64,000 nucleotides of DNA from a virus (lineage: Duplodnaviria; Caudoviricetes), in IMG/VR virus record IMGVR_UViG_3300037067_013058, positions 1-64,000 of that record. The stretch is one strand, 5' to 3'. The position numbers were made by a program, and so were the translations under genes. The notes under the pieces were generated by a model. The model was not told where the DNA came from. It searched no databases and saw nothing but the letters and a program-made list of their open reading frames with translations. This document shows positions 1 to 64,000 of this stretch, piece after piece. How positions within the stretch are numbered: position 1 is the stretch's first letter; every line of letters begins with the position of its first letter.

Positions 1-40
1 ATGGTTTACCTGATCTTTTGTGGCTTCTTCGTTTTCCATG

Positions 41-223
41 TTAAATACCTCGGTCTTGGATATATACCCGGTGGACATTGTTCTTATAGCGATATATCTT
101 TAATATCCCCCCGCATTTTTCGCACCTGTAATCAAGCTCCTCGGGACGTTCATCAGTGTCATTAAAATATTCCTCAACTTCGTGGTCACAACTGCAACAA
201 CGATATGCTTCCAGTCTAGCCAT
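41..223 (-). CDS. small zinc-ribbon protein (FmdB-like)
   Basis: YRCCSCDHE...YRCEKCGG, two CxxC pairs in 60 aa. Confidence 0.5.
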   Translation of the reverse strand: MARLEAYRCCSCDHEVEEYFNDTDERPEELDYRCEKCGGILKIYRYKNNVHRVYIQDRGI

Positions 224-426
224 TACTCTTCTCCCTTCTTTTCTGCCCGTTCTTTTGCAGCCTTAACTACAAATTCCGGAATATAAAAAGGCAATAACTC
301 GCCTGTTTTCAAAAAGTGCTGATAAGACTCAGTAAGCGCAGCCACCCAATCCATGCAGGATGATTGGTAAGACATTCCTGATCGAATGCCCCTTTGAACA
401 ATCTTTTCTTCGTATTTCTCAGCCAA
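223..426 (-). CDS. hypothetical protein
   Basis: 67-aa ORF abutting its neighbours. Confidence 0.5.
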   Translation of the reverse strand: MAEKYEEKIVQRGIRSGMSYQSSCMDWVAALTESYQHFLKTGELLPFYIPEFVVKAAKERAEKKGEE

Positions 427-808
427 GGCAATTCCTCCGGATTAGTTCGTTGTAAATATCGTCTTCAACTGTACGAGGGGGAATTGGAAAACCCCAATAA
501 CCCTTAACATAAACAGTACCAATAGTTGAAGCAAGTTCCATTTCTAAAGTCATCGGTCTTCCAACATAAAAAGTAAGATTGCTCTCAGAAGCTTCAAAAA
601 GTGATTCATCTGTTGGAAAAAGATCATTTAACTCTGCGTCAATCTTTTCCTGAACTTCGTGCTGCGCTTTCAGCAGCATGTTCTCCCCCGCACCTATCAT
701 TCCAGGGGTTGCGTGATCAAGTCCCTCCATAAGCAAAGCCCCATCAAAGGAGGCACTGAAATATTCCTTACCTCCAGCAAGATAATTAGATTCACCCATT
801 TTCAACAC
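419..808 (-). CDS. hypothetical protein
   Basis: 129-aa ORF overlapping the MTase stop. Confidence 0.55.
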   Translation of the reverse strand: MLKMGESNYLAGGKEYFSASFDGALLMEGLDHATPGMIGAGENMLLKAQHEVQEKIDAELNDLFPTDESLFEASESNLTFYVGRPMTLEMELASTIGTVYVKGYWGFPIPPRTVEDDIYNELIRRNCLG

Positions 809-2222
809 CTTTCTCTAAGTCTTCACGCGCCTTAGTTATACGAGCTTTAGCAATTTCTATATAATTTTCATCTTTCTCAATTCCGATAAAATCAAATCCT
901 TCCAAATGGGCTGCAACACCTGTGCTACCACTGCCCATAAAAGGATCTAAAATAATTCCACCAGACCGTGTTACAAGTTTGCAAAGATAACGCATAAGAG
1001 ATTGTGGTTTTACTGTAGGGTGGGTATTTCCTGAACCCCTATCCTTTTTACTGGCTTTGGCGCAGTAGAAAAAACGGGCAGCACTTCCAGCATCGTTACG
1101 CCTCTCAATAGGTACTGTTCGGTTGTTGTGCGCGTTCCAGCCGGAATCTTGCCCAAGTGCCGTTCCGCCTGACGAATCGCCTCCTTTTCCACTAGATTGA
1201 GGAAATAGATTCACAGCATCTTCACTCCCGTCATGAATTAAATTTGCAGGCCAGCGACCCAACCCCCCGCTATTGTCAACTAAAGATGCAGTTTGTTGCA
1301 TCCTACATAGAGGCTTTGCTTTTGGATCTCCGTCATTAACCTTGTTTTCAATAGGTTTGGCGTTATTGAATCTTCCTAAACTCTCCGCTGTTTCAACCCT
1401 ACAACCATCAATATTAATTACGCCCGTTCCATACCTCAATACATTAGCAGCAACGGTTCCAATCAATGGCTTTCTTGCTACAATAATAGGTTCCCACGCT
1501 GGCTTGAGCGCAGTGCCCCATCCGTCCCACTGCTTTGCTTTTTCGTGTTCCGGTGCAGTTATCTCCCAAGTTTTATATTCTACAGAAGCTCCTAGAGTTG
1601 GAAGGGCAGAACCAGATCCCTGGGCACGGGCTTTTGTAATTGTACCCAATACACGTCTTTCAACCTCTTCTATAGGCTCAAAAGGAAGATCAAGAATCTC
1701 ACATACTTTATTAAATTGAGAAGAAGTGGGAAGACCGTATCCAAGTTCCCAATTTACTACAAGGCCCCCATGATTTATATTTTTGTAAAATCCTCCCCGT
1801 TCAGCAAGATCGTGTGCACTAATACCACGGCTTTCCCGTTCTTTTCGGAGCCAAGGACCAAACCATGAAATATTAGCACCCCCAACTTTGTCGATAGCCT
1901 TGCTCACATCCAGGCTCTTGGGAAAACCCGACCCATAAACCCACATTACACAATCACGAATTTCAAATCCTGCATCTTCAATTGCACACGCCAAACGATG
2001 AAAAGTCCTTGTTCCACCAAATGCAAGTAAATATCCACCGGGCTTCAAAACACGCAAAGCCTCAACCCAAAAAGGTGTTCCGGGAATACCATGATCCCAA
2101 TTCTTCCCCATAAAAGCCAAACCATAGGGAGGATCAGTGACAATGCTATCTATGCTTTCTTCTTCCATAAGAGGCATTTCGACTAAACAATCACCACAAA
2201 CCCCATAACTTTTATCAAACAT
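792..2222 (-). CDS. DNA amino-methyltransferase (N6-A/N4-C, beta class) with inserted XRE-type HTH
   Basis: N-terminal VTDPPYG catalytic motif; C-terminal HPTVKP and ILDPFMGSGSTG SAM-binding motif; HTH-like insert LRKERESRGISAHDLAE...VVNWELG. Confidence 0.9.
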   Translation of the reverse strand: MFDKSYGVCGDCLVEMPLMEEESIDSIVTDPPYGLAFMGKNWDHGIPGTPFWVEALRVLKPGGYLLAFGGTRTFHRLACAIEDAGFEIRDCVMWVYGSGFPKSLDVSKAIDKVGGANISWFGPWLRKERESRGISAHDLAERGGFYKNINHGGLVVNWELGYGLPTSSQFNKVCEILDLPFEPIEEVERRVLGTITKARAQGSGSALPTLGASVEYKTWEITAPEHEKAKQWDGWGTALKPAWEPIIVARKPLIGTVAANVLRYGTGVINIDGCRVETAESLGRFNNAKPIENKVNDGDPKAKPLCRMQQTASLVDNSGGLGRWPANLIHDGSEDAVNLFPQSSGKGGDSSGGTALGQDSGWNAHNNRTVPIERRNDAGSAARFFYCAKASKKDRGSGNTHPTVKPQSLMRYLCKLVTRSGGIILDPFMGSGSTGVAAHLEGFDFIGIEKDENYIEIAKARITKAREDLEKGVENG

Positions 2223-2227
2223 TCTAA

Positions 2228-3361
2228 TTAACCTTGCTCAACTTCTGTTAAAACCTCAAACATCTTTTCTCTTCCTAACGTGCCAAGAGATCCAAAACCA
2301 CTGTCAATATACAATTCCAAATCATGTCCTATATTACGGGACTGTGACAAATCTATTACCGCATCCCGTGATTCAATTTCGTAATCCCGTGCTATATCCA
2401 TTTTCCTGGCACCAAGGATTTCGACATAATTCTTCCAGCGTGTGTCATCCGCTACTCTATCCACGTCACATTTCTTACCCGTTAGCTTTACTTCAATTCG
2501 CTTATCCTTTACCAAATCTTCATCAATTTTTATTTGCTCGAAATTCGTTTGCGGACCAACATCAAAGGATAAGCAAGAAAATAGTGGCTTGGTTGGTACA
2601 AATTGCGTAGTAATTTCCCAAGCGCCTGGACCACCCTTTACTTCAACTTCTACCCATCCACGCTCCTTGTCGGCATCAGCGCGTGTTCTCTGTAATACTG
2701 CGCCAACATAGCCACCCTTTGGCACATTCTTTAGTGGGAATGGTTGAGGTACATGGATATCACCAGCAAGAACCATGTCAAATTCTGGCCGATCAATCTC
2801 GGAAATTTCAATGCCCGAATCAAATCGCATCTTTTCCGAATCATCCATGAACGAGCCTTTTAGCATATCATGGAAAAGAAATAGATTGAATTGCTTGGGA
2901 TCTGTGCCAAATTTAGCAAAATCAAATTTGCTACCTGCTGGGAGAACATGCAACAAAACCTCTGGATAATGCTTACCCAATATCATAACTGGATACGTTT
3001 TCGCTTCATCCATAATGCACAATTTCCCAGTGAACCTTGATAACCATTTCAATGATTCGCTAGTGTGCCACCTCATCGAATTAGTTACCCAGTCATGATT
3101 ACCAATAAGGCTGTAATGTGGTGCTCTGCGATTTTCATTACCTAAGATGGATAAGAGTACCTGATCAGCCTTAGTCTTTATTTCGTCTTCTGGATTACGC
3201 TTGAGAAAACGGTCACCAATAAATATAGTGAAATCAAAGTCCCCTTCACTAACTCGTTGGTGAACCTGTTTCTCAACTTCCGCACAATCGTCGAAAGTTA
3301 CACATTGAGCGGCTAACCGATCATAGTGCAAATCAGCATAAGCAATGAATTTGAAAGACAT
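2228..3361 (-). CDS. Mre11/SbcD-like metallophosphoesterase nuclease (gp47-like)
   Basis: ADLH, FIGD, IGNHD, FHD and LAGDIH phosphoesterase motifs; adjacent to recA. Confidence 0.8.
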   Translation of the reverse strand: MSFKFIAYADLHYDRLAAQCVTFDDCAEVEKQVHQRVSEGDFDFTIFIGDRFLKRNPEDEIKTKADQVLLSILGNENRRAPHYSLIGNHDWVTNSMRWHTSESLKWLSRFTGKLCIMDEAKTYPVMILGKHYPEVLLHVLPAGSKFDFAKFGTDPKQFNLFLFHDMLKGSFMDDSEKMRFDSGIEISEIDRPEFDMVLAGDIHVPQPFPLKNVPKGGYVGAVLQRTRADADKERGWVEVEVKGGPGAWEITTQFVPTKPLFSCLSFDVGPQTNFEQIKIDEDLVKDKRIEVKLTGKKCDVDRVADDTRWKNYVEILGARKMDIARDYEIESRDAVIDLSQSRNIGHDLELYIDSGFGSLGTLGREKMFEVLTEVEQG

Positions 3362-3373
3362 ATTCTTTGTCCC

Positions 3374-3649
3374 CTATACAATATCAGGCAACAAATATTT
3401 CCAAAAACTGTCCCATTCTTTAGTAAAATGCGTCTGAACTTCTTCCTCACTCATTGGACCAAACTCATTACAAAAATAACCCATATGATCCTCGCTGCCA
3501 ATATCCACACCACTAAAATAAGCAGGGATATATGGAACAAATATAGTGGAAGTTACTCTATACTCTAAACAATTTTTGCACAGTCCGTGCTTACCAACAA
3601 GTACGTCTTTTCCACAAAGAATACAAATATTGTCAATTTCAGCCCTCAT
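3374..3649 (-). CDS. hypothetical protein (CxxC pairs)
   Basis: CILCG...CKNC; coupled to upstream ORF. Confidence 0.5.
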   Translation of the reverse strand: MRAEIDNICILCGKDVLVGKHGLCKNCLEYRVTSTIFVPYIPAYFSGVDIGSEDHMGYFCNEFGPMSEEEVQTHFTKEWDSFWKYLLPDIV

Positions 3650-3951
3650 GCGTCCCCTATGTGATTTAATGCTGACGAATTTGCTGCTGTTACAAAGGCC
3701 AAAAGAATTGGGCTAATACCAGAAAGGAATTCTACCAATTTCCTTTGCAAAAAATCTTCGGGCATTCCCGGAAGAGCAAATGGAGAAGTCTTTAGAAAAC
3801 GAGCTACAAGATATTTGTTGAGAATATTCATGTCTTCAAGGAGCAAATCGTTACTTAAACTTTCCATGTACTTGGAAGCATAAGCAAGTAGTTGAGCGTC
3901 TGAGAAATTAGATTCCATAGTGTGTGCGTACTGCTTTCTCAAGTTGTGCAA
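3646..3951 (-). CDS. hypothetical protein
   Basis: ORF following the recA C-half; true start probably MESNF. Confidence 0.45.
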   Translation of the reverse strand: MHNLRKQYAHTMESNFSDAQLLAYASKYMESLSNDLLLEDMNILNKYLVARFLKTSPFALPGMPEDFLQRKLVEFLSGISPILLAFVTAANSSALNHIGDA

Positions 3952-4729
3952 GAAGTTCAGGATTATTTTTTAGGGCTTCCCATGCATTGTCCTTACCTTG
4001 ACCAATACATTCGCCATTGAAATCCAACCATGCGCCACGCTTGGAAACTACACCACAATTCATTCCGCAAAGGAGAATATCTAGGGCACGGGGGACGCCT
4101 TCACCGTATCGGATTTCTGTTTCTGCTACTTTGTATGGAGGAGCAACCTTGTTCTTCACTACCTTTATTTCTGTCAAATTGCCTAGAATATCTTCACCCT
4201 TCTTTATCTGCGCCTTACGTCTAATATCCAAGCGAATAGAAGCATAAAACTTTAGCGCATTTCCACCAGAATTGTGAGATAAAACCCCCTCTGAAAAATA
4301 ACAACCATTTTCCATCTTAACATCTACAACCGGAATTAGCTTATCTGAAGGTCTGACAAAAATCGGCTGCGATGCTACCCCCGAAGGTTTTTCAGAAAGA
4401 ACAGAATATTGTAGCAAAGAGGTGGAAAGATCAGCTAAAGACACCCAATCATAATTTTCATCCTTATACTTTGCATAAAGAAAATGCTCTGGGCTCCCTG
4501 AAAATAAATAATGAAACCCCCCAGGCCCTTTTTCATAGACCTTATACTCCTGTCTATCATTTTTTCTAATAATTCCCAAAATTTTGCTTTTAACAATCTC
4601 CCCCCCAGCATAAGACTTTAAATACTTGTTCTGATCAGATACATCAATCATCTTTCCAATTTCCATATTCTGGATCTGGAACCCGAGTTGCTTGAAAAGT
4701 TCTTCCATCGAAAGTTGCTGTGTATTCAT
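3908..4729 (-). CDS. recA: split-intein C-fragment (~153 aa) fused to RecA C-terminal half (120 aa)
   Basis: ATG at 4729 with GGAG SD; intein block B-like SGSPEH, block F VVDVKM, block G SHN followed by S; then SGGNALKFYASIRLDIRR...KVVKNKVAPP...IGQGKDNA of RecA. Confidence 0.9.
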   Translation of the reverse strand: MNTQQLSMEELFKQLGFQIQNMEIGKMIDVSDQNKYLKSYAGGEIVKSKILGIIRKNDRQEYKVYEKGPGGFHYLFSGSPEHFLYAKYKDENYDWVSLADLSTSLLQYSVLSEKPSGVASQPIFVRPSDKLIPVVDVKMENGCYFSEGVLSHNSGGNALKFYASIRLDIRRKAQIKKGEDILGNLTEIKVVKNKVAPPYKVAETEIRYGEGVPRALDILLCGMNCGVVSKRGAWLDFNGECIGQGKDNAWEALKNNPELLAQLEKAVRTHYGI

Positions 4730-5702
4730 TAAAATCTCCGTTCGTATCAATCATTCTCTCAAATACTATAGGGTTATAGGAATACAGTGTTTTCTTACCT
4801 GTCCCCCTTTGCGAATCCGGAAGCCTAGTACGGACACTAATTCTTTTATTTCCAACCTCAGTTAAAATTCCTAAATATTTTAAATATGCTAACCTTGCCA
4901 AAACCCCATTTCCAAAACTGGGAACAAGTGGATGACAATTTTGTATCATAGAATCGCTAAGAGTGTCATCTAAAAGATATTCCAACATTTCAGGAATATC
5001 AGGAACAAAAACACCCTTTAATGCTTTATATTCTGTGTATGAGTTAGGAATCGATTCTATTTTTGCAGAAACTTTACTTTTGGCTGCTTGCACACGACCT
5101 GCCGGATCTTTTGAAAAATAATCCATATATTGGGAAAACCCGCTAACTTCAATATAGCCCTTGAACTGGTAGTATGCAAGGGCTCTGTGCAATTTAACAG
5201 ACATTCCAAGCCGCTTATTTACCAAACCACTAATAAATCTGTCCGGTAAATTGGTGCAGCAAGAATAATAACAAACCATGGGTGCAATTCTTTCGTACAC
5301 ACCCAACCAACGCTTGACAAAATCTGGATTCCCATATCCACGACTTGCCTCGGAACAAAGTTTTCTTGCTCTCTCGGCATAAGGACCCTGCCAAACTGTC
5401 CACCCTGCATTTGCTTCCCCACCAATAGCAACATTATAATTTGTTTTTTGGCTAACAAAATCTATATTAACTATACGTTTCTCCTCTAACAAAGCCTCTT
5501 CTCTAGAAGAATGTGTAGATAAAGTCTGTCTCAAAAAATTATTTCTACCAAATTTACTAATTGCTTGCTTCAAAACATGTCCTGACCCTAAATACCCATC
5601 CCCCAAATCATTGGTGGAATGAACACCAACATACTCCTTATTATTTACTAAACACGTTGTTTTGTACACTATGTGGTACTTTCTCTCTGGTGTATTACTC
5701 AT
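4644..5702 (-). CDS. GIY-YIG (Seg-like) free-standing homing endonuclease
   Basis: N-terminal IVYKTTCLVNNKEYVGVH...YLGSG...EE...YNVAIGG; lies between the two recA halves. Confidence 0.85.
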   Translation of the reverse strand: MSNTPERKYHIVYKTTCLVNNKEYVGVHSTNDLGDGYLGSGHVLKQAISKFGRNNFLRQTLSTHSSREEALLEEKRIVNIDFVSQKTNYNVAIGGEANAGWTVWQGPYAERARKLCSEASRGYGNPDFVKRWLGVYERIAPMVCYYSCCTNLPDRFISGLVNKRLGMSVKLHRALAYYQFKGYIEVSGFSQYMDYFSKDPAGRVQAAKSKVSAKIESIPNSYTEYKALKGVFVPDIPEMLEYLLDDTLSDSMIQNCHPLVPSFGNGVLARLAYLKYLGILTEVGNKRISVRTRLPDSQRGTGKKTLYSYNPIVFERMIDTNGDFNEYTATFDGRTFQATRVPDPEYGNWKDD

Positions 5703-5703
5703 T

Positions 5704-5732
5704 GGTATAACCTCCTATTAGGAGGTTATACC
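5704..5732 (-). promoter_or_regulatory. 13-bp perfect hairpin sequestering the endonuclease RBS
   Basis: mRNA GGUAUAACCUCCU-AAU-AGGAGGUUAUACC, then A and AUG; the SD AGGAGG lies in the 3' arm. Confidence 0.85.
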
Positions 5733-5745
5733 TTAAAATTATTCG

Positions 5746-6444
5746 CTAATCTAAAGCGAGTTCCACCTTTGTACTTGGGTGAACACAAGTAGTTTCAGGG
5801 CTGCCAAAAAGAACACCAATCTTGTAACGAATTTGATTTGTGAAATAAACCATAACGCCCGACTTAGAAACACTGCTTGTCAACTTCCTCAAACCTTGCC
5901 CCATAAGCCTTGCCTGAAGACCAACGTGGCTGTCTCCGACCTCTCCATTTAGTTCAGCCTGAGGAGTCAACGCGGCTACAGAATCAATAACAATGATGTC
6001 CCCCTTAGTCAAAATACTGGACATAAGGACAGCCATCTCTAAAGCACGTTCACCGCTATCTGGCTGATCAATAAGAAGGTTCTGAACATCCACACCAACT
6101 TTTGATGCATATCCGGTATCCAAGGCGTGTTCAGCATCGATGAAAGCCGCAACGCCACCGGCTTTTTGCACAGCAGCAATGGCATGTAATGTGCAGGTCG
6201 TCTTTCCGGCTGACTCTGGGCCATACACCTCGATAATTCTGCCATGAGGATAGCCCCCAATACCAAGAGCAATATCAAGAGAGGCAATTCCGCTGGAAGT
6301 AGAAGTAATATCTGAGACTACTCCGTCACCTTTCATCCATTGAAGGTCATTACGAAGATCCTTATTCTTCGATTCCAGAGCTTTAAGAATTTCAACAATC
6401 CTATTCGTCTCAACTACTGGTTCAGTTGGTGTTTTCTTTGCCAA
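5746..6444 (-). CDS. recA: RecA N-terminal half (219 aa) fused to 13-aa split-intein N-fragment
   Basis: [21 protein letters not shown] Walker [42 protein letters not shown], then [16 protein letters not shown]. Confidence 0.92.
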
Positions 6445-6447
6445 AAT

Positions 6448-6705
6448 TTACTCTACCTTTTGCTTCGAAGAAAAGAGATTACCAGCATTCTTAAAATTGG
6501 CTACTTCAATAACCAAAAGTTCCGGCCCTTTCTGAAGTAAGCCCACCGAGTCTTTATTTCCGTCTTCGTATACAGGAACAAGAGTACGGTCCTTCCTAAC
6601 TAGAACCTCCAAATTAGTAAGATCAGAAAGCAAAATCTGCTGAAGTTGATAAATTGCACTGTTCAAACTTTCATTTACAGCAGAAAGATCCTTCATTTTT
6701 TCCAT
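6448..6705 (-). CDS. hypothetical protein
   Basis: 85-aa ORF with AAAGG SD between SSB-like gene and recA. Confidence 0.55.
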   Translation of the reverse strand: MEKMKDLSAVNESLNSAIYQLQQILLSDLTNLEVLVRKDRTLVPVYEDGNKDSVGLLQKGPELLVIEVANFKNAGNLFSSKQKVE

Positions 6706-6741
6706 TTTCTAACCTTTCGCTATTCCCGAATTACGAAAGAA

Positions 6742-8055
6742 CTACCACGCACGCTTACCAGGAGGGGGACCCTTCGGAGGTGTGCGACCACCAGCAGTAA
6801 CTTGTGGTACCATTGGGATGGGCGAAGCAGGTACCGGAGCCGCAGGAGCAGCAGCCGGAACAGGAGACGGTGCTGAAGGCGCTGGCATGGGCGTAGGAGC
6901 CGCCGCAGCCGCAGCGGGCATTGGAGGGGCCGTTGGTGCCGTTGCAGCGACTGGTGGGGCAACTGGAGCCGCAGGAGGGGCAGGAGGAGCAGGAGGAGCA
7001 GGGGGAGCCGCAGCAACCGGAGGACGTGCTACCGGGGCAGTCACAGGGGTAGTCACCGGGGTACTTGCTTGTGCCGCAGCCTGACCCAGATAATACCTTT
7101 GTTCATCATAAGTAATCAAGTTCAGGAACTCACTCGGATCAACCATTGCATCCACATTCTGCACATATGCTAGCCAAGACGGATCAAGCACTACCCGCCC
7201 AGGAGCAGCAACTACATCGTACTGCGTTAGCATCATCTGGCCCTGTGAGCACCTTTCCGTGTCCTTAACAATGTAAAGAACCTGAACCCCTGCCGGATTC
7301 TCCATGTTATAGAATTCCTGACCATCCGGCGACATTTCGCACAACGTTGCCAGCTTGTCAAACACCTTCCCAGGCGCGAGCCACATCTGATGCTCAATCG
7401 TTTCCTGGCCCTCACGCAGCGGCTTGACACCCGCGATTTGATCATAGTCCATAATTGGTAGAACGTACTTATCTGATGCCTGAAGCTTCCTGGCCTTCTC
7501 CCGTGCATTCTTCAGTACGGAATCCTTATTCACAAGATCATTATAACCGTCCTTGCTCAGATTCTTACGGGTTTCCTTCGTATGTCCAAGTTCCTCAAGC
7601 CTAGCATTGAACTTATTCCACCAAGCCTGTTCCTCTTCACAAAATGCACAACGAATTGGTTGGTTAAATAGAGGCTCAAACCCAAGCACTTCGGTCAGGT
7701 ACTTGTTGAAATGAATTGGACAAACCGTATTAGCAAAGCCAACTGATCCATCGGGTCGGGAATAATTGCTAACACTGTGAACCGGAACCTTGAAATAGAA
7801 TGAGCAAAGATCAGCCGGAACACTTGCCGTAGCATTGCCAGTAGCCGCCATATTGAACTTGGCTACATCATTGACCGTTGGGTTGAAAATCTTCCACCTT
7901 GACGGATAGAACGTAGGAATTAGCACACCATTATTGTGCTTCTGCTTTGCTGCATCTGGTAGTGGTGAAAAGAGCTTACTAACGCCCTTTGATGGTGTAG
8001 GATTTGTCTGATTAGCTGCCTTCTCTGCTGCGATTGGCATGTTCATCTTTCCCAT
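6742..8055 (-). CDS. putative gp32-like ssDNA-binding protein with long Pro/Ala-rich tail
   Basis: VPVH...CPI...CAFC putative Zn ligands; next to recA; low-complexity C-terminus. Confidence 0.5.
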   Translation of the reverse strand: MGKMNMPIAAEKAANQTNPTPSKGVSKLFSPLPDAAKQKHNNGVLIPTFYPSRWKIFNPTVNDVAKFNMAATGNATASVPADLCSFYFKVPVHSVSNYSRPDGSVGFANTVCPIHFNKYLTEVLGFEPLFNQPIRCAFCEEEQAWWNKFNARLEELGHTKETRKNLSKDGYNDLVNKDSVLKNAREKARKLQASDKYVLPIMDYDQIAGVKPLREGQETIEHQMWLAPGKVFDKLATLCEMSPDGQEFYNMENPAGVQVLYIVKDTERCSQGQMMLTQYDVVAAPGRVVLDPSWLAYVQNVDAMVDPSEFLNLITYDEQRYYLGQAAAQASTPVTTPVTAPVARPPVAAAPPAPPAPPAPPAAPVAPPVAATAPTAPPMPAAAAAAPTPMPAPSAPSPVPAAAPAAPVPASPIPMVPQVTAGGRTPPKGPPPGKRAW

Positions 8056-8070
8056 TTTTCAAACCTCTTT

Positions 8071-8733
8071 CTAGCTACTTTTCGAGTAGCGCATCAAATC
8101 TCGCTCATTTCTAGGAGCGGTTAACCCAGTATTACCCGGTTTTTGCTGTATTAGACCAATTACTTCCTTGATGTGGAAACTCTTAGCATTCAATCTCTCA
8201 GCTACTATACGAACAATTTCGTAATTCTCAGATAACTTACTCTCTGTATTTACGACATCTTCGTAATACCATGCTGGATCTTGGTTAATGTATCGGAACA
8301 TGGAATTCTTGTATTCTTCCAAGGATTCGCTGCAACTTGCTCGCTTATTGGCGATAAGGTAGCCAGCATTAGCAAACTGTTCCCTTTGGCTGTCGGTTGT
8401 TTCTTTACCATACATATTGATAACTGTATCGGTAATAGAATCAATCGTCGCTTTTGTTTCGCCGTAAGAAATGAGCACATCTTTAGCGAATTTCTTATTC
8501 CATGCCCACCAACGGCTTTTCCAATCCTCTTTGAAATTATCCAGCTTTGTCTTTAGCCTTAATGCAAAAGCTTCCCAGTAGGCTTGGACGCTGGCATGAG
8601 TGTGCAATAAGTCGTCAATTTCCTCATCATCGAACCTTAGCATAGCTTCGATGTCAGTTTCCGTCATAGTTTCATCAAGTGCGAAACTTAACCCAGTTTC
8701 CTTTGATGAGGATAATGTAAATTTACTTGTCAA
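8071..8733 (-). CDS. helical protein, possibly UvsY-like recombination mediator
   Basis: Predicted coiled-coil character and position next to SSB-like gene and recA; no diagnostic motif. Confidence 0.35.
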   Translation of the reverse strand: MTSKFTLSSSKETGLSFALDETMTETDIEAMLRFDDEEIDDLLHTHASVQAYWEAFALRLKTKLDNFKEDWKSRWWAWNKKFAKDVLISYGETKATIDSITDTVINMYGKETTDSQREQFANAGYLIANKRASCSESLEEYKNSMFRYINQDPAWYYEDVVNTESKLSENYEIVRIVAERLNAKSFHIKEVIGLIQQKPGNTGLTAPRNERDLMRYSKSS

Positions 8734-9260
8734 GAGTGTTCATCCTCATTCTCATCATAAATTCCCGATGTCCAATCAACACCAAGCTTACGAATCAGAT
8801 CCGTAAAGTCCTCAAGGTCATGCTTACGAATACCTGAATTTCCCTCTTTTATGTGCATCATCTCATGAAGCAATACATACTTCTCTTGCTTTTCACGTAG
8901 CCCAGTTTCGCCAGCATCAAATCGCTCAAGTGGCGCATTGTTCAAAGCAATGATGTAAGATATGTCCAGCAGATCATCAAGGAATTGCGTATGTTCAGCA
9001 GTTTCGTCAAAATCTTCAACGATAATTTGATTCTTCTTTAGCGCCATATAGGCATACCACGTTAGCATGTTCTTTGGTGGTGCAATGTACCAACACTTGC
9101 CAAGCCACTTTGCGTTGGGATCAGAGACTCTTACAAAAGCGACTTTGGTAAGGTCTACATGACCAACTTCATTTTGGAATTCAACAATAAGATCCCTTGC
9201 GACTGTCCTTAGCCCTTCATCCAGAATCCACTCACTGCCGTTTTTACTTTCGATAATCAT
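8730..9260 (-). CDS. putative phage metallopeptidase
   Basis: LLHEMMHI...HDLEDF (HExxH plus HD). Confidence 0.7.
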   Translation of the reverse strand: MIIESKNGSEWILDEGLRTVARDLIVEFQNEVGHVDLTKVAFVRVSDPNAKWLGKCWYIAPPKNMLTWYAYMALKKNQIIVEDFDETAEHTQFLDDLLDISYIIALNNAPLERFDAGETGLREKQEKYVLLHEMMHIKEGNSGIRKHDLEDFTDLIRKLGVDWTSGIYDENEDEHS

Positions 9261-9565
9261 CTGTCTGTTCTCCTTGCACTGCGCTTCGCTGTGCCGCCAC
9301 CACCATAAAGCTTTTTCCCAATACTTGTACTCTTTTGTCCACTACGCTTTGCACCAGCTATTAGCCAATCTTGCCACTTTCCTTCATAATCCGTATCAGC
9401 AAACCCTTTACCTTCAAGAACTAGCCCACAAGTTCTGCACCTTAAACGAAAATACGAACAAAATTTCTCTGTTGGCCATACTGAACACTGCATTGCCAAA
9501 AAAGCTGTCTTATCCCGATTAGCGCATCGGGGACATCGCAAATCAGTTGTCCAAGGAGCAGGCAC
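9257..9565 (-). CDS. hypothetical zinc-binding protein
   Basis: CPRC...CRTC. Confidence 0.45.
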   Translation of the reverse strand: MPAPWTTDLRCPRCANRDKTAFLAMQCSVWPTEKFCSYFRLRCRTCGLVLEGKGFADTDYEGKWQDWLIAGAKRSGQKSTSIGKKLYGGGGTAKRSARRTDR

Positions 9566-9570
9566 AATGC

Positions 9571-9816
9571 TTAAACTACAGCTTTCTGCGTATGCTCAAT
9601 ATAACAATTACAAATACTAGTAGGCCGATCTATCATCACCGTCCCATCTTTTACATGAATCTTGTACATAATAGACCTTCCACGCAAAAGACGCAGACTA
9701 AGCCCGAATCTTGTACTCCAGAACCAAGAACGAATTCTCTGGGACAGGGTTAATTCCCGCCTTAGCCGTTGCCTAAGTTCCTGCTCAGTCACATCTTTCA
9801 AAGCTGCATTCTTCAT
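9571..9816 (-). CDS. hypothetical protein
   Basis: 81-aa ORF in a coupled run. Confidence 0.45.
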   Translation of the reverse strand: MKNAALKDVTEQELRQRLRRELTLSQRIRSWFWSTRFGLSLRLLRGRSIMYKIHVKDGTVMIDRPTSICNCYIEHTQKAVV

Positions 9817-10031
9817 TATTCTGCCTTTTCCTTAATTTCATAGCCGTCCGGAATGTAATTCATCGCCACAACTGCTTCACGCACAACATCATTGAAATTT
9901 CCTTCAACAATGAAAGAACTACCACAAGAATTTACCCAGATTTCATCCTTCAATTGACGAACAATTATGTTTTCCGGGTTGAGTGCCAAAGATTCCCCGG
10001 TTTCTTTGAGTATAAAAATTGCTAGGCGCAT
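9816..10031 (-). CDS. hypothetical protein
   Basis: 71-aa ORF in a coupled run. Confidence 0.5.
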   Translation of the reverse strand: MRLAIFILKETGESLALNPENIIVRQLKDEIWVNSCGSSFIVEGNFNDVVREAVVAMNYIPDGYEIKEKAE

Positions 10032-10357
10032 TCCTTAACCTTCTTTGCAAACTTAGCCAATGATTTCTCACCTTCATCAAACTGCTTTACCCAATTTGAA
10101 TAAACATCTGCGCCGTAAGCATTACAAAGTTCATCACAAAGAATATCACCTAGCTCGTCCCAGCCAATACTTTCGTCAGCAAGACTATGCTTTCGATATG
10201 CCATTTCGATAGCTCGCAAAACCCTGTCTTTCGGTGTAACCACTGTACAAATCAGGGAATGTTCCTTCCACCCTTTTGGATCTTCTGGAAACCCCTTGTG
10301 GCATTTCCCGCATACCCAAACCCGGTCTTCGTCTTCATCTCTGCAACCACAGCCCAT
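10022..10357 (-). CDS. hypothetical protein
   Basis: 111 aa, CxxC...H...C. Confidence 0.5.
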   Translation of the reverse strand: MGCGCRDEDEDRVWVCGKCHKGFPEDPKGWKEHSLICTVVTPKDRVLRAIEMAYRKHSLADESIGWDELGDILCDELCNAYGADVYSNWVKQFDEGEKSLAKFAKKVKECA

Positions 10358-10575
10358 TAGCCCACCTTCCTACACCAACTAGGAACACTGTGTCCTACAT
10401 GAAAACCAAAACAATACGGACACGAATATGTCTCAAGCTCTTCGTTATATGAAGTCTTCATTATTAGCACTTTTTGATCAGCCTCTTCCTTCGTTGCATA
10501 CCTTATCTTACGAGCACAGGAGTTATGTTTAGTAGACGCTCTGTTTTGTCTTGTCGGAACATAAACCTGAATCAT
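10357..10575 (-). CDS. small zinc-binding phage protein
   Basis: SCARKIRY...YSCPYCFGFHVGH. Confidence 0.55.
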   Translation of the reverse strand: MIQVYVPTRQNRASTKHNSCARKIRYATKEEADQKVLIMKTSYNEELETYSCPYCFGFHVGHSVPSWCRKVG

Positions 10576-10587
10576 TGCCTTTCTCCA

Positions 10588-11469
10588 TCAGTTAAAAGTT
10601 CCCTCTGTCAAAAGCTGCTTGAACAACTTCATCGTTCGCTTACCAATTTCTTTCCGTGCTGCTTTACTCTCAATAATCTCGCCGGAAGCCTCACGCGAAA
10701 CATCCTCAAGCATTGCCTTGATAATCTTCGTGGCATCTTCCATTTTAGGCTCTGGGAAACCGTCAAGAACATGCTGAAGACGCATAACCGTTACCCACTC
10801 TTCACTAATCGCCTTTGCATCTTCCAAAGCCTTGATTTCATCGGGATCAGAAAACTTTGGCGTATGTTCGCGCTCTGCAAACTCTGGGCGCTTATGCTTG
10901 CAAATGATTCTACCTTCCCCGTTAATCGTCACTTCGATTGGGGGGTGTAGGACCACGCCTTCCCGCATATGACCCGCCCCAAGGCCATTCCTGACCGCCT
11001 GAACGCTATCTGCCATGATAGCCGCGTTGATTGCCTCTTCCGTTGTGTCAATCAATTCATAATGTACGAACTCAAAACCAAGACTAGTTGCCAATCTATC
11101 GGCTTGTGGAACACTCAGCCATTGATCCTCATTAAGCAAGACTTCGAAAGCAACGAACTTCAACTCTTTTCCATAGGTAGCCGACATACCCTGAAGCTTT
11201 CCACCATAAGCTTCACCGTAGATAGTGATAGACTTTGTGGTAGGGTGCTCAAGGAAGTTTTGCTCGAATGTTGCCTTCAGCTTTTCCTGATCAAACAAAG
11301 AAACAAATTGCTCATGCTTTGAACCACCAGAAAAAAACTTGAGTTCCTTCGTTTCAGCATTGTATCGTACATGGGCAGAAGTACCGTGAATCTTCTCAAG
11401 TGCCCAACATTGCTTGAAAATTAGGATTACCTTATTGCGATAAAGGTTCTCTATATGTCGGTAGCCGAT
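10588..11469 (-). CDS. RNA ligase (Rnl2-like nucleotidyltransferase), extended 57 codons upstream of the ORF-track start
   Basis: Motif I EKIHGTS lies upstream of 11298 in the same open frame; also IYGEAYG, FVAFEV, REGVVL and ICKHK motifs; frame closed by an in-frame TAG six codons before ATC 11469. Confidence 0.8.
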   Translation of the reverse strand: MGYRHIENLYRNKVILIFKQCWALEKIHGTSAHVRYNAETKELKFFSGGSKHEQFVSLFDQEKLKATFEQNFLEHPTTKSITIYGEAYGGKLQGMSATYGKELKFVAFEVLLNEDQWLSVPQADRLATSLGFEFVHYELIDTTEEAINAAIMADSVQAVRNGLGAGHMREGVVLHPPIEVTINGEGRIICKHKRPEFAEREHTPKFSDPDEIKALEDAKAISEEWVTVMRLQHVLDGFPEPKMEDATKIIKAMLEDVSREASGEIIESKAARKEIGKRTMKLFKQLLTEGTFN

Positions 11470-11512
11470 GTTACACCTTCCTTTCTAATTCAGTCTCGCC
11501 TTCGTCTCTACC

Positions 11513-11540
11513 AGCATAAGCACTAAATCTTGGTTGTCAA
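11513..11540 (-). promoter_or_regulatory. sigma70-like promoter
   Basis: C-TTGACA-N16-TATGCT upstream of the RNA ligase gene. Confidence 0.7.
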
Positions 11541-11702
11541 GCCCTTGCCACAATATGGGCAAAAACTTCGCAAATTTACCTTTTCCTCAAGCTCTGCAAT
11601 GTAGAAAAGCATATCTTGAACCGTTCTTGCGTTTACTAGTGACAAAGCTGAATCAACATCTTCAACAAGTCGCATAGTTCGCTCCATTAGTCTTGCGTCC
11701 AT
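11523..11702 (-). CDS. 59-aa hypothetical protein (below ORF-track cutoff)
   Basis: MDARLMERT...FCPYCGKGLTTKI; fills the gap between neighbours. Confidence 0.5.
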   Translation of the reverse strand: MDARLMERTMRLVEDVDSALSLVNARTVQDMLFYIAELEEKVNLRSFCPYCGKGLTTKI

Positions 11703-11703
11703 G

Positions 11704-11994
11704 TTAACTCTCCAATTTCTTTATGGCCTCATCAAGCATTTTATTGGCTTCTTCGTTCTCACAATCCACCGCAATACTGGCTAACGCAACAGCCATATCG
11801 GAAACACATCTACTATCAGGCGGTTCGTACCTCATAAGCATATCTACGGCAACTTCCAGCACTTTTTTAACCCTTTTGTTAGCCTTCTCAAGTTCCTCCA
11901 CCTTGCGCTCTGCTTCGCTGGCGCGGCGCAGAGCTTCACCAAGTGCGCCACAATGTGCCCAAAGGTTGTCTTTGCAGGGGTAATTTTTGGACAT
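11704..11994 (-). CDS. hypothetical coiled-coil protein
   Basis: 96-aa ORF, coupled. Confidence 0.5.
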   Translation of the reverse strand: MSKNYPCKDNLWAHCGALGEALRRASEAERKVEELEKANKRVKKVLEVAVDMLMRYEPPDSRCVSDMAVALASIAVDCENEEANKMLDEAIKKLES

Positions 11995-12260
11995 TAGATA
12001 ACCCTCTCTGGCTTGTTCGTCTGGTACTCAACCCAAATTCCACGTTCAGGTACAATATCGTTCATTGAAGTACCCCAGCAGTCAGACCACATCATCCGGA
12101 ATTCGTACAAAGAGATAGAATAGTTATCGAAAGAAGCTAGAAGCTCAATTGCGTCTTTCTGGTTGTACGCACAGACATTTGCTGTACACTGCTTGAATTT
12201 TCCAGCAACAGTAGTAGCAATAAGACCGTTCCAAACCTTTAGTGAACGTTTACGAGACAT
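11994..12260 (-). CDS. hypothetical protein
   Basis: 88-aa ORF, coupled. Confidence 0.5.
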   Translation of the reverse strand: MSRKRSLKVWNGLIATTVAGKFKQCTANVCAYNQKDAIELLASFDNYSISLYEFRMMWSDCWGTSMNDIVPERGIWVEYQTNKPERVI

Positions 12261-12466
12261 TACTTTACCTTCTTCATCTGCTTTTTGTCAAATTGGCCAA
12301 TCGTTGTCTCTACGTACCAAGAAATTAGGCCAACGTTAAGGCAAGACTGTACTTTACACATTGCCTCTTCTTTGGTGAGAAATACCCCAGGATGAACCAA
12401 GCCAACACGGGCCATTCCGGAATCCCCGTTAGCGTCAAACGCCAGAACTACGTAAACCTTGTCCAT
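12260..12466 (-). CDS. hypothetical protein (start corrected to MDKVY)
   Basis: AGGAGG SD before ATG 12466, directly behind a promoter. Confidence 0.6.
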   Translation of the reverse strand: MDKVYVVLAFDANGDSGMARVGLVHPGVFLTKEEAMCKVQSCLNVGLISWYVETTIGQFDKKQMKKVK

Positions 12467-12483
12467 ACTCGCCTCCTGACCAT

Positions 12484-12511
12484 ATAGTAAGGATGAATTT
12501 GGGAATGTCAA
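12484..12511 (-). promoter_or_regulatory. sigma70-like promoter
   Basis: C-TTGACA-N16-TACTAT in an intergenic gap. Confidence 0.75.
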
Positions 12512-12530
12512 GGGGGGATTTTGAAATTCT

Positions 12531-13388
12531 TTAGGGCTTAACGTACATGAGGTCAATACCATAGAATTCTTTGATGGCGTCTTTGATCCTTGTGACCCTG
12601 GGTGATTTATTACCACTGCCCCAACCCCAATTGCCAAAGGAGCTACGGTTGACTAATCGCCAAGCCACGTCGAAAAGTGAAGTCCCATTGGCATCCGATT
12701 CTTTGCGGGCATTGATGAAGAGTTTGTAGGCTGCTCCGGGATTATTTTGCCAGAGGTTCCAGAATAATGCAGGAGATAGCGTGGTCCAGTCGTCATTGAG
12801 GAGATTACGAATTGTTTTGTATTCACCTAATGGGGGACGGACTGGATCTAGAGCATGAATTAACTCATTTTTACCGAACTGCTCCTGTGCTCGTTGAACA
12901 CGGGGATCTTGGCCGATTGTTCCGAAAAGGATCGCCAGTTGAAGGGCTGAGTCTTTGCTAGACATGCAAATATCGACTATTCGCTTTTTCTGGCTGGGGA
13001 AAGCAGGATTTAGTATCTGTTTCTTGGCAATGTCGTAAAACTTGCCTGAAGAGATTGAAAAATTGAACTTAGAGAATTTGTCTTGTAGTTTTAAATCGTC
13101 CCAAAGCGTTGTGCAAATTTCATCGGACTCGACTAGAATTGTTTTGAAGGATTCTAGAAGACGTTGCAAGCGGCCAGAAGTAAACGTGTGCCGGAGAAAC
13201 CCCCAGGTACAACCCGTTCCGTCGAACATTGCCACAGAGTTGTAGGAACCCTCGCTTCTGGCAATAACACCCATAATCTTTGTCCACTCGCCCCACGGAG
13301 CAGGGGGGTTAAATTTTGCGGAGCCAAGCACACGCGGCCCTTCCATATCCTTGAAGTGTACCCAATCAACCTTTATTGGATTTGTCAT
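12531..13388 (-). CDS. putative lysozyme-like peptidoglycan hydrolase
   Basis: SEGSYNSVAMFDGTGCTWG...FTSGRL resembles the EG..YD.....S.G..QW pattern of lysozyme-fold proteins. Confidence 0.4.
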   Translation of the reverse strand: MTNPIKVDWVHFKDMEGPRVLGSAKFNPPAPWGEWTKIMGVIARSEGSYNSVAMFDGTGCTWGFLRHTFTSGRLQRLLESFKTILVESDEICTTLWDDLKLQDKFSKFNFSISSGKFYDIAKKQILNPAFPSQKKRIVDICMSSKDSALQLAILFGTIGQDPRVQRAQEQFGKNELIHALDPVRPPLGEYKTIRNLLNDDWTTLSPALFWNLWQNNPGAAYKLFINARKESDANGTSLFDVAWRLVNRSSFGNWGWGSGNKSPRVTRIKDAIKEFYGIDLMYVKP

Positions 13389-14415
13389 ATTCTTCCTTCC
13401 ATTTCAGATACTTTGCCATTAACGTTTCGAGAGTTACACCGGGAGGCGCATCATAATGCCAGTCCCTATGTTTAGCCTTATGCTCCTTAACCCACATTGG
13501 TTGCATATTACTTACGTTGAAAGACTTCTTTTGATTTTCAGGAATCTTCTGATCAAACGAAACAAGGGGAATTACATGATCAATTTCCCACCCCTTTGTG
13601 GAATTATTATTCCAACTCATTTCCTCTCCAGTTTCTGGGTTTGGATAAAATTGGGACTCTATATATGCGCGAGCAACACTAATAGAACATCCTACCAATT
13701 CCATAGTAGAAGCTGATTTCCAGCCTTTTTTTATAGCAGACCTTACCCGCGCCCGACACCGCACCAATAGCCTATACTCAGGGTCTGTCAGCATTCTCAT
13801 TCTTCTGTTTTCCCTATTATATGTATTAAGTTTCTCCCTACCTTCCGGAGTAGCCCTATATGCTCGCCGTGTTTCCAAGGCCTCTTTCTTATGCGCCTCT
13901 CGATAAGCTTTTCTGTACTCAGCCTGCTCTTCTTTATGCTTCTCATAGGATTTTTTACAAGTCTCTTTCCTTATCTCCTTGTTGTTGTGTGCATACTCTA
14001 ATAGTCTTGCATTCTCTTTATCTCTCCACGCCCTATCTTGCCTATCTCTAAAGACTTTTGTTGCCTTTGCCGTACATTCTATGCACCACACAGACAAACC
14101 ATCGACAACAAACTTATCCACATAAAAAAGAGGGGAACCTTTTTCTTTTTTACAGCGAGTACAATATTTAGAAGCGACCGGAACCCGGCTACCCGAATCA
14201 AATTCCGCTTTAAGTTGTTTTCTCCTGTTTTTTGCCCAAACTTTATGCTGTTCTTCATATTGTAAACGAACTATTCTATTTTTCGCGTTAAAACACTCTT
14301 TGCACTCATTCAAATGCCCATCTTTTGCCCCAGTCCTCTTTGGAAACAAATCAAGGAGTTTTACTTCTTTGCAAGTCCTACAGGGTTTCGATACTGGTAT
14401 TTGTTCATCTATCAT
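13366..14415 (-). CDS. free-standing HNH homing endonuclease with two N-terminal CxxC repeats
   Basis: WEIDHVIPLVSFD...NVSNMQPMW..EH..KH; two C..C...K....F...........C..C repeats; directly downstream of polA; start may be 14415 or 14421. Confidence 0.8.
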   Translation of the reverse strand: MIDEQIPVSKPCRTCKEVKLLDLFPKRTGAKDGHLNECKECFNAKNRIVRLQYEEQHKVWAKNRRKQLKAEFDSGSRVPVASKYCTRCKKEKGSPLFYVDKFVVDGLSVWCIECTAKATKVFRDRQDRAWRDKENARLLEYAHNNKEIRKETCKKSYEKHKEEQAEYRKAYREAHKKEALETRRAYRATPEGREKLNTYNRENRRMRMLTDPEYRLLVRCRARVRSAIKKGWKSASTMELVGCSISVARAYIESQFYPNPETGEEMSWNNNSTKGWEIDHVIPLVSFDQKIPENQKKSFNVSNMQPMWVKEHKAKHRDWHYDAPPGVTLETLMAKYLKWKEEYDKSNKG

Positions 14416-14485
14416 AGTCATATAATATAACATACGATAGGTAGGAGAAATAAAGAACAGACACTTAAATTTTATTGGAAAATAT

Positions 14486-16675
14486 TTAACCTTTGTCAGA
14501 CCATCGCTGACAAACCGATGTGTCAACTAATAACGGAACTTCGAACTTTGTGAACTCCCGCAACCAAGTACACATGAAGTAATCCATTATACGTTCTGCT
14601 TTTTCAACCTCTTCATCTTTTACCAGAGCTATCAACTCATCGTGGACGTAGTTCACCATTGAAGCATCCATCTTCTCATCTATAAAGGCTTGGCTAATTT
14701 GAATGAATGCCAATGATGCACACTCTGCACTCCCCCCCTGGATCGGACTATTAACTGCCTGACGCAATGCACCATTTACTTTTGATAGAACAAATTTTCT
14801 TTCTCTGTTAATTGAGCACCCAACTATGTAATTGCAAGACAAGCAATGAGAAAAAGAATTCATATTTCCTTTTGCTTTAATCAATTGCTTAATATCAAAC
14901 TCAGAAACATTGTATAAATCATTTGGATCAATACCCAACCAGCCGGGGAACGGTCCGTCGCGATAACACCTTGGTCTTACCGAATCATCTGGCCACTTCA
15001 TAGCTTGTGGAATTGGAGCCATTGCTTCTGGCAAATGTCTCCTACGACCAAACATTGTAGTTACAAAACCGTGGGTTTTTACGAACCCATGAATTGAATC
15101 AATCCAAGCTTTTAATGTCTTGGCCACACCAAAGAACTCATCATTAATTAGATGATCGGCTTCCTCATATGAAATATTCAAAGCCTTGGAAAGAGAAAAG
15201 GTTGATTCCCCATACAACAGGCCGAATGAAATGCTTTTTGCCGCAGACCTTTGTTCCTTGTACAACTCCTTCACATCATGCACATCACAAGGTAAATGAT
15301 AAACACGATGTGCCATTTGAGCGTGTAAATCTTCGTTGTTGTTTAACCAATCAATCCACACGGGTTCTTTTGAGAGGTGCGCTGCCATACGCAATTCCAT
15401 CTGGGAGAAATCTTTGAAAATAAACTTGTATCCTTGTGGTGCTAAATAAATACTCTTTACAATGTCCCCCCCATTTTCTGTCTTAGGAAGGTTAGTCATG
15501 TTTGGTTGATTTGAGCGAAGACGTCCGGTCAACGTATCAAGAAAAAATGAGCTATGTATGATTCCAATCTTCCCGTCATCTGCATACTCTCTTACATAAT
15601 CTATTGCTGGCTGAACATAGGTTCCTTGTATCTTTTGCGCTCTTCTATATTTGAGCAAAGGTTCAATAACGGGATGTGTCAATTCCGACAAAGCCTCAAT
15701 ATCAACAACCCATTTATGATGTTCCCCTTTCCTACCTGGAGGTTTTAATTGATCAAAAAGGATCTCACCTAACTGATCATTACTTCCAACATTAAATTCT
15801 TTTCCAATAATTGACCAAATCTCCTTTTGCGAGGATTCCATAATTGCCAATTGATCTATTACAATTTGTTTAGCTCTTTCCAAATCAACTGGCATACCTG
15901 CTAGCTCAAGCAATAAGATATGATGCGACAATGGCATTACAATATTTTCGAATGCCCAAGTTAGTCCTTCGTCTTCCATCATCTTTGCAAAAACAAACTT
16001 CAGCGCAAGAACGTAACAGGAATCCGAGCAGCCGTAGGGATAGAGAGTTTCTATTGGAACCTTAGAGTAACGTTGCAGCCTCGGATCAAAGTACTTTAAT
16101 GCGGACTTTAAATCATCTTTGAATTGGGAAGCCTCTGTTGAAAGGTAAAAGTCAGAACAACCCAACTTCGTGACATTGCCTTCGTCATCAAAGTCAGACT
16201 TCAATGCGTGAGAACAATCGGAACGCGATTCATTTATCAAACTGTGGGCAAGCATCGTGTCAAATGCAAACCCACGCACCCTGATCCCCAAAAGAGTACA
16301 TAATTTTCCAATATCAAACTTTCCGTTATGGGCAATCTTGGGTTGGTCCGATTCCAGAACTCCCCTTAGCAACTCAACAACATCGTTTTGCTTCTTTCCC
16401 CAGAAAGGGTCATCATTAGATTTAGTTAATGGAATGTAAGCAGCGTTGCAAGGAACCCAAGGATCAGGACACTCGCTAAGGCCCCACGCAAAGCTCAGGC
16501 CACACAATACTTCGGGGTACACGCCCTCTAGTTTCACTTTTGATGTGGGGTGAGAGGTTTCTGTGTCAAAAGCGAGTTCTGGGGCCTTTTTGAGTTCACC
16601 AACTAACCATTGCAACTTCTGAAAGGTGTTAATCAGAAAGAAACAAGAAGGTACCTGGGCATTGGAAAAAAACAA
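14486..16675 (-). CDS. polA: family A DNA polymerase with 3'-5' exonuclease and no 5'-3' exonuclease
   Basis: AFDTET, IAHNGKFD, YGCSD exonuclease motifs; motif A KDFSQMELR, motif B RSAAKSISFGLLYG, motif C YVHDEL. Confidence 0.95.
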   Translation of the reverse strand: MFFSNAQVPSCFFLINTFQKLQWLVGELKKAPELAFDTETSHPTSKVKLEGVYPEVLCGLSFAWGLSECPDPWVPCNAAYIPLTKSNDDPFWGKKQNDVVELLRGVLESDQPKIAHNGKFDIGKLCTLLGIRVRGFAFDTMLAHSLINESRSDCSHALKSDFDDEGNVTKLGCSDFYLSTEASQFKDDLKSALKYFDPRLQRYSKVPIETLYPYGCSDSCYVLALKFVFAKMMEDEGLTWAFENIVMPLSHHILLLELAGMPVDLERAKQIVIDQLAIMESSQKEIWSIIGKEFNVGSNDQLGEILFDQLKPPGRKGEHHKWVVDIEALSELTHPVIEPLLKYRRAQKIQGTYVQPAIDYVREYADDGKIGIIHSSFFLDTLTGRLRSNQPNMTNLPKTENGGDIVKSIYLAPQGYKFIFKDFSQMELRMAAHLSKEPVWIDWLNNNEDLHAQMAHRVYHLPCDVHDVKELYKEQRSAAKSISFGLLYGESTFSLSKALNISYEEADHLINDEFFGVAKTLKAWIDSIHGFVKTHGFVTTMFGRRRHLPEAMAPIPQAMKWPDDSVRPRCYRDGPFPGWLGIDPNDLYNVSEFDIKQLIKAKGNMNSFSHCLSCNYIVGCSINRERKFVLSKVNGALRQAVNSPIQGGSAECASLAFIQISQAFIDEKMDASMVNYVHDELIALVKDEEVEKAERIMDYFMCTWLREFTKFEVPLLVDTSVCQRWSDKG

Positions 16676-16677
16676 AG

Positions 16678-17016
16678 TTATTCCTTATCCTCTGGTTCGC
16701 CATATGAGCCCTCTGACACCCCATCCAAGCTCCGATCTTCTTCTGCATACCTTGCCCTACGAATTTCAGCATGGCGCAAGGAAATCCATTTCTGTGCCTC
16801 TACAATTGCAATTAGAATGTCAGGCAGATCCCGCTGTTGGATATATGGCCCGCGCTTCCTCGAACCATCCTGTGAAAGAAACTCACGACACAGCCTCGCG
16901 TCGTAAAACACCTTTACACCATCTCTGGATCTTGACTCGTATACCTCACATACACCTGCCCCCTCAATGAAACTCTGTACTAGAACACGTTGCGCATCAA
17001 ACTTCTCTTCAGTCAT
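16678..17016 (-). CDS. hypothetical protein
   Basis: 112 aa, GAGG SD. Confidence 0.6.
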   Translation of the reverse strand: MTEEKFDAQRVLVQSFIEGAGVCEVYESRSRDGVKVFYDARLCREFLSQDGSRKRGPYIQQRDLPDILIAIVEAQKWISLRHAEIRRARYAEEDRSLDGVSEGSYGEPEDKE

Positions 17017-17054
17017 TTTGTACCTCTGCTTCAGTTAAGTCCCGTTATTGGGAA

Positions 17055-17795
17055 TCACTTGCCATTTAGAGCCTTTAATTTCAGAACATCAGCTTTCCTC
17101 ACATGTTTAGTTCCTCTAATTTTCACAACTTTCAAATTTCCTTTTTTTGCGTGACTGTACAAATTAACGTAACTACACCCGTATAAATCGGCTGCTGAGC
17201 TAATAGTCAGCCAATCTTCGCCTAATTCCTCCTCCCCATCCCCGCAGGCAATTTTCGGCTCATCCTTCAGCGAATTCTTCTTCATCGCCGCAGTCCTAGA
17301 AGAACTCAACGCATTTTTCGGTGAATCCTTGACCAATTTCTTCGGCAAATTCCCCTTTTCAAAATCGATACCCAATTGCAAATCCCCACGCACTGCCGCA
17401 TTCGGTCCATGCTTTTCAAGATCCGCTAACCGCTCCTGAACATTTTGGTAAAGCTTTTCGTAATCCATTTTGCCAAGAAATTCGACAGCATTGCCAAAGT
17501 CATCGCCCCCTAAGCCAATTCTATATGCAAATACGACTAGGCAAAATCGGCTAATATTGCAAGTGATTTGGCAAGATCTTTCGAAAATATGTTGGCAAAA
17601 CCGGCACTCAGTCCCACCAGCCAATTTAGCAGCAGGATTACACTCATGGGCAGTCAGTGAAGGATGGCTGAAGCATTCGACACCAATAGCGTCATCGGGC
17701 AAATTCACGCTATAGAATTTGCTAATTCTTTCCGCCATTTCCTTATCCAATGGCAGCTTATGTTTCCAGACTAGCAGTTCTTTTTTATTTTCCAT
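17055..17795 (-). CDS. protein with Cys-rich N-terminus and C-terminal excisionase/MerR-like HTH
   Basis: WLTISSAADLYGCSYVNLYSHAKKGNL. Confidence 0.6.
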   Translation of the reverse strand: MENKKELLVWKHKLPLDKEMAERISKFYSVNLPDDAIGVECFSHPSLTAHECNPAAKLAGGTECRFCQHIFERSCQITCNISRFCLVVFAYRIGLGGDDFGNAVEFLGKMDYEKLYQNVQERLADLEKHGPNAAVRGDLQLGIDFEKGNLPKKLVKDSPKNALSSSRTAAMKKNSLKDEPKIACGDGEEELGEDWLTISSAADLYGCSYVNLYSHAKKGNLKVVKIRGTKHVRKADVLKLKALNGK

Positions 17796-17996
17796 TCATT
17801 CACCTTTTTCTAACATCGCTCTCAACTTTATTACTTCTAGTCTATATCCAATTATACAATACAACCCAGATTTTCCATCTCGCTTACAGGTACTAGGCTC
17901 ATACTGTTCCCAAGTAGATTTATTATATGATGGACACTTTTCCCTACTACAAAAGAAATCGTAATCCTCAACTCTTGGATTTATCTCTTTGTCCAT
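17796..17996 (-). CDS. small Cys-rich hypothetical protein
   Basis: 66 aa, coupled. Confidence 0.45.
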   Translation of the reverse strand: MDKEINPRVEDYDFFCSREKCPSYNKSTWEQYEPSTCKRDGKSGLYCIIGYRLEVIKLRAMLEKGE

Positions 17997-18184
17997 TATA
18001 AATTACCTTCTTCTTTTTCAGCAATGAGTCTTCCACAAAATGGGCAAAATAGAAAACCTTTTTCAATACGACTGTAATTCTCAAAATCTATAGTTTTATC
18101 GCAAGAAGTTTCATAATGATATGCAGTATTATATCGATCATGCCAAAAACAAAAATCTCGGCTCAATGTATCTCTTAGTTCCAT
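17996..18184 (-). CDS. small zinc-binding hypothetical protein
   Basis: YETSC...FCPFCG. Confidence 0.5.
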   Translation of the reverse strand: MELRDTLSRDFCFWHDRYNTAYHYETSCDKTIDFENYSRIEKGFLFCPFCGRLIAEKEEGNL

Positions 18185-18187
18185 TTC

Positions 18188-19240
18188 TCACCCACTAAAC
18201 TTTGTTAACGCCACCTTTTTATCACCAGAACACATATACACGAAAGACTTGGTTCCTATATAAATTTTGACATCATCTCCGTCCATTGCCTTGAGTGCTT
18301 CCATCATTGCTTTTCTATGAACGCCAAAGTCTTCTGCTTCTGAAGGTAAATCAATAACAACCAAATTCTCGGCAACTTCTGTGCCCTTGTAAGTCTTGCA
18401 CGATATTCGCCAAGTATTTTGGTCATTTTCGATACGTGTCCAGATAGCTCCTGTTTCATCATTTCCCATTACAGCATGGATGGACGTGAGAATATTGATA
18501 AGATCCTTGCGATTAGCTGTAAATGAATTGCCATCAGGTTCCCCAAACATTGTGAAAAGATCCTGGGGCAGTTTATCATCAAGGAGCATGGAATAGAATG
18601 TAACCCCGCTAGCCAATACCACGCCAAATACATTGTCGTTGAGCAGGAGGGCTTTCCTATCCTTGTCCTTGAATCCTTTGAGTACCAAGGCGGCTTCTGA
18701 TGAAATGACAATACGAGGGCAATTGAAGGCCTTAGAATCGGTAACGACTACACCACAACTTGCGAAGCCCAATTTCGCAAATTTTGTGTAAGATTCACCG
18801 CACTCTACGAGAATACCCTTGAAACGCTTGTCCTCTTTGATAGCTTTGGCGCAGTATATGAGATTGTTTACGAAATCCGGAATTTCGTAAGTTGTTAGAT
18901 CCTTCAATGTTATAAAGTCAATAATCGTATCGAGCATTGGGAGTTTGGCTTCGGTTTCCCCCTGCTTGATGAATAGTCTAGCTTTTGCTGGATTGAATTC
19001 TATTGGTAACTTTTTATCCAGCTTTTTTACAACTGCTGTAAAATTATCCGAATTGACACCAAAAGCGAATTCGTCGGGAATTGACAAATCTTGGATAAAC
19101 GTGACGTAGAACTCCGTAGATTTTGCGTATATGTGCAGAATTCCGCCAGTATTACGGAAAAATACGTGAGTATTATCCGACATTTTGTCAACGCATCGGC
19201 AAAAATCAGCAAGCATTTGGTAATTTAAAGTGAAACTCAT
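18188..19240 (-). CDS. DNA polymerase sliding clamp (beta-clamp-like)
   Basis: 350 aa with repeated alpha/beta pattern; FTANRKDLINIL and FGVHRKAMMEALKAM resemble beta-clamp domain 3; replication context. Confidence 0.6.
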   Translation of the reverse strand: MSFTLNYQMLADFCRCVDKMSDNTHVFFRNTGGILHIYAKSTEFYVTFIQDLSIPDEFAFGVNSDNFTAVVKKLDKKLPIEFNPAKARLFIKQGETEAKLPMLDTIIDFITLKDLTTYEIPDFVNNLIYCAKAIKEDKRFKGILVECGESYTKFAKLGFASCGVVVTDSKAFNCPRIVISSEAALVLKGFKDKDRKALLLNDNVFGVVLASGVTFYSMLLDDKLPQDLFTMFGEPDGNSFTANRKDLINILTSIHAVMGNDETGAIWTRIENDQNTWRISCKTYKGTEVAENLVVIDLPSEAEDFGVHRKAMMEALKAMDGDDVKIYIGTKSFVYMCSGDKKVALTKFSG

Positions 19241-19419
19241 ATGTTCCTCGCCACATCTACATGAACAACTGAAACAACCTCAACAATTGGATCTACTACA
19301 CCATGAAAATCATCAAACAGAGGATAGGGAAAAGTACGAACAGCATAAAGCCAAGGAGCAAATCCATCTTCCCAATCTCTCCAAAATACCTCAGTAATTT
19401 TCCACAAAATGGTATCCAT
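19237..19419 (-). CDS. hypothetical protein (start MDTIL)
   Basis: AGGA SD; stop overlaps the clamp gene start. Confidence 0.5.
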   Translation of the reverse strand: MDTILWKITEVFWRDWEDGFAPWLYAVRTFPYPLFDDFHGVVDPIVEVVSVVHVDVARNI

Positions 19420-19421
19420 TC

Positions 19422-19550
19422 CTAGCCCCACATAAACATTGTGCCTAATCCGGCTGCGAAAAAACACAAACCCATATACGGACTATCGCTAAAAATTACA
19501 GCACAGGCACAAGCACCCCACATAGCTGCTGTTGCTAGACCTTTTCCCAT
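19422..19550 (-). CDS. 42-aa predicted membrane protein (below ORF-track cutoff)
   Basis: MGKGLATAAMWGACACAVIFSDSPYMGLCFFAAGLGTMFMWG; two hydrophobic stretches; fills a gap. Confidence 0.55.
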   Translation of the reverse strand: MGKGLATAAMWGACACAVIFSDSPYMGLCFFAAGLGTMFMWG

Positions 19551-19551
19551 G

Positions 19552-19857
19552 TTACTTCACTTTCCTTACTAATGTCCAACCATAAATTTCCAACCATACT
19601 GTCAATGGATGGCAAGGGTCATCGCTGGCTTCACTGGCAATTTCCTTGTACACTTCATCATCAACGTCTTTGAATTCCATCAATTTTGTAAATGGAAATT
19701 CCTCATCGGCATCAATAACAAGACCATCAAAACAATCCTTCAAATCCCGTATATCCGTATAAACTAGAAGATCCAAATCCTGTGCTGCATCCATTACAGC
19801 TTGCCTATCGGTTGGATCTATGTAGTTTTCCTTATCACACGTATGTTTTGTTTTCAC
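19552..19857 (-). CDS. acidic hypothetical protein (GTG start)
   Basis: GGAGG SD before GTG 19857, behind a promoter. Confidence 0.55.
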   Translation of the reverse strand: MKTKHTCDKENYIDPTDRQAVMDAAQDLDLLVYTDIRDLKDCFDGLVIDADEEFPFTKLMEFKDVDDEVYKEIASEASDDPCHPLTVWLEIYGWTLVRKVK

Positions 19858-19877
19858 GCTAAATTCCTCCAACCACC

Positions 19878-19905
19878 AACATAATCATGCTGCACACGTT
19901 GTCAA
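19878..19905 (-). promoter_or_regulatory. sigma70-like promoter
   Basis: C-TTGACA-N16-TATGTT overlapping the end of the sigma-like gene. Confidence 0.65.
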
Positions 19906-20709
19906 GTGTACCGGCTCAACTTTTTGAAAATAAAGAGGTTGTACTACTGTCAAATCCATTGCTGCCCTTTTGATTTGTTTTTTGCACGAATATACGCAAT
20001 TTTTTGATAAATTACAGCATCTTGATAATTCGGTGTTCGAACTGTAAGGACTTTCCAACATTTCCGCTAATACCACCAGCGCATTTTGGGAAATTCTGTA
20101 CATAATCTTCTTGAGCATTTCCCGTGCTGCTGTGGTAGATTCTTGGTCACTGTGGGTATCCTTGAACATATTGCTAAACATTTCAGAATCTTTTGTGCTG
20201 AAATCACATTCCAGAATCTCTTGACCAATTCTTTCGACAATCTTGATTTTGCACTTTTTGGCACTAGTACGCAACCAACCATTTCGTTGTGTGAAATATA
20301 GCGTAAGCATGTCCAAATACTGTTGGCGAATCACCTTGTACATGTAGGAAGCCAAAGAGCTTTTCTTTACGGAAACTATGTGCTTATACTGTACCCAAAA
20401 TTTCTCTAATTTTTTAGTTTTCTTGTATTTGGGGGTAATCAATCTAGCGCATTTTCCGTCACGCATGTCCATTTCGTACAATCTGCCCTTATACCTGAAT
20501 AATGGGGCTTTATACGCCACATTCGCCTCTACAGCAGCTAATAGCAAATCCTGTGTTAAATCAATTGGATCTTTATGAGTAATCCTTTGCAAATCATTGG
20601 CCGTAGATTTCAAAAGCGGTAGCCATTTTTTGAGAGCATTGGCCAACGCTGGTTCCGTTCGTTTTAATCCATCAATTGTTGAATTTAGTAAATCTGTTAC
20701 TGATTGCAT
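19885..20709 (-). CDS. phage RNA polymerase sigma factor-like protein (ECF/sigma70 type)
   Basis: Region-2-like DLTQDLLLAA and LASYMYKVIRQQYLD; region-4-like HTH SNTELSRCCNLSKNCVYSCKKQI. Confidence 0.6.
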   Translation of the reverse strand: MQSVTDLLNSTIDGLKRTEPALANALKKWLPLLKSTANDLQRITHKDPIDLTQDLLLAAVEANVAYKAPLFRYKGRLYEMDMRDGKCARLITPKYKKTKKLEKFWVQYKHIVSVKKSSLASYMYKVIRQQYLDMLTLYFTQRNGWLRTSAKKCKIKIVERIGQEILECDFSTKDSEMFSNMFKDTHSDQESTTAAREMLKKIMYRISQNALVVLAEMLESPYSSNTELSRCCNLSKNCVYSCKKQIKRAAMDLTVVQPLYFQKVEPVHLTTCAA

Positions 20710-21665
20710 TCCCCCTCCAAATGTTGTTGAATTTCCAAGAACCTTTCTTTACTAAGGCTTCCCGGATCTTCGTCTAATTCCAACTTAACAACATTTGGAT
20801 GTAATTCAAACGCTTCTAGTTCGCAATAAAGCTTCTTTACGAAATCTTTTTTAAATTTCTTTCCAATTACGACATCGCCATCCAAACAAACAATTGGCCG
20901 TAAACCATACAACGTGCAAAGATAGAAAATCTTGTTGAACTGTGCTGATGTGGCTTCCTTGGTGAACAATCCCACAGATTGAACACCGTATGTCGTCAAT
21001 TTCCAGACATCCGATGCTCCTTCTACGATCCACAAATCGGGGGTTCTGTTATTTATCAACCAACCGCCATAAAGCATTTGTTGCACAGGACTACCAGAAG
21101 GAAATTGCCACCTTTGTTTTTTGAGAGGATTCAAATAACGTACTTGAAACGTTTTGTAGGTTCCATCTATTTCAAAAATTGGTGAAACAATTGAATCCCC
21201 AAGCTGTACTTCATCACATTTTCCGAATTTGCCGAGCATCAAGCCAAACTGATCGATAATGGATTGGCCAAGTTGTCGCTTCTCAAGATATTCGCAATTT
21301 GCCAAAGGTGCGAGAAATTGAGGAGATGGCCATTGGTTAATCTTTGGCGTATTATTAAAACTGTCTTCTATTCCTAGCAGTCTATCGATATTTACTTCGG
21401 TATGTGAATCTTTTAGTCTTTTGTAAACCTCTCGCCAAGAAGTAAGCCCTTCCATGAGCTTGTAAAACAGGAAGAAATTACCACGTACTCCGCATTTGGA
21501 AGATCCACAAACAAATAAGCCACGATCTACATCAATTGAGAAAGACGGGTGCCTATCGTCGTGGAATGGACAGCGGGTATGGATTTTGCCACTAAAATTT
21601 GGTGACTTATCCGGGAATTTAGAAAGTATGTAGGATTTGGGAGTCAAAACTGTGTCTTCTTCCAA
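20697..21665 (-). CDS. dnaG: DNA primase (CHC2 zinc finger plus TOPRIM)
   Basis: CPFHDDRHPSF...FVCGSSKC; IVEGASD; CLDGD. Confidence 0.9.
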   Translation of the reverse strand: MEEDTVLTPKSYILSKFPDKSPNFSGKIHTRCPFHDDRHPSFSIDVDRGLFVCGSSKCGVRGNFFLFYKLMEGLTSWREVYKRLKDSHTEVNIDRLLGIEDSFNNTPKINQWPSPQFLAPLANCEYLEKRQLGQSIIDQFGLMLGKFGKCDEVQLGDSIVSPIFEIDGTYKTFQVRYLNPLKKQRWQFPSGSPVQQMLYGGWLINNRTPDLWIVEGASDVWKLTTYGVQSVGLFTKEATSAQFNKIFYLCTLYGLRPIVCLDGDVVIGKKFKKDFVKKLYCELEAFELHPNVVKLELDEDPGSLSKERFLEIQQHLEGECNQ

Positions 21666-22105
21666 CGACCTTTTTCATCTCTTGGAACATTCTTCATTTC
21701 ACCCCTAAGTGCTGCTTTATCTCGTTCAGACCACTCAGTCCGTGCTGTAGTAAGCAACGGTGCAGACAACAAAAAGCCTTTAGCAGTTATTTTTACAACT
21801 TCTGTAACAGGAACTTCAATTTCTTTACCAAAAGAAAACTTACGAACAAGCAGCACTGGAGTCTTTTTTGTTATTACCATATATCCCGGTTCATAGTCAT
21901 CATAAGTTCCGCCCCCATGATTTACCGGACCATCACACCGCCAAGAGCACCCTGAAACCCAAGCAATAAAAGGGGTACAAGGCTGAACAACCCAAACATG
22001 CGCCCCAGGATTACTAATATCTACCAAACAAGCCTGCACAGACACCTTTGTACCTATCGGATATTGCTCTAGTAACTCCCACTCTTTTTGATGTTTTCGT
22101 TTCAT
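21644..22105 (-). CDS. hypothetical protein
   Basis: 153 aa, ATGA-coupled. Confidence 0.55.
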   Translation of the reverse strand: MKRKHQKEWELLEQYPIGTKVSVQACLVDISNPGAHVWVVQPCTPFIAWVSGCSWRCDGPVNHGGGTYDDYEPGYMVITKKTPVLLVRKFSFGKEIEVPVTEVVKITAKGFLLSAPLLTTARTEWSERDKAALRGEMKNVPRDEKGRWKKTQF

Positions 22106-22572
22106 TGTTTTCTCCTCTCAGCTTCATACTGCTCATACAAAACATGAGCTTGATCCATAATTCTCTTGTGCATAAAATTTCCACAAATTTCCTTTGTCGC
22201 CTCAATATAGAAATCAACAATTTCCCGCGAACTACTTCTCTTTGGGCGCAACTTATTAATTTCTGCTTGAAGATTTGAAATTTCTGCGCCTAAGAACTCC
22301 ACCCTCCTATTGTATTGATCCCGCTCCTCCGCACCACAAAGATAAGGTTTACGCAATTTGACTTGTGCCAACTCTTGCTGCTTTCCCTTAACAACACGAA
22401 CAAGAGCTGCCCTTTTATCTTCCTTTGTCCATTCGTCCCAATCTGGAAAATAAGCAGAAACATTTTTCGGCTTTACAACAGAAGCCTGATACTGCTGAAA
22501 TTGTGACGCCTTCTTATACACAAAACACCTCGAATAAATTAGAAAGGATTTACCTTCAGAGCATTTTTCCAC
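22102..22572 (-). CDS. hypothetical coiled-coil protein
   Basis: 156 aa between helicase and primase. Confidence 0.5.
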   Translation of the reverse strand: MEKCSEGKSFLIYSRCFVYKKASQFQQYQASVVKPKNVSAYFPDWDEWTKEDKRAALVRVVKGKQQELAQVKLRKPYLCGAEERDQYNRRVEFLGAEISNLQAEINKLRPKRSSSREIVDFYIEATKEICGNFMHKRIMDQAHVLYEQYEAERRKQ

Positions 22573-23882
22573 AAATCATGCATACTTCGTTCAATTACCA
22601 TGCGAGCAATATCAGCATCCAGCACAATTTCTGGAATCTTTATTTGACCGCTACGAATAAAAGCAGGAGAAAGAACAATCAAACCTTCCTCCTCCTCTTT
22701 CTCATTCTGGTCAATATTTATGGTCAAGTCAACGCCTTGAGAAATACCAACAGATTTCCCTTGATGCGCCTTATTCAAACGTTCCGCTGTTGCCCCTTCT
22801 ACTTTTGATTGGGAAGCAACAATTCCCAAAGTATTGAACGCATCCAAATGGTTCTTCAAATCCCAAACACTTCTAGTCTGATTCAAATGGTCTTCCTTGC
22901 GAATCAGGGAAGGTTTGATCAGGTTAAGGTAGTCCCATACTTCCAATGCAAATGAAATGCCTTCTCTGTCCTGCAACTTCTTTACTTCGTCCTCAACTTG
23001 CTGAACTGTTGTCTCTTGTGGCGTACATTTGATAATCTTCAGCCTGTTATTCCAATTTCTCATCCAATCAAACAGCCGATCCATACTATCTTTTTCTTCA
23101 GCCGTTATCAAATAATTTCTAATACGGTCAAAGTTGGTTTCCATGAACATAGCATCAAAACGAGCAGTAGTCAACTCCATCGAATTCTCAAACGTTATGT
23201 GCAAAACGTTGAAACCTTGAAGAACCCCAGCATACGACATTGCATTCAAAATGATTGACTTGTACCGTTTAAAAGGAGCAAGGAAATTGACAATCATTGG
23301 AGCTTTCAAAACAAATTGAGCGTCCAAACCCCTGATACCAGTCAAAATTCTTGGATTGATAGAAGGGTTGTCTCTTTCCAGTTTCCTGCGCTGTTGCCGT
23401 TCCTGATAATTTTCGGCATAGTCGATATACTGGAATTTCTTTCCTTCAATAACTGCCTGCGCTGCGCTTACACCTTCCCGAATGTCCTTCAAACAAAAAT
23501 CAATTCTGTCTGACCTATTCAACGCCTCAAATGCTTGGCGGATTTTTGAATTCACAACGGACCACGCAACATATGCCGTGAATTTGTCCTTAGCATCATC
23601 TTCGAATGTCAAATTCCTGTTGTAAAGTGCGGAAAGCTGTTCCTTGTACCTGTCCCGCGTTTCGTCATCCGGAACACTTGTCAATTCCTGATCAAGATAA
23701 CCAAACGGAAGCCTTTTCCATGCTCTAGCCTTGAGGATTTTGACAAGCCATTTGTAAGATTCTACATTGAAGAAATCCGCCTCAATTGCTTCCAGCGTTT
23801 CATCCGTAGCAACATCCACACCTTGCACCAGAGCAGCAAGGAACTCAGCCTCAACTTTGGAATCAAGTATCATATCGGCCAA
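22539..23882 (-). CDS. dnaB: replicative helicase, DnaB/gp41-like
   Basis: APFKRYKS (Walker A position), HITFENS, VWDYLNL, VASQ; next to primase and loader. Confidence 0.8.
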   Translation of the reverse strand: MADMILDSKVEAEFLAALVQGVDVATDETLEAIEADFFNVESYKWLVKILKARAWKRLPFGYLDQELTSVPDDETRDRYKEQLSALYNRNLTFEDDAKDKFTAYVAWSVVNSKIRQAFEALNRSDRIDFCLKDIREGVSAAQAVIEGKKFQYIDYAENYQERQQRRKLERDNPSINPRILTGIRGLDAQFVLKAPMIVNFLAPFKRYKSIILNAMSYAGVLQGFNVLHITFENSMELTTARFDAMFMETNFDRIRNYLITAEEKDSMDRLFDWMRNWNNRLKIIKCTPQETTVQQVEDEVKKLQDREGISFALEVWDYLNLIKPSLIRKEDHLNQTRSVWDLKNHLDAFNTLGIVASQSKVEGATAERLNKAHQGKSVGISQGVDLTINIDQNEKEEEEGLIVLSPAFIRSGQIKIPEIVLDADIARMVIERSMHDLWKNALKVNPF

Positions 23883-24616
23883 TCCGTCCTACTGTCCATC
23901 AATCGCAAATCTTCCCCACCCCCAACCTCAACTGCCCTGAAAACCTTACCCCGGCCAATTACCCCATCTGGCCGAATTTCTAGCAAAGAATCCAAAGTGT
24001 GCTGATACTTTTCGGCAATAAATTTGGGTGGATAGTTTGTGGTAATAATTGTTGATAATCTGTTATCTCTACGGTAATGAAGAACTTGCTGAAGCGTTGC
24101 TAAAAATGCTTCCTTTTTCCATGAAGATTCCGCAGCTTCCGCGCCCAAATCGTCCAACACATATACGGAAGATTGCCACAATTGTCCATCTTCTGCACTG
24201 AAATTCATTTGCAATCTTTGGGCAGTCTCAAAACCATAGGATCTGTCTCTGGAATAGTTCTCCGTCCGTTGAAAATACTTTGCCAATACATAAGTCAAAT
24301 AATGTGCTAATGTTGTTTTACCCCTGCCCTTTTCCGAAGAATACATAAACAACGATAAACCCTTTTGCAGCACATCAACAGGTGAATTTGCCCAATAATT
24401 GACGAAATCTTCACCCGATTCGAACTTTGGGTAAACATATTCGTCACTACTTACGAAATCCAAGGTTTCGTCACAAAATCCACCACCTAATAAACGATTA
24501 TACGCACGAAACTTGACTAAGCAATTGCAAAGTATTAGCTCGCCCGCTGCATTACACAGCTTTCCTTCTCCTTGACACAGAAGGCAGGAACCGACTATTT
24601 CGTCTTTTAGTGTCAT
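23870..24616 (-). CDS. DnaC/IstB-like AAA+ helicase loader
   Basis: N-terminal CxxC..CxC; SEKGRGKT; VLDDLGAE; IITTNY. Confidence 0.85.
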   Translation of the reverse strand: MTLKDEIVGSCLLCQGEGKLCNAAGELILCNCLVKFRAYNRLLGGGFCDETLDFVSSDEYVYPKFESGEDFVNYWANSPVDVLQKGLSLFMYSSEKGRGKTTLAHYLTYVLAKYFQRTENYSRDRSYGFETAQRLQMNFSAEDGQLWQSSVYVLDDLGAEAAESSWKKEAFLATLQQVLHYRRDNRLSTIITTNYPPKFIAEKYQHTLDSLLEIRPDGVIGRGKVFRAVEVGGGEDLRLMDSRTDWPI

Positions 24617-24689
24617 TATCTAGAAATTGCCGCCAGTGCAGCAATAAACACAATGCACACTATAAGCTCTGCAAACAACTGGTCCATCT

Positions 24690-25100
24690 TTACTCGCTTT
24701 TCTTCAATTCCCAACTATCACAAATGCCCCAACTTGCAACTTCTCGGGAAACGGCCCATTCGTCCCAAAGACCCCATTGTTTGCTCTTAAACTCTAAATT
24801 CCTGTCACACCATTCCTTAGTTACGGTGTTTCCCTCATAAGGAATATCTCCAGAGCATTCCCCCATAGCCACACTTCCGCACTTTGGACGTTCTGATTTG
24901 TCAATGTGACAAAAATAAACATTAGGCTCATCATACTCGCTCATTCGGAAAACCTTAGCGCAGTTGTAGCACCCGTTCTGGACTTTGTAACTATCAGGTC
25001 GCATCTTGCATTTCCTCTGGTGGTTGATGCCAACCAAATTTAGGATCTGCACTACGCTTCTTATCGCATTCTGGACAAAGCGTTCTAATCCAGTGTTCAT
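24690..25100 (-). CDS. Cys-rich hypothetical protein (true start probably MRPDS)
   Basis: CYNC...FCH...CGS...ICDSW. Confidence 0.5.
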   Translation of the reverse strand: MNTGLERFVQNAIRSVVQILNLVGINHQRKCKMRPDSYKVQNGCYNCAKVFRMSEYDEPNVYFCHIDKSERPKCGSVAMGECSGDIPYEGNTVTKEWCDRNLEFKSKQWGLWDEWAVSREVASWGICDSWELKKSE

Positions 25101-25407
25101 TTGTCCGAATTTTCACTTCTCGGGCAGTTCCACAAATTTCACAGATATACTTTGAGAATGTGTAATACTTGCTCAAAATATTTGTGATTTCTTCGGAACA
25201 AGGCTCAGTGTAAACAGTCAATTGCGCGAACTTTTCCTTGAGTTGTACTACCTTGATTTGATCCCCACCAGGAAGAGCGGTTAATTCCTTAGCCATTTGG
25301 AGAATCAGGGCGTACCAACCCGAACTACACTCGAATTCATGCCTGAACATAGATCCAAAAAGAGTTGGAAATTGTTCTAGCAAGGAATTGTCAAGTTCTT
25401 TCTTCAT
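24994..25407 (-). CDS. conserved phage hypothetical protein
   Basis: GWY.LI...QLKEKFAQL..Y...CEICG...LCPEC pattern seen in many phages. Confidence 0.65.
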   Translation of the reverse strand: MKKELDNSLLEQFPTLFGSMFRHEFECSSGWYALILQMAKELTALPGGDQIKVVQLKEKFAQLTVYTEPCSEEITNILSKYYTFSKYICEICGTAREVKIRTNEHWIRTLCPECDKKRSADPKFGWHQPPEEMQDAT

Positions 25408-25949
25408 CTAATTTCCTTCTTTTCTAAAATTTCCCGTTCAGCTTCTAAATCTCTGGTAATGGCTTTCTCTGATGAAAAAGCCTCACCGTACCTCTTTCTG
25501 AGCTTGAGAATATTCAGTGTCATGCTCTCACTAAAATTGCTAGATAAAGCGTTAAGCATAACAGCAAGATACCAACATGCATCGCCCACCTCTTCAATAA
25601 GATTTACTTCATCAATTGGCTTACCATAGTAAATATGCTTCTTTAATACATCCAGCACTTCCCCTGCCTCTGTGGATAAACCAAGAGCAGCATGGAGTAG
25701 CCTAATTGTTTTTTCATCCTGGATACGCCTCTTTAATGCGTCCATGTCCGTTGATTCAGTCTTCAGCACTTCTTGTGTATAGATTTCTGGTGTCAAATAC
25801 GTGCTCCTCTCCATTTCACATTGCGAATAATTGCCCCACCATCCATTTGAAGGCCCAAACCATTCACATCCCATAACCCAGGAAAAGCCCCCCAAGCTGA
25901 ATATTCTTGCCAGGTAGGAGTTTGAGTAATCCTGCTTTCCTTTTTCCAT
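25404..25949 (-). CDS. MazG-like nucleotide pyrophosphohydrolase (true start near 25796-25814)
   Basis: LHAALGLSTEAGEVLDVLKK...EEVGDACWY...NILKLRKRY. Confidence 0.85.
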   Translation of the reverse strand: MEKGKQDYSNSYLARIFSLGGFSWVMGCEWFGPSNGWWGNYSQCEMERSTYLTPEIYTQEVLKTESTDMDALKRRIQDEKTIRLLHAALGLSTEAGEVLDVLKKHIYYGKPIDEVNLIEEVGDACWYLAVMLNALSSNFSESMTLNILKLRKRYGEAFSSEKAITRDLEAEREILEKKEIR

Positions 25950-26929
25950 TCATCACGAAATAGTTTGAAATTCGTTGTGTCACACCTTATTAAATAATAC
26001 TTATTTGTTGCGTAATGTCGAAGGCCCTTACGCTGTGATCCGTCCTTCCTGTAATAAAACCCTTCACCAGTTATCGAAGTAATTTCGTCAAGCTTGGAAT
26101 CATCTGTTGAAAGGGGTCGCCAACCCTTGGGAATATATCCGTCAGGGAATTGGCAGAGCGGCGATAAACCAAGCGACAGACGAATATCTTTCCAAGGATC
26201 ATTCATCTTTGCCAATAACGCGGGCAAATGCGGATCATCAAAAGAATTCAACAACACCGTAAGCGAAACCATGAAATTATCTTGATTTTTTTGCTTTGCC
26301 TTGTCCTTGATGAATGCCAAGCCCCTGCGGAACTTTTCCTCTAGCCAAACATCTAGTGGAATTCCTTGAGATTCCAATTGGCACATCTTATCCCACAGCC
26401 GATGATAACCAGCTAATGTCTTATTTTTAGAAGCTGTATAAACAGGAATAGCTACGTTATTAGCTTCAACAACTTTCTTCAAAGATACGTAAGCTCTTCC
26501 GCAATGCTCTACCTGCAATTGGATAAAATCTAACATAAATTGGGCCAACTTTTTAAAATTATCCGCAGATCCTACATGTGCGCGAAGTTTTTTAATCATT
26601 GGCCACATCATTGTGTTATTGACCAACAATGCGGGCCTTTCCCACGAAGTATAATCAGTGAGAATGAAGAGAAGTACATAATATGACCACGGATCAATGT
26701 CAAATTTCTTGAGCTTTAGATATAGATTATTCAGCGCCTTCTTTTGTGGTTTAAGACCAAGCCATCTGCCGGGATTATCGTGCCAAGGAGAAATTGTTCC
26801 TTCATATCCATAATATCCCCAAATTTGTCTAGAAACATGGAGAAGTGCCTGATTGGATAAGGTTTCCTTTTCCTTGTCCATACTACTGATCTCAGAACGA
26901 ACTAAACGCTTTGACCAATCACCCATCAT
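25793..26929 (-). CDS. hypothetical protein, 378 aa
   Basis: Long coupled ORF, no recognised motif. Confidence 0.7.
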   Translation of the reverse strand: MMGDWSKRLVRSEISSMDKEKETLSNQALLHVSRQIWGYYGYEGTISPWHDNPGRWLGLKPQKKALNNLYLKLKKFDIDPWSYYVLLFILTDYTSWERPALLVNNTMMWPMIKKLRAHVGSADNFKKLAQFMLDFIQLQVEHCGRAYVSLKKVVEANNVAIPVYTASKNKTLAGYHRLWDKMCQLESQGIPLDVWLEEKFRRGLAFIKDKAKQKNQDNFMVSLTVLLNSFDDPHLPALLAKMNDPWKDIRLSLGLSPLCQFPDGYIPKGWRPLSTDDSKLDEITSITGEGFYYRKDGSQRKGLRHYATNKYYLIRCDTTNFKLFRDEWKKESRITQTPTWQEYSAWGAFPGLWDVNGLGLQMDGGAIIRNVKWRGARI

Positions 26930-27108
26930 GCATCTTCTCCAGCCAACTCATCCTCCAACCGCTGAATTTCTAGTTTCGCTGCTACCAACTCATCCTCCAA
27001 CGTACAAATCCTGTTGTTCGCCCACTCCGGAGAATGCCTACAAATCTTGATCAGAGGGACAAAGTTTCCATCAATATCCAAGTAATTTCTAGCTTTTACT
27101 TCATCCAT
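26926..27108 (-). CDS. hypothetical protein
   Basis: 60 aa, coupled. Confidence 0.45.
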   Translation of the reverse strand: MDEVKARNYLDIDGNFVPLIKICRHSPEWANNRICTLEDELVAAKLEIQRLEDELAGEDA

Positions 27109-27111
27109 TTT

Positions 27112-27327
27112 TCACTCCCACCCGTGCTTCTTTTTCAACATTTCGTAATTCAACCATTTTGCGTACAGATTTCCACAATTGGGACAGAATTTGTCGGAAT
27201 ATTTGTTTGGATCACCTTCTGCTGCGCCTTTTTCGGACCAAAACTGCGAACGTGGACCAGGGAAGTCCAGCCAACCCCAGCCGCATTTTTCACATCTATA
27301 TTCCGCGATAATCTGCACATTTTTCAC
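27112..27327 (-). CDS. small zinc-ribbon protein
   Basis: CEKCG...CPNCG. Confidence 0.5.
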   Translation of the reverse strand: MKNVQIIAEYRCEKCGWGWLDFPGPRSQFWSEKGAAEGDPNKYSDKFCPNCGNLYAKWLNYEMLKKKHGWE

Positions 27328-29132
27328 TGCAAATACTTTAGCAAATCTTCCCTGCCCATCTCCACTAATTTATCGTCAGGCGTAGTAACTGCTTCCACGA
27401 TGTCCTGCTTTCCTATCAGCTTTTCTTTAATAAGCACGTCTACAGAATTGTCAACGTCTAAAAACATAATAGTTGCAGGTTTCGCACGAATCAGGTCCAA
27501 AGCTGTAGGATTTTCCATTTCTACCCGTCTGTGGATTCGATCCAAAGACTGATTATAGAGAACATACGAATAAGGTCTGTCAACGTAAATTGCTGTCCTA
27601 GCTCTTGCTAACCAGTCCGTACCCGTCCCCGCTTTTGCTGGAATCGCTACTGCTATTCTTGGCCAGCCGTTTGATTCAAAAGCCGTTGAAATTTTCTCCA
27701 GTTCTATATTGCTAATCCCACCATAAACCTTGACTGCCCCATATTGTTCGTTATAACGGTCAAAAAGTAGATCAACAGCCGCACGAAATTCGGTCCAAAT
27801 CACGACCTTTTGTTCAGGATCGGCCAAAAGCTCTTCCAGGATATTATCTAATTCCACATACTTTGCTGAATCTCCCTCATTACCTAAAATTGAAGGATGG
27901 TTCAAACACTGCCTTAACCTAATGGCGTTTTCATTACTGCCTAAAAACTTTTGAACATTAATTAGCGAATCTGTTGCTAAACCCTTACGTGCTTCCCCGC
28001 ATAAAACGCTGTACAAGGCCCGCTGCTGCCCTTCCAGTGTCACTACGCGGGTTATGAATGTCCTAGGTGGGAAGCCTTTCATATCAGCCTTGGAACGGCG
28101 TATAGAAACCCGCTCAAGACGCATTTTTAGCTCATCGAGGTTGCGATATCCAACGATCTTCAAATGCGAACCTTTGTGGCCATATTCCACAAGCTGCTTA
28201 ACCACGAAATGGTTGTCAAATTTGGAAATATGTGGGACTTTTCCGTAATTGAGAATCTTGAGAATTACGTAAGCATTTAGCGGAGATTCGCTAACAGGTG
28301 TTCCCGTCATCGGAACCACCCTAGGGGCCTTCCCGTTATGATCCCTGCTGTGCATTATCAATTCTAGAACACATTGCGTCCTTTTTGCTGACAAATTTTT
28401 GTAATAATGGCCCTCGTCAATGATTATCAAGTCCCAAGGCATGTCAATCAGCAAACTACAAAGTTCGTTAACGGGCGTATTTCCCTTTGTTTGCACTAGA
28501 TTTTCTGGATGAACAAGCATTACGTCAAAATTTCCAGAAGATTCCGCCGCCTTAGCATATTGCAGAGCATTTGCTTTACCTTGCGGAATAGGTGCTGGGC
28601 GAAAATACGTATGTTTCTTTATCTGTTTGGTAAAATCCAATAGTGGTGTACTTGGAACAATTACCAGGATTTTTTCAACCTCTGGCATAATTGAAGCCGC
28701 AGCTAAAATTTCCAAAGTTTTTCCGGACCCTAATGCGTCAAACAGACCACACCTTTTATTGTGGTACATATAAGCAATAGCGTTGTATTGATCCTCATAC
28801 GGCGTACACTTCAATTTCCCTTGTAGAAGTTCTTTCATCTGGTCGTTGAATTCACCGGCTTTTATCCGATCATTTCTGTCTTCGATTGATAGCAAATAAT
28901 TTAACCATTTATATGCATCTTCATCAACCCAGCGTTCATCAACAATATTCGCCTGATTTAGCTTTTGCTTGAGAATTTTCAGATCATCATAGGACATTGA
29001 CCAGCTATTGTCTTCTTTCTCTACTGCACCAAGCAATGACTTGACCGTTAAGAAGATCGTTTGGTAATTTGGATGATTTGAATCCAACGTTACCAAAAAG
29101 TTCTTATTTTCTAGTAGAGAAATGTCTATCAA
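27324..29132 (-). CDS. SNF2-family (SF2) helicase/ATPase
   Basis: DALGSGKT, IIIDEGH, MTGTP, LRQCLNHP, QSLDRIHR. Confidence 0.9.
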   Translation of the reverse strand: MIDISLLENKNFLVTLDSNHPNYQTIFLTVKSLLGAVEKEDNSWSMSYDDLKILKQKLNQANIVDERWVDEDAYKWLNYLLSIEDRNDRIKAGEFNDQMKELLQGKLKCTPYEDQYNAIAYMYHNKRCGLFDALGSGKTLEILAAASIMPEVEKILVIVPSTPLLDFTKQIKKHTYFRPAPIPQGKANALQYAKAAESSGNFDVMLVHPENLVQTKGNTPVNELCSLLIDMPWDLIIIDEGHYYKNLSAKRTQCVLELIMHSRDHNGKAPRVVPMTGTPVSESPLNAYVILKILNYGKVPHISKFDNHFVVKQLVEYGHKGSHLKIVGYRNLDELKMRLERVSIRRSKADMKGFPPRTFITRVVTLEGQQRALYSVLCGEARKGLATDSLINVQKFLGSNENAIRLRQCLNHPSILGNEGDSAKYVELDNILEELLADPEQKVVIWTEFRAAVDLLFDRYNEQYGAVKVYGGISNIELEKISTAFESNGWPRIAVAIPAKAGTGTDWLARARTAIYVDRPYSYVLYNQSLDRIHRRVEMENPTALDLIRAKPATIMFLDVDNSVDVLIKEKLIGKQDIVEAVTTPDDKLVEMGREDLLKYLQ

Positions 29133-29566
29133 AAGTCAGTCTCCTCCAACAACTTTTCTACATCAGCAAGTCTTTCGTCCTCTTTTGACACCGTGCCCAT
29201 TTCTTTAACTCTGCCCTTTATTAATGGAATACCTCTCATCCCAACGCCTGGGATAGATATCTCACGAACCGGGAAATCCTCGGAAATCGAATAGAAAGAC
29301 TCAAATGTAAGTCTCTCATCTGTTCCCAAACCTGCCGTAGCCGTCTTAACTTCAATGTGGATGATTTCTCCATCAACAACCTCTCTGGTCCAAAGATACC
29401 AACTATTACCAAGCATTCCTTTTGCGGGGGAAGTAATCCATTTTCCATCATTCATTGAGTCATTCCAGGAACATTCCACATCATTTATCGTAGCCCGCAC
29501 AAGTTGTCCATCCCGATTTCTTCCACGAGCCTTACGAAAACCTATTTGCAAAGCTATTTTCATCAA
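29129..29566 (-). CDS. hypothetical protein
   Basis: 145 aa, coupled. Confidence 0.55.
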   Translation of the reverse strand: MMKIALQIGFRKARGRNRDGQLVRATINDVECSWNDSMNDGKWITSPAKGMLGNSWYLWTREVVDGEIIHIEVKTATAGLGTDERLTFESFYSISEDFPVREISIPGVGMRGIPLIKGRVKEMGTVSKEDERLADVEKLLEETDF

Positions 29567-30246
29567 TCAAACCGAATGTACCAATCTTCAGCAGGAATTT
29601 GAGTCGTTTTATCAAGTGCATCACAAAAGTGCTTATGCTGTGCTTTTTCCAGCTCTGAAACTAAATCCACAGGGGAAGATAAAAAGGCCTTTATTTGCTC
29701 TTCGTTAAGGATCTTTGGAAACTCATCACCTAACTGTGTCCAACCAACTCTAGGAACTCTTGAAAACAACTCTAAATATGGACCAGGGCTCAATTGCTCA
29801 ACAATGTCAAAAAATGCGTCAGGCTTCCCAGAATGCCTTGTGTACGGAGCTTCAAAGGTAGACCGTATACTCTTACTCAAAACTTCTGGACGCCCCTTGA
29901 TACCAATTAGGCAAACCTCATGCTCCATCCGAACTTGTCTGCCCATCCCAAACCAACGCTTACCTGTAGCCGTTTTCTTTAACCAAACTATTTCGGCTTT
30001 TGGTATGAATCCCCAAGCCCGCATTACACGCAAAGCCTCTTCCTGTTGTGAAGCTACACGCCAAAGAAATAAACGAGCATCCGGAGCTATTTGATTTACC
30101 AAATTTTCAGTTACTAAAAAATTCTCAATCTCTGCAATAGAAAGAACTGAATAATTCTTTTCCGCGCCACGGGAAGGACCGGGTAACTTATCACCAAAGG
30201 ACCAGGGTGGATCTGCACAAATAGTTTTAAATAATTCTGTCATCAC
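29563..30246 (-). CDS. MT-A70 family adenine methyltransferase
   Basis: ICADPPW, LFLW, EIVWLK, EHEVCLIG, HSGKP, YLELFSR. Confidence 0.9.
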   Translation of the reverse strand: MMTELFKTICADPPWSFGDKLPGPSRGAEKNYSVLSIAEIENFLVTENLVNQIAPDARLFLWRVASQQEEALRVMRAWGFIPKAEIVWLKKTATGKRWFGMGRQVRMEHEVCLIGIKGRPEVLSKSIRSTFEAPYTRHSGKPDAFFDIVEQLSPGPYLELFSRVPRVGWTQLGDEFPKILNEEQIKAFLSSPVDLVSELEKAQHKHFCDALDKTTQIPAEDWYIRFD

Positions 30247-30707
30247 TTCTCCTCTGTACTCATGCTGTTTATTGCCGTTTCGTATTCGTCCAACTCTTCC
30301 TTTTTTCTGCTGCCCGTTGGTGGAAAATTCACTTCCATAAATTTCATTATAAGATCGATTAACGATTTTGCCATAGGTACAGACGGCACCCCGGTAATTC
30401 CAGAAGGCTCAAATTCCATGAACTTGAATTTCGCATAAATCTCCCGTGGATCTACACCATACTGCAAAAGTAATGAAACAGCTATTGCCCAAGCAGTAGA
30501 AAAACCATGCTCAAACCCACCAATTTTATTCATCGAAATAACTAATTCGCCTGGGGTTCCATCGGCATACGTATTTATTGTAAAATACCCTTTATAAACC
30601 TCTTCCTCATTTCCAAATAGTTCAAACTTTCTCGTTATACCAGCACGATCATCATCAAGTGGAAATTTAACCAGTTTTGGTGCGCCCATCGGTGAAGGAT
30701 TTGTCAT
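30243..30707 (-). CDS. stand-alone class II ribonucleotide reductase C-terminal (TSCPD-like) domain
   Basis: KGYFTINTYADGTPGELVI...AIAVSLLLQYGV...KFKFMEFEPSG...AKSLIDLI. Confidence 0.75.
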   Translation of the reverse strand: MTNPSPMGAPKLVKFPLDDDRAGITRKFELFGNEEEVYKGYFTINTYADGTPGELVISMNKIGGFEHGFSTAWAIAVSLLLQYGVDPREIYAKFKFMEFEPSGITGVPSVPMAKSLIDLIMKFMEVNFPPTGSRKKEELDEYETAINSMSTEEK

Positions 30708-31351
30708 TCCACGGGCCTTTCATCAAGAAATTGCTTCAACCTTGTCGTAGCAAATTGCAAAAGTGTTTCAAATTTCTGCGTTCGTAATGCTGCACTGGGA
30801 TGAGGAAATAAAATAACCGTTGCGTCAATATCCCCTACCCACCCATGACCTCCCGGTTTAAGAATCTCTCCGCAATGGTTAGAAATTCCTGAACACCCGT
30901 AAGGAGTCACAGCGGCCATTGCTTCATTACCAAATGCAAGGATCAACTTTGGTTTCAACAAAGCAATTTCACTACGCAAAAATGGCAAACATGCGGTCAT
31001 TTCTGCGAATTCTACAGGACGATTTGCTTCACTGAAACATTTGCAAACGTTCGTCACCCAACACTCTCTACGTGTTAGCCCAACCTCTTCCAAAACCTGA
31101 TCAAGTCTTTTGCCAGATTTTCCCACAAATGGCTCACCTGCGTAAAGCTCCTCAAATCCTGGATTTCTGCCAATAATCATTATCTCATTATCGCTAAAAC
31201 CACTGGGAATGGTTGGCCCATATTCGCCAACACAATTTCGTAATTTACACCTTGAACACGATTTAATGCTGTCGTCCAAATTATCCCATTGATAATTATC
31301 GCATGAGGAAATTTCTATGAAGTCAGTTGGTATCCAGAAATTAGTTGCCAT
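30704..31351 (-). CDS. uracil-DNA glycosylase, family 4-like (Fe-S)
   Basis: CSRCKL, GRNPG..E, PFVGKSG, TNVCKC, HPSA. Confidence 0.85.
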   Translation of the reverse strand: MATNFWIPTDFIEISSCDNYQWDNLDDSIKSCSRCKLRNCVGEYGPTIPSGFSDNEIMIIGRNPGFEELYAGEPFVGKSGKRLDQVLEEVGLTRRECWVTNVCKCFSEANRPVEFAEMTACLPFLRSEIALLKPKLILAFGNEAMAAVTPYGCSGISNHCGEILKPGGHGWVGDIDATVILFPHPSAALRTQKFETLLQFATTRLKQFLDERPVE

Positions 31352-31425
31352 TTTTACAAACCTTTTAAATCAAACCACAGAGGAACACCCAACAGTCCAC
31401 TATAATACGATCAGATCTCCGAAAC

Positions 31426-32667
31426 TTACCCTTCCAATGAGGTGTTCGGTTCCTGCCCAACCAGTGGTTTCACGCGGCCAATACGATCCGCGTCAGCGCC
31501 CCCAGGACAACAGGCTGACACCGGGGAACTCCCGGCCAAACTCTTTAGGTTAAATGAAGCATTGAACTCCCGATCATGTTTCACCCCACATTCAGGACAA
31601 ACCCAAGACCGATCCTTCAACTTCAGATCCTTGTTTATAAAGCCACAGCCGGGAGAAGAGCACGTCTTGGATGACGGATACCACATATCTGCTTTAATAA
31701 CTTGCTTTCCTGCCCACTTGGCTTTGTATTCGATTTGTCGTAGGAACTCGGACATACCAGCATCTGTAACTGCTTTACTTAAATGCCTATTCTTGAGCAT
31801 TCCCTTTACATTAAGACTCTCAATAACAATAACATCTGCTGACTTGACTATCGCCGTAGATGCCTTGTGCTGATTGTCTCTTCGAATATTAACTATTTTC
31901 TGATGTAGTTTTTCTACCTTGGCCCTTGCTTTTTCTCTGTTCTTTCCACCTTTCTGTTTCCTATCCATTTCCTTCTGGAGAAAACGGAGCCTCTTTTGAA
32001 CTTTTACGTATGCTTTGGGATTTTCAAAAACTTCTCCGTCACTGGTAGTAGCAAGATCTTTAAGCCCCACATCAACACCAGCAACATGAGGTTCTTTAAC
32101 AGGAATAGGATCAGGAATTTCCTGCTCTACCTTCAAAGAAACATACCATTTTCCCGCTTTCTCTGAAACTGTGGCAGAAAGTATCTTTATGTCTTCCCGC
32201 CCATCAAGAGGAAGATAGTTCTTCTCCTTTAATTTTATGTGGCCCAAACGGGGTAACTGAATTCTAGACACAGAAACATGAATACTTTCTTTCAGCGTAA
32301 AGCTACCAGGACCTTTTTTCTTAGATTTAAATTTTGGAAAACCTTTTTCTTTTGCACCCTCTTTGCAACGTCTAAAAAAACCATCAAAAGCTCGATCCAC
32401 AGCCCTAATCGCTTCTTGCGGGGCGCACTTGGAAACCTCATACATCCACGGAACACCACCATCGTCAATGGGCGTTCTTTTCAAAACAGTTAATTCCCTA
32501 TTAAGCTCAATATAATTGGGGCTTCTTCCTGTCTCCGCGTAACAAGACAGTTTTTTATTAAGCGCCCAATTATACGCCCAACGCGCAGCCCCGGCACTTT
32601 GCACAAAATCAGATTTTTGCCTGTTGTTTGGATCTAACTCTGTCTTGTATGCTTTATAAATTTTCAT
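31426..32667 (-). CDS. tnpB: TnpB RNA-guided nuclease family protein (RuvC-III Asp replaced by Glu)
   Basis: N-terminal YKTEL.P HTH; GVDVG, VIESL, CSSPGC/CPEC zinc finger; HDREFNA in place of DRDxNA. Confidence 0.92.
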   Translation of the reverse strand: MKIYKAYKTELDPNNRQKSDFVQSAGAARWAYNWALNKKLSCYAETGRSPNYIELNRELTVLKRTPIDDGGVPWMYEVSKCAPQEAIRAVDRAFDGFFRRCKEGAKEKGFPKFKSKKKGPGSFTLKESIHVSVSRIQLPRLGHIKLKEKNYLPLDGREDIKILSATVSEKAGKWYVSLKVEQEIPDPIPVKEPHVAGVDVGLKDLATTSDGEVFENPKAYVKVQKRLRFLQKEMDRKQKGGKNREKARAKVEKLHQKIVNIRRDNQHKASTAIVKSADVIVIESLNVKGMLKNRHLSKAVTDAGMSEFLRQIEYKAKWAGKQVIKADMWYPSSKTCSSPGCGFINKDLKLKDRSWVCPECGVKHDREFNASFNLKSLAGSSPVSACCPGGADADRIGRVKPLVGQEPNTSLEG

Positions 32668-33110
32668 TTTTCTAAAAAAACAAAATGTCTTCCTTGAGAA
32701 GATAGCAAAGTTGTAATATATCCAACACCAGAACGAGAAACCCGGTCTTCACTCTCCACAACCAGTCTAACCACAGTTTTATCAAATAACAAACCCTTCA
32801 ATTTCTTCTTTTCCTCACTTATTTCCGACCCAATTTCTGTAACAACTTCAGTATGTTCCCACCCTTGCGACTTAGCAAAAGCAAGAAGGCGCTCTACTTG
32901 ACGGTCAAGATCCTTCTTCTGGGACGAAGTAGAAACACAAGCATACAAGACCGTTCTACTTTCCTTAACCGGCTCATCAACTAGAACCATAATCCTGCCT
33001 GTTGGTGTCTTCTCCGTAGGAACAGGCATAATCCCTGCATAATACCAGCGTTGAGCAGTCTTAAAACTGATACCCTGCTGCTTTGCCCACTGTGATAATT
33101 TGACCCTCAT
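32664..33110 (-). CDS. tnpA: IS607 TnpA serine recombinase, degenerate and C-terminally shortened
   Basis: MerR-like HTH; YACVST (usually YARVS); DLDRQ; GSE (usually GSG); DRVSRSG (usually DRLxRFG); ends at 148 aa. Confidence 0.85.
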   Translation of the reverse strand: MRVKLSQWAKQQGISFKTAQRWYYAGIMPVPTEKTPTGRIMVLVDEPVKESRTVLYACVSTSSQKKDLDRQVERLLAFAKSQGWEHTEVVTEIGSEISEEKKKLKGLLFDKTVVRLVVESEDRVSRSGVGYITTLLSSQGRHFVFLEK

Positions 33111-33165
33111 AGTACCTATTATAGTTTAATTTTGTTGGTTTTCCTAAAGCACCCTCAAATTATTT

Positions 33166-34071
33166 TTAACCCCGTTTTGGCAACTTTGTTGGATCAAGCC
33201 TCAAAGGTCCAAGCCTATCCACAATTATCCTATAGCGAGCGGGATCTACAACTTTATTTTCTGTTGCCTGACGCATTATTTCTTGTGCCTCTTCCCGAGT
33301 TAAACAAAATTTAGCTTCGTTTAGCGAGGGAATTGTCACTACCCTAAAAGCACTTTCTACTTCGTCTTCATGGAAAAGTATTCGTTCAGTTGTCTTCTTC
33401 TTTCGGAGGACTTTAACAATGTCATCGGCGAAAAGTTGGCCAATGGTTCCAAATTCATTTAGCACAGAAGTTGCCGTCTTTGGGCCAACTCCTTTAGCAC
33501 CGGGAATATTATCGCTTGTGTCGCCAGATAATGCCTTGAAATCTCTAATTTGCTGGGGGGAGATTCCAAAGAATTCCGTAACCACTGCTGAATTTACCCA
33601 TTGCTTTTTCATCGGATCAAAAACTATTATCTGCTTTTGGCCATCAGATTTAACCATTTGCCAAAGATCATGGTCAGATGTAGCAATTATTACGGAATCA
33701 CCTTGGGAATATCTGTATTCAGCAACCCAGGAAATTAGATCATCAGCTTCTACACCTGGGACTATAAATTGTTGAATGTTATGGTATACGAGATATCGTT
33801 GAGCATCTTTTGCTTGTGCGTAAACTTCATCAAAGTCTATGTTTGATTCTTTACGCTTTTCTGCTCGCTGGGCCTTGTATTCAGGATAACAAAGCATTCG
33901 CCAACGGGATTTGCCACTATCCCAGAACATTGCCAGATTATCGAAGGGGAAGGAACTAGTAATATCGGATAATAGATTAAGAACCGATGAAGTGACTCCG
34001 TGGTTTTCGGTGCCAGTGCCGTAAGCGGAACGGAAGACAAGGGGGTTGCCGTCGATAAGAAGAGAGATCAT
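33166..34071 (-). CDS. 5'-3' exonuclease / flap endonuclease (PolI N-terminal-like)
   Basis: LIDGN, FWDSG.S.WR...YKAQR, EADD, TSDHDL, LSGDTSDNIPGAKGVGPKTA. Confidence 0.92.
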   Translation of the reverse strand: MISLLIDGNPLVFRSAYGTGTENHGVTSSVLNLLSDITSSFPFDNLAMFWDSGKSRWRMLCYPEYKAQRAEKRKESNIDFDEVYAQAKDAQRYLVYHNIQQFIVPGVEADDLISWVAEYRYSQGDSVIIATSDHDLWQMVKSDGQKQIIVFDPMKKQWVNSAVVTEFFGISPQQIRDFKALSGDTSDNIPGAKGVGPKTATSVLNEFGTIGQLFADDIVKVLRKKKTTERILFHEDEVESAFRVVTIPSLNEAKFCLTREEAQEIMRQATENKVVDPARYRIIVDRLGPLRLDPTKLPKRG

Positions 34072-34457
34072 TACTTCTCAATATAGTTCGGTGGCTCAGG
34101 AAAAATACGAACAGGCCAATACAGAGTATAGGTATCCGCAGTATGTCCTACATCTAAATGACAAATGCCCTTCTTACTTGGCCTATCCTTCCACGTATAC
34201 CAGTACCAGCCCTCTTCCTGTGGTGGATCAAGTGTCCAATCTGGTTCATCCATTAAAGGAATCTTTCGCAGCCTTTCTTCCAGATGCTTCAAACCTTCCC
34301 AAACGGTACAAGTTCCTCTGCCATTATCAGTCAATTGCTGAACATTTCCAGGAAGGATTTTCTCCAGATATTGGGTACCACCGGCATTCTTGTATGGATC
34401 ACTTGGATCGTAGCTGCTCATTTTGGTAGCCCCTTCCACTTCCAGTCTTTTGTACAC
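34071..34457 (-). CDS. hypothetical protein
   Basis: 128 aa; PPQEEGWYWY repeat-like motif. Confidence 0.5.
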   Translation of the reverse strand: MYKRLEVEGATKMSSYDPSDPYKNAGGTQYLEKILPGNVQQLTDNGRGTCTVWEGLKHLEERLRKIPLMDEPDWTLDPPQEEGWYWYTWKDRPSKKGICHLDVGHTADTYTLYWPVRIFPEPPNYIEK

Positions 34458-35065
34458 TTTTCCTTATCAAAACAGTCTTTGCACTTAATCAAACCTTTCC
34501 AACAAGGCTTTTCTTTTACTTCATCAGGAACAATACATTCACATTCCATTGGCCCGTCTTTTTCCTCGGTCCAACCAACATCACCACATTTCTCACATTT
34601 TGGAACAATACCACTCAACCATTCCTTCACCTCTCTCAAATGAAGAAATGTTGGCAAACCAATTCTCTTTGCCAATTCGTATTCAGCCAAAGAACCCGCA
34701 GACTGTTTCCAACCACTAACGAAAATTACGGCATCACATTTGCCCATCAATTCGAGATCAGCCTTTAGCCAAAAATCAATTGGCTGAATATCCTCGAAAT
34801 ATGGCCGTGTATTCGAATGTGGACAAACCGGATAAGCACCTACCTTTGCCACTTCAATTGCCAAATTCTCGGCATTGTGAACGTTTTGCTCAGTCCCCCA
34901 CCGTGTTTCAGATCTGTAGGGACCGGAAATGAAAACCAGCTTTATCTTATCCGGAATTTCAGGGGTCATCCACTCCTCCTCCACACGTTTCTTATACGCG
35001 GCAAAAGCAATGTCCAAGCCTTCCCACAGTGTTACCTTTTTATCAGTCATCAGATCTTTTCCCAC
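34418..35065 (-). CDS. DUF4406/DUF1937-like (nucleoside deoxyribosyltransferase-like fold) protein
   Basis: VFISGPY...PVCPH...KCDAV..VSGWKQSAGSLAEY. Confidence 0.75.
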   Translation of the reverse strand: MGKDLMTDKKVTLWEGLDIAFAAYKKRVEEEWMTPEIPDKIKLVFISGPYRSETRWGTEQNVHNAENLAIEVAKVGAYPVCPHSNTRPYFEDIQPIDFWLKADLELMGKCDAVIFVSGWKQSAGSLAEYELAKRIGLPTFLHLREVKEWLSGIVPKCEKCGDVGWTEEKDGPMECECIVPDEVKEKPCWKGLIKCKDCFDKEKCTKDWKWKGLPK

Positions 35066-35436
35066 GCTTCCTTGTAAATCTTCAAAAGAACACCATAAAG
35101 ATTGTCCATAGCCTGCTTGGTGCTCTTCTTATGACTTTTCAGGGTACGAACAAGATCAAACAATGAACCTTCCTCATTGCAATCTCGGTCAACCGCCTTC
35201 AACGGACAAGTAGAACAATCACTTTCCTTATCATACAGAGAACACATACCACAATCACCTGATCCACGATTTGGATTATCAGGTCGCCACTTTGCTACAG
35301 AAAGAGCAGCAGCAAAAGCAGAACGATATTTCTTAGGCATTTCGTCTAACGCTTTGGTATAAGTACAATCCCTATTATCCCGCTGAAAATCAAAAATCTG
35401 CTGCCAAGTCCAATTCTTCATTTTAGTCATTTTCAT
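35050..35436 (-). CDS. Cys-rich hypothetical protein
   Basis: CGMCSLY...CSTCPL...C. Confidence 0.5.
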   Translation of the reverse strand: MKMTKMKNWTWQQIFDFQRDNRDCTYTKALDEMPKKYRSAFAAALSVAKWRPDNPNRGSGDCGMCSLYDKESDCSTCPLKAVDRDCNEEGSLFDLVRTLKSHKKSTKQAMDNLYGVLLKIYKEAWEKI

Positions 35437-35809
35437 TTTCCTCCATTGTAATCTTCTCCACAGTCCCTAGAACTCCACAAAAATCGCAGCGGAATGGAAT
35501 ACCTTTTTCTGCATTGGCACCCCAAACCTTTAAACAATTAGTACAGCGCACTTCGACCCTAGTAATCTGCTCTGGAACCTTTCCACGTCTCCATAAAGTA
35601 TCCTTTGGGGATAAATCATGCCCAATGCCAACACCAGTACATCTTTGACCAGGACAATGAGCAACAGAACCCTCCCACCGGATAAAACGCGGAGAAATCT
35701 CTTTCCCACAATGTATGCAAAACAAAACACGACACCGCGCAACCACCTCACCGGTAACAGGGTCAATAACATCCTCAATTTTGGAGGCGTCAAACTCTTG
35801 CATTATCAA
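35423..35809 (-). CDS. multi-zinc-ribbon hypothetical protein
   Basis: CIHC, CPGQRC, CTNC, CDFC. Confidence 0.55.
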   Translation of the reverse strand: MIMQEFDASKIEDVIDPVTGEVVARCRVLFCIHCGKEISPRFIRWEGSVAHCPGQRCTGVGIGHDLSPKDTLWRRGKVPEQITRVEVRCTNCLKVWGANAEKGIPFRCDFCGVLGTVEKITMEENEND

Positions 35810-36867
35810 ACCTCCGTTGTAATCTTCTCAAAAATCATTCCATCCCCAGCAACCAAACGCATTCGTACACCATCAACTTCAAGCACACAGTACGAAGTAT
35901 CTCCCTCGTCTTCGACTGTCTCACCATATTGGAGAACAAAATTTTCAATCGTTTGGTAATTCTCTTCGTGAATATCAGCAAACATGGACTCTGATACTTC
36001 AAGACGTTCCTTGGCTTCCAGATACATATTGAAAATTGGCAAAAACTCAGCAAGCGCCTTCTTATACAAGTCTTCCGAACTCTCTACAAACTCCCGCTTC
36101 CCATTAGGAGGTGGAATTGGCGCAGCCGTTGGCACACTATTAGCTAACTTTATTACCCGATACTTGCCCTCTAGGACATCGGATTGTAGAACTGACCAAA
36201 GCGCTGTGCCCCCGTTTACGCGGCACATCAAATGAACAACATTATCAACCGTTTCAAGACCAACTACCACAACTTGAATTTTGTCAGCATGGGCAAGCTC
36301 CCAGTCAAAATTAGCTGGATTTTGCCAGAATACTTCGCCATGTAGCATAATCTCTGAGCCAATCGGAATTTGGCTGAGTACCTTTTGTGGAGATGTTGGG
36401 ATAGGTGCTGACTTTTCCATAGATTCACAAGCTGTTGCTGACTTTTCCACTGCTGCGTCAACAATCCATGCAGACTCAACAAGGTCTTTACGATCCGAAG
36501 GTTCATGGGCAGGGGTAGAAGATTCCGCAGCCTTTGTCTCAGGAATTACGACAGGATTAGCGTCTAATTCCGTGTACATTTGACCATTATCGTCCATTGG
36601 GGATTCTAGAACATCCTTGGCATCAAAATAAGAATACCCATCCACAGGGTTCTGGTTGGCACGTAGAACCTCGTCACCCACGGAAGGCTCTGGGATAGCT
36701 GGAATTGGCAAACTAGGCTCAGATTGGCTGTCGGATGCCTCTGGTGATGAATTAGCTGTATCTTTGCCATGCTTTACCGTAATATGGCGCTTTAACCCTG
36801 AAAGTTTGAAAGGCTGTTGGCAAATCGGACATAGCGTACCCTCATTAGGCGTTCCATCTTTTGTCAT
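35806..36867 (-). CDS. hypothetical protein with N-terminal C2H2 zinc finger and acidic linker
   Basis: CPICQQPF....LKRHITVKH. Confidence 0.65.
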   Translation of the reverse strand: MTKDGTPNEGTLCPICQQPFKLSGLKRHITVKHGKDTANSSPEASDSQSEPSLPIPAIPEPSVGDEVLRANQNPVDGYSYFDAKDVLESPMDDNGQMYTELDANPVVIPETKAAESSTPAHEPSDRKDLVESAWIVDAAVEKSATACESMEKSAPIPTSPQKVLSQIPIGSEIMLHGEVFWQNPANFDWELAHADKIQVVVVGLETVDNVVHLMCRVNGGTALWSVLQSDVLEGKYRVIKLANSVPTAAPIPPPNGKREFVESSEDLYKKALAEFLPIFNMYLEAKERLEVSESMFADIHEENYQTIENFVLQYGETVEDEGDTSYCVLEVDGVRMRLVAGDGMIFEKITTEV

Positions 36868-36879
36868 TTTGAATATCCT

Positions 36880-37314
36880 TTACAGTTTCGAACCGGCAAT
36901 TAGCCAATTTGATAGAACATTATTGATAGACTTACCCGTTGCCTTAGAAACATCCCGTGCCATATTGTGAACCCTTAGCGGAAAATAGAGCAGAATCCTT
37001 GACATTAGCGGATCATCATAGCTGTCATTAATTACTTTGAAAAACTTCTCTTTTCCGTCCTTGATAATCTCAATTGCGCCAGCCTCTTTCAAATATCTTA
37101 CGCCATTTGATAGGATATGAGGATTGTAAATATCTGTGTGAAAATAATCATTTAGATATACCTGGATCATGTCCATAGTAACATTAGCGTTATGTTTACT
37201 GAGTACATTGATGGAATTTACGATATTTCGTCTAATCGTAATAACATCAGCACTAGTACGTTTTCGCTGATGCTTTGGGAGAATTGCTTCGGTTCTAGGT
37301 GTAAATTTATCCAC
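36880..37314 (-). CDS. putative DNA-binding protein (winged-helix-like plus C-terminal ribbon-helix-helix-like)
   Basis: LSNGVRYLKEAGAIEIIKDG; RILLYFPLRVHNMARDVSKATGKSINNVL. Confidence 0.5.
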   Translation of the reverse strand: MDKFTPRTEAILPKHQRKRTSADVITIRRNIVNSINVLSKHNANVTMDMIQVYLNDYFHTDIYNPHILSNGVRYLKEAGAIEIIKDGKEKFFKVINDSYDDPLMSRILLYFPLRVHNMARDVSKATGKSINNVLSNWLIAGSKL

Positions 37315-37359
37315 AACATTACTCCTTTAATGGGCGTGATAATGCCCGGTATATTGCCT

Positions 37360-37387
37360 AATATAGTGACGAATTTTGGGTTGTCAA
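37360..37387 (-). promoter_or_regulatory. sigma70-like promoter with overlapping palindrome
   Basis: C-TTGACA-N16-TATATT; the -10 is one arm of TATATT-N4-AATATA. Confidence 0.8.
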
Positions 37388-37395
37388 GGGGTTGT

Positions 37396-38223
37396 TCACT
37401 CAGGAACACAAGAATAATCGAAAATCACCATGTCAAAAATGCAGCGGAAACCTTCGTCACAGGCGGGATTACCTGTACCACACTCACAAACACGATCCTC
37501 ACCACTCCCGCCACAGGTACTTCCACCATTTTCGTAACAATTATTTGTACAAGAATCACAAAACATATCTGCAAAGTTCAGATCGCACTCAGCCCCGGAA
37601 TAGAGAGGAACACATACACCTGCAACACATTCTCCAGTATATCCGGCCCCGGCAGGACAACCTGTACGTGCCCTATTAGGACCCAAACCCGCAAGTGTTG
37701 ACCAATAAACATACCCATCAGTAACCAAAATATTACAAACAGAATTTGGATCATCGTACTCGTCATAAGGATCTACATACCAGGCCCCCCACTCAATATT
37801 AGTCAAGGAACAAGAAGGGCTAATCCCGTCGCACACCGTCTCCCCTTGACGAATTTCGTCCCCACTACCACAAACTGTGGGCTCAGGACACCTAAACTGG
37901 AAAGGCTCCATCGTATCAGGATGAAAACTATCTGATACAATCTCAGGCAAAATGTCTGGAACACACGCTGCGCCCCCAAGAGCTACCTCTCCGGAAATAC
38001 AACATGATCCTGCATCACAAGGAAGACCTGTCCCAGAATCAATGCCTGAATCAGAACTTGTCTCTGTGTCTGCATCAGAATCGGAGCTTGAATCTTCCCC
38101 AGCATCAACCGCTTCCGTCTCCGTGTCGAGTCCCGAATCTTCTACAACAAAAAGACGAGGAAACTCCCCCGTAGATGAACAGCCAGAACAAACAACCAAA
38201 AACAGCAAAACTAGATTTTTCAT
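37396..38223 (-). CDS. Cys-rich predicted lipoprotein
   Basis: MKNLVLLFLVVCSG|C signal/lipobox-like start at ATG 38223 (AGGTGG SD); acidic D/S/T linker; many Cys. Confidence 0.7.
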   Translation of the reverse strand: MKNLVLLFLVVCSGCSSTGEFPRLFVVEDSGLDTETEAVDAGEDSSSDSDADTETSSDSGIDSGTGLPCDAGSCCISGEVALGGAACVPDILPEIVSDSFHPDTMEPFQFRCPEPTVCGSGDEIRQGETVCDGISPSCSLTNIEWGAWYVDPYDEYDDPNSVCNILVTDGYVYWSTLAGLGPNRARTGCPAGAGYTGECVAGVCVPLYSGAECDLNFADMFCDSCTNNCYENGGSTCGGSGEDRVCECGTGNPACDEGFRCIFDMVIFDYSCVPE

Positions 38224-38245
38224 GTCAACCACCTTTCTACAAGGT

Positions 38246-38273
38246 AATATAACCACTAGATTTGATGTGTCAA
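38246..38273 (-). promoter_or_regulatory. sigma70-like promoter at the structural/non-structural boundary
   Basis: C-TTGACA-N16-TATATT. Confidence 0.8.
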
Positions 38274-38289
38274 GCAGAAAAAGAAAAGT

Positions 38290-41200
38290 CTACCACCATT
38301 CTGTATCGGCGGTAGTTGTACCTGTGTTTCTGGACTTAACGTTGGCTTTAGGATAAGCAGGGGCCGTTGTATATGTCTCTGCAACAAAGTTTATTGTGTC
38401 AGCAAACTCAAAAGGCGTAGTACAGTGTACGTTAACAATAGGACCTCCAGTCAAAATAACACTAGAAAGCCCCGTATTCGCATGATTTGCGCTGTCAATG
38501 TTGATAGTGTTTCCAAGAACATTAGCACGGCACAAAGTGCCTACTCCGCTGAGACGACAGTAAAACTCATAAATCGCCCCACCAATATCATTAGAAGCTT
38601 TGATTTTATTGTTTAATGCGCTAATATTGGACAAAGCCAGAGAAGCCGTATCAATATAAATACCGTGTGCGCCCAATAAAACTGAGTTATCAAGATAGTT
38701 ACCTGAAATAGATGTTGCTCCATAACAATCATGCAAATAAATATGGTATACTGTTCCTACAATTGCTCCTGTTTTGTAAGACCTATTATTGTCAACAGAA
38801 ACGCTATCTGAAACATCCAACCACACATTTGCACTTAAAGCCCCCAGACTTCCGTTTAGTGTTAAATTATTCCCGATAATATTCGTCTGGAGGGGCCAAG
38901 AGGTTCTACCAATAATGCACCCACCCCCCGTCAATATGCAGCCTGTATAATTACAAGCATTAGAAGGAGTAGAACACACAACATTGGAGGAAACAGAACT
39001 CAGAACAACATTAGAATCCATGTAAATACCAACAGACTTAGTATTAATCCTGTTCCCGGAGACATCAAACGTACAAGAAACGCCATCTCCCTTAAGGTGC
39101 AGCCCTGTCCAATTTACGTCAATACTGTTCCCGCTAATTACCGATTTCAAAGTTGGTAATGCCGTACCCTTTGGGAAACAACGAATCCCGTCACCACGAA
39201 CAGTAGTTAATGCACCCGTAAATGAAATGTTGTTGTTCGAAATTACACTATTAGTCAAATTATTGTAAATTCCATAAACAAAAGTAGCGTCATTAACAAC
39301 AGCGCCAGCAATCATCAATGAATTACTTGCAACATTATTGCTGTTGCATGTTACTGCCATGACATCATCAAAACTACTTGGTCCATCAATGTGAATACCG
39401 GCAGAAACAGAAGTAGAATCAGTAATGTCTCCCCAGAAACCGGCCACATTATTTCCATTTACCGCTAACCCATTCAAACCTGTAGTATGCCCAGAATCCA
39501 AATTTATATTACAATAAATTCCGTAGGCATTTTCATCAGCAGACAACATACCTCGAATATTGTTATTCGATACAGACAACGCCCTGCAATCCAGGAAACT
39601 CGCCGCACCGCCAGCAGCAGTAATCGCTACACGAACCCCAAAAACAGAAGTACCCCCGGCGAGAGTAGCAAAAGTTCTCATTGTATTTCCACAAAGTGAC
39701 AAACCATCCAAACTCGAAATTCCACCAAGAACAAACGTGCTCTCCATACAAACACCAAAAATATTTCCCAAAGCACTGGAAAAATTCGTTAGTGTGTTAT
39801 CAGAAACTATGATATTACCAACAGAAATACCATCGTCAATTAATCCGTAAAGGTAAATACCTTGTAAATCATTTCCGTACAAAGCTACACCGCCAGCATT
39901 CTTTGCAAAAATTGACAATGAGTTCCCACGAATTGTTACATCACTCAAAGTTGTCCAAGTTCCTGTTAATGCACTAACACTAATACCGGAGTGATACCCA
40001 CCATTAATCGTGTTCCCTTCAATTTGTAGAGAAGAAATAGCATTTGATGCCACCCAAATACTAATGCCCATTTCAGACATTGTATTCCCACGAATAACCG
40101 CACCACCATGAATAACAAAAACCCCAATACCTACGTGTGAGGCAGAACCAGAAACCCTTTTCACAGTGTTATTTATAATCTTTGGAATACCATCTCCACT
40201 TGTATCAAAATAAATTCCATACTGTGGAGCAGTATCAGCACCAGTACCAATCTCAATTATATTTCCATCAATTATAAAATCACCGTTTGTAGTCCCTGAA
40301 AACACCCCTGAAATTGCAGGCGTGAATGTACCTGCATTATTAGTAATGATTTTGTTATTCTTAATATGAATGTCATACCCAATAACATTTATCAAACTCG
40401 TACCAACAGAATTCTGAGACTGAGTTATAGAATTGTTCTCCACCCACCAATCGTACAGCGTTGTAGATCCACCAACAGTCATTACGAAACAACTTCTCGT
40501 ACTACATTTGTTATTCCTTAGCCGCACACCATTTTTATCAATTGCCGAAACCATGAAATAGTCGTTCGTCGCAGCAGTTGACGTATACACACAACCTTCT
40601 ACTGTACAATTCGACGCCAAACCAATTGCCACAGCACCATCAACCGTTGTGCTAATATAAACATTTCTTACCGTACAATTGTTAGATAATTGCCAAGCCC
40701 CTGTAGCAGATATTACGCTGATATTAACGGCAGATGAGGAAGAATTCTTGCCTATAACATCTACGTTGGAGGGTTGCGTAATGGCGCTTGGAATATAGGA
40801 CAAGCCGTTTAATTGGATTTCAATTCTGTAATCCCTTGTTGAGCGAAGAGATGCGTAAAGAAATGCGGTGTATAATGAGTCGAATGCTGACAAAGCGGAG
40901 GAGGAAGTGAAGGAGGAAACTGACCACTCGTAGACAGGGCCATTTACGTTTCTCATCAGATTTGTATATGAAGAAATTGCGCCAGCCGCAGTGACAATAG
41001 AGTAAAGCACAACTCCGCGTTCTGGTGAGTCTGTAGCATCAGTGGCTTCATATACGCTGCTGACCCAAGGTGTGAGATGTGTTGATCCAATTACATAAGC
41101 CGCAGCATCTGGAATGCTCCCTGCGAAGTCTGCTGTGACCGGGATAATTCGCATTGTCCCGCCAGCATCCAAATAGATTAGATTTATTTCATTGTCATAC

Positions 41201-43173
41201 AACGTTTGTGCAGAACCCACGTAATCAATTCTCTTACCACGACAATAATAACCACCACCACGGAAATTAAGGGTCAAGCCAGCAGCACCATAATATGCGA
41301 AATCATAATATGCCGTATTGCGCCGATAAAGAACACCGGATTCATGGAGTTCATCATTTTCGCTATATGAAAGTGCTTGCAATGCCGAGTCGGACATAAC
41401 GTCAATAGCGAGAGTCCCCCAAATTCTCTTATCTACTACTGCGCGGGCTGCTGGCGTATAAGGTTTGTATCCAATTGCAAAGCGCGCGGGGCCTGCTAGT
41501 GGATCCCACCAGCCAACAACAGAAGCAACTTGAACATTCTGTGTCCAATCCGGAGAGGTATACACAACTATGCTATCGGCGTAAACTCCAACCCCAGGAA
41601 GATTCCCATCTGGAGCAAGAACAGCGTCACCGCCACCAAAAGGAGGTGCAGGAGTATTGACCAACAAATCCAACCAACCTTCAGATGTGTAATCATATAA
41701 ACGAATTACTTGTGAAGCAGAGGCAAAGGGAACAACTACAGGCTCCCCAGCGTTAAAGGTAAAGGTAGCCGTAGCAACACCAACGGTCAAATTCAATGCA
41801 AGCCCCGCACTTGCAGGATATGATGCAGACATATCAACAAGCCACACACCAGTAATTGTGCGAGGACCACCAGACTCATCAATCATTGCTTTGTGATGAA
41901 CTGCCGCAACACCTTCATCAGATAGATAAACTTCATATAGATGCGTGCCGCTGGTACTACTCGGCACAACCGCAGGCTCAAACATAAAAGAAGTTGGAGC
42001 AAAGGAAGCAACACGTTTCCCATTGCAATAATAAGCATCAACACCAACAAGCGGAACTAAGGACAATTGATCAGCAGTTAATGGAAAACTTATTGTTGCT
42101 TGTGCAGCAGACGCAGAAGAAATTTTAATGAATCCATTTGAGTGCTCTAGATCGATATGCTCTGACAATAATCCAAGATCTGAGCCACTAAGATCCGAGA
42201 TCGAATTTCCATGTGGGTTGTTTGGCGTAATTATGCCTGTGCCGATCATACTTCTGTGTAAATTATCCTCCGCTGTCAAACGGGGAATTTCTTGGTAATA
42301 TAGATTATAGATCGTGGGCGTCTCATTAGTAACAACGCCAACAACAGTAGGAAGCATAGACAAAATGACTTGAACAGTCATAAATGTTCCCGTGCTGCCG
42401 GGTAGGCTATAACTCCCATCCGCAGTAATAGGAACCCACGCAAACCCAGGTGGAACATTGGGGGGAGCAACCGGATGTGGAGCCATTCCATACGGCCCCC
42501 AACGAAGGAAATGCAATGGACCTGCGGCGCAATAATGTTGGAGCAATCCAATTCCCGGCAGTGTGTCAGATGAGATGGACAGAACAGTCACTCCCGGAAT
42601 TGTTGTAAAAACCATTGGATCGCTATAGAGAAGCGCATCAAATGACGTGGGTGAAAAGATATTGGAAGTTGTGATCGGAATTCCAATTCCGTTTGCACTA
42701 ACTTTCCCGATAATGATGCATCGATCAATTGCATCATTTAAAATATTCGGATCAGTAGCAGGGAGCAAAGCGAAGTTAACTTCGGAGTATACACGAATTC
42801 TCCACGCCATTTCGGCACAAGTTGGAAGAGTGATCCCAGAACTTTCTGTGGGTTGCTTATAGGTCGCCGATTCGGTGTATACCGCTACGATCACATTGAC
42901 AGTATTCAATGTGTAGTCCTGCAATGCAATACTGAAGTATGCGCTATCCGTTTCTAAATACTCGCCATTAGGAGCAAATCCTGAAAGCAATGCAATGTCG
43001 ATCTTAGTGAGATCGAGGGCATTCACTGTAATTGCCCCACCTGAGTAGATCCCCCTTGAGGTCCAATCAGTCCTACCCCTAAGTATCTCTGCGGCCTTTG
43101 TCAATTCTGTGCGATGTAGTGCAACGTGATCTACAAGGCAACTGTCCGGATATAGTGACCTATTCATTTTCAA
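38290..43173 (-). CDS. large tail fibre/tailspike with parallel beta-helix repeats (probable receptor-binding protein)
   Basis: 1627 aa; C-terminal ~800 aa of I..N.I / V..NN.. repeats with GI.. turns; last gene of the tail module. Confidence 0.75.
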   Translation of the reverse strand: MKMNRSLYPDSCLVDHVALHRTELTKAAEILRGRTDWTSRGIYSGGAITVNALDLTKIDIALLSGFAPNGEYLETDSAYFSIALQDYTLNTVNVIVAVYTESATYKQPTESSGITLPTCAEMAWRIRVYSEVNFALLPATDPNILNDAIDRCIIIGKVSANGIGIPITTSNIFSPTSFDALLYSDPMVFTTIPGVTVLSISSDTLPGIGLLQHYCAAGPLHFLRWGPYGMAPHPVAPPNVPPGFAWVPITADGSYSLPGSTGTFMTVQVILSMLPTVVGVVTNETPTIYNLYYQEIPRLTAEDNLHRSMIGTGIITPNNPHGNSISDLSGSDLGLLSEHIDLEHSNGFIKISSASAAQATISFPLTADQLSLVPLVGVDAYYCNGKRVASFAPTSFMFEPAVVPSSTSGTHLYEVYLSDEGVAAVHHKAMIDESGGPRTITGVWLVDMSASYPASAGLALNLTVGVATATFTFNAGEPVVVPFASASQVIRLYDYTSEGWLDLLVNTPAPPFGGGDAVLAPDGNLPGVGVYADSIVVYTSPDWTQNVQVASVVGWWDPLAGPARFAIGYKPYTPAARAVVDKRIWGTLAIDVMSDSALQALSYSENDELHESGVLYRRNTAYYDFAYYGAAGLTLNFRGGGYYCRGKRIDYVGSAQTLYDNEINLIYLDAGGTMRIIPVTADFAGSIPDAAAYVIGSTHLTPWVSSVYEATDATDSPERGVVLYSIVTAAGAISSYTNLMRNVNGPVYEWSVSSFTSSSALSAFDSLYTAFLYASLRSTRDYRIEIQLNGLSYIPSAITQPSNVDVIGKNSSSSAVNISVISATGAWQLSNNCTVRNVYISTTVDGAVAIGLASNCTVEGCVYTSTAATNDYFMVSAIDKNGVRLRNNKCSTRSCFVMTVGGSTTLYDWWVENNSITQSQNSVGTSLINVIGYDIHIKNNKIITNNAGTFTPAISGVFSGTTNGDFIIDGNIIEIGTGADTAPQYGIYFDTSGDGIPKIINNTVKRVSGSASHVGIGVFVIHGGAVIRGNTMSEMGISIWVASNAISSLQIEGNTINGGYHSGISVSALTGTWTTLSDVTIRGNSLSIFAKNAGGVALYGNDLQGIYLYGLIDDGISVGNIIVSDNTLTNFSSALGNIFGVCMESTFVLGGISSLDGLSLCGNTMRTFATLAGGTSVFGVRVAITAAGGAASFLDCRALSVSNNNIRGMLSADENAYGIYCNINLDSGHTTGLNGLAVNGNNVAGFWGDITDSTSVSAGIHIDGPSSFDDVMAVTCNSNNVASNSLMIAGAVVNDATFVYGIYNNLTNSVISNNNISFTGALTTVRGDGIRCFPKGTALPTLKSVISGNSIDVNWTGLHLKGDGVSCTFDVSGNRINTKSVGIYMDSNVVLSSVSSNVVCSTPSNACNYTGCILTGGGCIIGRTSWPLQTNIIGNNLTLNGSLGALSANVWLDVSDSVSVDNNRSYKTGAIVGTVYHIYLHDCYGATSISGNYLDNSVLLGAHGIYIDTASLALSNISALNNKIKASNDIGGAIYEFYCRLSGVGTLCRANVLGNTINIDSANHANTGLSSVILTGGPIVNVHCTTPFEFADTINFVAETYTTAPAYPKANVKSRNTGTTTADTEWW

Positions 43174-43321
43174 TCTCCCTTAGCCATGCTTCCTTATCAA
43201 AATTTTCTGGAAGTTTTGCAATTTAATCCCACAATTCAAAAAAACCTTAGCACATATTACACAAGCTTGTCTAAATCCCCAAAACAACAAAAAAGACTTA
43301 GAAACAAGTTTCCTAAATTTC

Positions 43322-43440
43322 TTGACATTCCTGTGGGTGTGGTTCTCATTCATCGAAGTGTAACCTCCGTGCCTTTGGGAAGACCCTCAGACACCGACCT
43401 GCACCCCAGGTCGTTTGGTGCTTGTAAAATGTTCCTGGAT
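43322..43440 (-). ncRNA. putative omegaRNA scaffold and right end of the solo TnpB
   Basis: Overlaps the tnpB 3' end and finishes GATGAATGAGAACC...GGAATGTCAA (IS605-type TCAA end); the 5' boundary is a guess. Confidence 0.45.
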
Positions 43441-44540
43441 GCATTCTCGTCCCGATCCATAACCAGGCCACAAGCAGGACACTCATGAATGCGAATATTT
43501 AGTGTCTTACGCACTAATGTACCGCAATCCGAACAGTTCTGCGTGGTGCCTTTTGGGTCAACTAACCCAACCGGAAAACCAGCTTCTTCCGCTTTGTCTT
43601 TCAGTCGGGATATAAACATCCCCCAGGAAGCATCCATTATGTTACGTCTCATCGAACGGGTATTTTTCTCTGTCATCCCTTCTGGTGCAGGACGTGTTGA
43701 ATCCAGCATCCCTACAATGTTCAATTTCTCAACTTTAAAACCGTCATATTCCTTTGCTAGAGCAGCAACAGTCTGGAATATAAAATCTTGCCTCTTATTA
43801 GCAACTTTCGCGCTGATGCGAGAAAGAACTTGCTTGGACTTTTTCCTGTTGTTTGATCCCTTTTTCTTGGAGCTTAAATCTCTTTGAGCTTCTTTTATCT
43901 GAGGAAGAACTTTCTTCAGAAAATGTGGGTTTTCTACATTTTCCCCATTTGATAACTTGGCAAAAGTCTTCAAACCAACATCGATCCCAACCTCATTCCT
44001 AGGAGCTTTGACTTCCGGAGCAGGACCAATATCAACTTGGAAATCTGCCCACCACCTGTTTTGGCGTTTAACAATACGAAGACCTTTGATTTCACCTTCC
44101 CTGTGGATCTTATTTCTCATAGTCAAAACAATCGGTGTCGGGCCTGCTTTGATAATTAACTTCTTTCCCGCAATCTTCCAGCCTACCAAACCAAAAACCA
44201 AAGTATCAAATCTGCCCCTGCCTTTGAACCTGGGGAAACCGGTCTTCTCGCCCCTCTTTACCCTTCGGAAGAAACCACTATATGAAAAATCCAACCTCTT
44301 CAATGCCGTCAACCGCGCCATCTCAGCCGGGAGAAGCCTAAATTCCTGATCATCAGCACGAAGCAGAGTTAAGTCTCTATACTGATCATATAAAGAAAGA
44401 GAAATCTTCTGCTTCCTATAAGCCTCTATTCGTTGCTGTAAGGCAGCATTATAAAGTTGCCGACAAGACTCTAAAACAGAAAGAAGTTTTGCTTCCTGCT
44501 TGTATGATCTTCCCAACTTAATTTTACTCGTTCTAATCAT
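43350..44540 (-). CDS. tnpB: solo TnpB (IS605/IS1341-type) with intact RuvC triad
   Basis: GIDVG, KVEKL, CSDC/CPAC, DRDENA; no tnpA nearby. Confidence 0.92.
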   Translation of the reverse strand: MIRTSKIKLGRSYKQEAKLLSVLESCRQLYNAALQQRIEAYRKQKISLSLYDQYRDLTLLRADDQEFRLLPAEMARLTALKRLDFSYSGFFRRVKRGEKTGFPRFKGRGRFDTLVFGLVGWKIAGKKLIIKAGPTPIVLTMRNKIHREGEIKGLRIVKRQNRWWADFQVDIGPAPEVKAPRNEVGIDVGLKTFAKLSNGENVENPHFLKKVLPQIKEAQRDLSSKKKGSNNRKKSKQVLSRISAKVANKRQDFIFQTVAALAKEYDGFKVEKLNIVGMLDSTRPAPEGMTEKNTRSMRRNIMDASWGMFISRLKDKAEEAGFPVGLVDPKGTTQNCSDCGTLVRKTLNIRIHECPACGLVMDRDENASRNILQAPNDLGCRSVSEGLPKGTEVTLR

Positions 44541-44598
44541 TCTATTATTATCTCTTGATATTTTTTAAAAATAAAAGCACAACAATCTTGGCACATCT

Positions 44599-47500
44599 CT
44601 AGCCCCACACGTTGGTCAAACCTTGAACACTCGGAGTTCCGTGCAAATGTAAACCCTTCAAAACAAGTGATCTTACCCTGAAATCCAAAACGTCCCTAAT
44701 TCCACCCAAAGTTAACCTTAATTGTTGAATCGGGAATAAAACGCCTGCCGAATCAACTGAATGAACGTTTTCATTCTTCTCAATTTCTTTCCATTCAGCA
44801 GCCAAGCAATGACCCTCATCGATCCCGCAGCGCCACTCAAACTTAACGCCTTGTTTTATCATCAGATTTTGTTTATACGTCCCTAAAACAACAGGCAAAC
44901 TGGGAACATCTACGTCAATTTCTAGATAATTTCCCAAGGAATCAAATACAATATACGATCCCGATAGCACAACGGGCACTATCGCGCCCTCATTTCCTAA
45001 ACTAGAAATTAACCTGAAATTGTACACAGGCCCAAAAGTAACCACGCACTCAAGCGAAGCCTCAGTGCCTAAAGCTGTACCTGAAACATAGGTAACCTCT
45101 ACCCCAGGAATTAGATCAAGCACGTTGGGAACCGTCCTCAACCCAACATCCAAATGGGAAACTTCATACGAACGACTTTCCTCATGGGTTAAGAAAAACT
45201 GGGCTCCAGTAACCAATTGGCTACTGTCTATTTCGACTACGCTGGAACTTAAGAACCTCCAATAACGCTGTGCAATTTCCCTTTGCTCTCTTGTGTCTTG
45301 CATGTATAATTTCGCTACGGATTTATCCATAGTTGATTTACGATCCAAAAATGCTTGCCCAGTGTCCGCGTTGAAGAACACTGGAACCGTATTGAGGTAT
45401 TCCCCTTCAATTGTATCTTTCCTATCGAACAAAGTGTAATCCGCCAGCCAAACATAATCCAATTCGTAAGGATTAGTTGTAAATGGAATTGTCGTAATTC
45501 GATACAACAAATTGTAGTCAATTGAGTAAGTTGAAGAGCTTGACCATATAGAAGGATCTATCTCGACTTCTTGAGAATTGTTAAACCACCAATTGGGAAC
45601 ACCCAGAACTGTTGTATTAGGAACGGGCAAAGAATCCATGAACAGACAAGCTTCGTGCGTGTCCTGGTCAGAAGCCAAAGCTAATGGTGCCCGTAATGTT
45701 ACCGAATTTATGGTAAGCACTTCACCAGTAACCGGTAATGCTGACGGAAACACATAGCTCATCATAAAAGGATCTGCTGGCTGAATTGTCAGGTTCACTA
45801 AGGTAGATGCCGCAAAATCCGCCTCTGTCACAGCGCCCAACAAATTCTTGGCAACACCTAGCGCCGTATACTCGCTAACATCAAAAATATCCAGAGCAAT
45901 GTGTGCAGGACTTATCTCTCGCACTAATCCCTGGTAAACGCTTGTGTCACTAATTACGACATTTTTTACCGTTTCTGCTGCTGGAGGAGTTCCAGCCAAT
46001 ATTGGTAAAGCTTCTCTCGTAACGTTCACAAATAAATATGAACCATCTGTCCCATAAAGCGTATAACTCCCAGTAGAAATTATAGAAACATAACCTAATC
46101 CCGGCCCCCAAGGTGTTGAATCTGGAGAATCCCATTTCAACATTCGAACATCACCGACTGAATTATAACTATAAGTTAATATGCCAGTACCTGCCAGCAT
46201 GTCCGCACTAATTACAGAAATAGTTACGCCAGCATACGGCGTAGTTTTATCTGAAATCTTATGCGGAAGACCTAGATATTGCTTATGCCTCAATTCCATC
46301 TCATCAATTGCCCATACATACTGAAGCTCACCAAAGTATTGCCTATGCCTGCTACGGGCAACGGTAGCATTGGTCAAATAACGCGAGCTTATGAACTCGA
46401 CATCAACTGTGAATGCTTCCAACACATACGTCATATTTGCGAAAGCACAGGCAAAATCTATCGCAATAATTACGTCACGGTCCATCATTGGATTGGGCTT
46501 TATTTCGTCAGAGATTCTAAATGTGCCACTAACGAATGTAGGACGTCCAATACCTAGAGAATCAAGCGCCAAAAGCACAGGAGCCGCTGAGTAATAAGTA
46601 ATTCCGCCGTCCCAGCTAACCTTGATTGTTGCCGTTCCACCAGGAGATATAAAATTCCTCACCCAGCCGCTAACGATCATATTGAAACCAGAATAGTCAT
46701 ACAATCCGCCAAAGCTTTTTTGTGGACTATCCGATCCTCTTGTGTTTGGCCAAGGTGTTGGGAATTTTTGAACCTTGGTATAGACAGTCATTGCATCTTT
46801 GTCAGTAGAACACCACCAAGCATATGATGAAGATGGATCGTAATCATCCAACTTGTCCGTAATTACAGAACCCTCGCTCATATACGTCACAAGCACGGGA
46901 GCGGCTGTTTCATCGATAAACCAATTGTCTGGGTGCTGATAATGCAATACGCTATCATCAACAACATTTACGTTATCTGCTACAACTGCTGCCGGGAGCA
47001 ATGACATATCAACAAGAACATTCAATCCTTGTGTTTGCGCTAAGTTTTCTGACACACGATGATATGTCAATGAGAAAGTAAAAGAATCCGTATGTGGCCA
47101 AGGTGCAATGAGCGCCTCCATATCGTCTGGACTGGCATATACTTTTAGAATAGCGCCACCAGCATCAATTAATGAATATTCCCCAGGATCAACCAACGTA
47201 ACAAGAGCACCTAAACCAACACCGGGGGAATTCCACCTCAATTGATGAACTAAAGTAGCACCATTATACACATGATCTATCTGAGCATTACCCGCGTTTA
47301 TATCAATGACGCCTGTTGCTGAAACATAAGTAACTCCTTGCAATAAATCCGGCATTGCAACTAAAGTACCCTCAACAATACCCATAGTTGCTGTTGCCGC
47401 ATTGGTTAATCCATTTTCTATTCTTATGCTTGATCCTGCTGCAACAGGACTCACCATTGCCAATCTATTACTAGCAGCATAAAAATGGGAGAAAGCGAAA

Positions 47501-48564
47501 GCAGCATAAGGAGCACCGAATCTGGGATCTGCAACAAGTGCTGCATTAATATCCGCCGCAACATTCGCTGCTGTTGGTGCAGGTAATCCAGTCACCAATT
47601 GAACAGCAATATAGCCCCCACCAATATTTTCATCAATCGTCAAATAGATGTAATCGTTAGTACCTACCACAACAGTAAATGGTTCTGCGATATCACCAAC
47701 TAAATATGCTGGCCAAGTAGATGGAGGGCCTGGTAAAAAGAGTTCACCTTCTGCTGCCAATACAGGTAAACCGGGAACGCCTAATGGGGACCACATAAGT
47801 AAACCTGTTACATTTGAATAGTCAATATGTCCTGCGGGTGTGCCTGCAAATACGTCTGCCTCAACAGATACAACAGAAACACCTGTAATGTTATTCGTTG
47901 CTTTTTCTACTGTGTGTGATCGTTCCTTGTATCTATGGTTAGTTACGAATGAACGGTCTAAAATCCAATTTGGCCCCCACAGTCTTCTTGAATATCCAAA
48001 CGGCTCCACTTGGCATATTGTACTAACCGCTTTCTGAAATCCCGCGTACTGACCCCCGTAATTTCTATATGCCAGCCGAAGCTCATGCAAAGTATCACGG
48101 TATGCTGACAAACTAAGTCCCAAATCATTATAATACCCGACGTATTGACCAAAACAATCTTCAACACCAGTAGCGGTAACTGTCGTAATTGCCATATCAT
48201 CGCGAACAGTTTGGATATTATCATCAATGAGTTCCAACGTTGTGGCATACGCGGCCATCCACAGCGCATATTCACGAACGGTGAGCCAACTTGATTGACG
48301 TCTTCCAGTAACATTATTCAGCAACACAATTTCAACTTCGCCACGGGGTAGTGGACGACTGAATACAACGTTACCAATCACATCGCTAATTACTGTGCCA
48401 GAAAATACTTCATTGAGGTACAAACCGAATTCATTATTCGGGGTATCCGTTTCTAAGCGAATTTCGGTATTGCCATAGCGAAAAGGCACAACAATACCCT
48501 TGCTCTCATAGAAAGAGCCGCCAATAACGGATTTAACAAGATCTGCGTATCTATTCGCGCTCAT
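44599..48564 (-). CDS. large baseplate wedge/tail structural protein
   Basis: 1321 aa after baseplate J; N-terminal wedge-like region (LRLAYRNYGG..AG); internal repeated beta modules. Confidence 0.65.
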   Translation of the reverse strand: MSANRYADLVKSVIGGSFYESKGIVVPFRYGNTEIRLETDTPNNEFGLYLNEVFSGTVISDVIGNVVFSRPLPRGEVEIVLLNNVTGRRQSSWLTVREYALWMAAYATTLELIDDNIQTVRDDMAITTVTATGVEDCFGQYVGYYNDLGLSLSAYRDTLHELRLAYRNYGGQYAGFQKAVSTICQVEPFGYSRRLWGPNWILDRSFVTNHRYKERSHTVEKATNNITGVSVVSVEADVFAGTPAGHIDYSNVTGLLMWSPLGVPGLPVLAAEGELFLPGPPSTWPAYLVGDIAEPFTVVVGTNDYIYLTIDENIGGGYIAVQLVTGLPAPTAANVAADINAALVADPRFGAPYAAFAFSHFYAASNRLAMVSPVAAGSSIRIENGLTNAATATMGIVEGTLVAMPDLLQGVTYVSATGVIDINAGNAQIDHVYNGATLVHQLRWNSPGVGLGALVTLVDPGEYSLIDAGGAILKVYASPDDMEALIAPWPHTDSFTFSLTYHRVSENLAQTQGLNVLVDMSLLPAAVVADNVNVVDDSVLHYQHPDNWFIDETAAPVLVTYMSEGSVITDKLDDYDPSSSYAWWCSTDKDAMTVYTKVQKFPTPWPNTRGSDSPQKSFGGLYDYSGFNMIVSGWVRNFISPGGTATIKVSWDGGITYYSAAPVLLALDSLGIGRPTFVSGTFRISDEIKPNPMMDRDVIIAIDFACAFANMTYVLEAFTVDVEFISSRYLTNATVARSRHRQYFGELQYVWAIDEMELRHKQYLGLPHKISDKTTPYAGVTISVISADMLAGTGILTYSYNSVGDVRMLKWDSPDSTPWGPGLGYVSIISTGSYTLYGTDGSYLFVNVTREALPILAGTPPAAETVKNVVISDTSVYQGLVREISPAHIALDIFDVSEYTALGVAKNLLGAVTEADFAASTLVNLTIQPADPFMMSYVFPSALPVTGEVLTINSVTLRAPLALASDQDTHEACLFMDSLPVPNTTVLGVPNWWFNNSQEVEIDPSIWSSSSTYSIDYNLLYRITTIPFTTNPYELDYVWLADYTLFDRKDTIEGEYLNTVPVFFNADTGQAFLDRKSTMDKSVAKLYMQDTREQREIAQRYWRFLSSSVVEIDSSQLVTGAQFFLTHEESRSYEVSHLDVGLRTVPNVLDLIPGVEVTYVSGTALGTEASLECVVTFGPVYNFRLISSLGNEGAIVPVVLSGSYIVFDSLGNYLEIDVDVPSLPVVLGTYKQNLMIKQGVKFEWRCGIDEGHCLAAEWKEIEKNENVHSVDSAGVLFPIQQLRLTLGGIRDVLDFRVRSLVLKGLHLHGTPSVQGLTNVWG

Positions 48565-49560
48565 TTAATACCCGCCCCCAAGTCCTTTTGTATAACCAGC
48601 AGGAGTTACCACTTGAGCATCATCAATCAAGCTTAATTTCGTTGCTTGCTGAACGTTATCAATCACGGTCAATCCATCCAAGTAATAGTAAAGATACGAA
48701 TCAGCTAATGTGAACAAACCATTACCAACAACCGATGTATCCACCAATCCAGCATACGCAGCACTTTGTCGTAAATTATCCATACTCGGTGGTGCATTTC
48801 CCCTTAATCTAAAATCAGAGACAATTACCGTATCATGAACTGGCTGATTTTCGAAAACAGCAAAAGGTCTGTAATAAAACCACTCGACTTGTGTGTTAAA
48901 AACGTCGTAATTTGCGGCAATGTTATCGTTGTAAACACGAAAAGTTGCCGCAGTTGTTACGAAATTATGCGACAATAATACAACAGCACTATTAACGATG
49001 AAATAAACATCAGTACCCCAACGCAGAATTTTGAACATAGAAGTGCCAACAGTCCAAGGTGCTGTATAGGAATCAACAACTGCCCCATTTAGCCAAACTT
49101 CGCAAAGCAAATTGATATTAGAGGAATTTTCGCCAACTGTTACAGAAATTTGGCAATAGTTAGTAGCATTCACATAAAGTTGCAAAGAAATAGCATTAAC
49201 TGTTGATGTTGGGTAAATTGTGTACCGTGGGATTGTACAACGGATTTCCCCTTGAACATCTGCCCAAGTAGCTACGGACTCTATAGCAGCAATACCGCCT
49301 GCAACGGCCCCAGTTGACAGCACAAGGTTAGGAGACGCCGTAGTGACCGTCCCAGTACCTGCGGAGATGTCCGTCCACTTTACAGGGTCTAGGACGGCTG
49401 CTGTGAACAAATCATCCCAGTGTCTTGGGTCAAAGCCAACACCAGTCATGAAAAATTCATTACCGCCTATTGATGGACCGGTATTAGGGGATACAGCATC
49501 AAGATCGGTAGCAATCCCGTATAAAACACCAGTTCCATATTTGAAAAGGCTATACCGCAT
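48565..49560 (-). CDS. baseplate-associated protein with IPT/TIG-like start
   Basis: VSPNTGPSIGGNEFFMTGVGF; beta-rich. Confidence 0.55.
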   Translation of the reverse strand: MRYSLFKYGTGVLYGIATDLDAVSPNTGPSIGGNEFFMTGVGFDPRHWDDLFTAAVLDPVKWTDISAGTGTVTTASPNLVLSTGAVAGGIAAIESVATWADVQGEIRCTIPRYTIYPTSTVNAISLQLYVNATNYCQISVTVGENSSNINLLCEVWLNGAVVDSYTAPWTVGTSMFKILRWGTDVYFIVNSAVVLLSHNFVTTAATFRVYNDNIAANYDVFNTQVEWFYYRPFAVFENQPVHDTVIVSDFRLRGNAPPSMDNLRQSAAYAGLVDTSVVGNGLFTLADSYLYYYLDGLTVIDNVQQATKLSLIDDAQVVTPAGYTKGLGGGY

Positions 49561-49563
49561 TTA

Positions 49564-50991
49564 TTACACCAAATTGATAATCAAATCAGGATCAGCAATC
49601 CGTGCGTATTCATTTGGGCCTATCGCAATATCTGCTACGCCACTTCCCGTTGATATGGCAAGAGTAGTATACGTGAAATTATCAACGCCGTAAACTTGGG
49701 CAACAACTGAATCAATGTCGAATTCTTCAACTGCTTCACCCAATTTGAGCGAATTGATGTAATTCTTGATAGATGTCCTTACAGCTTCTTGCACATCTGA
49801 AGGATTACCAGACCTTACTTTGACATCTGCTTCAATGAGCAAATCAACTTGCTGCGCCCAACGGAAAAGCTGTTGCTGACCCATTGTATATTCTTCAGGT
49901 TGTGTGTAATACGAAGTCAAAATATTGATAAGTGAATTATAACTGTAATCTATGATAAGGGGATCTAGCAAATTAGCTGGCAATGTCGTAGCCGTAGTAA
50001 GGAATTTGATACCATCTTGCGCTAATACACTGTTAGACCATTCGCCAACATCGGTAACTATTTCGTAATCTGTATCTTGTACGAAAAGATTACCAAGTGA
50101 ATCGCGAACTGCTGTAACCGTCATTAGCGGTTGTCTGTCCAATGGGATAAGCGTTTCAACACCTGGGTAAGATGTTACGTAACGTTTGGCCGAGGGCTGT
50201 TCGCCAAGAACCCAAATATCAACTGCACCAGCGTCAAATTGTTCTCTAGTCATGGCGGTATTTTGGCCATATACTACGTAAGCATCACTAACGGATGAGA
50301 AATTATCTAGAACAGAGCGTTTGATACCTGCTGGGACACCGGGCTTGGAACCGGCAACATGTAATAGATAACGATCAGCTAAATCTAGGTTAGTTTCCAA
50401 ACCACTACCAGAAGATGTTTTTTCTCGGTTAAAAACTTCATCAAACCCTGGAATTGGTCTACGGAAAACAGTAATCGTATATGGACCAACAGTTGTAGTT
50501 GCCCCCACAGTAATTGAAGCAACAAGAACATCAATTTCATATTTACTTGTATCTGCATTGAAATATGAAAGAGGTGCGCTAGCAAACATTGTTTTTGATT
50601 CAATGGTTCTAAAAATAATAGATGACCCTGTTCCTGGGTCAACCGGAGTAGACAGGGGGAAGTTCAAAGGAATAATCAAATTACTTGTTGGTGCCTGTGC
50701 CCTGGAAAAAGTAACCGTAGCAACAGATCGTGAACCCGACCACCTAACAACACCTTCGTTGAAAACGATATCATCAAGATCATCTGGCACAACACGATCA
50801 GCATATTTCATCGAATTCAAAACACTAAGATAAACAACTCGATTGTTCTGTTGTTCAAGTACCTCTGAGACAGGATCAATTTGCAAATCCCGGATTGGCC
50901 CAATACGAGTGTCTAGAGAAGGATCGCGTGAAGCAATACCCTCAATAATCATTGTGGCAAAATCACTTGCTGATATTCTATTAAGCGCCAT
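49564..50991 (-). CDS. baseplate J-like protein
   Basis: DLDDIV...V.RWSG..SVATVTF...GLETNLDLADR...G.VDIWV pattern. Confidence 0.85.
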   Translation of the reverse strand: MALNRISASDFATMIIEGIASRDPSLDTRIGPIRDLQIDPVSEVLEQQNNRVVYLSVLNSMKYADRVVPDDLDDIVFNEGVVRWSGSRSVATVTFSRAQAPTSNLIIPLNFPLSTPVDPGTGSSIIFRTIESKTMFASAPLSYFNADTSKYEIDVLVASITVGATTTVGPYTITVFRRPIPGFDEVFNREKTSSGSGLETNLDLADRYLLHVAGSKPGVPAGIKRSVLDNFSSVSDAYVVYGQNTAMTREQFDAGAVDIWVLGEQPSAKRYVTSYPGVETLIPLDRQPLMTVTAVRDSLGNLFVQDTDYEIVTDVGEWSNSVLAQDGIKFLTTATTLPANLLDPLIIDYSYNSLINILTSYYTQPEEYTMGQQQLFRWAQQVDLLIEADVKVRSGNPSDVQEAVRTSIKNYINSLKLGEAVEEFDIDSVVAQVYGVDNFTYTTLAISTGSGVADIAIGPNEYARIADPDLIINLV

Positions 50992-51000
50992 GTACTAACC

Positions 51001-51435
51001 TCACAGAGTTCCACCAACAGAGAAATTTTCACGACCATCGACCGTCAAAATATCCAATCGCCACCTGAAATTTCGTGGATCATCTCTAATTGGCCAAATT
51101 TGAACTGCCCCAATACTATCAATAAGCTCTTTTGCCGTTCGTCTGCCATATTGGTAATGCTGTTGAGCAGAAATTAGCCTGTTCATACCTGTTTGAAGCT
51201 TCATTTGGAAGTCAAAAGCAACTGGAGCAAAAGAGAAAGCAGAAGCTGGATGGTCTGCATCTGAACCAACGCACGAATCCAAATTACACCCCAGTCCCGT
51301 ACTATTTCTTGTGTCAGTAGAAAGATTCATTTTTACGTCTTGTTTACACTTGTCACTATCTGTGAGTGTGGCATAAGACGTATTGGAAACATCACGAACC
51401 ATGTCTCCATCAACTATTTTCCAAGTATATGACAT
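51001..51435 (-). CDS. baseplate wedge protein, gp25/gpW-like
   Basis: 144 aa directly upstream of baseplate J; DGD...K.KQD...G.G pattern. Confidence 0.6.
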   Translation of the reverse strand: MSYTWKIVDGDMVRDVSNTSYATLTDSDKCKQDVKMNLSTDTRNSTGLGCNLDSCVGSDADHPASAFSFAPVAFDFQMKLQTGMNRLISAQQHYQYGRRTAKELIDSIGAVQIWPIRDDPRNFRWRLDILTVDGRENFSVGGTL

Positions 51436-51933
51436 TTATGGTACCTGTGCCGCTGCATCCATTGCAGCTTTGTAAATCGCATCATCAAGAATATCAATAG
51501 CCATAATCAAGTTCGCTTTTGTTTGCTCCCAATATGCAATAAGAAGATTCAATTTATTCTCGAATGATATCATATTTAGGAAGCGTTCCTTAAACCTGTT
51601 GAGCGCTGCAACCGCTGTATCAAACAAATAAAGTGCTGGACCAAGAAAATAAGAATAAAATTCAGGACAAAGTTCCGCAGCAGGACCGCCTGGAATTGAA
51701 GTCATTTGCTCCCGTATTTGATCCAAAATCTTCTGAATTTGATCAAAAATATACTTGTTTGCCAAAGCAACCAGGCCCCACTGTGCTACCCATGCTTGCA
51801 AAATTGCAATCTGAGCATCAATAAATGCAATAATTCCCAAAAGGAAATTTTTGAGCATTTTCAAAACCTCTGCAACTTGTGAATAAATCCACCTTAAGAT
51901 GCAAACTGCTAAGGGTTGTGCTGGAGTTGCCAT
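51436..51933 (-). CDS. tail-module hypothetical helical protein
   Basis: 165 aa between spike and gp25-like genes. Confidence 0.55.
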   Translation of the reverse strand: MATPAQPLAVCILRWIYSQVAEVLKMLKNFLLGIIAFIDAQIAILQAWVAQWGLVALANKYIFDQIQKILDQIREQMTSIPGGPAAELCPEFYSYFLGPALYLFDTAVAALNRFKERFLNMISFENKLNLLIAYWEQTKANLIMAIDILDDAIYKAAMDAAAQVP

Positions 51934-51943
51934 ATTTTCACCT

Positions 51944-53308
51944 TTACATAACCGTTGTGGTTGTTGCTGCTGCCGAAGCCAGCAAGGAAACCATTGCCCC
52001 CGCAGCAGTTCCCGCAGTAGTACAAGAAGCAGCCGAAGCGGGAATCGTTGCCTCTGCGGCCAACTTTGCCCACGCAGCCGCAGCAGCCGTAAAATATGCG
52101 GTCCAGAAACCTATAAACGCAGGAGACAGCTTGGCCACCGGAAGACCCCCTGTAGTGCCCAGAATGACCGTTCCAAGGGCCGAGATGGTTGGGGCCGTGA
52201 TAGTAGCCGAAGTCGTTCCCGTGAGGCTCAGGGTGCCGCCCGAGAGGGTTATAGAGGTTGCCCCCGTTAACGTTATTGCTGGAGAAGTCAACGAATATGT
52301 TGCAGTACTGGTGTATGTAGTTGTTAAATTATTAATTTGCCAAGTTGCTGCTGGGGTCATCCATTGAAAACCGACTGCCGTAGGTGCGGAAACACCGTAA
52401 TTTCCCAAATCATCAATGGCCGAAATATAAAAATCTGTCATACCAGAAGGATCTTTGACAGAATGAAGCATCCGAACCCCGGTACCAACCATCAACGTCA
52501 GCGGCTTCAAACTTGTGTTAAGGGCAGGAACCATAGGGGTCATAGTCAAATCATCAATCACCTCTCCTTGATGAATACGGCTCATTTCAATCGGAATACC
52601 ACCAGCAAGACTGTAACAGACAGAATCATAAGATTCTTGTGCTGTTTTCCCAGAATTAGCTGGAATAATACTAAAAATATAAGTCTCTGCCGCATCAGTA
52701 GGAACTTTATACCTTCTCGCATCCCCCTTACGTCTTGTGCTGGCTTCACCGTAAGAATCCTGCACCAAACCAGACGTTGTTGTAATGTCCCCCATAGTCT
52801 GATCAAGATAAATGGAATGAGGACCACTACTCAGCTTAACCTTGTCCCCCATATATAAAAAACACCCGTTCGCTGATTTGAAATCCCAGTCTCCCGGCTG
52901 AAGACGCTTTCCTGCGGATTCACCCCAACCAATACCCCCTATAGCAGCATTTACATCATCCTGATACTTGAATCCTTCATAAAAAATAGCGGAATATCCT
53001 AGCGCAAAAGCTTCCCCTGTTGTAGAAAAACCTATCAAAAGCATATCCCCTTCTTGCGGAATATATCTACCCCAGGAAGTAGCTTGAACATTGGTCGTAT
53101 CCTCATCACTCTTTTTTGGAGGATAAGACAAACCCAACAAAGGAAAAGTAACCTCTCTTGAATACAAAAATCCATCAAACACCACTTCAACTGTACCTTT
53201 ATCAATATGAACAGCATGAACCCTGCCCCGGTGAACAGCATTAAAAAATGCGTCGTTAGCTTCACGGGCCTGCTGAACGGAACTTTTATTTGTTCTAATT
53301 CTTCCCAT
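51944..53308 (-). CDS. baseplate spike / gpV-gp45-like protein
   Basis: N-terminal OB-like GRVHAVHIDKGTVEV...PQEGDMLLIGF; C-terminal T/S/A/I beta-repeat. Confidence 0.65.
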   Translation of the reverse strand: MGRIRTNKSSVQQAREANDAFFNAVHRGRVHAVHIDKGTVEVVFDGFLYSREVTFPLLGLSYPPKKSDEDTTNVQATSWGRYIPQEGDMLLIGFSTTGEAFALGYSAIFYEGFKYQDDVNAAIGGIGWGESAGKRLQPGDWDFKSANGCFLYMGDKVKLSSGPHSIYLDQTMGDITTTSGLVQDSYGEASTRRKGDARRYKVPTDAAETYIFSIIPANSGKTAQESYDSVCYSLAGGIPIEMSRIHQGEVIDDLTMTPMVPALNTSLKPLTLMVGTGVRMLHSVKDPSGMTDFYISAIDDLGNYGVSAPTAVGFQWMTPAATWQINNLTTTYTSTATYSLTSPAITLTGATSITLSGGTLSLTGTTSATITAPTISALGTVILGTTGGLPVAKLSPAFIGFWTAYFTAAAAAWAKLAAEATIPASAASCTTAGTAAGAMVSLLASAAATTTTVM

Positions 53309-53312
53309 TGTT

Positions 53313-55760
53313 TTACATCTGCCCCTTATCGCTCCCCCTAAAAATTGCTTGTTTTACAAAAGAAGCCGGATTAAAAGCATAGTCCCCCCCAAAGTATTCA
53401 TGCACATAATTTCCTTTATTGTCCGTCTTTCCTCCCCAACCACGAACAGAATTGATGTTTATAGTTGTATCGCAATTACTGTTCCAAACAATAGAATGCA
53501 CCAAACTAACTACAGTCGCAAAATAATTCCTATATTTCCAATAAACAGGACGATTTACCATTAAGCCAAACTTAGGGGTAGTACCTATAGACAAATTCCT
53601 CATCTCTGCATTCTGCCTACGAAGCATTAAATTAGCAAAAATTTCAGATCCTTCGTCTGTATCAATAAAACCCCAAGGATCAGTAGTTTTAACTCTAGCA
53701 CCTAATGTCGGAACTAAGCCCCTCGCTGTAGCATAATTTGGTCTAATAGACTCGTTTCCCACAGTACCGGAAAGACCCGCAATAGCCTTCTTCACACTCA
53801 CATACAAAGTAAAAATACCATCATCCGTTGCTGTATTACTAAAACTAATTTGTTCATAAGGCTCAATTGTTTGCTCTTTTACGTAATTTACTTTTGGAAT
53901 CTGAGAAAAATCCAAGCCTTGAAACCCAGTAATCATCTCTTGAAAACCCATTTGCATATTCGTCAAGGTCTGCACATCAGTGTCAGAGTATTTACCTGTA
54001 TAAATTGTGTCAAAATCCTCCTGATACTTATAAATACTATCCGCTGGATCATATTTACCAGAAGCATCTGTACTTGGTCCAAACTGATCAGGGTCATAAT
54101 CATAAAAAGCCAACTCAAAAACCAAATCCCCCTTTGGTGTAGCATAAAACCTATAAAAATCAGTACAAGCCGCCAACTCGTAAAGAAGGGTCAAACGATC
54201 CAAATACACAGCACGGGCAACAATTGAATTCGTTGAAAGGCTTTTATCAATTACATTTGTTCCCAAACCCTTTGCCAATTGGGCCTGTGTCAAAAAGTAC
54301 ACCCTCCCCCCACCAACAGGATAACTCTCAATGTTTTCCCCAATTATAGAAATAATGTCTTTCATATTTTCAGAATACGAAGTAGGGCTTTCATCCTTAT
54401 GCATTGTATATAAATCTTTGGGTGTAATTCTATGACTAATCAAATCATTCCACTGTTTTAAATCCGTTAGTTTTGTTCCTATTTCTGGAGCACCTTCCAT
54501 AGACTCCCCAATATAATACGCCGTCACACCCACAGAACCATTATTTCTTTTGAATCTGACACCACGCGGACTTGCAATTGCCCCTAAATCACGGCCCTGC
54601 GTTAAAGTACCCTTAACTATCTCAACTTCCCTGTTCACCATAAACTCAACTAAGAAATTACGATCACTTTTCCAAGAAACAACATCACCTTGATCTGAAC
54701 CTATTGTACTGCTTCCTAAACCATTCGTCCATTCAGTAATCGCATTTTTATACGTTAGTGAGGAAACCATTTGTGTAGAAATATAATTCATTATATCATC
54801 ATTAGACATTTGAGCAATTTGATCCATCTTGGACTGCTTCACAAAGCCTAACAAAGAATCTGAACCAAAAAACAAGACCTCCAAAACTTCAAACACAGTC
54901 ATTCCTGCAAAATACTCTTGGTACAAATTCAAACCGGTTGAAGAAGTATTTGCAATCGTTTTCAACTTCTCTGTAACATTAACATCCAAAATACCTGTAT
55001 CAACATTGACAATCGCATGTCTAGCTATCTTTGTAATATCCGTACACGTAATTAAAACAGTGCTTTCCTTATTTGTCCCTTTATTCTCCGTAAAAGAATC
55101 CATAAAACCAGTAAACATCCAATACCAAACCCTGGGGTCGTAAGGATCTCTAAAAGCTACACGAACAGGATCATTCGGATGGAAAATACAGTCCCCCTCT
55201 TGCACAGGGTAATCAAACAAGACCTCTTTTTTATAATGAATTACTTCAGAATCTTTAACCTCAGTCGCATCCTGGCTCCAAGTCATTTTCTTGCTAAGTA
55301 CTTTTAATTTTACATCCATAGGCACATAGGAAGAGGACCACTCAAGACCTAACGCACCCTTTTCTTCCAGCTCACTCGTAACAGAAGCGGCTGAAGGTGC
55401 CTCCTCCTGGGCTGCATCAGAAGAGGCTTCCCCGGAAATATAAATACCCATTTGCTCAATATCTGCATCTGAATACAAAGGAACTGAATACGAGCTATCA
55501 TACTGTCCCTTAAAAGAGGCCCTAGAAGAACCAATTACTTTCATATCATCTCGGGTAATGATGTACTTATCATAAGGATTCACCAAAGTAAAGGCGCAAG
55601 AACCTGGCATCCTTTCCAAAGAACCGCCAGAATGCGTTATACGAACGTCCATAACATCCTGGGTTACCTCATTTCCAAAAATGAAAACACGATAAGCCGG
55701 AAAAGCCGACCTATACACACCATCAGCAGAAGTAAACTCTTCTTTCCAAGGATCGCTCAT
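53313..55760 (-). CDS. baseplate hub / tail protein (gp27/gpD-like)
   Basis: FTLVNP, WMFTGFMDS, ITCTD, FYATPKGDLVF, VVSLVHSI pattern; position before the spike. Confidence 0.65.
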   Translation of the reverse strand: MSDPWKEEFTSADGVYRSAFPAYRVFIFGNEVTQDVMDVRITHSGGSLERMPGSCAFTLVNPYDKYIITRDDMKVIGSSRASFKGQYDSSYSVPLYSDADIEQMGIYISGEASSDAAQEEAPSAASVTSELEEKGALGLEWSSSYVPMDVKLKVLSKKMTWSQDATEVKDSEVIHYKKEVLFDYPVQEGDCIFHPNDPVRVAFRDPYDPRVWYWMFTGFMDSFTENKGTNKESTVLITCTDITKIARHAIVNVDTGILDVNVTEKLKTIANTSSTGLNLYQEYFAGMTVFEVLEVLFFGSDSLLGFVKQSKMDQIAQMSNDDIMNYISTQMVSSLTYKNAITEWTNGLGSSTIGSDQGDVVSWKSDRNFLVEFMVNREVEIVKGTLTQGRDLGAIASPRGVRFKRNNGSVGVTAYYIGESMEGAPEIGTKLTDLKQWNDLISHRITPKDLYTMHKDESPTSYSENMKDIISIIGENIESYPVGGGRVYFLTQAQLAKGLGTNVIDKSLSTNSIVARAVYLDRLTLLYELAACTDFYRFYATPKGDLVFELAFYDYDPDQFGPSTDASGKYDPADSIYKYQEDFDTIYTGKYSDTDVQTLTNMQMGFQEMITGFQGLDFSQIPKVNYVKEQTIEPYEQISFSNTATDDGIFTLYVSVKKAIAGLSGTVGNESIRPNYATARGLVPTLGARVKTTDPWGFIDTDEGSEIFANLMLRRQNAEMRNLSIGTTPKFGLMVNRPVYWKYRNYFATVVSLVHSIVWNSNCDTTININSVRGWGGKTDNKGNYVHEYFGGDYAFNPASFVKQAIFRGSDKGQM

Positions 55761-56551
55761 GGCGCAGTCCCCACATCATTCAAGAAAGTTTGACTCAAAT
55801 TCTTTATCACCGAACTAAAAATCATATCTTGCGTTGGGTTAGAATCAAGTGCTGTAAAACTAAAAGACCACCTCTTATTAAAGGGCTCATCCGCAGAATC
55901 AGAAAACTCTAGAACTTGATCAAAATGCCCAATGAAAGTAACAAATGAGTTGCCAAACAAGGGACTAGCATAAGAAATAAAAGTCATAACAGGATATCCA
56001 TTTGTTGGATCAATAACAGGCTCCCTTGTCAAAGAGTATAAATTCCAAAAAGCTGCAAGACGAACAACCCCCGCAGTATTTTTTGTCATACCTGCTGGCT
56101 GTAAAGTAACATCTGTTTCATATAGCCTGGAATCTTCCGAAAACTGCTTATCCAACCAATCCGAAAATTGATTCACGCCACCTGCAACTTTATCCATAAA
56201 ACCTGTTTTGAAAGCGCCCCCACGACGAACATTGATATTCCCGGTCATTCCTTGAAAAGACATTTTCAAAATATCATTATTTCTTCCAACAGTATTTGTC
56301 CAATGAAAAAATGTAGCCCCCTCTTGTGTGTCTTTTCTTGTAATACGTTTTGACTGACTGAATGAAATATTTGTTGGATTCATCAACATTGACAAACCCT
56401 TCTGACCAGACTTCATTCTCATCGTATTTGTAATATAAAAAGGAACACGAAGAGTCCTATCCTCATATGGACTCATTGCACGCATCATCGCTTCCGCAAA
56501 ATTGGGAATTGATGAAGACTTATTCATATAGTCTTTATAGTTTACAGTCAA
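55757..56551 (-). CDS. tail tube initiator-like / baseplate protein
   Basis: MLMNPTNISFSQSKRITR..T..G...FHW...MSFQG.TG...F.G.F...FSFTA. Confidence 0.6.
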   Translation of the reverse strand: MTVNYKDYMNKSSSIPNFAEAMMRAMSPYEDRTLRVPFYITNTMRMKSGQKGLSMLMNPTNISFSQSKRITRKDTQEGATFFHWTNTVGRNNDILKMSFQGMTGNINVRRGGAFKTGFMDKVAGGVNQFSDWLDKQFSEDSRLYETDVTLQPAGMTKNTAGVVRLAAFWNLYSLTREPVIDPTNGYPVMTFISYASPLFGNSFVTFIGHFDQVLEFSDSADEPFNKRWSFSFTALDSNPTQDMIFSSVIKNLSQTFLNDVGTAP

Positions 56552-56605
56552 AAATCACCTTCCTCGCCTTTTGTCTTTATACACAACAATACCCATACGT
56601 TAGGA

Positions 56606-59329
56606 TCAACCATTTTCCCCAATCATATTTGATTCTAAACCCGCACCCGCCAACTGCTTAAACCAGTCCTCCGGATTCTCTCTCTGCTCAAAATTTTTCT
56701 GTGAGGCAGCGGGGCGCTCCTCTTTCCTCCCGGGCTTCAATACCTCAAAGTGCAAGTGTGGAGAGGTGGGTTTTGAAGTTCCGGTACTAGTACCAACGGA
56801 GCCAAGCAAATCCCCCGCAGAAATCTCCTCACCCTCACGAACATTAGCCTCTTTCATGTGCCCGTACCACGTAGTAACCCCACCGTACTGTCCAGGGTGC
56901 TCAATTGTAATATTCTTCCCAATACCTTTACCCTCACCAACATGGGTAACTATACCTGGAGCTGGCGCATAAATAGGGGAGCCTTCTGGAGCATTAATGT
57001 CTACTCCTGTGTGTGCGCGTCCTTCTTTAGCGCCTGGACGCAAAGACTGTTTTCGGAACCTTCCCCCAATTTCACCCCCCTCAACCATATTCACCGGACC
57101 AAATGGATTTATATTTTCTACAGAATTGCCATACTTCAAACCACATTTAGGACAATTGCCCACCAATTCTAACATTATGTTTCCCTGTTCATCTACACCC
57201 TGACTACTAAGAGATAAAGATCCTCCTACCCAATTATACTCACTCGCTTCTTCCTCCACCTGAGAAATATCTTCTGGAGACATTAAACCATATTTTTTTC
57301 TCTCCCCCACCGATCCTCCACCTTTTTCAATGATAACCGGAATAGTTCTAATTCTCTCTTCCCCAGATCCAGTACCCCGCAAAGAAGCTTTCCCCGCTGT
57401 AGCTGCTTCAGTATCAGAAGTATCCCCCCCCAGATCAATTGCCTGCTTCAAAGCTTTAAATGATGGACCCAACAAATCTTCCGTCATATTTTCCAACCCA
57501 GAAGAGAATTTACCCCAACCAGACGCCAACTTATCAGTATTCTCCTTTGCAGATTTAGAAATAGCTTTATATGCTGCCTCAATTTTCTTGTCGTGCTCCG
57601 CTGCTTCTCCCCCCATAGCAGGTTTTTTACCCGTAGCAACCCACGTCACAAGTTGGGGAATAGACAAATCATTGAATCTCCAATACAAGGCCTGGAACGT
57701 AACAATTAAATAAGAACCAACATTGAGAATCAAACCCATAATAGCTTGACCCATCTCGCTAACGCCTTTTAAAACTTTATTCAACTCAAGCTGGAATTTA
57801 GAAATCTTTTTCTTCTCTGTCATATAAGAATCCTTAAAAGCATCCGCAGACTCTTTCATAACCTTTCTAGCTTCTATCTTCTGCCCACTATCAATAAGCT
57901 TTTTTATAGCTAACGCACTAGAAGCACCCTGCTCATTCATACCCATACCAGAATTTTTCATAATCCATTTAGCAGAATCTTCATCATTATTTGCCTGTCT
58001 CATAGACATTGTGGCCTGTATATAAGCCACCTGCATCAATTCATCTAAATCTCCACCACTTTCCTTTTTTCTTTTTATTCTGTCTATTGCATTTTCAAAC
58101 CGTTGAGCAGCAGCAGCCCCCATTTCTGGTGCCAACCCCATTTGCACGCCCATATATGACATCATCTCTTGTGACATACTGGCAATAGATCCTGCAATAT
58201 TTTGCAACCCTTCTGCTGCAAATTTACCTGCAAACTGCTTTGGTAAACCTAATTTTTCAAACCCTTCCTGCAACTTAACCGAAAGAGCAACAACATCATC
58301 AATATCAAAACCAAATTTCTTTAATGTATTACCAGCAGTTTCAATATTCTTCAAAAACTGCATCGTCCCAATTCCAGATTCTTTTCCTGCCATCATCATC
58401 TTGTACAAAGAATCCTTGGCCTCATCCAAGCCCTTTCCATAATCAGCCATTATGCCAACCATACGTTGGGCACTTGTTCCTCCAGCTAAATCAAACATTT
58501 TATCTAAAGCCAGCCCAAACGTCATATAATTATCACGAACACCTTTGATGCCTGCATCCAAAGGCTTTAGCATTTCCTCAACCCCGATACCATTTCGCAC
58601 AAACCCAGCAGCCGCAGCTTGAGTTTCCTCCTTTGCAACCCCATAAAATTTCTGCAATTTTTCTTGCAATTGTGAAACTTGTGCTGTTCCTCTTGCTACC
58701 GCACCCTTAACCCCCGAGTCAACGGCCTCTACAAGCACGTTGGTGACCTCTCCAGCCTCCTTACGCATCCTGTCCTGTTCCATGTACCCAAACCCAATTA
58801 TACCCAACAGCGTGGCTCCTACGTTGCCAGGAGAGGGTATGTAGGTTTTGTGCATAAATCCCGAGAAAACCTTCTTAATTCCCGCCCACTCTTTTGCTAA
58901 CAGAGAACTAGGCCTTTTCCGGGCCTCAGAAGTAATGCCCGTAATGTTTCCCTTTTTATCTTGCTGAAAACGAAGTATAAAATCTTTTGGATCACCCTTG
59001 AAAATCTCCTGAAATTTACTCAAATCATTAATATCAACAGTTATTTTACCTAATCGCCCCATCGCTTTAGAAGAATTAATAAAAAACTCAGCATGTAGTT
59101 TTTCTGCACTAGCTTGATTTTCAACCCCCTGCTGAATACGGGAAACAGAGGACAAAGATTTCAACAACTCAGTTGACAAAGTGTCTAATAAGGGCTGAAA
59201 ACCCTCTTTCAAAGCCTTCAGTGTTCCAGCAAACAGGTCAGTATTCTTCACAGACAGAGTTTGAAGAGTTTTCCCCAAATCTGTAAAATTATACCGGATT
59301 TGCTCAAGTTGTTGAATATCAACAATCAT
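56606..59329 (-). CDS. tape-measure-like protein with C-terminal M23 peptidase
   Basis: Long A/G/M-rich helical region; HTGVD...YGHM...PHLHFEV. Confidence 0.85.
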   Translation of the reverse strand: MIVDIQQLEQIRYNFTDLGKTLQTLSVKNTDLFAGTLKALKEGFQPLLDTLSTELLKSLSSVSRIQQGVENQASAEKLHAEFFINSSKAMGRLGKITVDINDLSKFQEIFKGDPKDFILRFQQDKKGNITGITSEARKRPSSLLAKEWAGIKKVFSGFMHKTYIPSPGNVGATLLGIIGFGYMEQDRMRKEAGEVTNVLVEAVDSGVKGAVARGTAQVSQLQEKLQKFYGVAKEETQAAAAGFVRNGIGVEEMLKPLDAGIKGVRDNYMTFGLALDKMFDLAGGTSAQRMVGIMADYGKGLDEAKDSLYKMMMAGKESGIGTMQFLKNIETAGNTLKKFGFDIDDVVALSVKLQEGFEKLGLPKQFAGKFAAEGLQNIAGSIASMSQEMMSYMGVQMGLAPEMGAAAAQRFENAIDRIKRKKESGGDLDELMQVAYIQATMSMRQANNDEDSAKWIMKNSGMGMNEQGASSALAIKKLIDSGQKIEARKVMKESADAFKDSYMTEKKKISKFQLELNKVLKGVSEMGQAIMGLILNVGSYLIVTFQALYWRFNDLSIPQLVTWVATGKKPAMGGEAAEHDKKIEAAYKAISKSAKENTDKLASGWGKFSSGLENMTEDLLGPSFKALKQAIDLGGDTSDTEAATAGKASLRGTGSGEERIRTIPVIIEKGGGSVGERKKYGLMSPEDISQVEEEASEYNWVGGSLSLSSQGVDEQGNIMLELVGNCPKCGLKYGNSVENINPFGPVNMVEGGEIGGRFRKQSLRPGAKEGRAHTGVDINAPEGSPIYAPAPGIVTHVGEGKGIGKNITIEHPGQYGGVTTWYGHMKEANVREGEEISAGDLLGSVGTSTGTSKPTSPHLHFEVLKPGRKEERPAASQKNFEQRENPEDWFKQLAGAGLESNMIGENG

Positions 59330-61647
59330 CTCGGATTTGCCTTCTTACCCTCCATAATTAACCTGCTACCTTCTTGAACCTCTCCCGGAACAAAAAACTC
59401 CCTTCGCATTCCAGCTTGTTCTCTTGCCCGATTCCGGCTCAACTGCTCAACCGCCCTATCCCCTTTAGCCTTGTCCCCCCCAACCATCTTTCTAGTAATA
59501 TAAGCTTCCATGTTTAATCGAGAATTCTCAAACAAATTGTGCATTTGTGCTTTCATATTCTCTGAATATGGCCCATACATAAATAACTTTTCAAACCCAT
59601 CCTGAACATCTTTCTGAATTGTGTATATCCACTGCGCTTGTGTTTTTTGATCATTCATTAAATCCTTAACATCTTGAGTTAAAACTTCCAAATCTTTACC
59701 CATTCCGCTTTTAACTAGATCAACAACAGGCCCCAAACTTTTAGCCATATCACCAAAAATAGCAGATAATGCCGTCCCCGCTTGTTGGCCACCAGTAACA
59801 AGATCTTTTGCACCAGACTCTAAAGATAGTGCTTGCGCCCAAAATGCATCATCAAATTTCTTACTCGCTGACTGTCTCTCCTCAGAACTCATTAACATAC
59901 GGGAGGGCAAAGAAGTAAGCCAATAAAACCCGGTAATAAGTGTTCCTGCAATAGCGGACAAAATCTTCATCAAGCCATTACCTATAGTGCCCAAACCCTG
60001 CATTAAATTATATTGCTCTTTCTGAAGCAATGTAAGCTGCTGAGATTCTGTCATAAAAGAATCTTTCAAAGCCTTCATTTGACCGACCACGGTAGCCTCA
60101 TCCGCAGCTTCCTTACTATCAATCTTTCCGGAAACGACTATATCCCACGCTGCGGAGGCAGATTGAGTATCCGCATAATATCCGGCCGCTTTCAGATACT
60201 CTATTCCCATAGTTTTATTGCCACGGGTTGCCTCTGAAGCAAGTTTTATCTTTGCCTTAGTCACATCCTTGAAAAAACCTAAATCCTCCCCCTTTGCCAT
60301 ACGTTCTGCGCCCATTTCTATTTTTTGCATCGCTTTCATACGGTCCATATCCGGAAACATTTCTGCTGCCAAGCGCATAAGACCACCACCACTAGAAGAA
60401 ATACCCGTCATACCTTGAAGAGATGATGCAGCCTTTTGTCCCGCAGCTTGATCAGTTAGGCCCATTTCCTTATAATAACCCTTCAATTGAAGCATAACAT
60501 CTTTGATATCTTCCATTTCAACGCCATATTGAGACAAAGCCTGTGAACCAGCCATTACAGAACCTATGAATTTCTCAACCCCCATTCCACTTCTTTGTGC
60601 AGCAAAAGCAAGATCCATATATTTTTGGGAAGCATTTTCAAGAGACTCGCCATAATCGGAAACCAATTTATTCACGTTTGTAGCAGATGTCCCAGTTGCC
60701 ATATTGTACATCTTGTCAATGCCTAAAGTTGTCGTCATAACGTTCGTTCCAACTTCGTCCAAACTATTTTTAAACTGCCCTAGATTCGTTGTAACTTTGT
60801 ACCCTGCATCAATCATTTGTTTCGTAACAGCCTGTGTTTCCTGCCTACCAATCCCGTAAAGTTTTTGTGCTTTTTCCTGGAATTTTGACATCCACTCAAT
60901 AGCTTTTTCCTGGCCCTTACCATGAACCCCTGCGGTACCTGCTTCAAAGACATTGAGCATTTCCCCGGCTTCAGCGCCCTTACGATATTCTTCCTGCTTT
61001 CCCAAAAGGATAAAACCAAGACCCATTGCTATAATTCCGCCACCCGACAACAACCCCCCTGTCAAACTAGAAAAAATACCACCAGCCTTAGCTTTTGCCT
61101 GCTTTGCCTCTTTCTCAACAAGTTTCCACATCCCAGCCATAGCTTCTTCAAAATCTTTTTTTAAACCCTCAATAGTCTTAGCTAATTTTGTAGTTTTTTC
61201 TGTGGCCTCATCAATCTTTTTATTCATGTCCTCCGTAGCTTTATCTGTACCAGAACCAGCGGGATTTATATCCGCAGTTTTATCAGCGGCAGACTCTGGG
61301 CCTGCCCCCAAAGCACCAGCCAGTTTGGACATATCTGTATTACTAATATCCTTCAACTTTTGAGAAATCTCGGCAGACTTTTTCTGGTAGTCCTCCAAAT
61401 AACCAGAAGTTGACTGCAAATGCCTCTCAAACGATTGAAAACCACTCTCAGAAACCATACCAAGATTAGTAAATGTCTGAAAAAGTTCACTAGCTTGGTC
61501 CTGAATACCCTTTAAATCATTTGAAACTTGGGAAGCAAGTTTATGAATCGTTTCCCCAAAATCAGTAAAAGACTTGTTCAGAATTGAAAACTGTGACGTA
61601 AATGACGTGAAATCAAACGAAAGAAGATATTCTTGCGGGGTCGGCAT
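59326..61647 (-). CDS. tape-measure-like protein (paralog of the downstream gene)
   Basis: Helical A/G/M-rich; follows the chaperone pair; aligns by eye with 56606..59329. Confidence 0.75.
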   Translation of the reverse strand: MPTPQEYLLSFDFTSFTSQFSILNKSFTDFGETIHKLASQVSNDLKGIQDQASELFQTFTNLGMVSESGFQSFERHLQSTSGYLEDYQKKSAEISQKLKDISNTDMSKLAGALGAGPESAADKTADINPAGSGTDKATEDMNKKIDEATEKTTKLAKTIEGLKKDFEEAMAGMWKLVEKEAKQAKAKAGGIFSSLTGGLLSGGGIIAMGLGFILLGKQEEYRKGAEAGEMLNVFEAGTAGVHGKGQEKAIEWMSKFQEKAQKLYGIGRQETQAVTKQMIDAGYKVTTNLGQFKNSLDEVGTNVMTTTLGIDKMYNMATGTSATNVNKLVSDYGESLENASQKYMDLAFAAQRSGMGVEKFIGSVMAGSQALSQYGVEMEDIKDVMLQLKGYYKEMGLTDQAAGQKAASSLQGMTGISSSGGGLMRLAAEMFPDMDRMKAMQKIEMGAERMAKGEDLGFFKDVTKAKIKLASEATRGNKTMGIEYLKAAGYYADTQSASAAWDIVVSGKIDSKEAADEATVVGQMKALKDSFMTESQQLTLLQKEQYNLMQGLGTIGNGLMKILSAIAGTLITGFYWLTSLPSRMLMSSEERQSASKKFDDAFWAQALSLESGAKDLVTGGQQAGTALSAIFGDMAKSLGPVVDLVKSGMGKDLEVLTQDVKDLMNDQKTQAQWIYTIQKDVQDGFEKLFMYGPYSENMKAQMHNLFENSRLNMEAYITRKMVGGDKAKGDRAVEQLSRNRAREQAGMRREFFVPGEVQEGSRLIMEGKKANPR

Positions 61648-61657
61648 CTTACTTTAC

Positions 61658-62392
61658 CTATTCGGAACTGACTGTAACGCGCCTCTTGGATTTCGATACA
61701 GGCTTTTCATCAACGGCCTCTGCTTTAATCGAAACTCTCATTGAAGCTTCCTTCTTTTCTTCCTTGACTTTGGCCTCACTTTCCAAAGGCTTTACAATAT
61801 TTTCATTTATCCATTGCGTTTCTGGTGATGATCTAACAGCATATTTCTGCAACTCCACCGGATCATCCAGAAATACTATATCTTCCTCTAGGAACTTCTC
61901 CAGCTCCTCTTCATCCATCATCTCAGTTTTACCAGAAGATGCTTCAGTTTCTAGATCTTTTGCTGCCTCTTCTTGTTGTCGTAACTCATCATTACGTTGT
62001 ACAAAAGCCTCAACAAACCCCTCACGCGACGTCATTACTGCCAAAGGAACATACTCATTCTCGCCCGGCCTTTTTAGAAGATGCGTCTCCGGATCTTCCA
62101 TTGGCATCAAATTCAAGCCCAAAAGATTTATCAACTCCTTACGGAAAGCTTTGAATAATGTTCCAACTTCTTCTACTCGCCGTTCTTCCTTCATCCTCAA
62201 AACTTCGTACTCGAACATCCACTTCGTTTCATTCATATTTTTAACAATAGGATCTGAAATTAATACCCTCTTGGATTCAAGTACCCGCGCCTTAACAATA
62301 ACGTCAGAAACTACTCTGCGCCAATAGGGGAAGGCTCGGTCGTACTCTCTTCCAATGTCTCCTTTTCCGAACTCTCCCCCGAGGATTTTTTT
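61658..62392 (-). CDS. tail assembly chaperone downstream frame (gpT-like), probably reached by -1 frameshift
   Basis: Lies in the -1 frame relative to the upstream gene, open from the A AAA AAA site; no convincing independent SD/start. Confidence 0.7.
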   Translation of the reverse strand, partial: KKILGGEFGKGDIGREYDRAFPYWRRVVSDVIVKARVLESKRVLISDPIVKNMNETKWMFEYEVLRMKEERRVEEVGTLFKAFRKELINLLGLNLMPMEDPETHLLKRPGENEYVPLAVMTSREGFVEAFVQRNDELRQQEEAAKDLETEASSGKTEMMDEEELEKFLEEDIVFLDDPVELQKYAVRSSPETQWINENIVKPLESEAKVKEEKKEASMRVSIKAEAVDEKPVSKSKRRVTVSSE

Positions 62393-62844
62393 AGCGTTGC
62401 AATTGCCTCCGTCCTTCGGGCCTCTAGCGTCTGATACTTCTCCCAAAGCTCTGCAATACCCTCTGGATAACGATCAGCAAGGAACTTCATCAAATGTTCC
62501 GCGCAAAAATACTTGCGGGAATAAGTATTCATGCTTTCCAACTCATTTCTCTTATCTTCAGAAAGCATTTTCCATTCTTCATCAAAATATTCGTAGATAG
62601 AAATATCATCAATCTTTCGAATACCAATAGAAAGTGTTGGAAGACGGAAAGAAGCAACGGCCGAAAGCTGATTACTCATAACCACATGGGCCATACGCCA
62701 ATTGGACTCTTCCTCATTCAGAAGAGAAAAAGTCCAGTTGTGGCCAAGAACACTAAACGTATCGGTAATGTTCCCGGTAACATCCAGTTCTTTCCCGATG
62801 TCCTCAAGCAACTGTTTAACTTTTTTGGGATTTGTAGTAGACAT
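62311..62844 (-). CDS. tail assembly chaperone (gpG-like)
   Basis: Between tube and tape measure; LKK slippery site near its end. Confidence 0.75.
   Translation of the reverse strand: MSTTNPKKVKQLLEDIGKELDVTGNITDTFSVLGHNWTFSLLNEEESNWRMAHVVMSNQLSAVASFRLPTLSIGIRKIDDISIYEYFDEEWKMLSEDKRNELESMNTYSRKYFCAEHLMKFLADRYPEGIAELWEKYQTLEARRTEAIATLKKSSGESSEKETLEESTTEPSPIGAE
62386..62392 (-). promoter_or_regulatory. -1 programmed ribosomal frameshift slippery heptamer A AAA AAA
   Basis: CTA AAA AAA TCC in frame 0; a -1 slip continues ATC CTC GGG (ILGG...). Confidence 0.7.
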
Positions 62845-62865
62845 TGTAGCTTTCGCTCACTTTCT

Positions 62866-62879
62866 CTCGCCGAAGCGAG
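62866..62879 (-). other. intercistronic C(UUCG)G tetraloop hairpin
   Basis: CUCGC-UUCG-GCGAG, no U-tract following. Confidence 0.6.
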
Positions 62880-62906
62880 GTTAAAAACTAACCCAACCTG
62901 CAACTA

Positions 62907-63356
62907 TTACAGGAAGGCTCTTACACGCTCATACATCAAAGAAGCAGAAACAGAAACAATCCTGTCCCCGTTAGCAGTTAAATTACGACCTAGATTAGTA
63001 AACCAACAACCGGTATAAACAAGAAGTTCCGTTGATCCATCGGGATTTGACCACTTCTCAGAAATCTCAAGAGGGTTGGATTGGTCAGTTAGCATCTGAA
63101 TGCTGAATGAACTCCCCCAAGCCTGCTCCATCTTCTTTTTATATAGGTCATACCGATCTACACGAATAGTAAGATTTGACAGATTCCCAGGAACGTTTTC
63201 AAATACTTCCCCGGTAGTTGCTGAATTCAACTCATATGTGTGAACAACGCCCCTATTCTGAGACGGTGCCCAGGTCTGAATCTGCCCAATAGTAACCCCG
63301 TTCGCACGGATAGCCACCGCATGGGAAGTTCTAACTGTAGTCTTTGGAATTGCCAT
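62907..63356 (-). CDS. tail tube protein
   Basis: 149 aa after the sheath; IGQIQTW...YEL...ENVPG...YTGCWF. Confidence 0.8.
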   Translation of the reverse strand: MAIPKTTVRTSHAVAIRANGVTIGQIQTWAPSQNRGVVHTYELNSATTGEVFENVPGNLSNLTIRVDRYDLYKKKMEQAWGSSFSIQMLTDQSNPLEISEKWSNPDGSTELLVYTGCWFTNLGRNLTANGDRIVSVSASLMYERVRAFL

Positions 63357-63373
63357 ATTTATACTCCTCTATC

Positions 63374-64000
63374 CTACGCTGTCGCCGCGAAGAAAGGGTT
63401 GTCCACTGAGTATTCACCGAAGAATCTCTTTGCTGGATACTTCAAATTGTACCAATACTTAAAGAGATACGTTCTTGGATCTGTTGTATCCTGATAAACC
63501 ATAATGTCCGTCTTAGGATCAATGTCCCGTGTCGAACCGTCGCTATTCTTGTATGGACCAATCGTTCCGTTGTTAATATTGGCTAGAATACCAAGCATAA
63601 TCCATTTCTTCACGTCAGTAATGAAGTCCGCAAGGTCATCCGGAACAACACCAACTACGTTATTGTAGAGTAGTGAATCAACCGTTGCAGTAACCGCATC
63701 TTTCTGAGCCGAAGAAGCAGGTTCCTCAAACGAAACAACCTTGCCACCACCAGCTTCGGTCGTTAGCGGGTCAAGCAACGTGAATTTCCCGGCATCCTGG
63801 GTAACTACACAAACACCATTACCCGCTAATGTGTGCCGCTCACCACGAAGATACGTTTCAAAAGTGTCAATTTGGAAGCCCGTGATTAGCTTGTTAATCA
63901 GTACATCAGACGGACTTGGAAGCGACGTGTACAGAGCCATAACCGCTGCGGCAATGTATGTCCCGTCAAGGTCTACATCGACTTCACGCCCATCCTCAAG
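63374..64000 (-). CDS. tail sheath protein, C-terminal part (runs off the window)
   Basis: Frame open to the window edge; DPLTTE...YLFKYWYNLKYPAKRFFGEYSVD sheath-like C-terminus; upstream of the tube. Confidence 0.75.
   Translation of the reverse strand, partial: LEDGREVDVDLDGTYIAAAVMALYTSLPSPSDVLINKLITGFQIDTFETYLRGERHTLAGNGVCVVTQDAGKFTLLDPLTTEAGGGKVVSFEEPASSAQKDAVTATVDSLLYNNVVGVVPDDLADFITDVKKWIMLGILANINNGTIGPYKNSDGSTRDIDPKTDIMVYQDTTDPRTYLFKYWYNLKYPAKRFFGEYSVDNPFFAATA

Follow-up and report, generated by a model that had tools for sequence, protein, structure and literature searches.

A recA gene fractured by an atypically split intein, with a 13-residue N-piece, around a free-standing GIY-YIG endonuclease gene in a metagenomic virus contig

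Fractured genes that combine a split intein with a free-standing endonuclease gene were described from ocean metagenomes by Dassa, London, Stoddard, Schueler-Furman and Pietrokovski in 2009, for gp41, NrdA, NrdJ, IMPDH, DnaE, ligase and terminase (PMC2677866). Overlap of the endonuclease gene with its neighbor and a hairpin in its leader are frequent at such loci, but not strictly defining (PMC2677866). Most natural split inteins have a long N-terminal piece (IntN), for which about 100–130 aa is a general figure, and natural atypical IntN pieces span 15–37 aa; the first-pass annotation of the DNA studied here had named the long N-part and the 15–37 aa range, and PMC13014065 (March 2026) gives both. 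The short end of that range is held by PolB16 OarG (15 aa, PDB 8cpn; PMC10189870) and VidaL (16 aa, PDB 6vgv), and the PolB16 piece has been called "the shortest characterized so far" (PMC10189870) and "record-short" (PMC13014065). The atypically split terminase inteins AceL-TerL and GOS-TerL have IntN pieces of 25 and 37 aa (PMC11766414), and an 11-aa IntN has been obtained by artificial splitting of the engineered M86 Ssp DnaB intein (cited in PMC13014065; PDB 6frh).

Layout of the fractured recA locus

The window analyzed here, a stretch of 64,000 nt from a 79-kb metagenomic virus contig, carries three minus-strand genes that encode the N-terminal part of RecA fused to a short intein piece, a GIY-YIG endonuclease, and a long intein piece (IntC) fused to the C-terminal part of RecA. 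Their features, in window coordinates, are:

5746..6444, minus strand: RecA-N ORF, 232 aa, ending in ...GSPETT, the 13-residue intein piece and TAG
5788..6444, minus strand: RecA N-extein, 219 aa, start TTG 6444, ending in GSPETT
5749..5787, minus strand: intein N-piece (IntN), 13 aa, with the Cys1 nucleophile (block A)
5746..5748, minus strand: TAG stop closing the N-piece gene
5704..5732, minus strand: hairpin, perfect 13 bp with a 3-nt loop, pairing the AGGAGG ribosome-binding site of the endonuclease gene
4644..5702, minus strand: free-standing GIY-YIG homing endonuclease gene, 352 aa, ATG 5702
3908..4729, minus strand: IntC+RecA-C ORF, 273 aa, ATG 4729
4271..4729, minus strand: intein C-piece (IntC), 153 aa, ending in ...GVLSHN
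3908..4270, minus strand: RecA C-extein, 120 aa plus stop, starting at Ser+1 (SGGNALKFYAS...)

Both exteins are recognizable as RecA. The N-extein matches Pfam RecA at 1.2e-80 over profile positions 5–203, and the C-extein matches RecA at 9.6e-22 and RecA_C at 8.2e-16. Joined, the 219 and 120 residues give a RecA of 339 aa that aligns without gaps to five phage RecA ORFs lacking an intein at the same site, and the natural RecA of locus L005 contains the junction GSPETT-SGGNALKFYAS, uninterrupted. The N-extein aligns with E. coli RecA residues 30–209 and the intein Cys stands opposite T210, so that the intein site is equivalent to T209/T210. Taking loop L2 to comprise residues 195–209, as we assume, the site lies at the C-terminal edge of this loop; the Mycobacterium tuberculosis RecA intein presumably occupies a different RecA site.

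A GGAG lies 6 nt upstream of ATG 4729, giving the IntC+RecA-C ORF its own start, and both elements fall within the final 86 nt of the endonuclease gene, which overlaps the IntC gene in a different frame. In the public annotation, the C-piece gene (P0001) begins 26 residues later, at a Met past the endonuclease stop, but the relatives of IntC are conserved from their own residues 1–8 onward (S-M-E-x-L-F...), which supports ATG 4729 as the start. All sequence statements in the first-pass description of the locus stand, among them a RecA N-half that ends in IntN followed by TAG, a GIY-YIG gene between the halves, a separate ORF from ATG 4729 with an IntC of about 153 aa containing blocks B, F and G, and a contiguous RecA of 339 aa from the joined exteins. 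Its dismissal of recoding also holds, as readthrough of the TAG meets an in-frame TAA 17 codons on, at the endonuclease start.

The endonuclease is identified by Pfam SegE_GIY-YIG (27.9 bits, cut-off 25) and PHROG 314 "homing endonuclease" (1.4e-29), with a match under the cut-off to an NCBIfam group I intron endonuclease (2.2e-5). Its GIY-YIG catalytic domain, at the N-terminus and followed by a long C-terminal part, is 41–42% identical to those of the intervening genes of four related loci (L011, L016, L018 and L021), and it is a single copy, as no second was found in the 79-kb record. The 43-nt spacer between the N-piece stop and the endonuclease gene bears the hairpin; a 71-nt stretch that includes it (5690–5760) folds at −27 kcal/mol (z = −6.6), a stability that none of 200 shuffled sequences reaches. 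By burying the ribosome-binding site, the hairpin probably holds down translation of the endonuclease.

The locus resembles those of Dassa 2009 in having its host gene in two ORFs on one strand with one intein part each, halves that are separated by a free-standing endonuclease gene of GIY-YIG (or Vsr-like) type, a phage-like setting, a hairpin ahead of the endonuclease gene and an endonuclease 3′ end that overlaps the start of the IntC gene. It differs in its host gene, as recA is absent from their seven enzyme types, and in the length of the overlap, 86 nt against 6–69 bp (PMC2677866). The recA fracture is clearly a fresh instance of an already known kind of fractured gene; it adds recA to the list but reveals no new kind of mechanism.

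Intein identity and position of the split

The first-pass annotation had assigned IntC to the inteins from its motifs. Searched by itself, IntC hits none of the intein models of Pfam, NCBIfam and PHROGs; in a phmmer search of PDB sequences it retrieved no solved intein, only chance matches to ribosomal proteins; its intein identity thus rests on its family and its predicted fold, both of which bear out the assignment. IntC is related to 70 representative clusters besides its own, most of which align from their residue 1–8, and P0002, 56% identical, is among the closest. Pfam PF14890 (Intein_splicing) matches 39 of the 49 aligned relatives (best 7.3e-8), and the family profile matches the solved inteins Spl DnaX (7.5e-12), KlbA (7.6e-12), NrdJ-1 (4.6e-10) and Aes123 PolB1 (4.5e-8). 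In an alignment of 50 sequences, H82 of block B (S79-P-E-H82), D136 and Y144 of block F, and S151 and N153 of block G show no variation, and conservation of H152 is 90% or higher; Ser+1 opens the C-extein straight after the block G His-Asn.

The AlphaFold2 model of IntC (pLDDT 95) displays the HINT horseshoe fold, and the best 50 matches listed by Foldseek against the PDB are all inteins or HINT domains. The same fold is predicted for L015/P0018 (pLDDT 97.3; 61 structure-search matches at E ≤ 0.001), a contiguous relative inserted at the identical RecA site, with GNPETT before CVHPD... and ...SHN before TGGNALKFYAS. Like the intein of M. tuberculosis RecA (PDB 2in9 and others), the intein here is RecA-borne with a predicted HINT fold; the mycobacterial one is contiguous and bacterial, and identity in structural alignment is 12–17%. 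Together, these results support the reading of both pieces as parts of a class 1 intein. Neither PF14890 nor the family profile found a second intein in the 79-kb record. Among 50,697 GenBank phage records, tblastn with IntC or with the contiguous relative gave no match. A blastn search with the whole locus gave short recA matches only.

IntN opens with CVHPSTKV..., its Cys codon (5785–5787) encoding the first intein residue, and in general follows the pattern of the family, C-V-x-P-[DE]-T-x-[VI]-x-[VI], except that Ser stands at position 5, which in most relatives is Asp or Glu. Six of its 13 residues recur at the start of L015/P0018 (CVHPDTMVDVIRN); against the N-piece of P0023 the count is 8 of 12. 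In the L015/P0018 model a strand at residues 7–12 is followed by a turn at 13–15 and a second strand at 16–21, which puts the split at the S1 site, in the turn that the long N-terminal strand leads into. IntN accordingly ends right after that strand, and IntC, which carries blocks B, F and G, opens in the models with the partner strand, the first helix coming next. The break is thus near the intein N-terminus, in contrast to the usual natural position that leaves an IntN of ~100–130 aa (PMC13014065).

Close parallels are VidaL and PolB16, natural inteins in which an atypical S1 split, again directly behind the long N-terminal strand, leaves IntN very short and IntC long. The L015/P0018 model superimposes on VidaL with TM scores of 0.70/0.75 at 15% identity and on PolB16 with a TM score of 0.54. 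In sequence, the family is distinct from both: structural-alignment identity is 13–15%, the family profile reaches VidaL at E = 0.018, and PolB16 is unmatched by sequence. From the models, the family is predicted to function as VidaL and PolB16 do while being separate from them in sequence. By sequence, the intein here is cysteine-dependent, like VidaL (PMC13014065 for the latter); its nucleophile pair is Cys1/Ser+1 against Ser1/Ser+1 in PolB16, which also resides at a different site in a different host, a PolB-type DNA polymerase. AceL-TerL and GOS-TerL are similarly natural short-N split inteins from environmental metagenomes, with longer N-pieces, another host gene and a later split, S2, after the first helix (PMC13014065). 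The M86 N-piece is about as long as IntN, and DnaB mini-inteins are matched by the family profile and by both models; M86 was split artificially and evolved in the laboratory, whereas the intein here occurs naturally, in association with a homing endonuclease gene.

Trans-splicing and its alternatives

The arrangement is not a chance one, since the same three-gene layout is found at thirteen related IMG/VR loci (twelve different sample numbers, by contig names), where the gene between the halves is GIY-YIG or Vsr-like. The fractured recA very probably yields a RecA that is rejoined after translation by trans-splicing of the split intein. A class-1 mini-intein would have been located between the codons matching E. 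coli RecA T209 and T210 when a GIY-YIG gene landed in the DNA for the turn after its long N-terminal strand, leaving one gene for RecA(1–219) with the 13-aa IntN and another for the 153-aa IntC with RecA(220–339). IntN would dock as the missing edge strand on the near-complete HINT fold of IntC. Once the pieces are together, Cys1, the His of block B, the Asp of block F, the His-Asn end and Ser+1 would drive the usual course of splicing in trans and set free a RecA of 339 aa with an ETT-SGG junction. That splicing takes place is suggested by the conservation of these catalytic residues. The endonuclease would cut recA alleles that lack the cassette and so spread it, with its own translation limited by the hairpin.

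The intein halves might instead bind each other but no longer splice, with RecA working as a non-covalent two-chain complex or with one half only cleaved off. There are precedents, as the fractured nrdA of phage Aeh1 works without an intein (cited in PMC2677866; subject of PMC3045599), and in the short-N split intein PolB16 C-cleavage can reach 25% (PMC13014065). Here, the catalytic positions are all intact, and invariant or nearly so in 50 family members, and RecA would probably be unable to function as a filament with a bulky HINT domain of 166 residues left on its DNA-binding loop L2; we consider this alternative unlikely. That recA is a pseudogene, left as two decaying pieces by insertion of the homing endonuclease gene, would account for the interrupted reading frame, and as the contig is estimated to be 45% complete, a second, intact recA or another recombinase may lie elsewhere in the genome. 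This is nevertheless quite improbable, as each piece is open over its full length and scores strongly as RecA, an ATG and a GGAG serve the C-piece separately, and the layout and conserved intein motifs recur at thirteen divergent phage loci, which indicates selection.

Joining at the RNA level would require a group I intron carrying the GIY-YIG gene, as in the recA of Bacillus and of phage 0305phi8-36, and endonuclease-bearing introns in recA apparently lie in the same loop-coding region (PMC3239194, PMC2677866). However, the stretches on either side of the endonuclease gene encode recognizable parts of an intein, which continue the reading frames of the exteins and have a contiguous intein as a homolog, and an Rfam scan of 3800–6600 on either strand gave no match at E ≤ 1, which also argues against an intron; we regard RNA splicing as highly improbable. 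Finally, the source is a metagenomic assembly, in which a false stop or a chimeric contig could in principle arise, but every element of the layout, from the stop and the hairpin-bearing 43-nt spacer to the endonuclease gene and the overlapping start, has its counterpart in kind at the thirteen other loci, so that an assembly or sequencing artefact is scarcely credible. Trans-splicing remains the reading that we adopt.

N-piece lengths and the wider intein family

At 13 aa, IntN is below the published natural record of 15–37 residues (papers to March 2026) and shorter than the N-pieces of VidaL (16) and PolB16 (15). The first-pass suggestion that it could be among the shortest thus holds against the published range but not within its own family, where 13 aa is an ordinary length: the N-pieces of the thirteen related phage loci have 11–16 residues, mostly shorter than any published natural one, and the shortest, of 11 aa, occur at two loci (L011 and L018). 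We found no published description of the large intein family to which IntC belongs.

Protein chemists look for very short N-pieces in natural inteins, as such pieces can be synthesized as label-carrying peptides, and a natural family with pieces of 11–16 aa, shaped by selection for action in trans, offers many candidates, of which the 13-aa piece is an ordinary example. In uncultured phages, the most conserved DNA-binding loop region of RecA appears as a hot spot for selfish elements. We incline, if only modestly, to the view that the intein belongs to a large, naturally S1-split lineage that occupies three neighboring positions in the RecA L2 region (after KIG, PE and ETT), with a different kind of free-standing endonuclease at each; that among its N-pieces of 11–16 aa, provided that they are active, are the shortest known fragments of natural inteins; and that some phages assemble a three-piece RecA by way of mini-proteins composed of IntC, an extein of 6–9 aa and IntN.

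Gene layout of the fractured recA locus

The recA locus comprises three ORFs in three different frames of one strand (minus), and these, together with their Pfam and PHROGs matches, confirm the layout proposed in the first-pass annotation: a split recA gene with a 13-aa IntN and a 153-aa IntC (the N- and C-terminal pieces of the split intein) and a GIY-YIG endonuclease gene between them.

ORFs of the recA locus
5746..6444, minus strand: RecA N-half plus IntN, 232 aa, TTG start, ends at TAG; Pfam RecA profile positions 5–203, 1.2e-80
4644..5702, minus strand: homing endonuclease, 352 aa; Pfam SegE_GIY-YIG above cut-off; PHROGs phrog_314 'homing endonuclease', 1.4e-29
3908..4729, minus strand: IntC plus RecA C-half, 273 aa, ATG start at 4729; Pfam RecA end 9.6e-22, RecA_C 8.2e-16

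A 43-nt spacer separates the first two ORFs, and reading through the TAG after IntN reaches the in-frame TAA that had been described, 17 codons later. The joined exteins (219 + 120 residues) indeed give a contiguous RecA of 339 aa, ungapped across the junction against five phage RecA ORFs that have no intein at the site. The locus holds the sole RecA pieces in the virus record (79,059 bp, estimated as ~45% complete), and the other genes of the window (family A DNA polymerase, SNF2 helicase, SbcD-like nuclease, baseplate J protein and M23 peptidase) point to a tailed dsDNA phage. The ORF directly upstream of recA (6742–8055, minus strand; 437 aa) combines a central motif rich in Cys (CPIH...CAFCEEE) with a long C-terminal tail rich in Pro and Ala. 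Pfam and PHROGs gave no match for it, and by its location it is a candidate single-strand DNA-binding or recombination partner protein.

The IntC ORF begins at ATG 4729, 6 nt downstream of a GGAG, so that it overlaps the 3′ end of the endonuclease ORF by 86 nt. Most IntC relatives enter the alignment at their own residues 1–8 and the opening S-[MI]-E-x-L-F...G-x-D-Y..M....IDVSDKN is conserved, so comparison of the family shows that the IntC gene does start at ATG 4729. In the public gene call, P0001 (247 aa), the start is placed at a Met just past the endonuclease stop. This call is too short and loses 26 conserved residues (4651–4729, minus strand); automatic annotation would conceal the endonuclease/IntC overlap and shorten the intein. 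Lying 1 nt before the ATG region of the GIY-YIG gene, a perfect 13-bp hairpin in the spacer (5704–5732, minus strand) sequesters the gene's AGGAGG by base pairing and probably represses endonuclease translation; the 71-nt stretch holding it (5690–5760) gave −27 kcal/mol and z = −6.6 in RNA folding. Hairpins are also marked before endonuclease genes at the fractured-gene loci of Dassa 2009 (PMC2677866), where overlaps with the IntC gene span 6–69 bp, compared with 86 nt here. Promoter and terminator scans gave matches no more than chance.

Intein identity and position of the break

The proposed intein nature of IntC is borne out at the level of the family, whereas the window sequence alone (153 residues before SGGNALKFYAS) matched no intein model in Pfam, NCBIfam or PHROGs and no solved intein in a PDB sequence search. 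Among 1.84 billion representative proteins, 71 matched at E ≤ 0.001, one being the window's own product. In an alignment of 50 family members, H82, D136, Y144, S151 and N153 are invariant, and H152 is conserved at 90% or more. H82 is the intein block B His, D136 and the aromatic Y144 belong to block F, and S151-H152-N153 form the Ser-His-Asn of block G. Pfam Intein_splicing was matched individually by 39 of the 49 aligned relatives (best 7.3e-8), and the family profile matched solved inteins (Spl DnaX, 7.5e-12; KlbA, 7.6e-12; NrdJ-1, 4.6e-10; Aes123 PolB1, 4.5e-8), followed by gp41-1, Pho RadA and Ssp DnaB, with VidaL reached at only 0.018. The IntC structure predicted by AlphaFold2 from this alignment (pLDDT 95) agrees with the expected HINT similarity, as every one of the top 50 PDB entries that Foldseek listed was an intein or a HINT domain (best match the Pyrococcus RadA intein, TM 0.70).

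Several IntC relatives are contiguous inteins within RecA. In P0018, from IMG/VR locus L015, the intein (GNPETT/CVHPDTMVDVIRNLVSVESMTMENLF...SHN/TGGNALKFYAS) occupies a RecA site identical to that of the window, and 6 of its first 13 residues are shared with the window IntN; the IntN of relative P0023 (CVHPSTEVEIMR) has 8/12 residues in common with the window IntN. The P0018 intein model (pLDDT 97.3) has a strand at 7–12, a turn at 13–15, a strand at 16–21 and a helix at 22–28, which places the end of the window IntN in the turn that follows the long N-terminal strand and gives IntC the partner strand as its opening; when IntC is modeled alone, its residues 1–7 form an unpaired coil of lower confidence. 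This break is at S1, where VidaL and PolB16 are naturally split (PMC13014065). With the N-terminal residues present, as in the P0018 model, Foldseek scores rise (VidaL 6vgv, TM 0.70/0.75; PolB16 8cpn, 0.54).

Recurrence of the split and IntN length

Of 18 IMG/VR loci recovered with the family alignment, thirteen share the three-gene layout and two (L015 and L028) carry contiguous inteins; a sequence search found no relative in any GenBank phage record. The intervening ORF is ~300 aa in most of the thirteen and usually overlaps the IntC start. GIY-YIG genes (L011, L016, L018 and L021; catalytic domain 41–42% identical to the window's) and Vsr-like genes (DUF559/MTES_1575; L012, L013, L022 and L025) represent both endonuclease types of Dassa 2009.

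IntN lengths at the thirteen three-gene loci
11 aa: L011 (CITPDTLVDIL), L018 (CVAPETLIDID)
13 aa: L013, L016, L021, L024
14 aa: L012/L014, L017, L025, L026/L027
16 aa: L022

Natural atypically split inteins have IntN pieces of 15–37 aa, the range given in the first-pass annotation, with the 15-aa PolB16 piece called 'record-short' (PMC13014065, March 2026) and the shortest characterized so far (PMC10189870); VidaL has 16 aa, AceL-TerL 25 aa and the artificial M86 11 aa (PMC13014065). The window IntN lies under this published natural minimum of 15 aa; L011 and L018 have 11. Because its relatives span 11–16 aa, 13 aa is the family norm and not an extreme, and the practical interest lies in these natural N-pieces and not in the window member as exceptional.

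A group I intron joining the recA halves at the RNA level is improbable, since Rfam gave no match and in-frame intein parts are encoded on either side of the endonuclease gene. A pseudogene or assembly error is likewise improbable given that the reading frames are intact and that thirteen other loci share the layout, and conservation of the catalytic residues disfavors intein pieces that bind without splicing. The first reading is supported, and we class the locus as a fractured gene whose intein is atypically split, of the S1 type. In sequence the family is distinct from VidaL and PolB16, and we found no description of it; a literature search (most subscription journals outside its coverage) found no paper describing a RecA intein with an atypical split.

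RecA insertion sites and unusual relatives

Ser+1 is a native RecA residue, since the RecA of phage locus L005 carries GSPETT-SGGNALKFYAS naturally. The N-extein ends at the equivalent of T209 in E. coli RecA, and the intein Cys lies opposite T210, placing the site at the C-terminal edge of loop L2, whose limits we take to be 195–209. Across loci L011–L028 and proteins P0002–P0071, there are three RecA insertion points within ~9 codons (after KIG, (G/S)PE and ETT); among loci whose endonuclease was typed, the KIG site carries Vsr-like genes, and GIY-YIG genes are found at PE or ETT. In phage recA, I-Bth0305I targets the 14 bp TTcGgtgatcCaAA (PMC3239194); this target would read F-G-D-P in one possible frame, which would suggest that the recA group I intron shares this hot spot.

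Four mini-proteins (P0023, P0043, P0066 and P0068; 165–170 aa) consist of an IntC, a 6–9 residue RecA extein (e.g. TIFGNPETT) and a second short IntN (11–12 aa where counted), implying from their sequences a recA gene fractured into three, with two putative split inteins a few codons apart. In P0008, P0029, P0039, P0046 and P0059, an N-terminal split IntC is followed by an extein of ~9–11 residues, another family intein, this one contiguous, and a RecA/UvsX-like C-terminus, apparently two inteins nearly back to back. P0015 and P0026 carry a Cys/His-rich N-terminal region of ~275–295 aa, probably an endonuclease, in frame with a family IntC; they could be gene fusions or gene calls running through the overlap. 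Finally, the 686-aa RecA ORF at L004:2705-4435 has ~830 nt extra between matches to RecA residues 51–79 and 67–219, possibly a further intein close to the P-loop.
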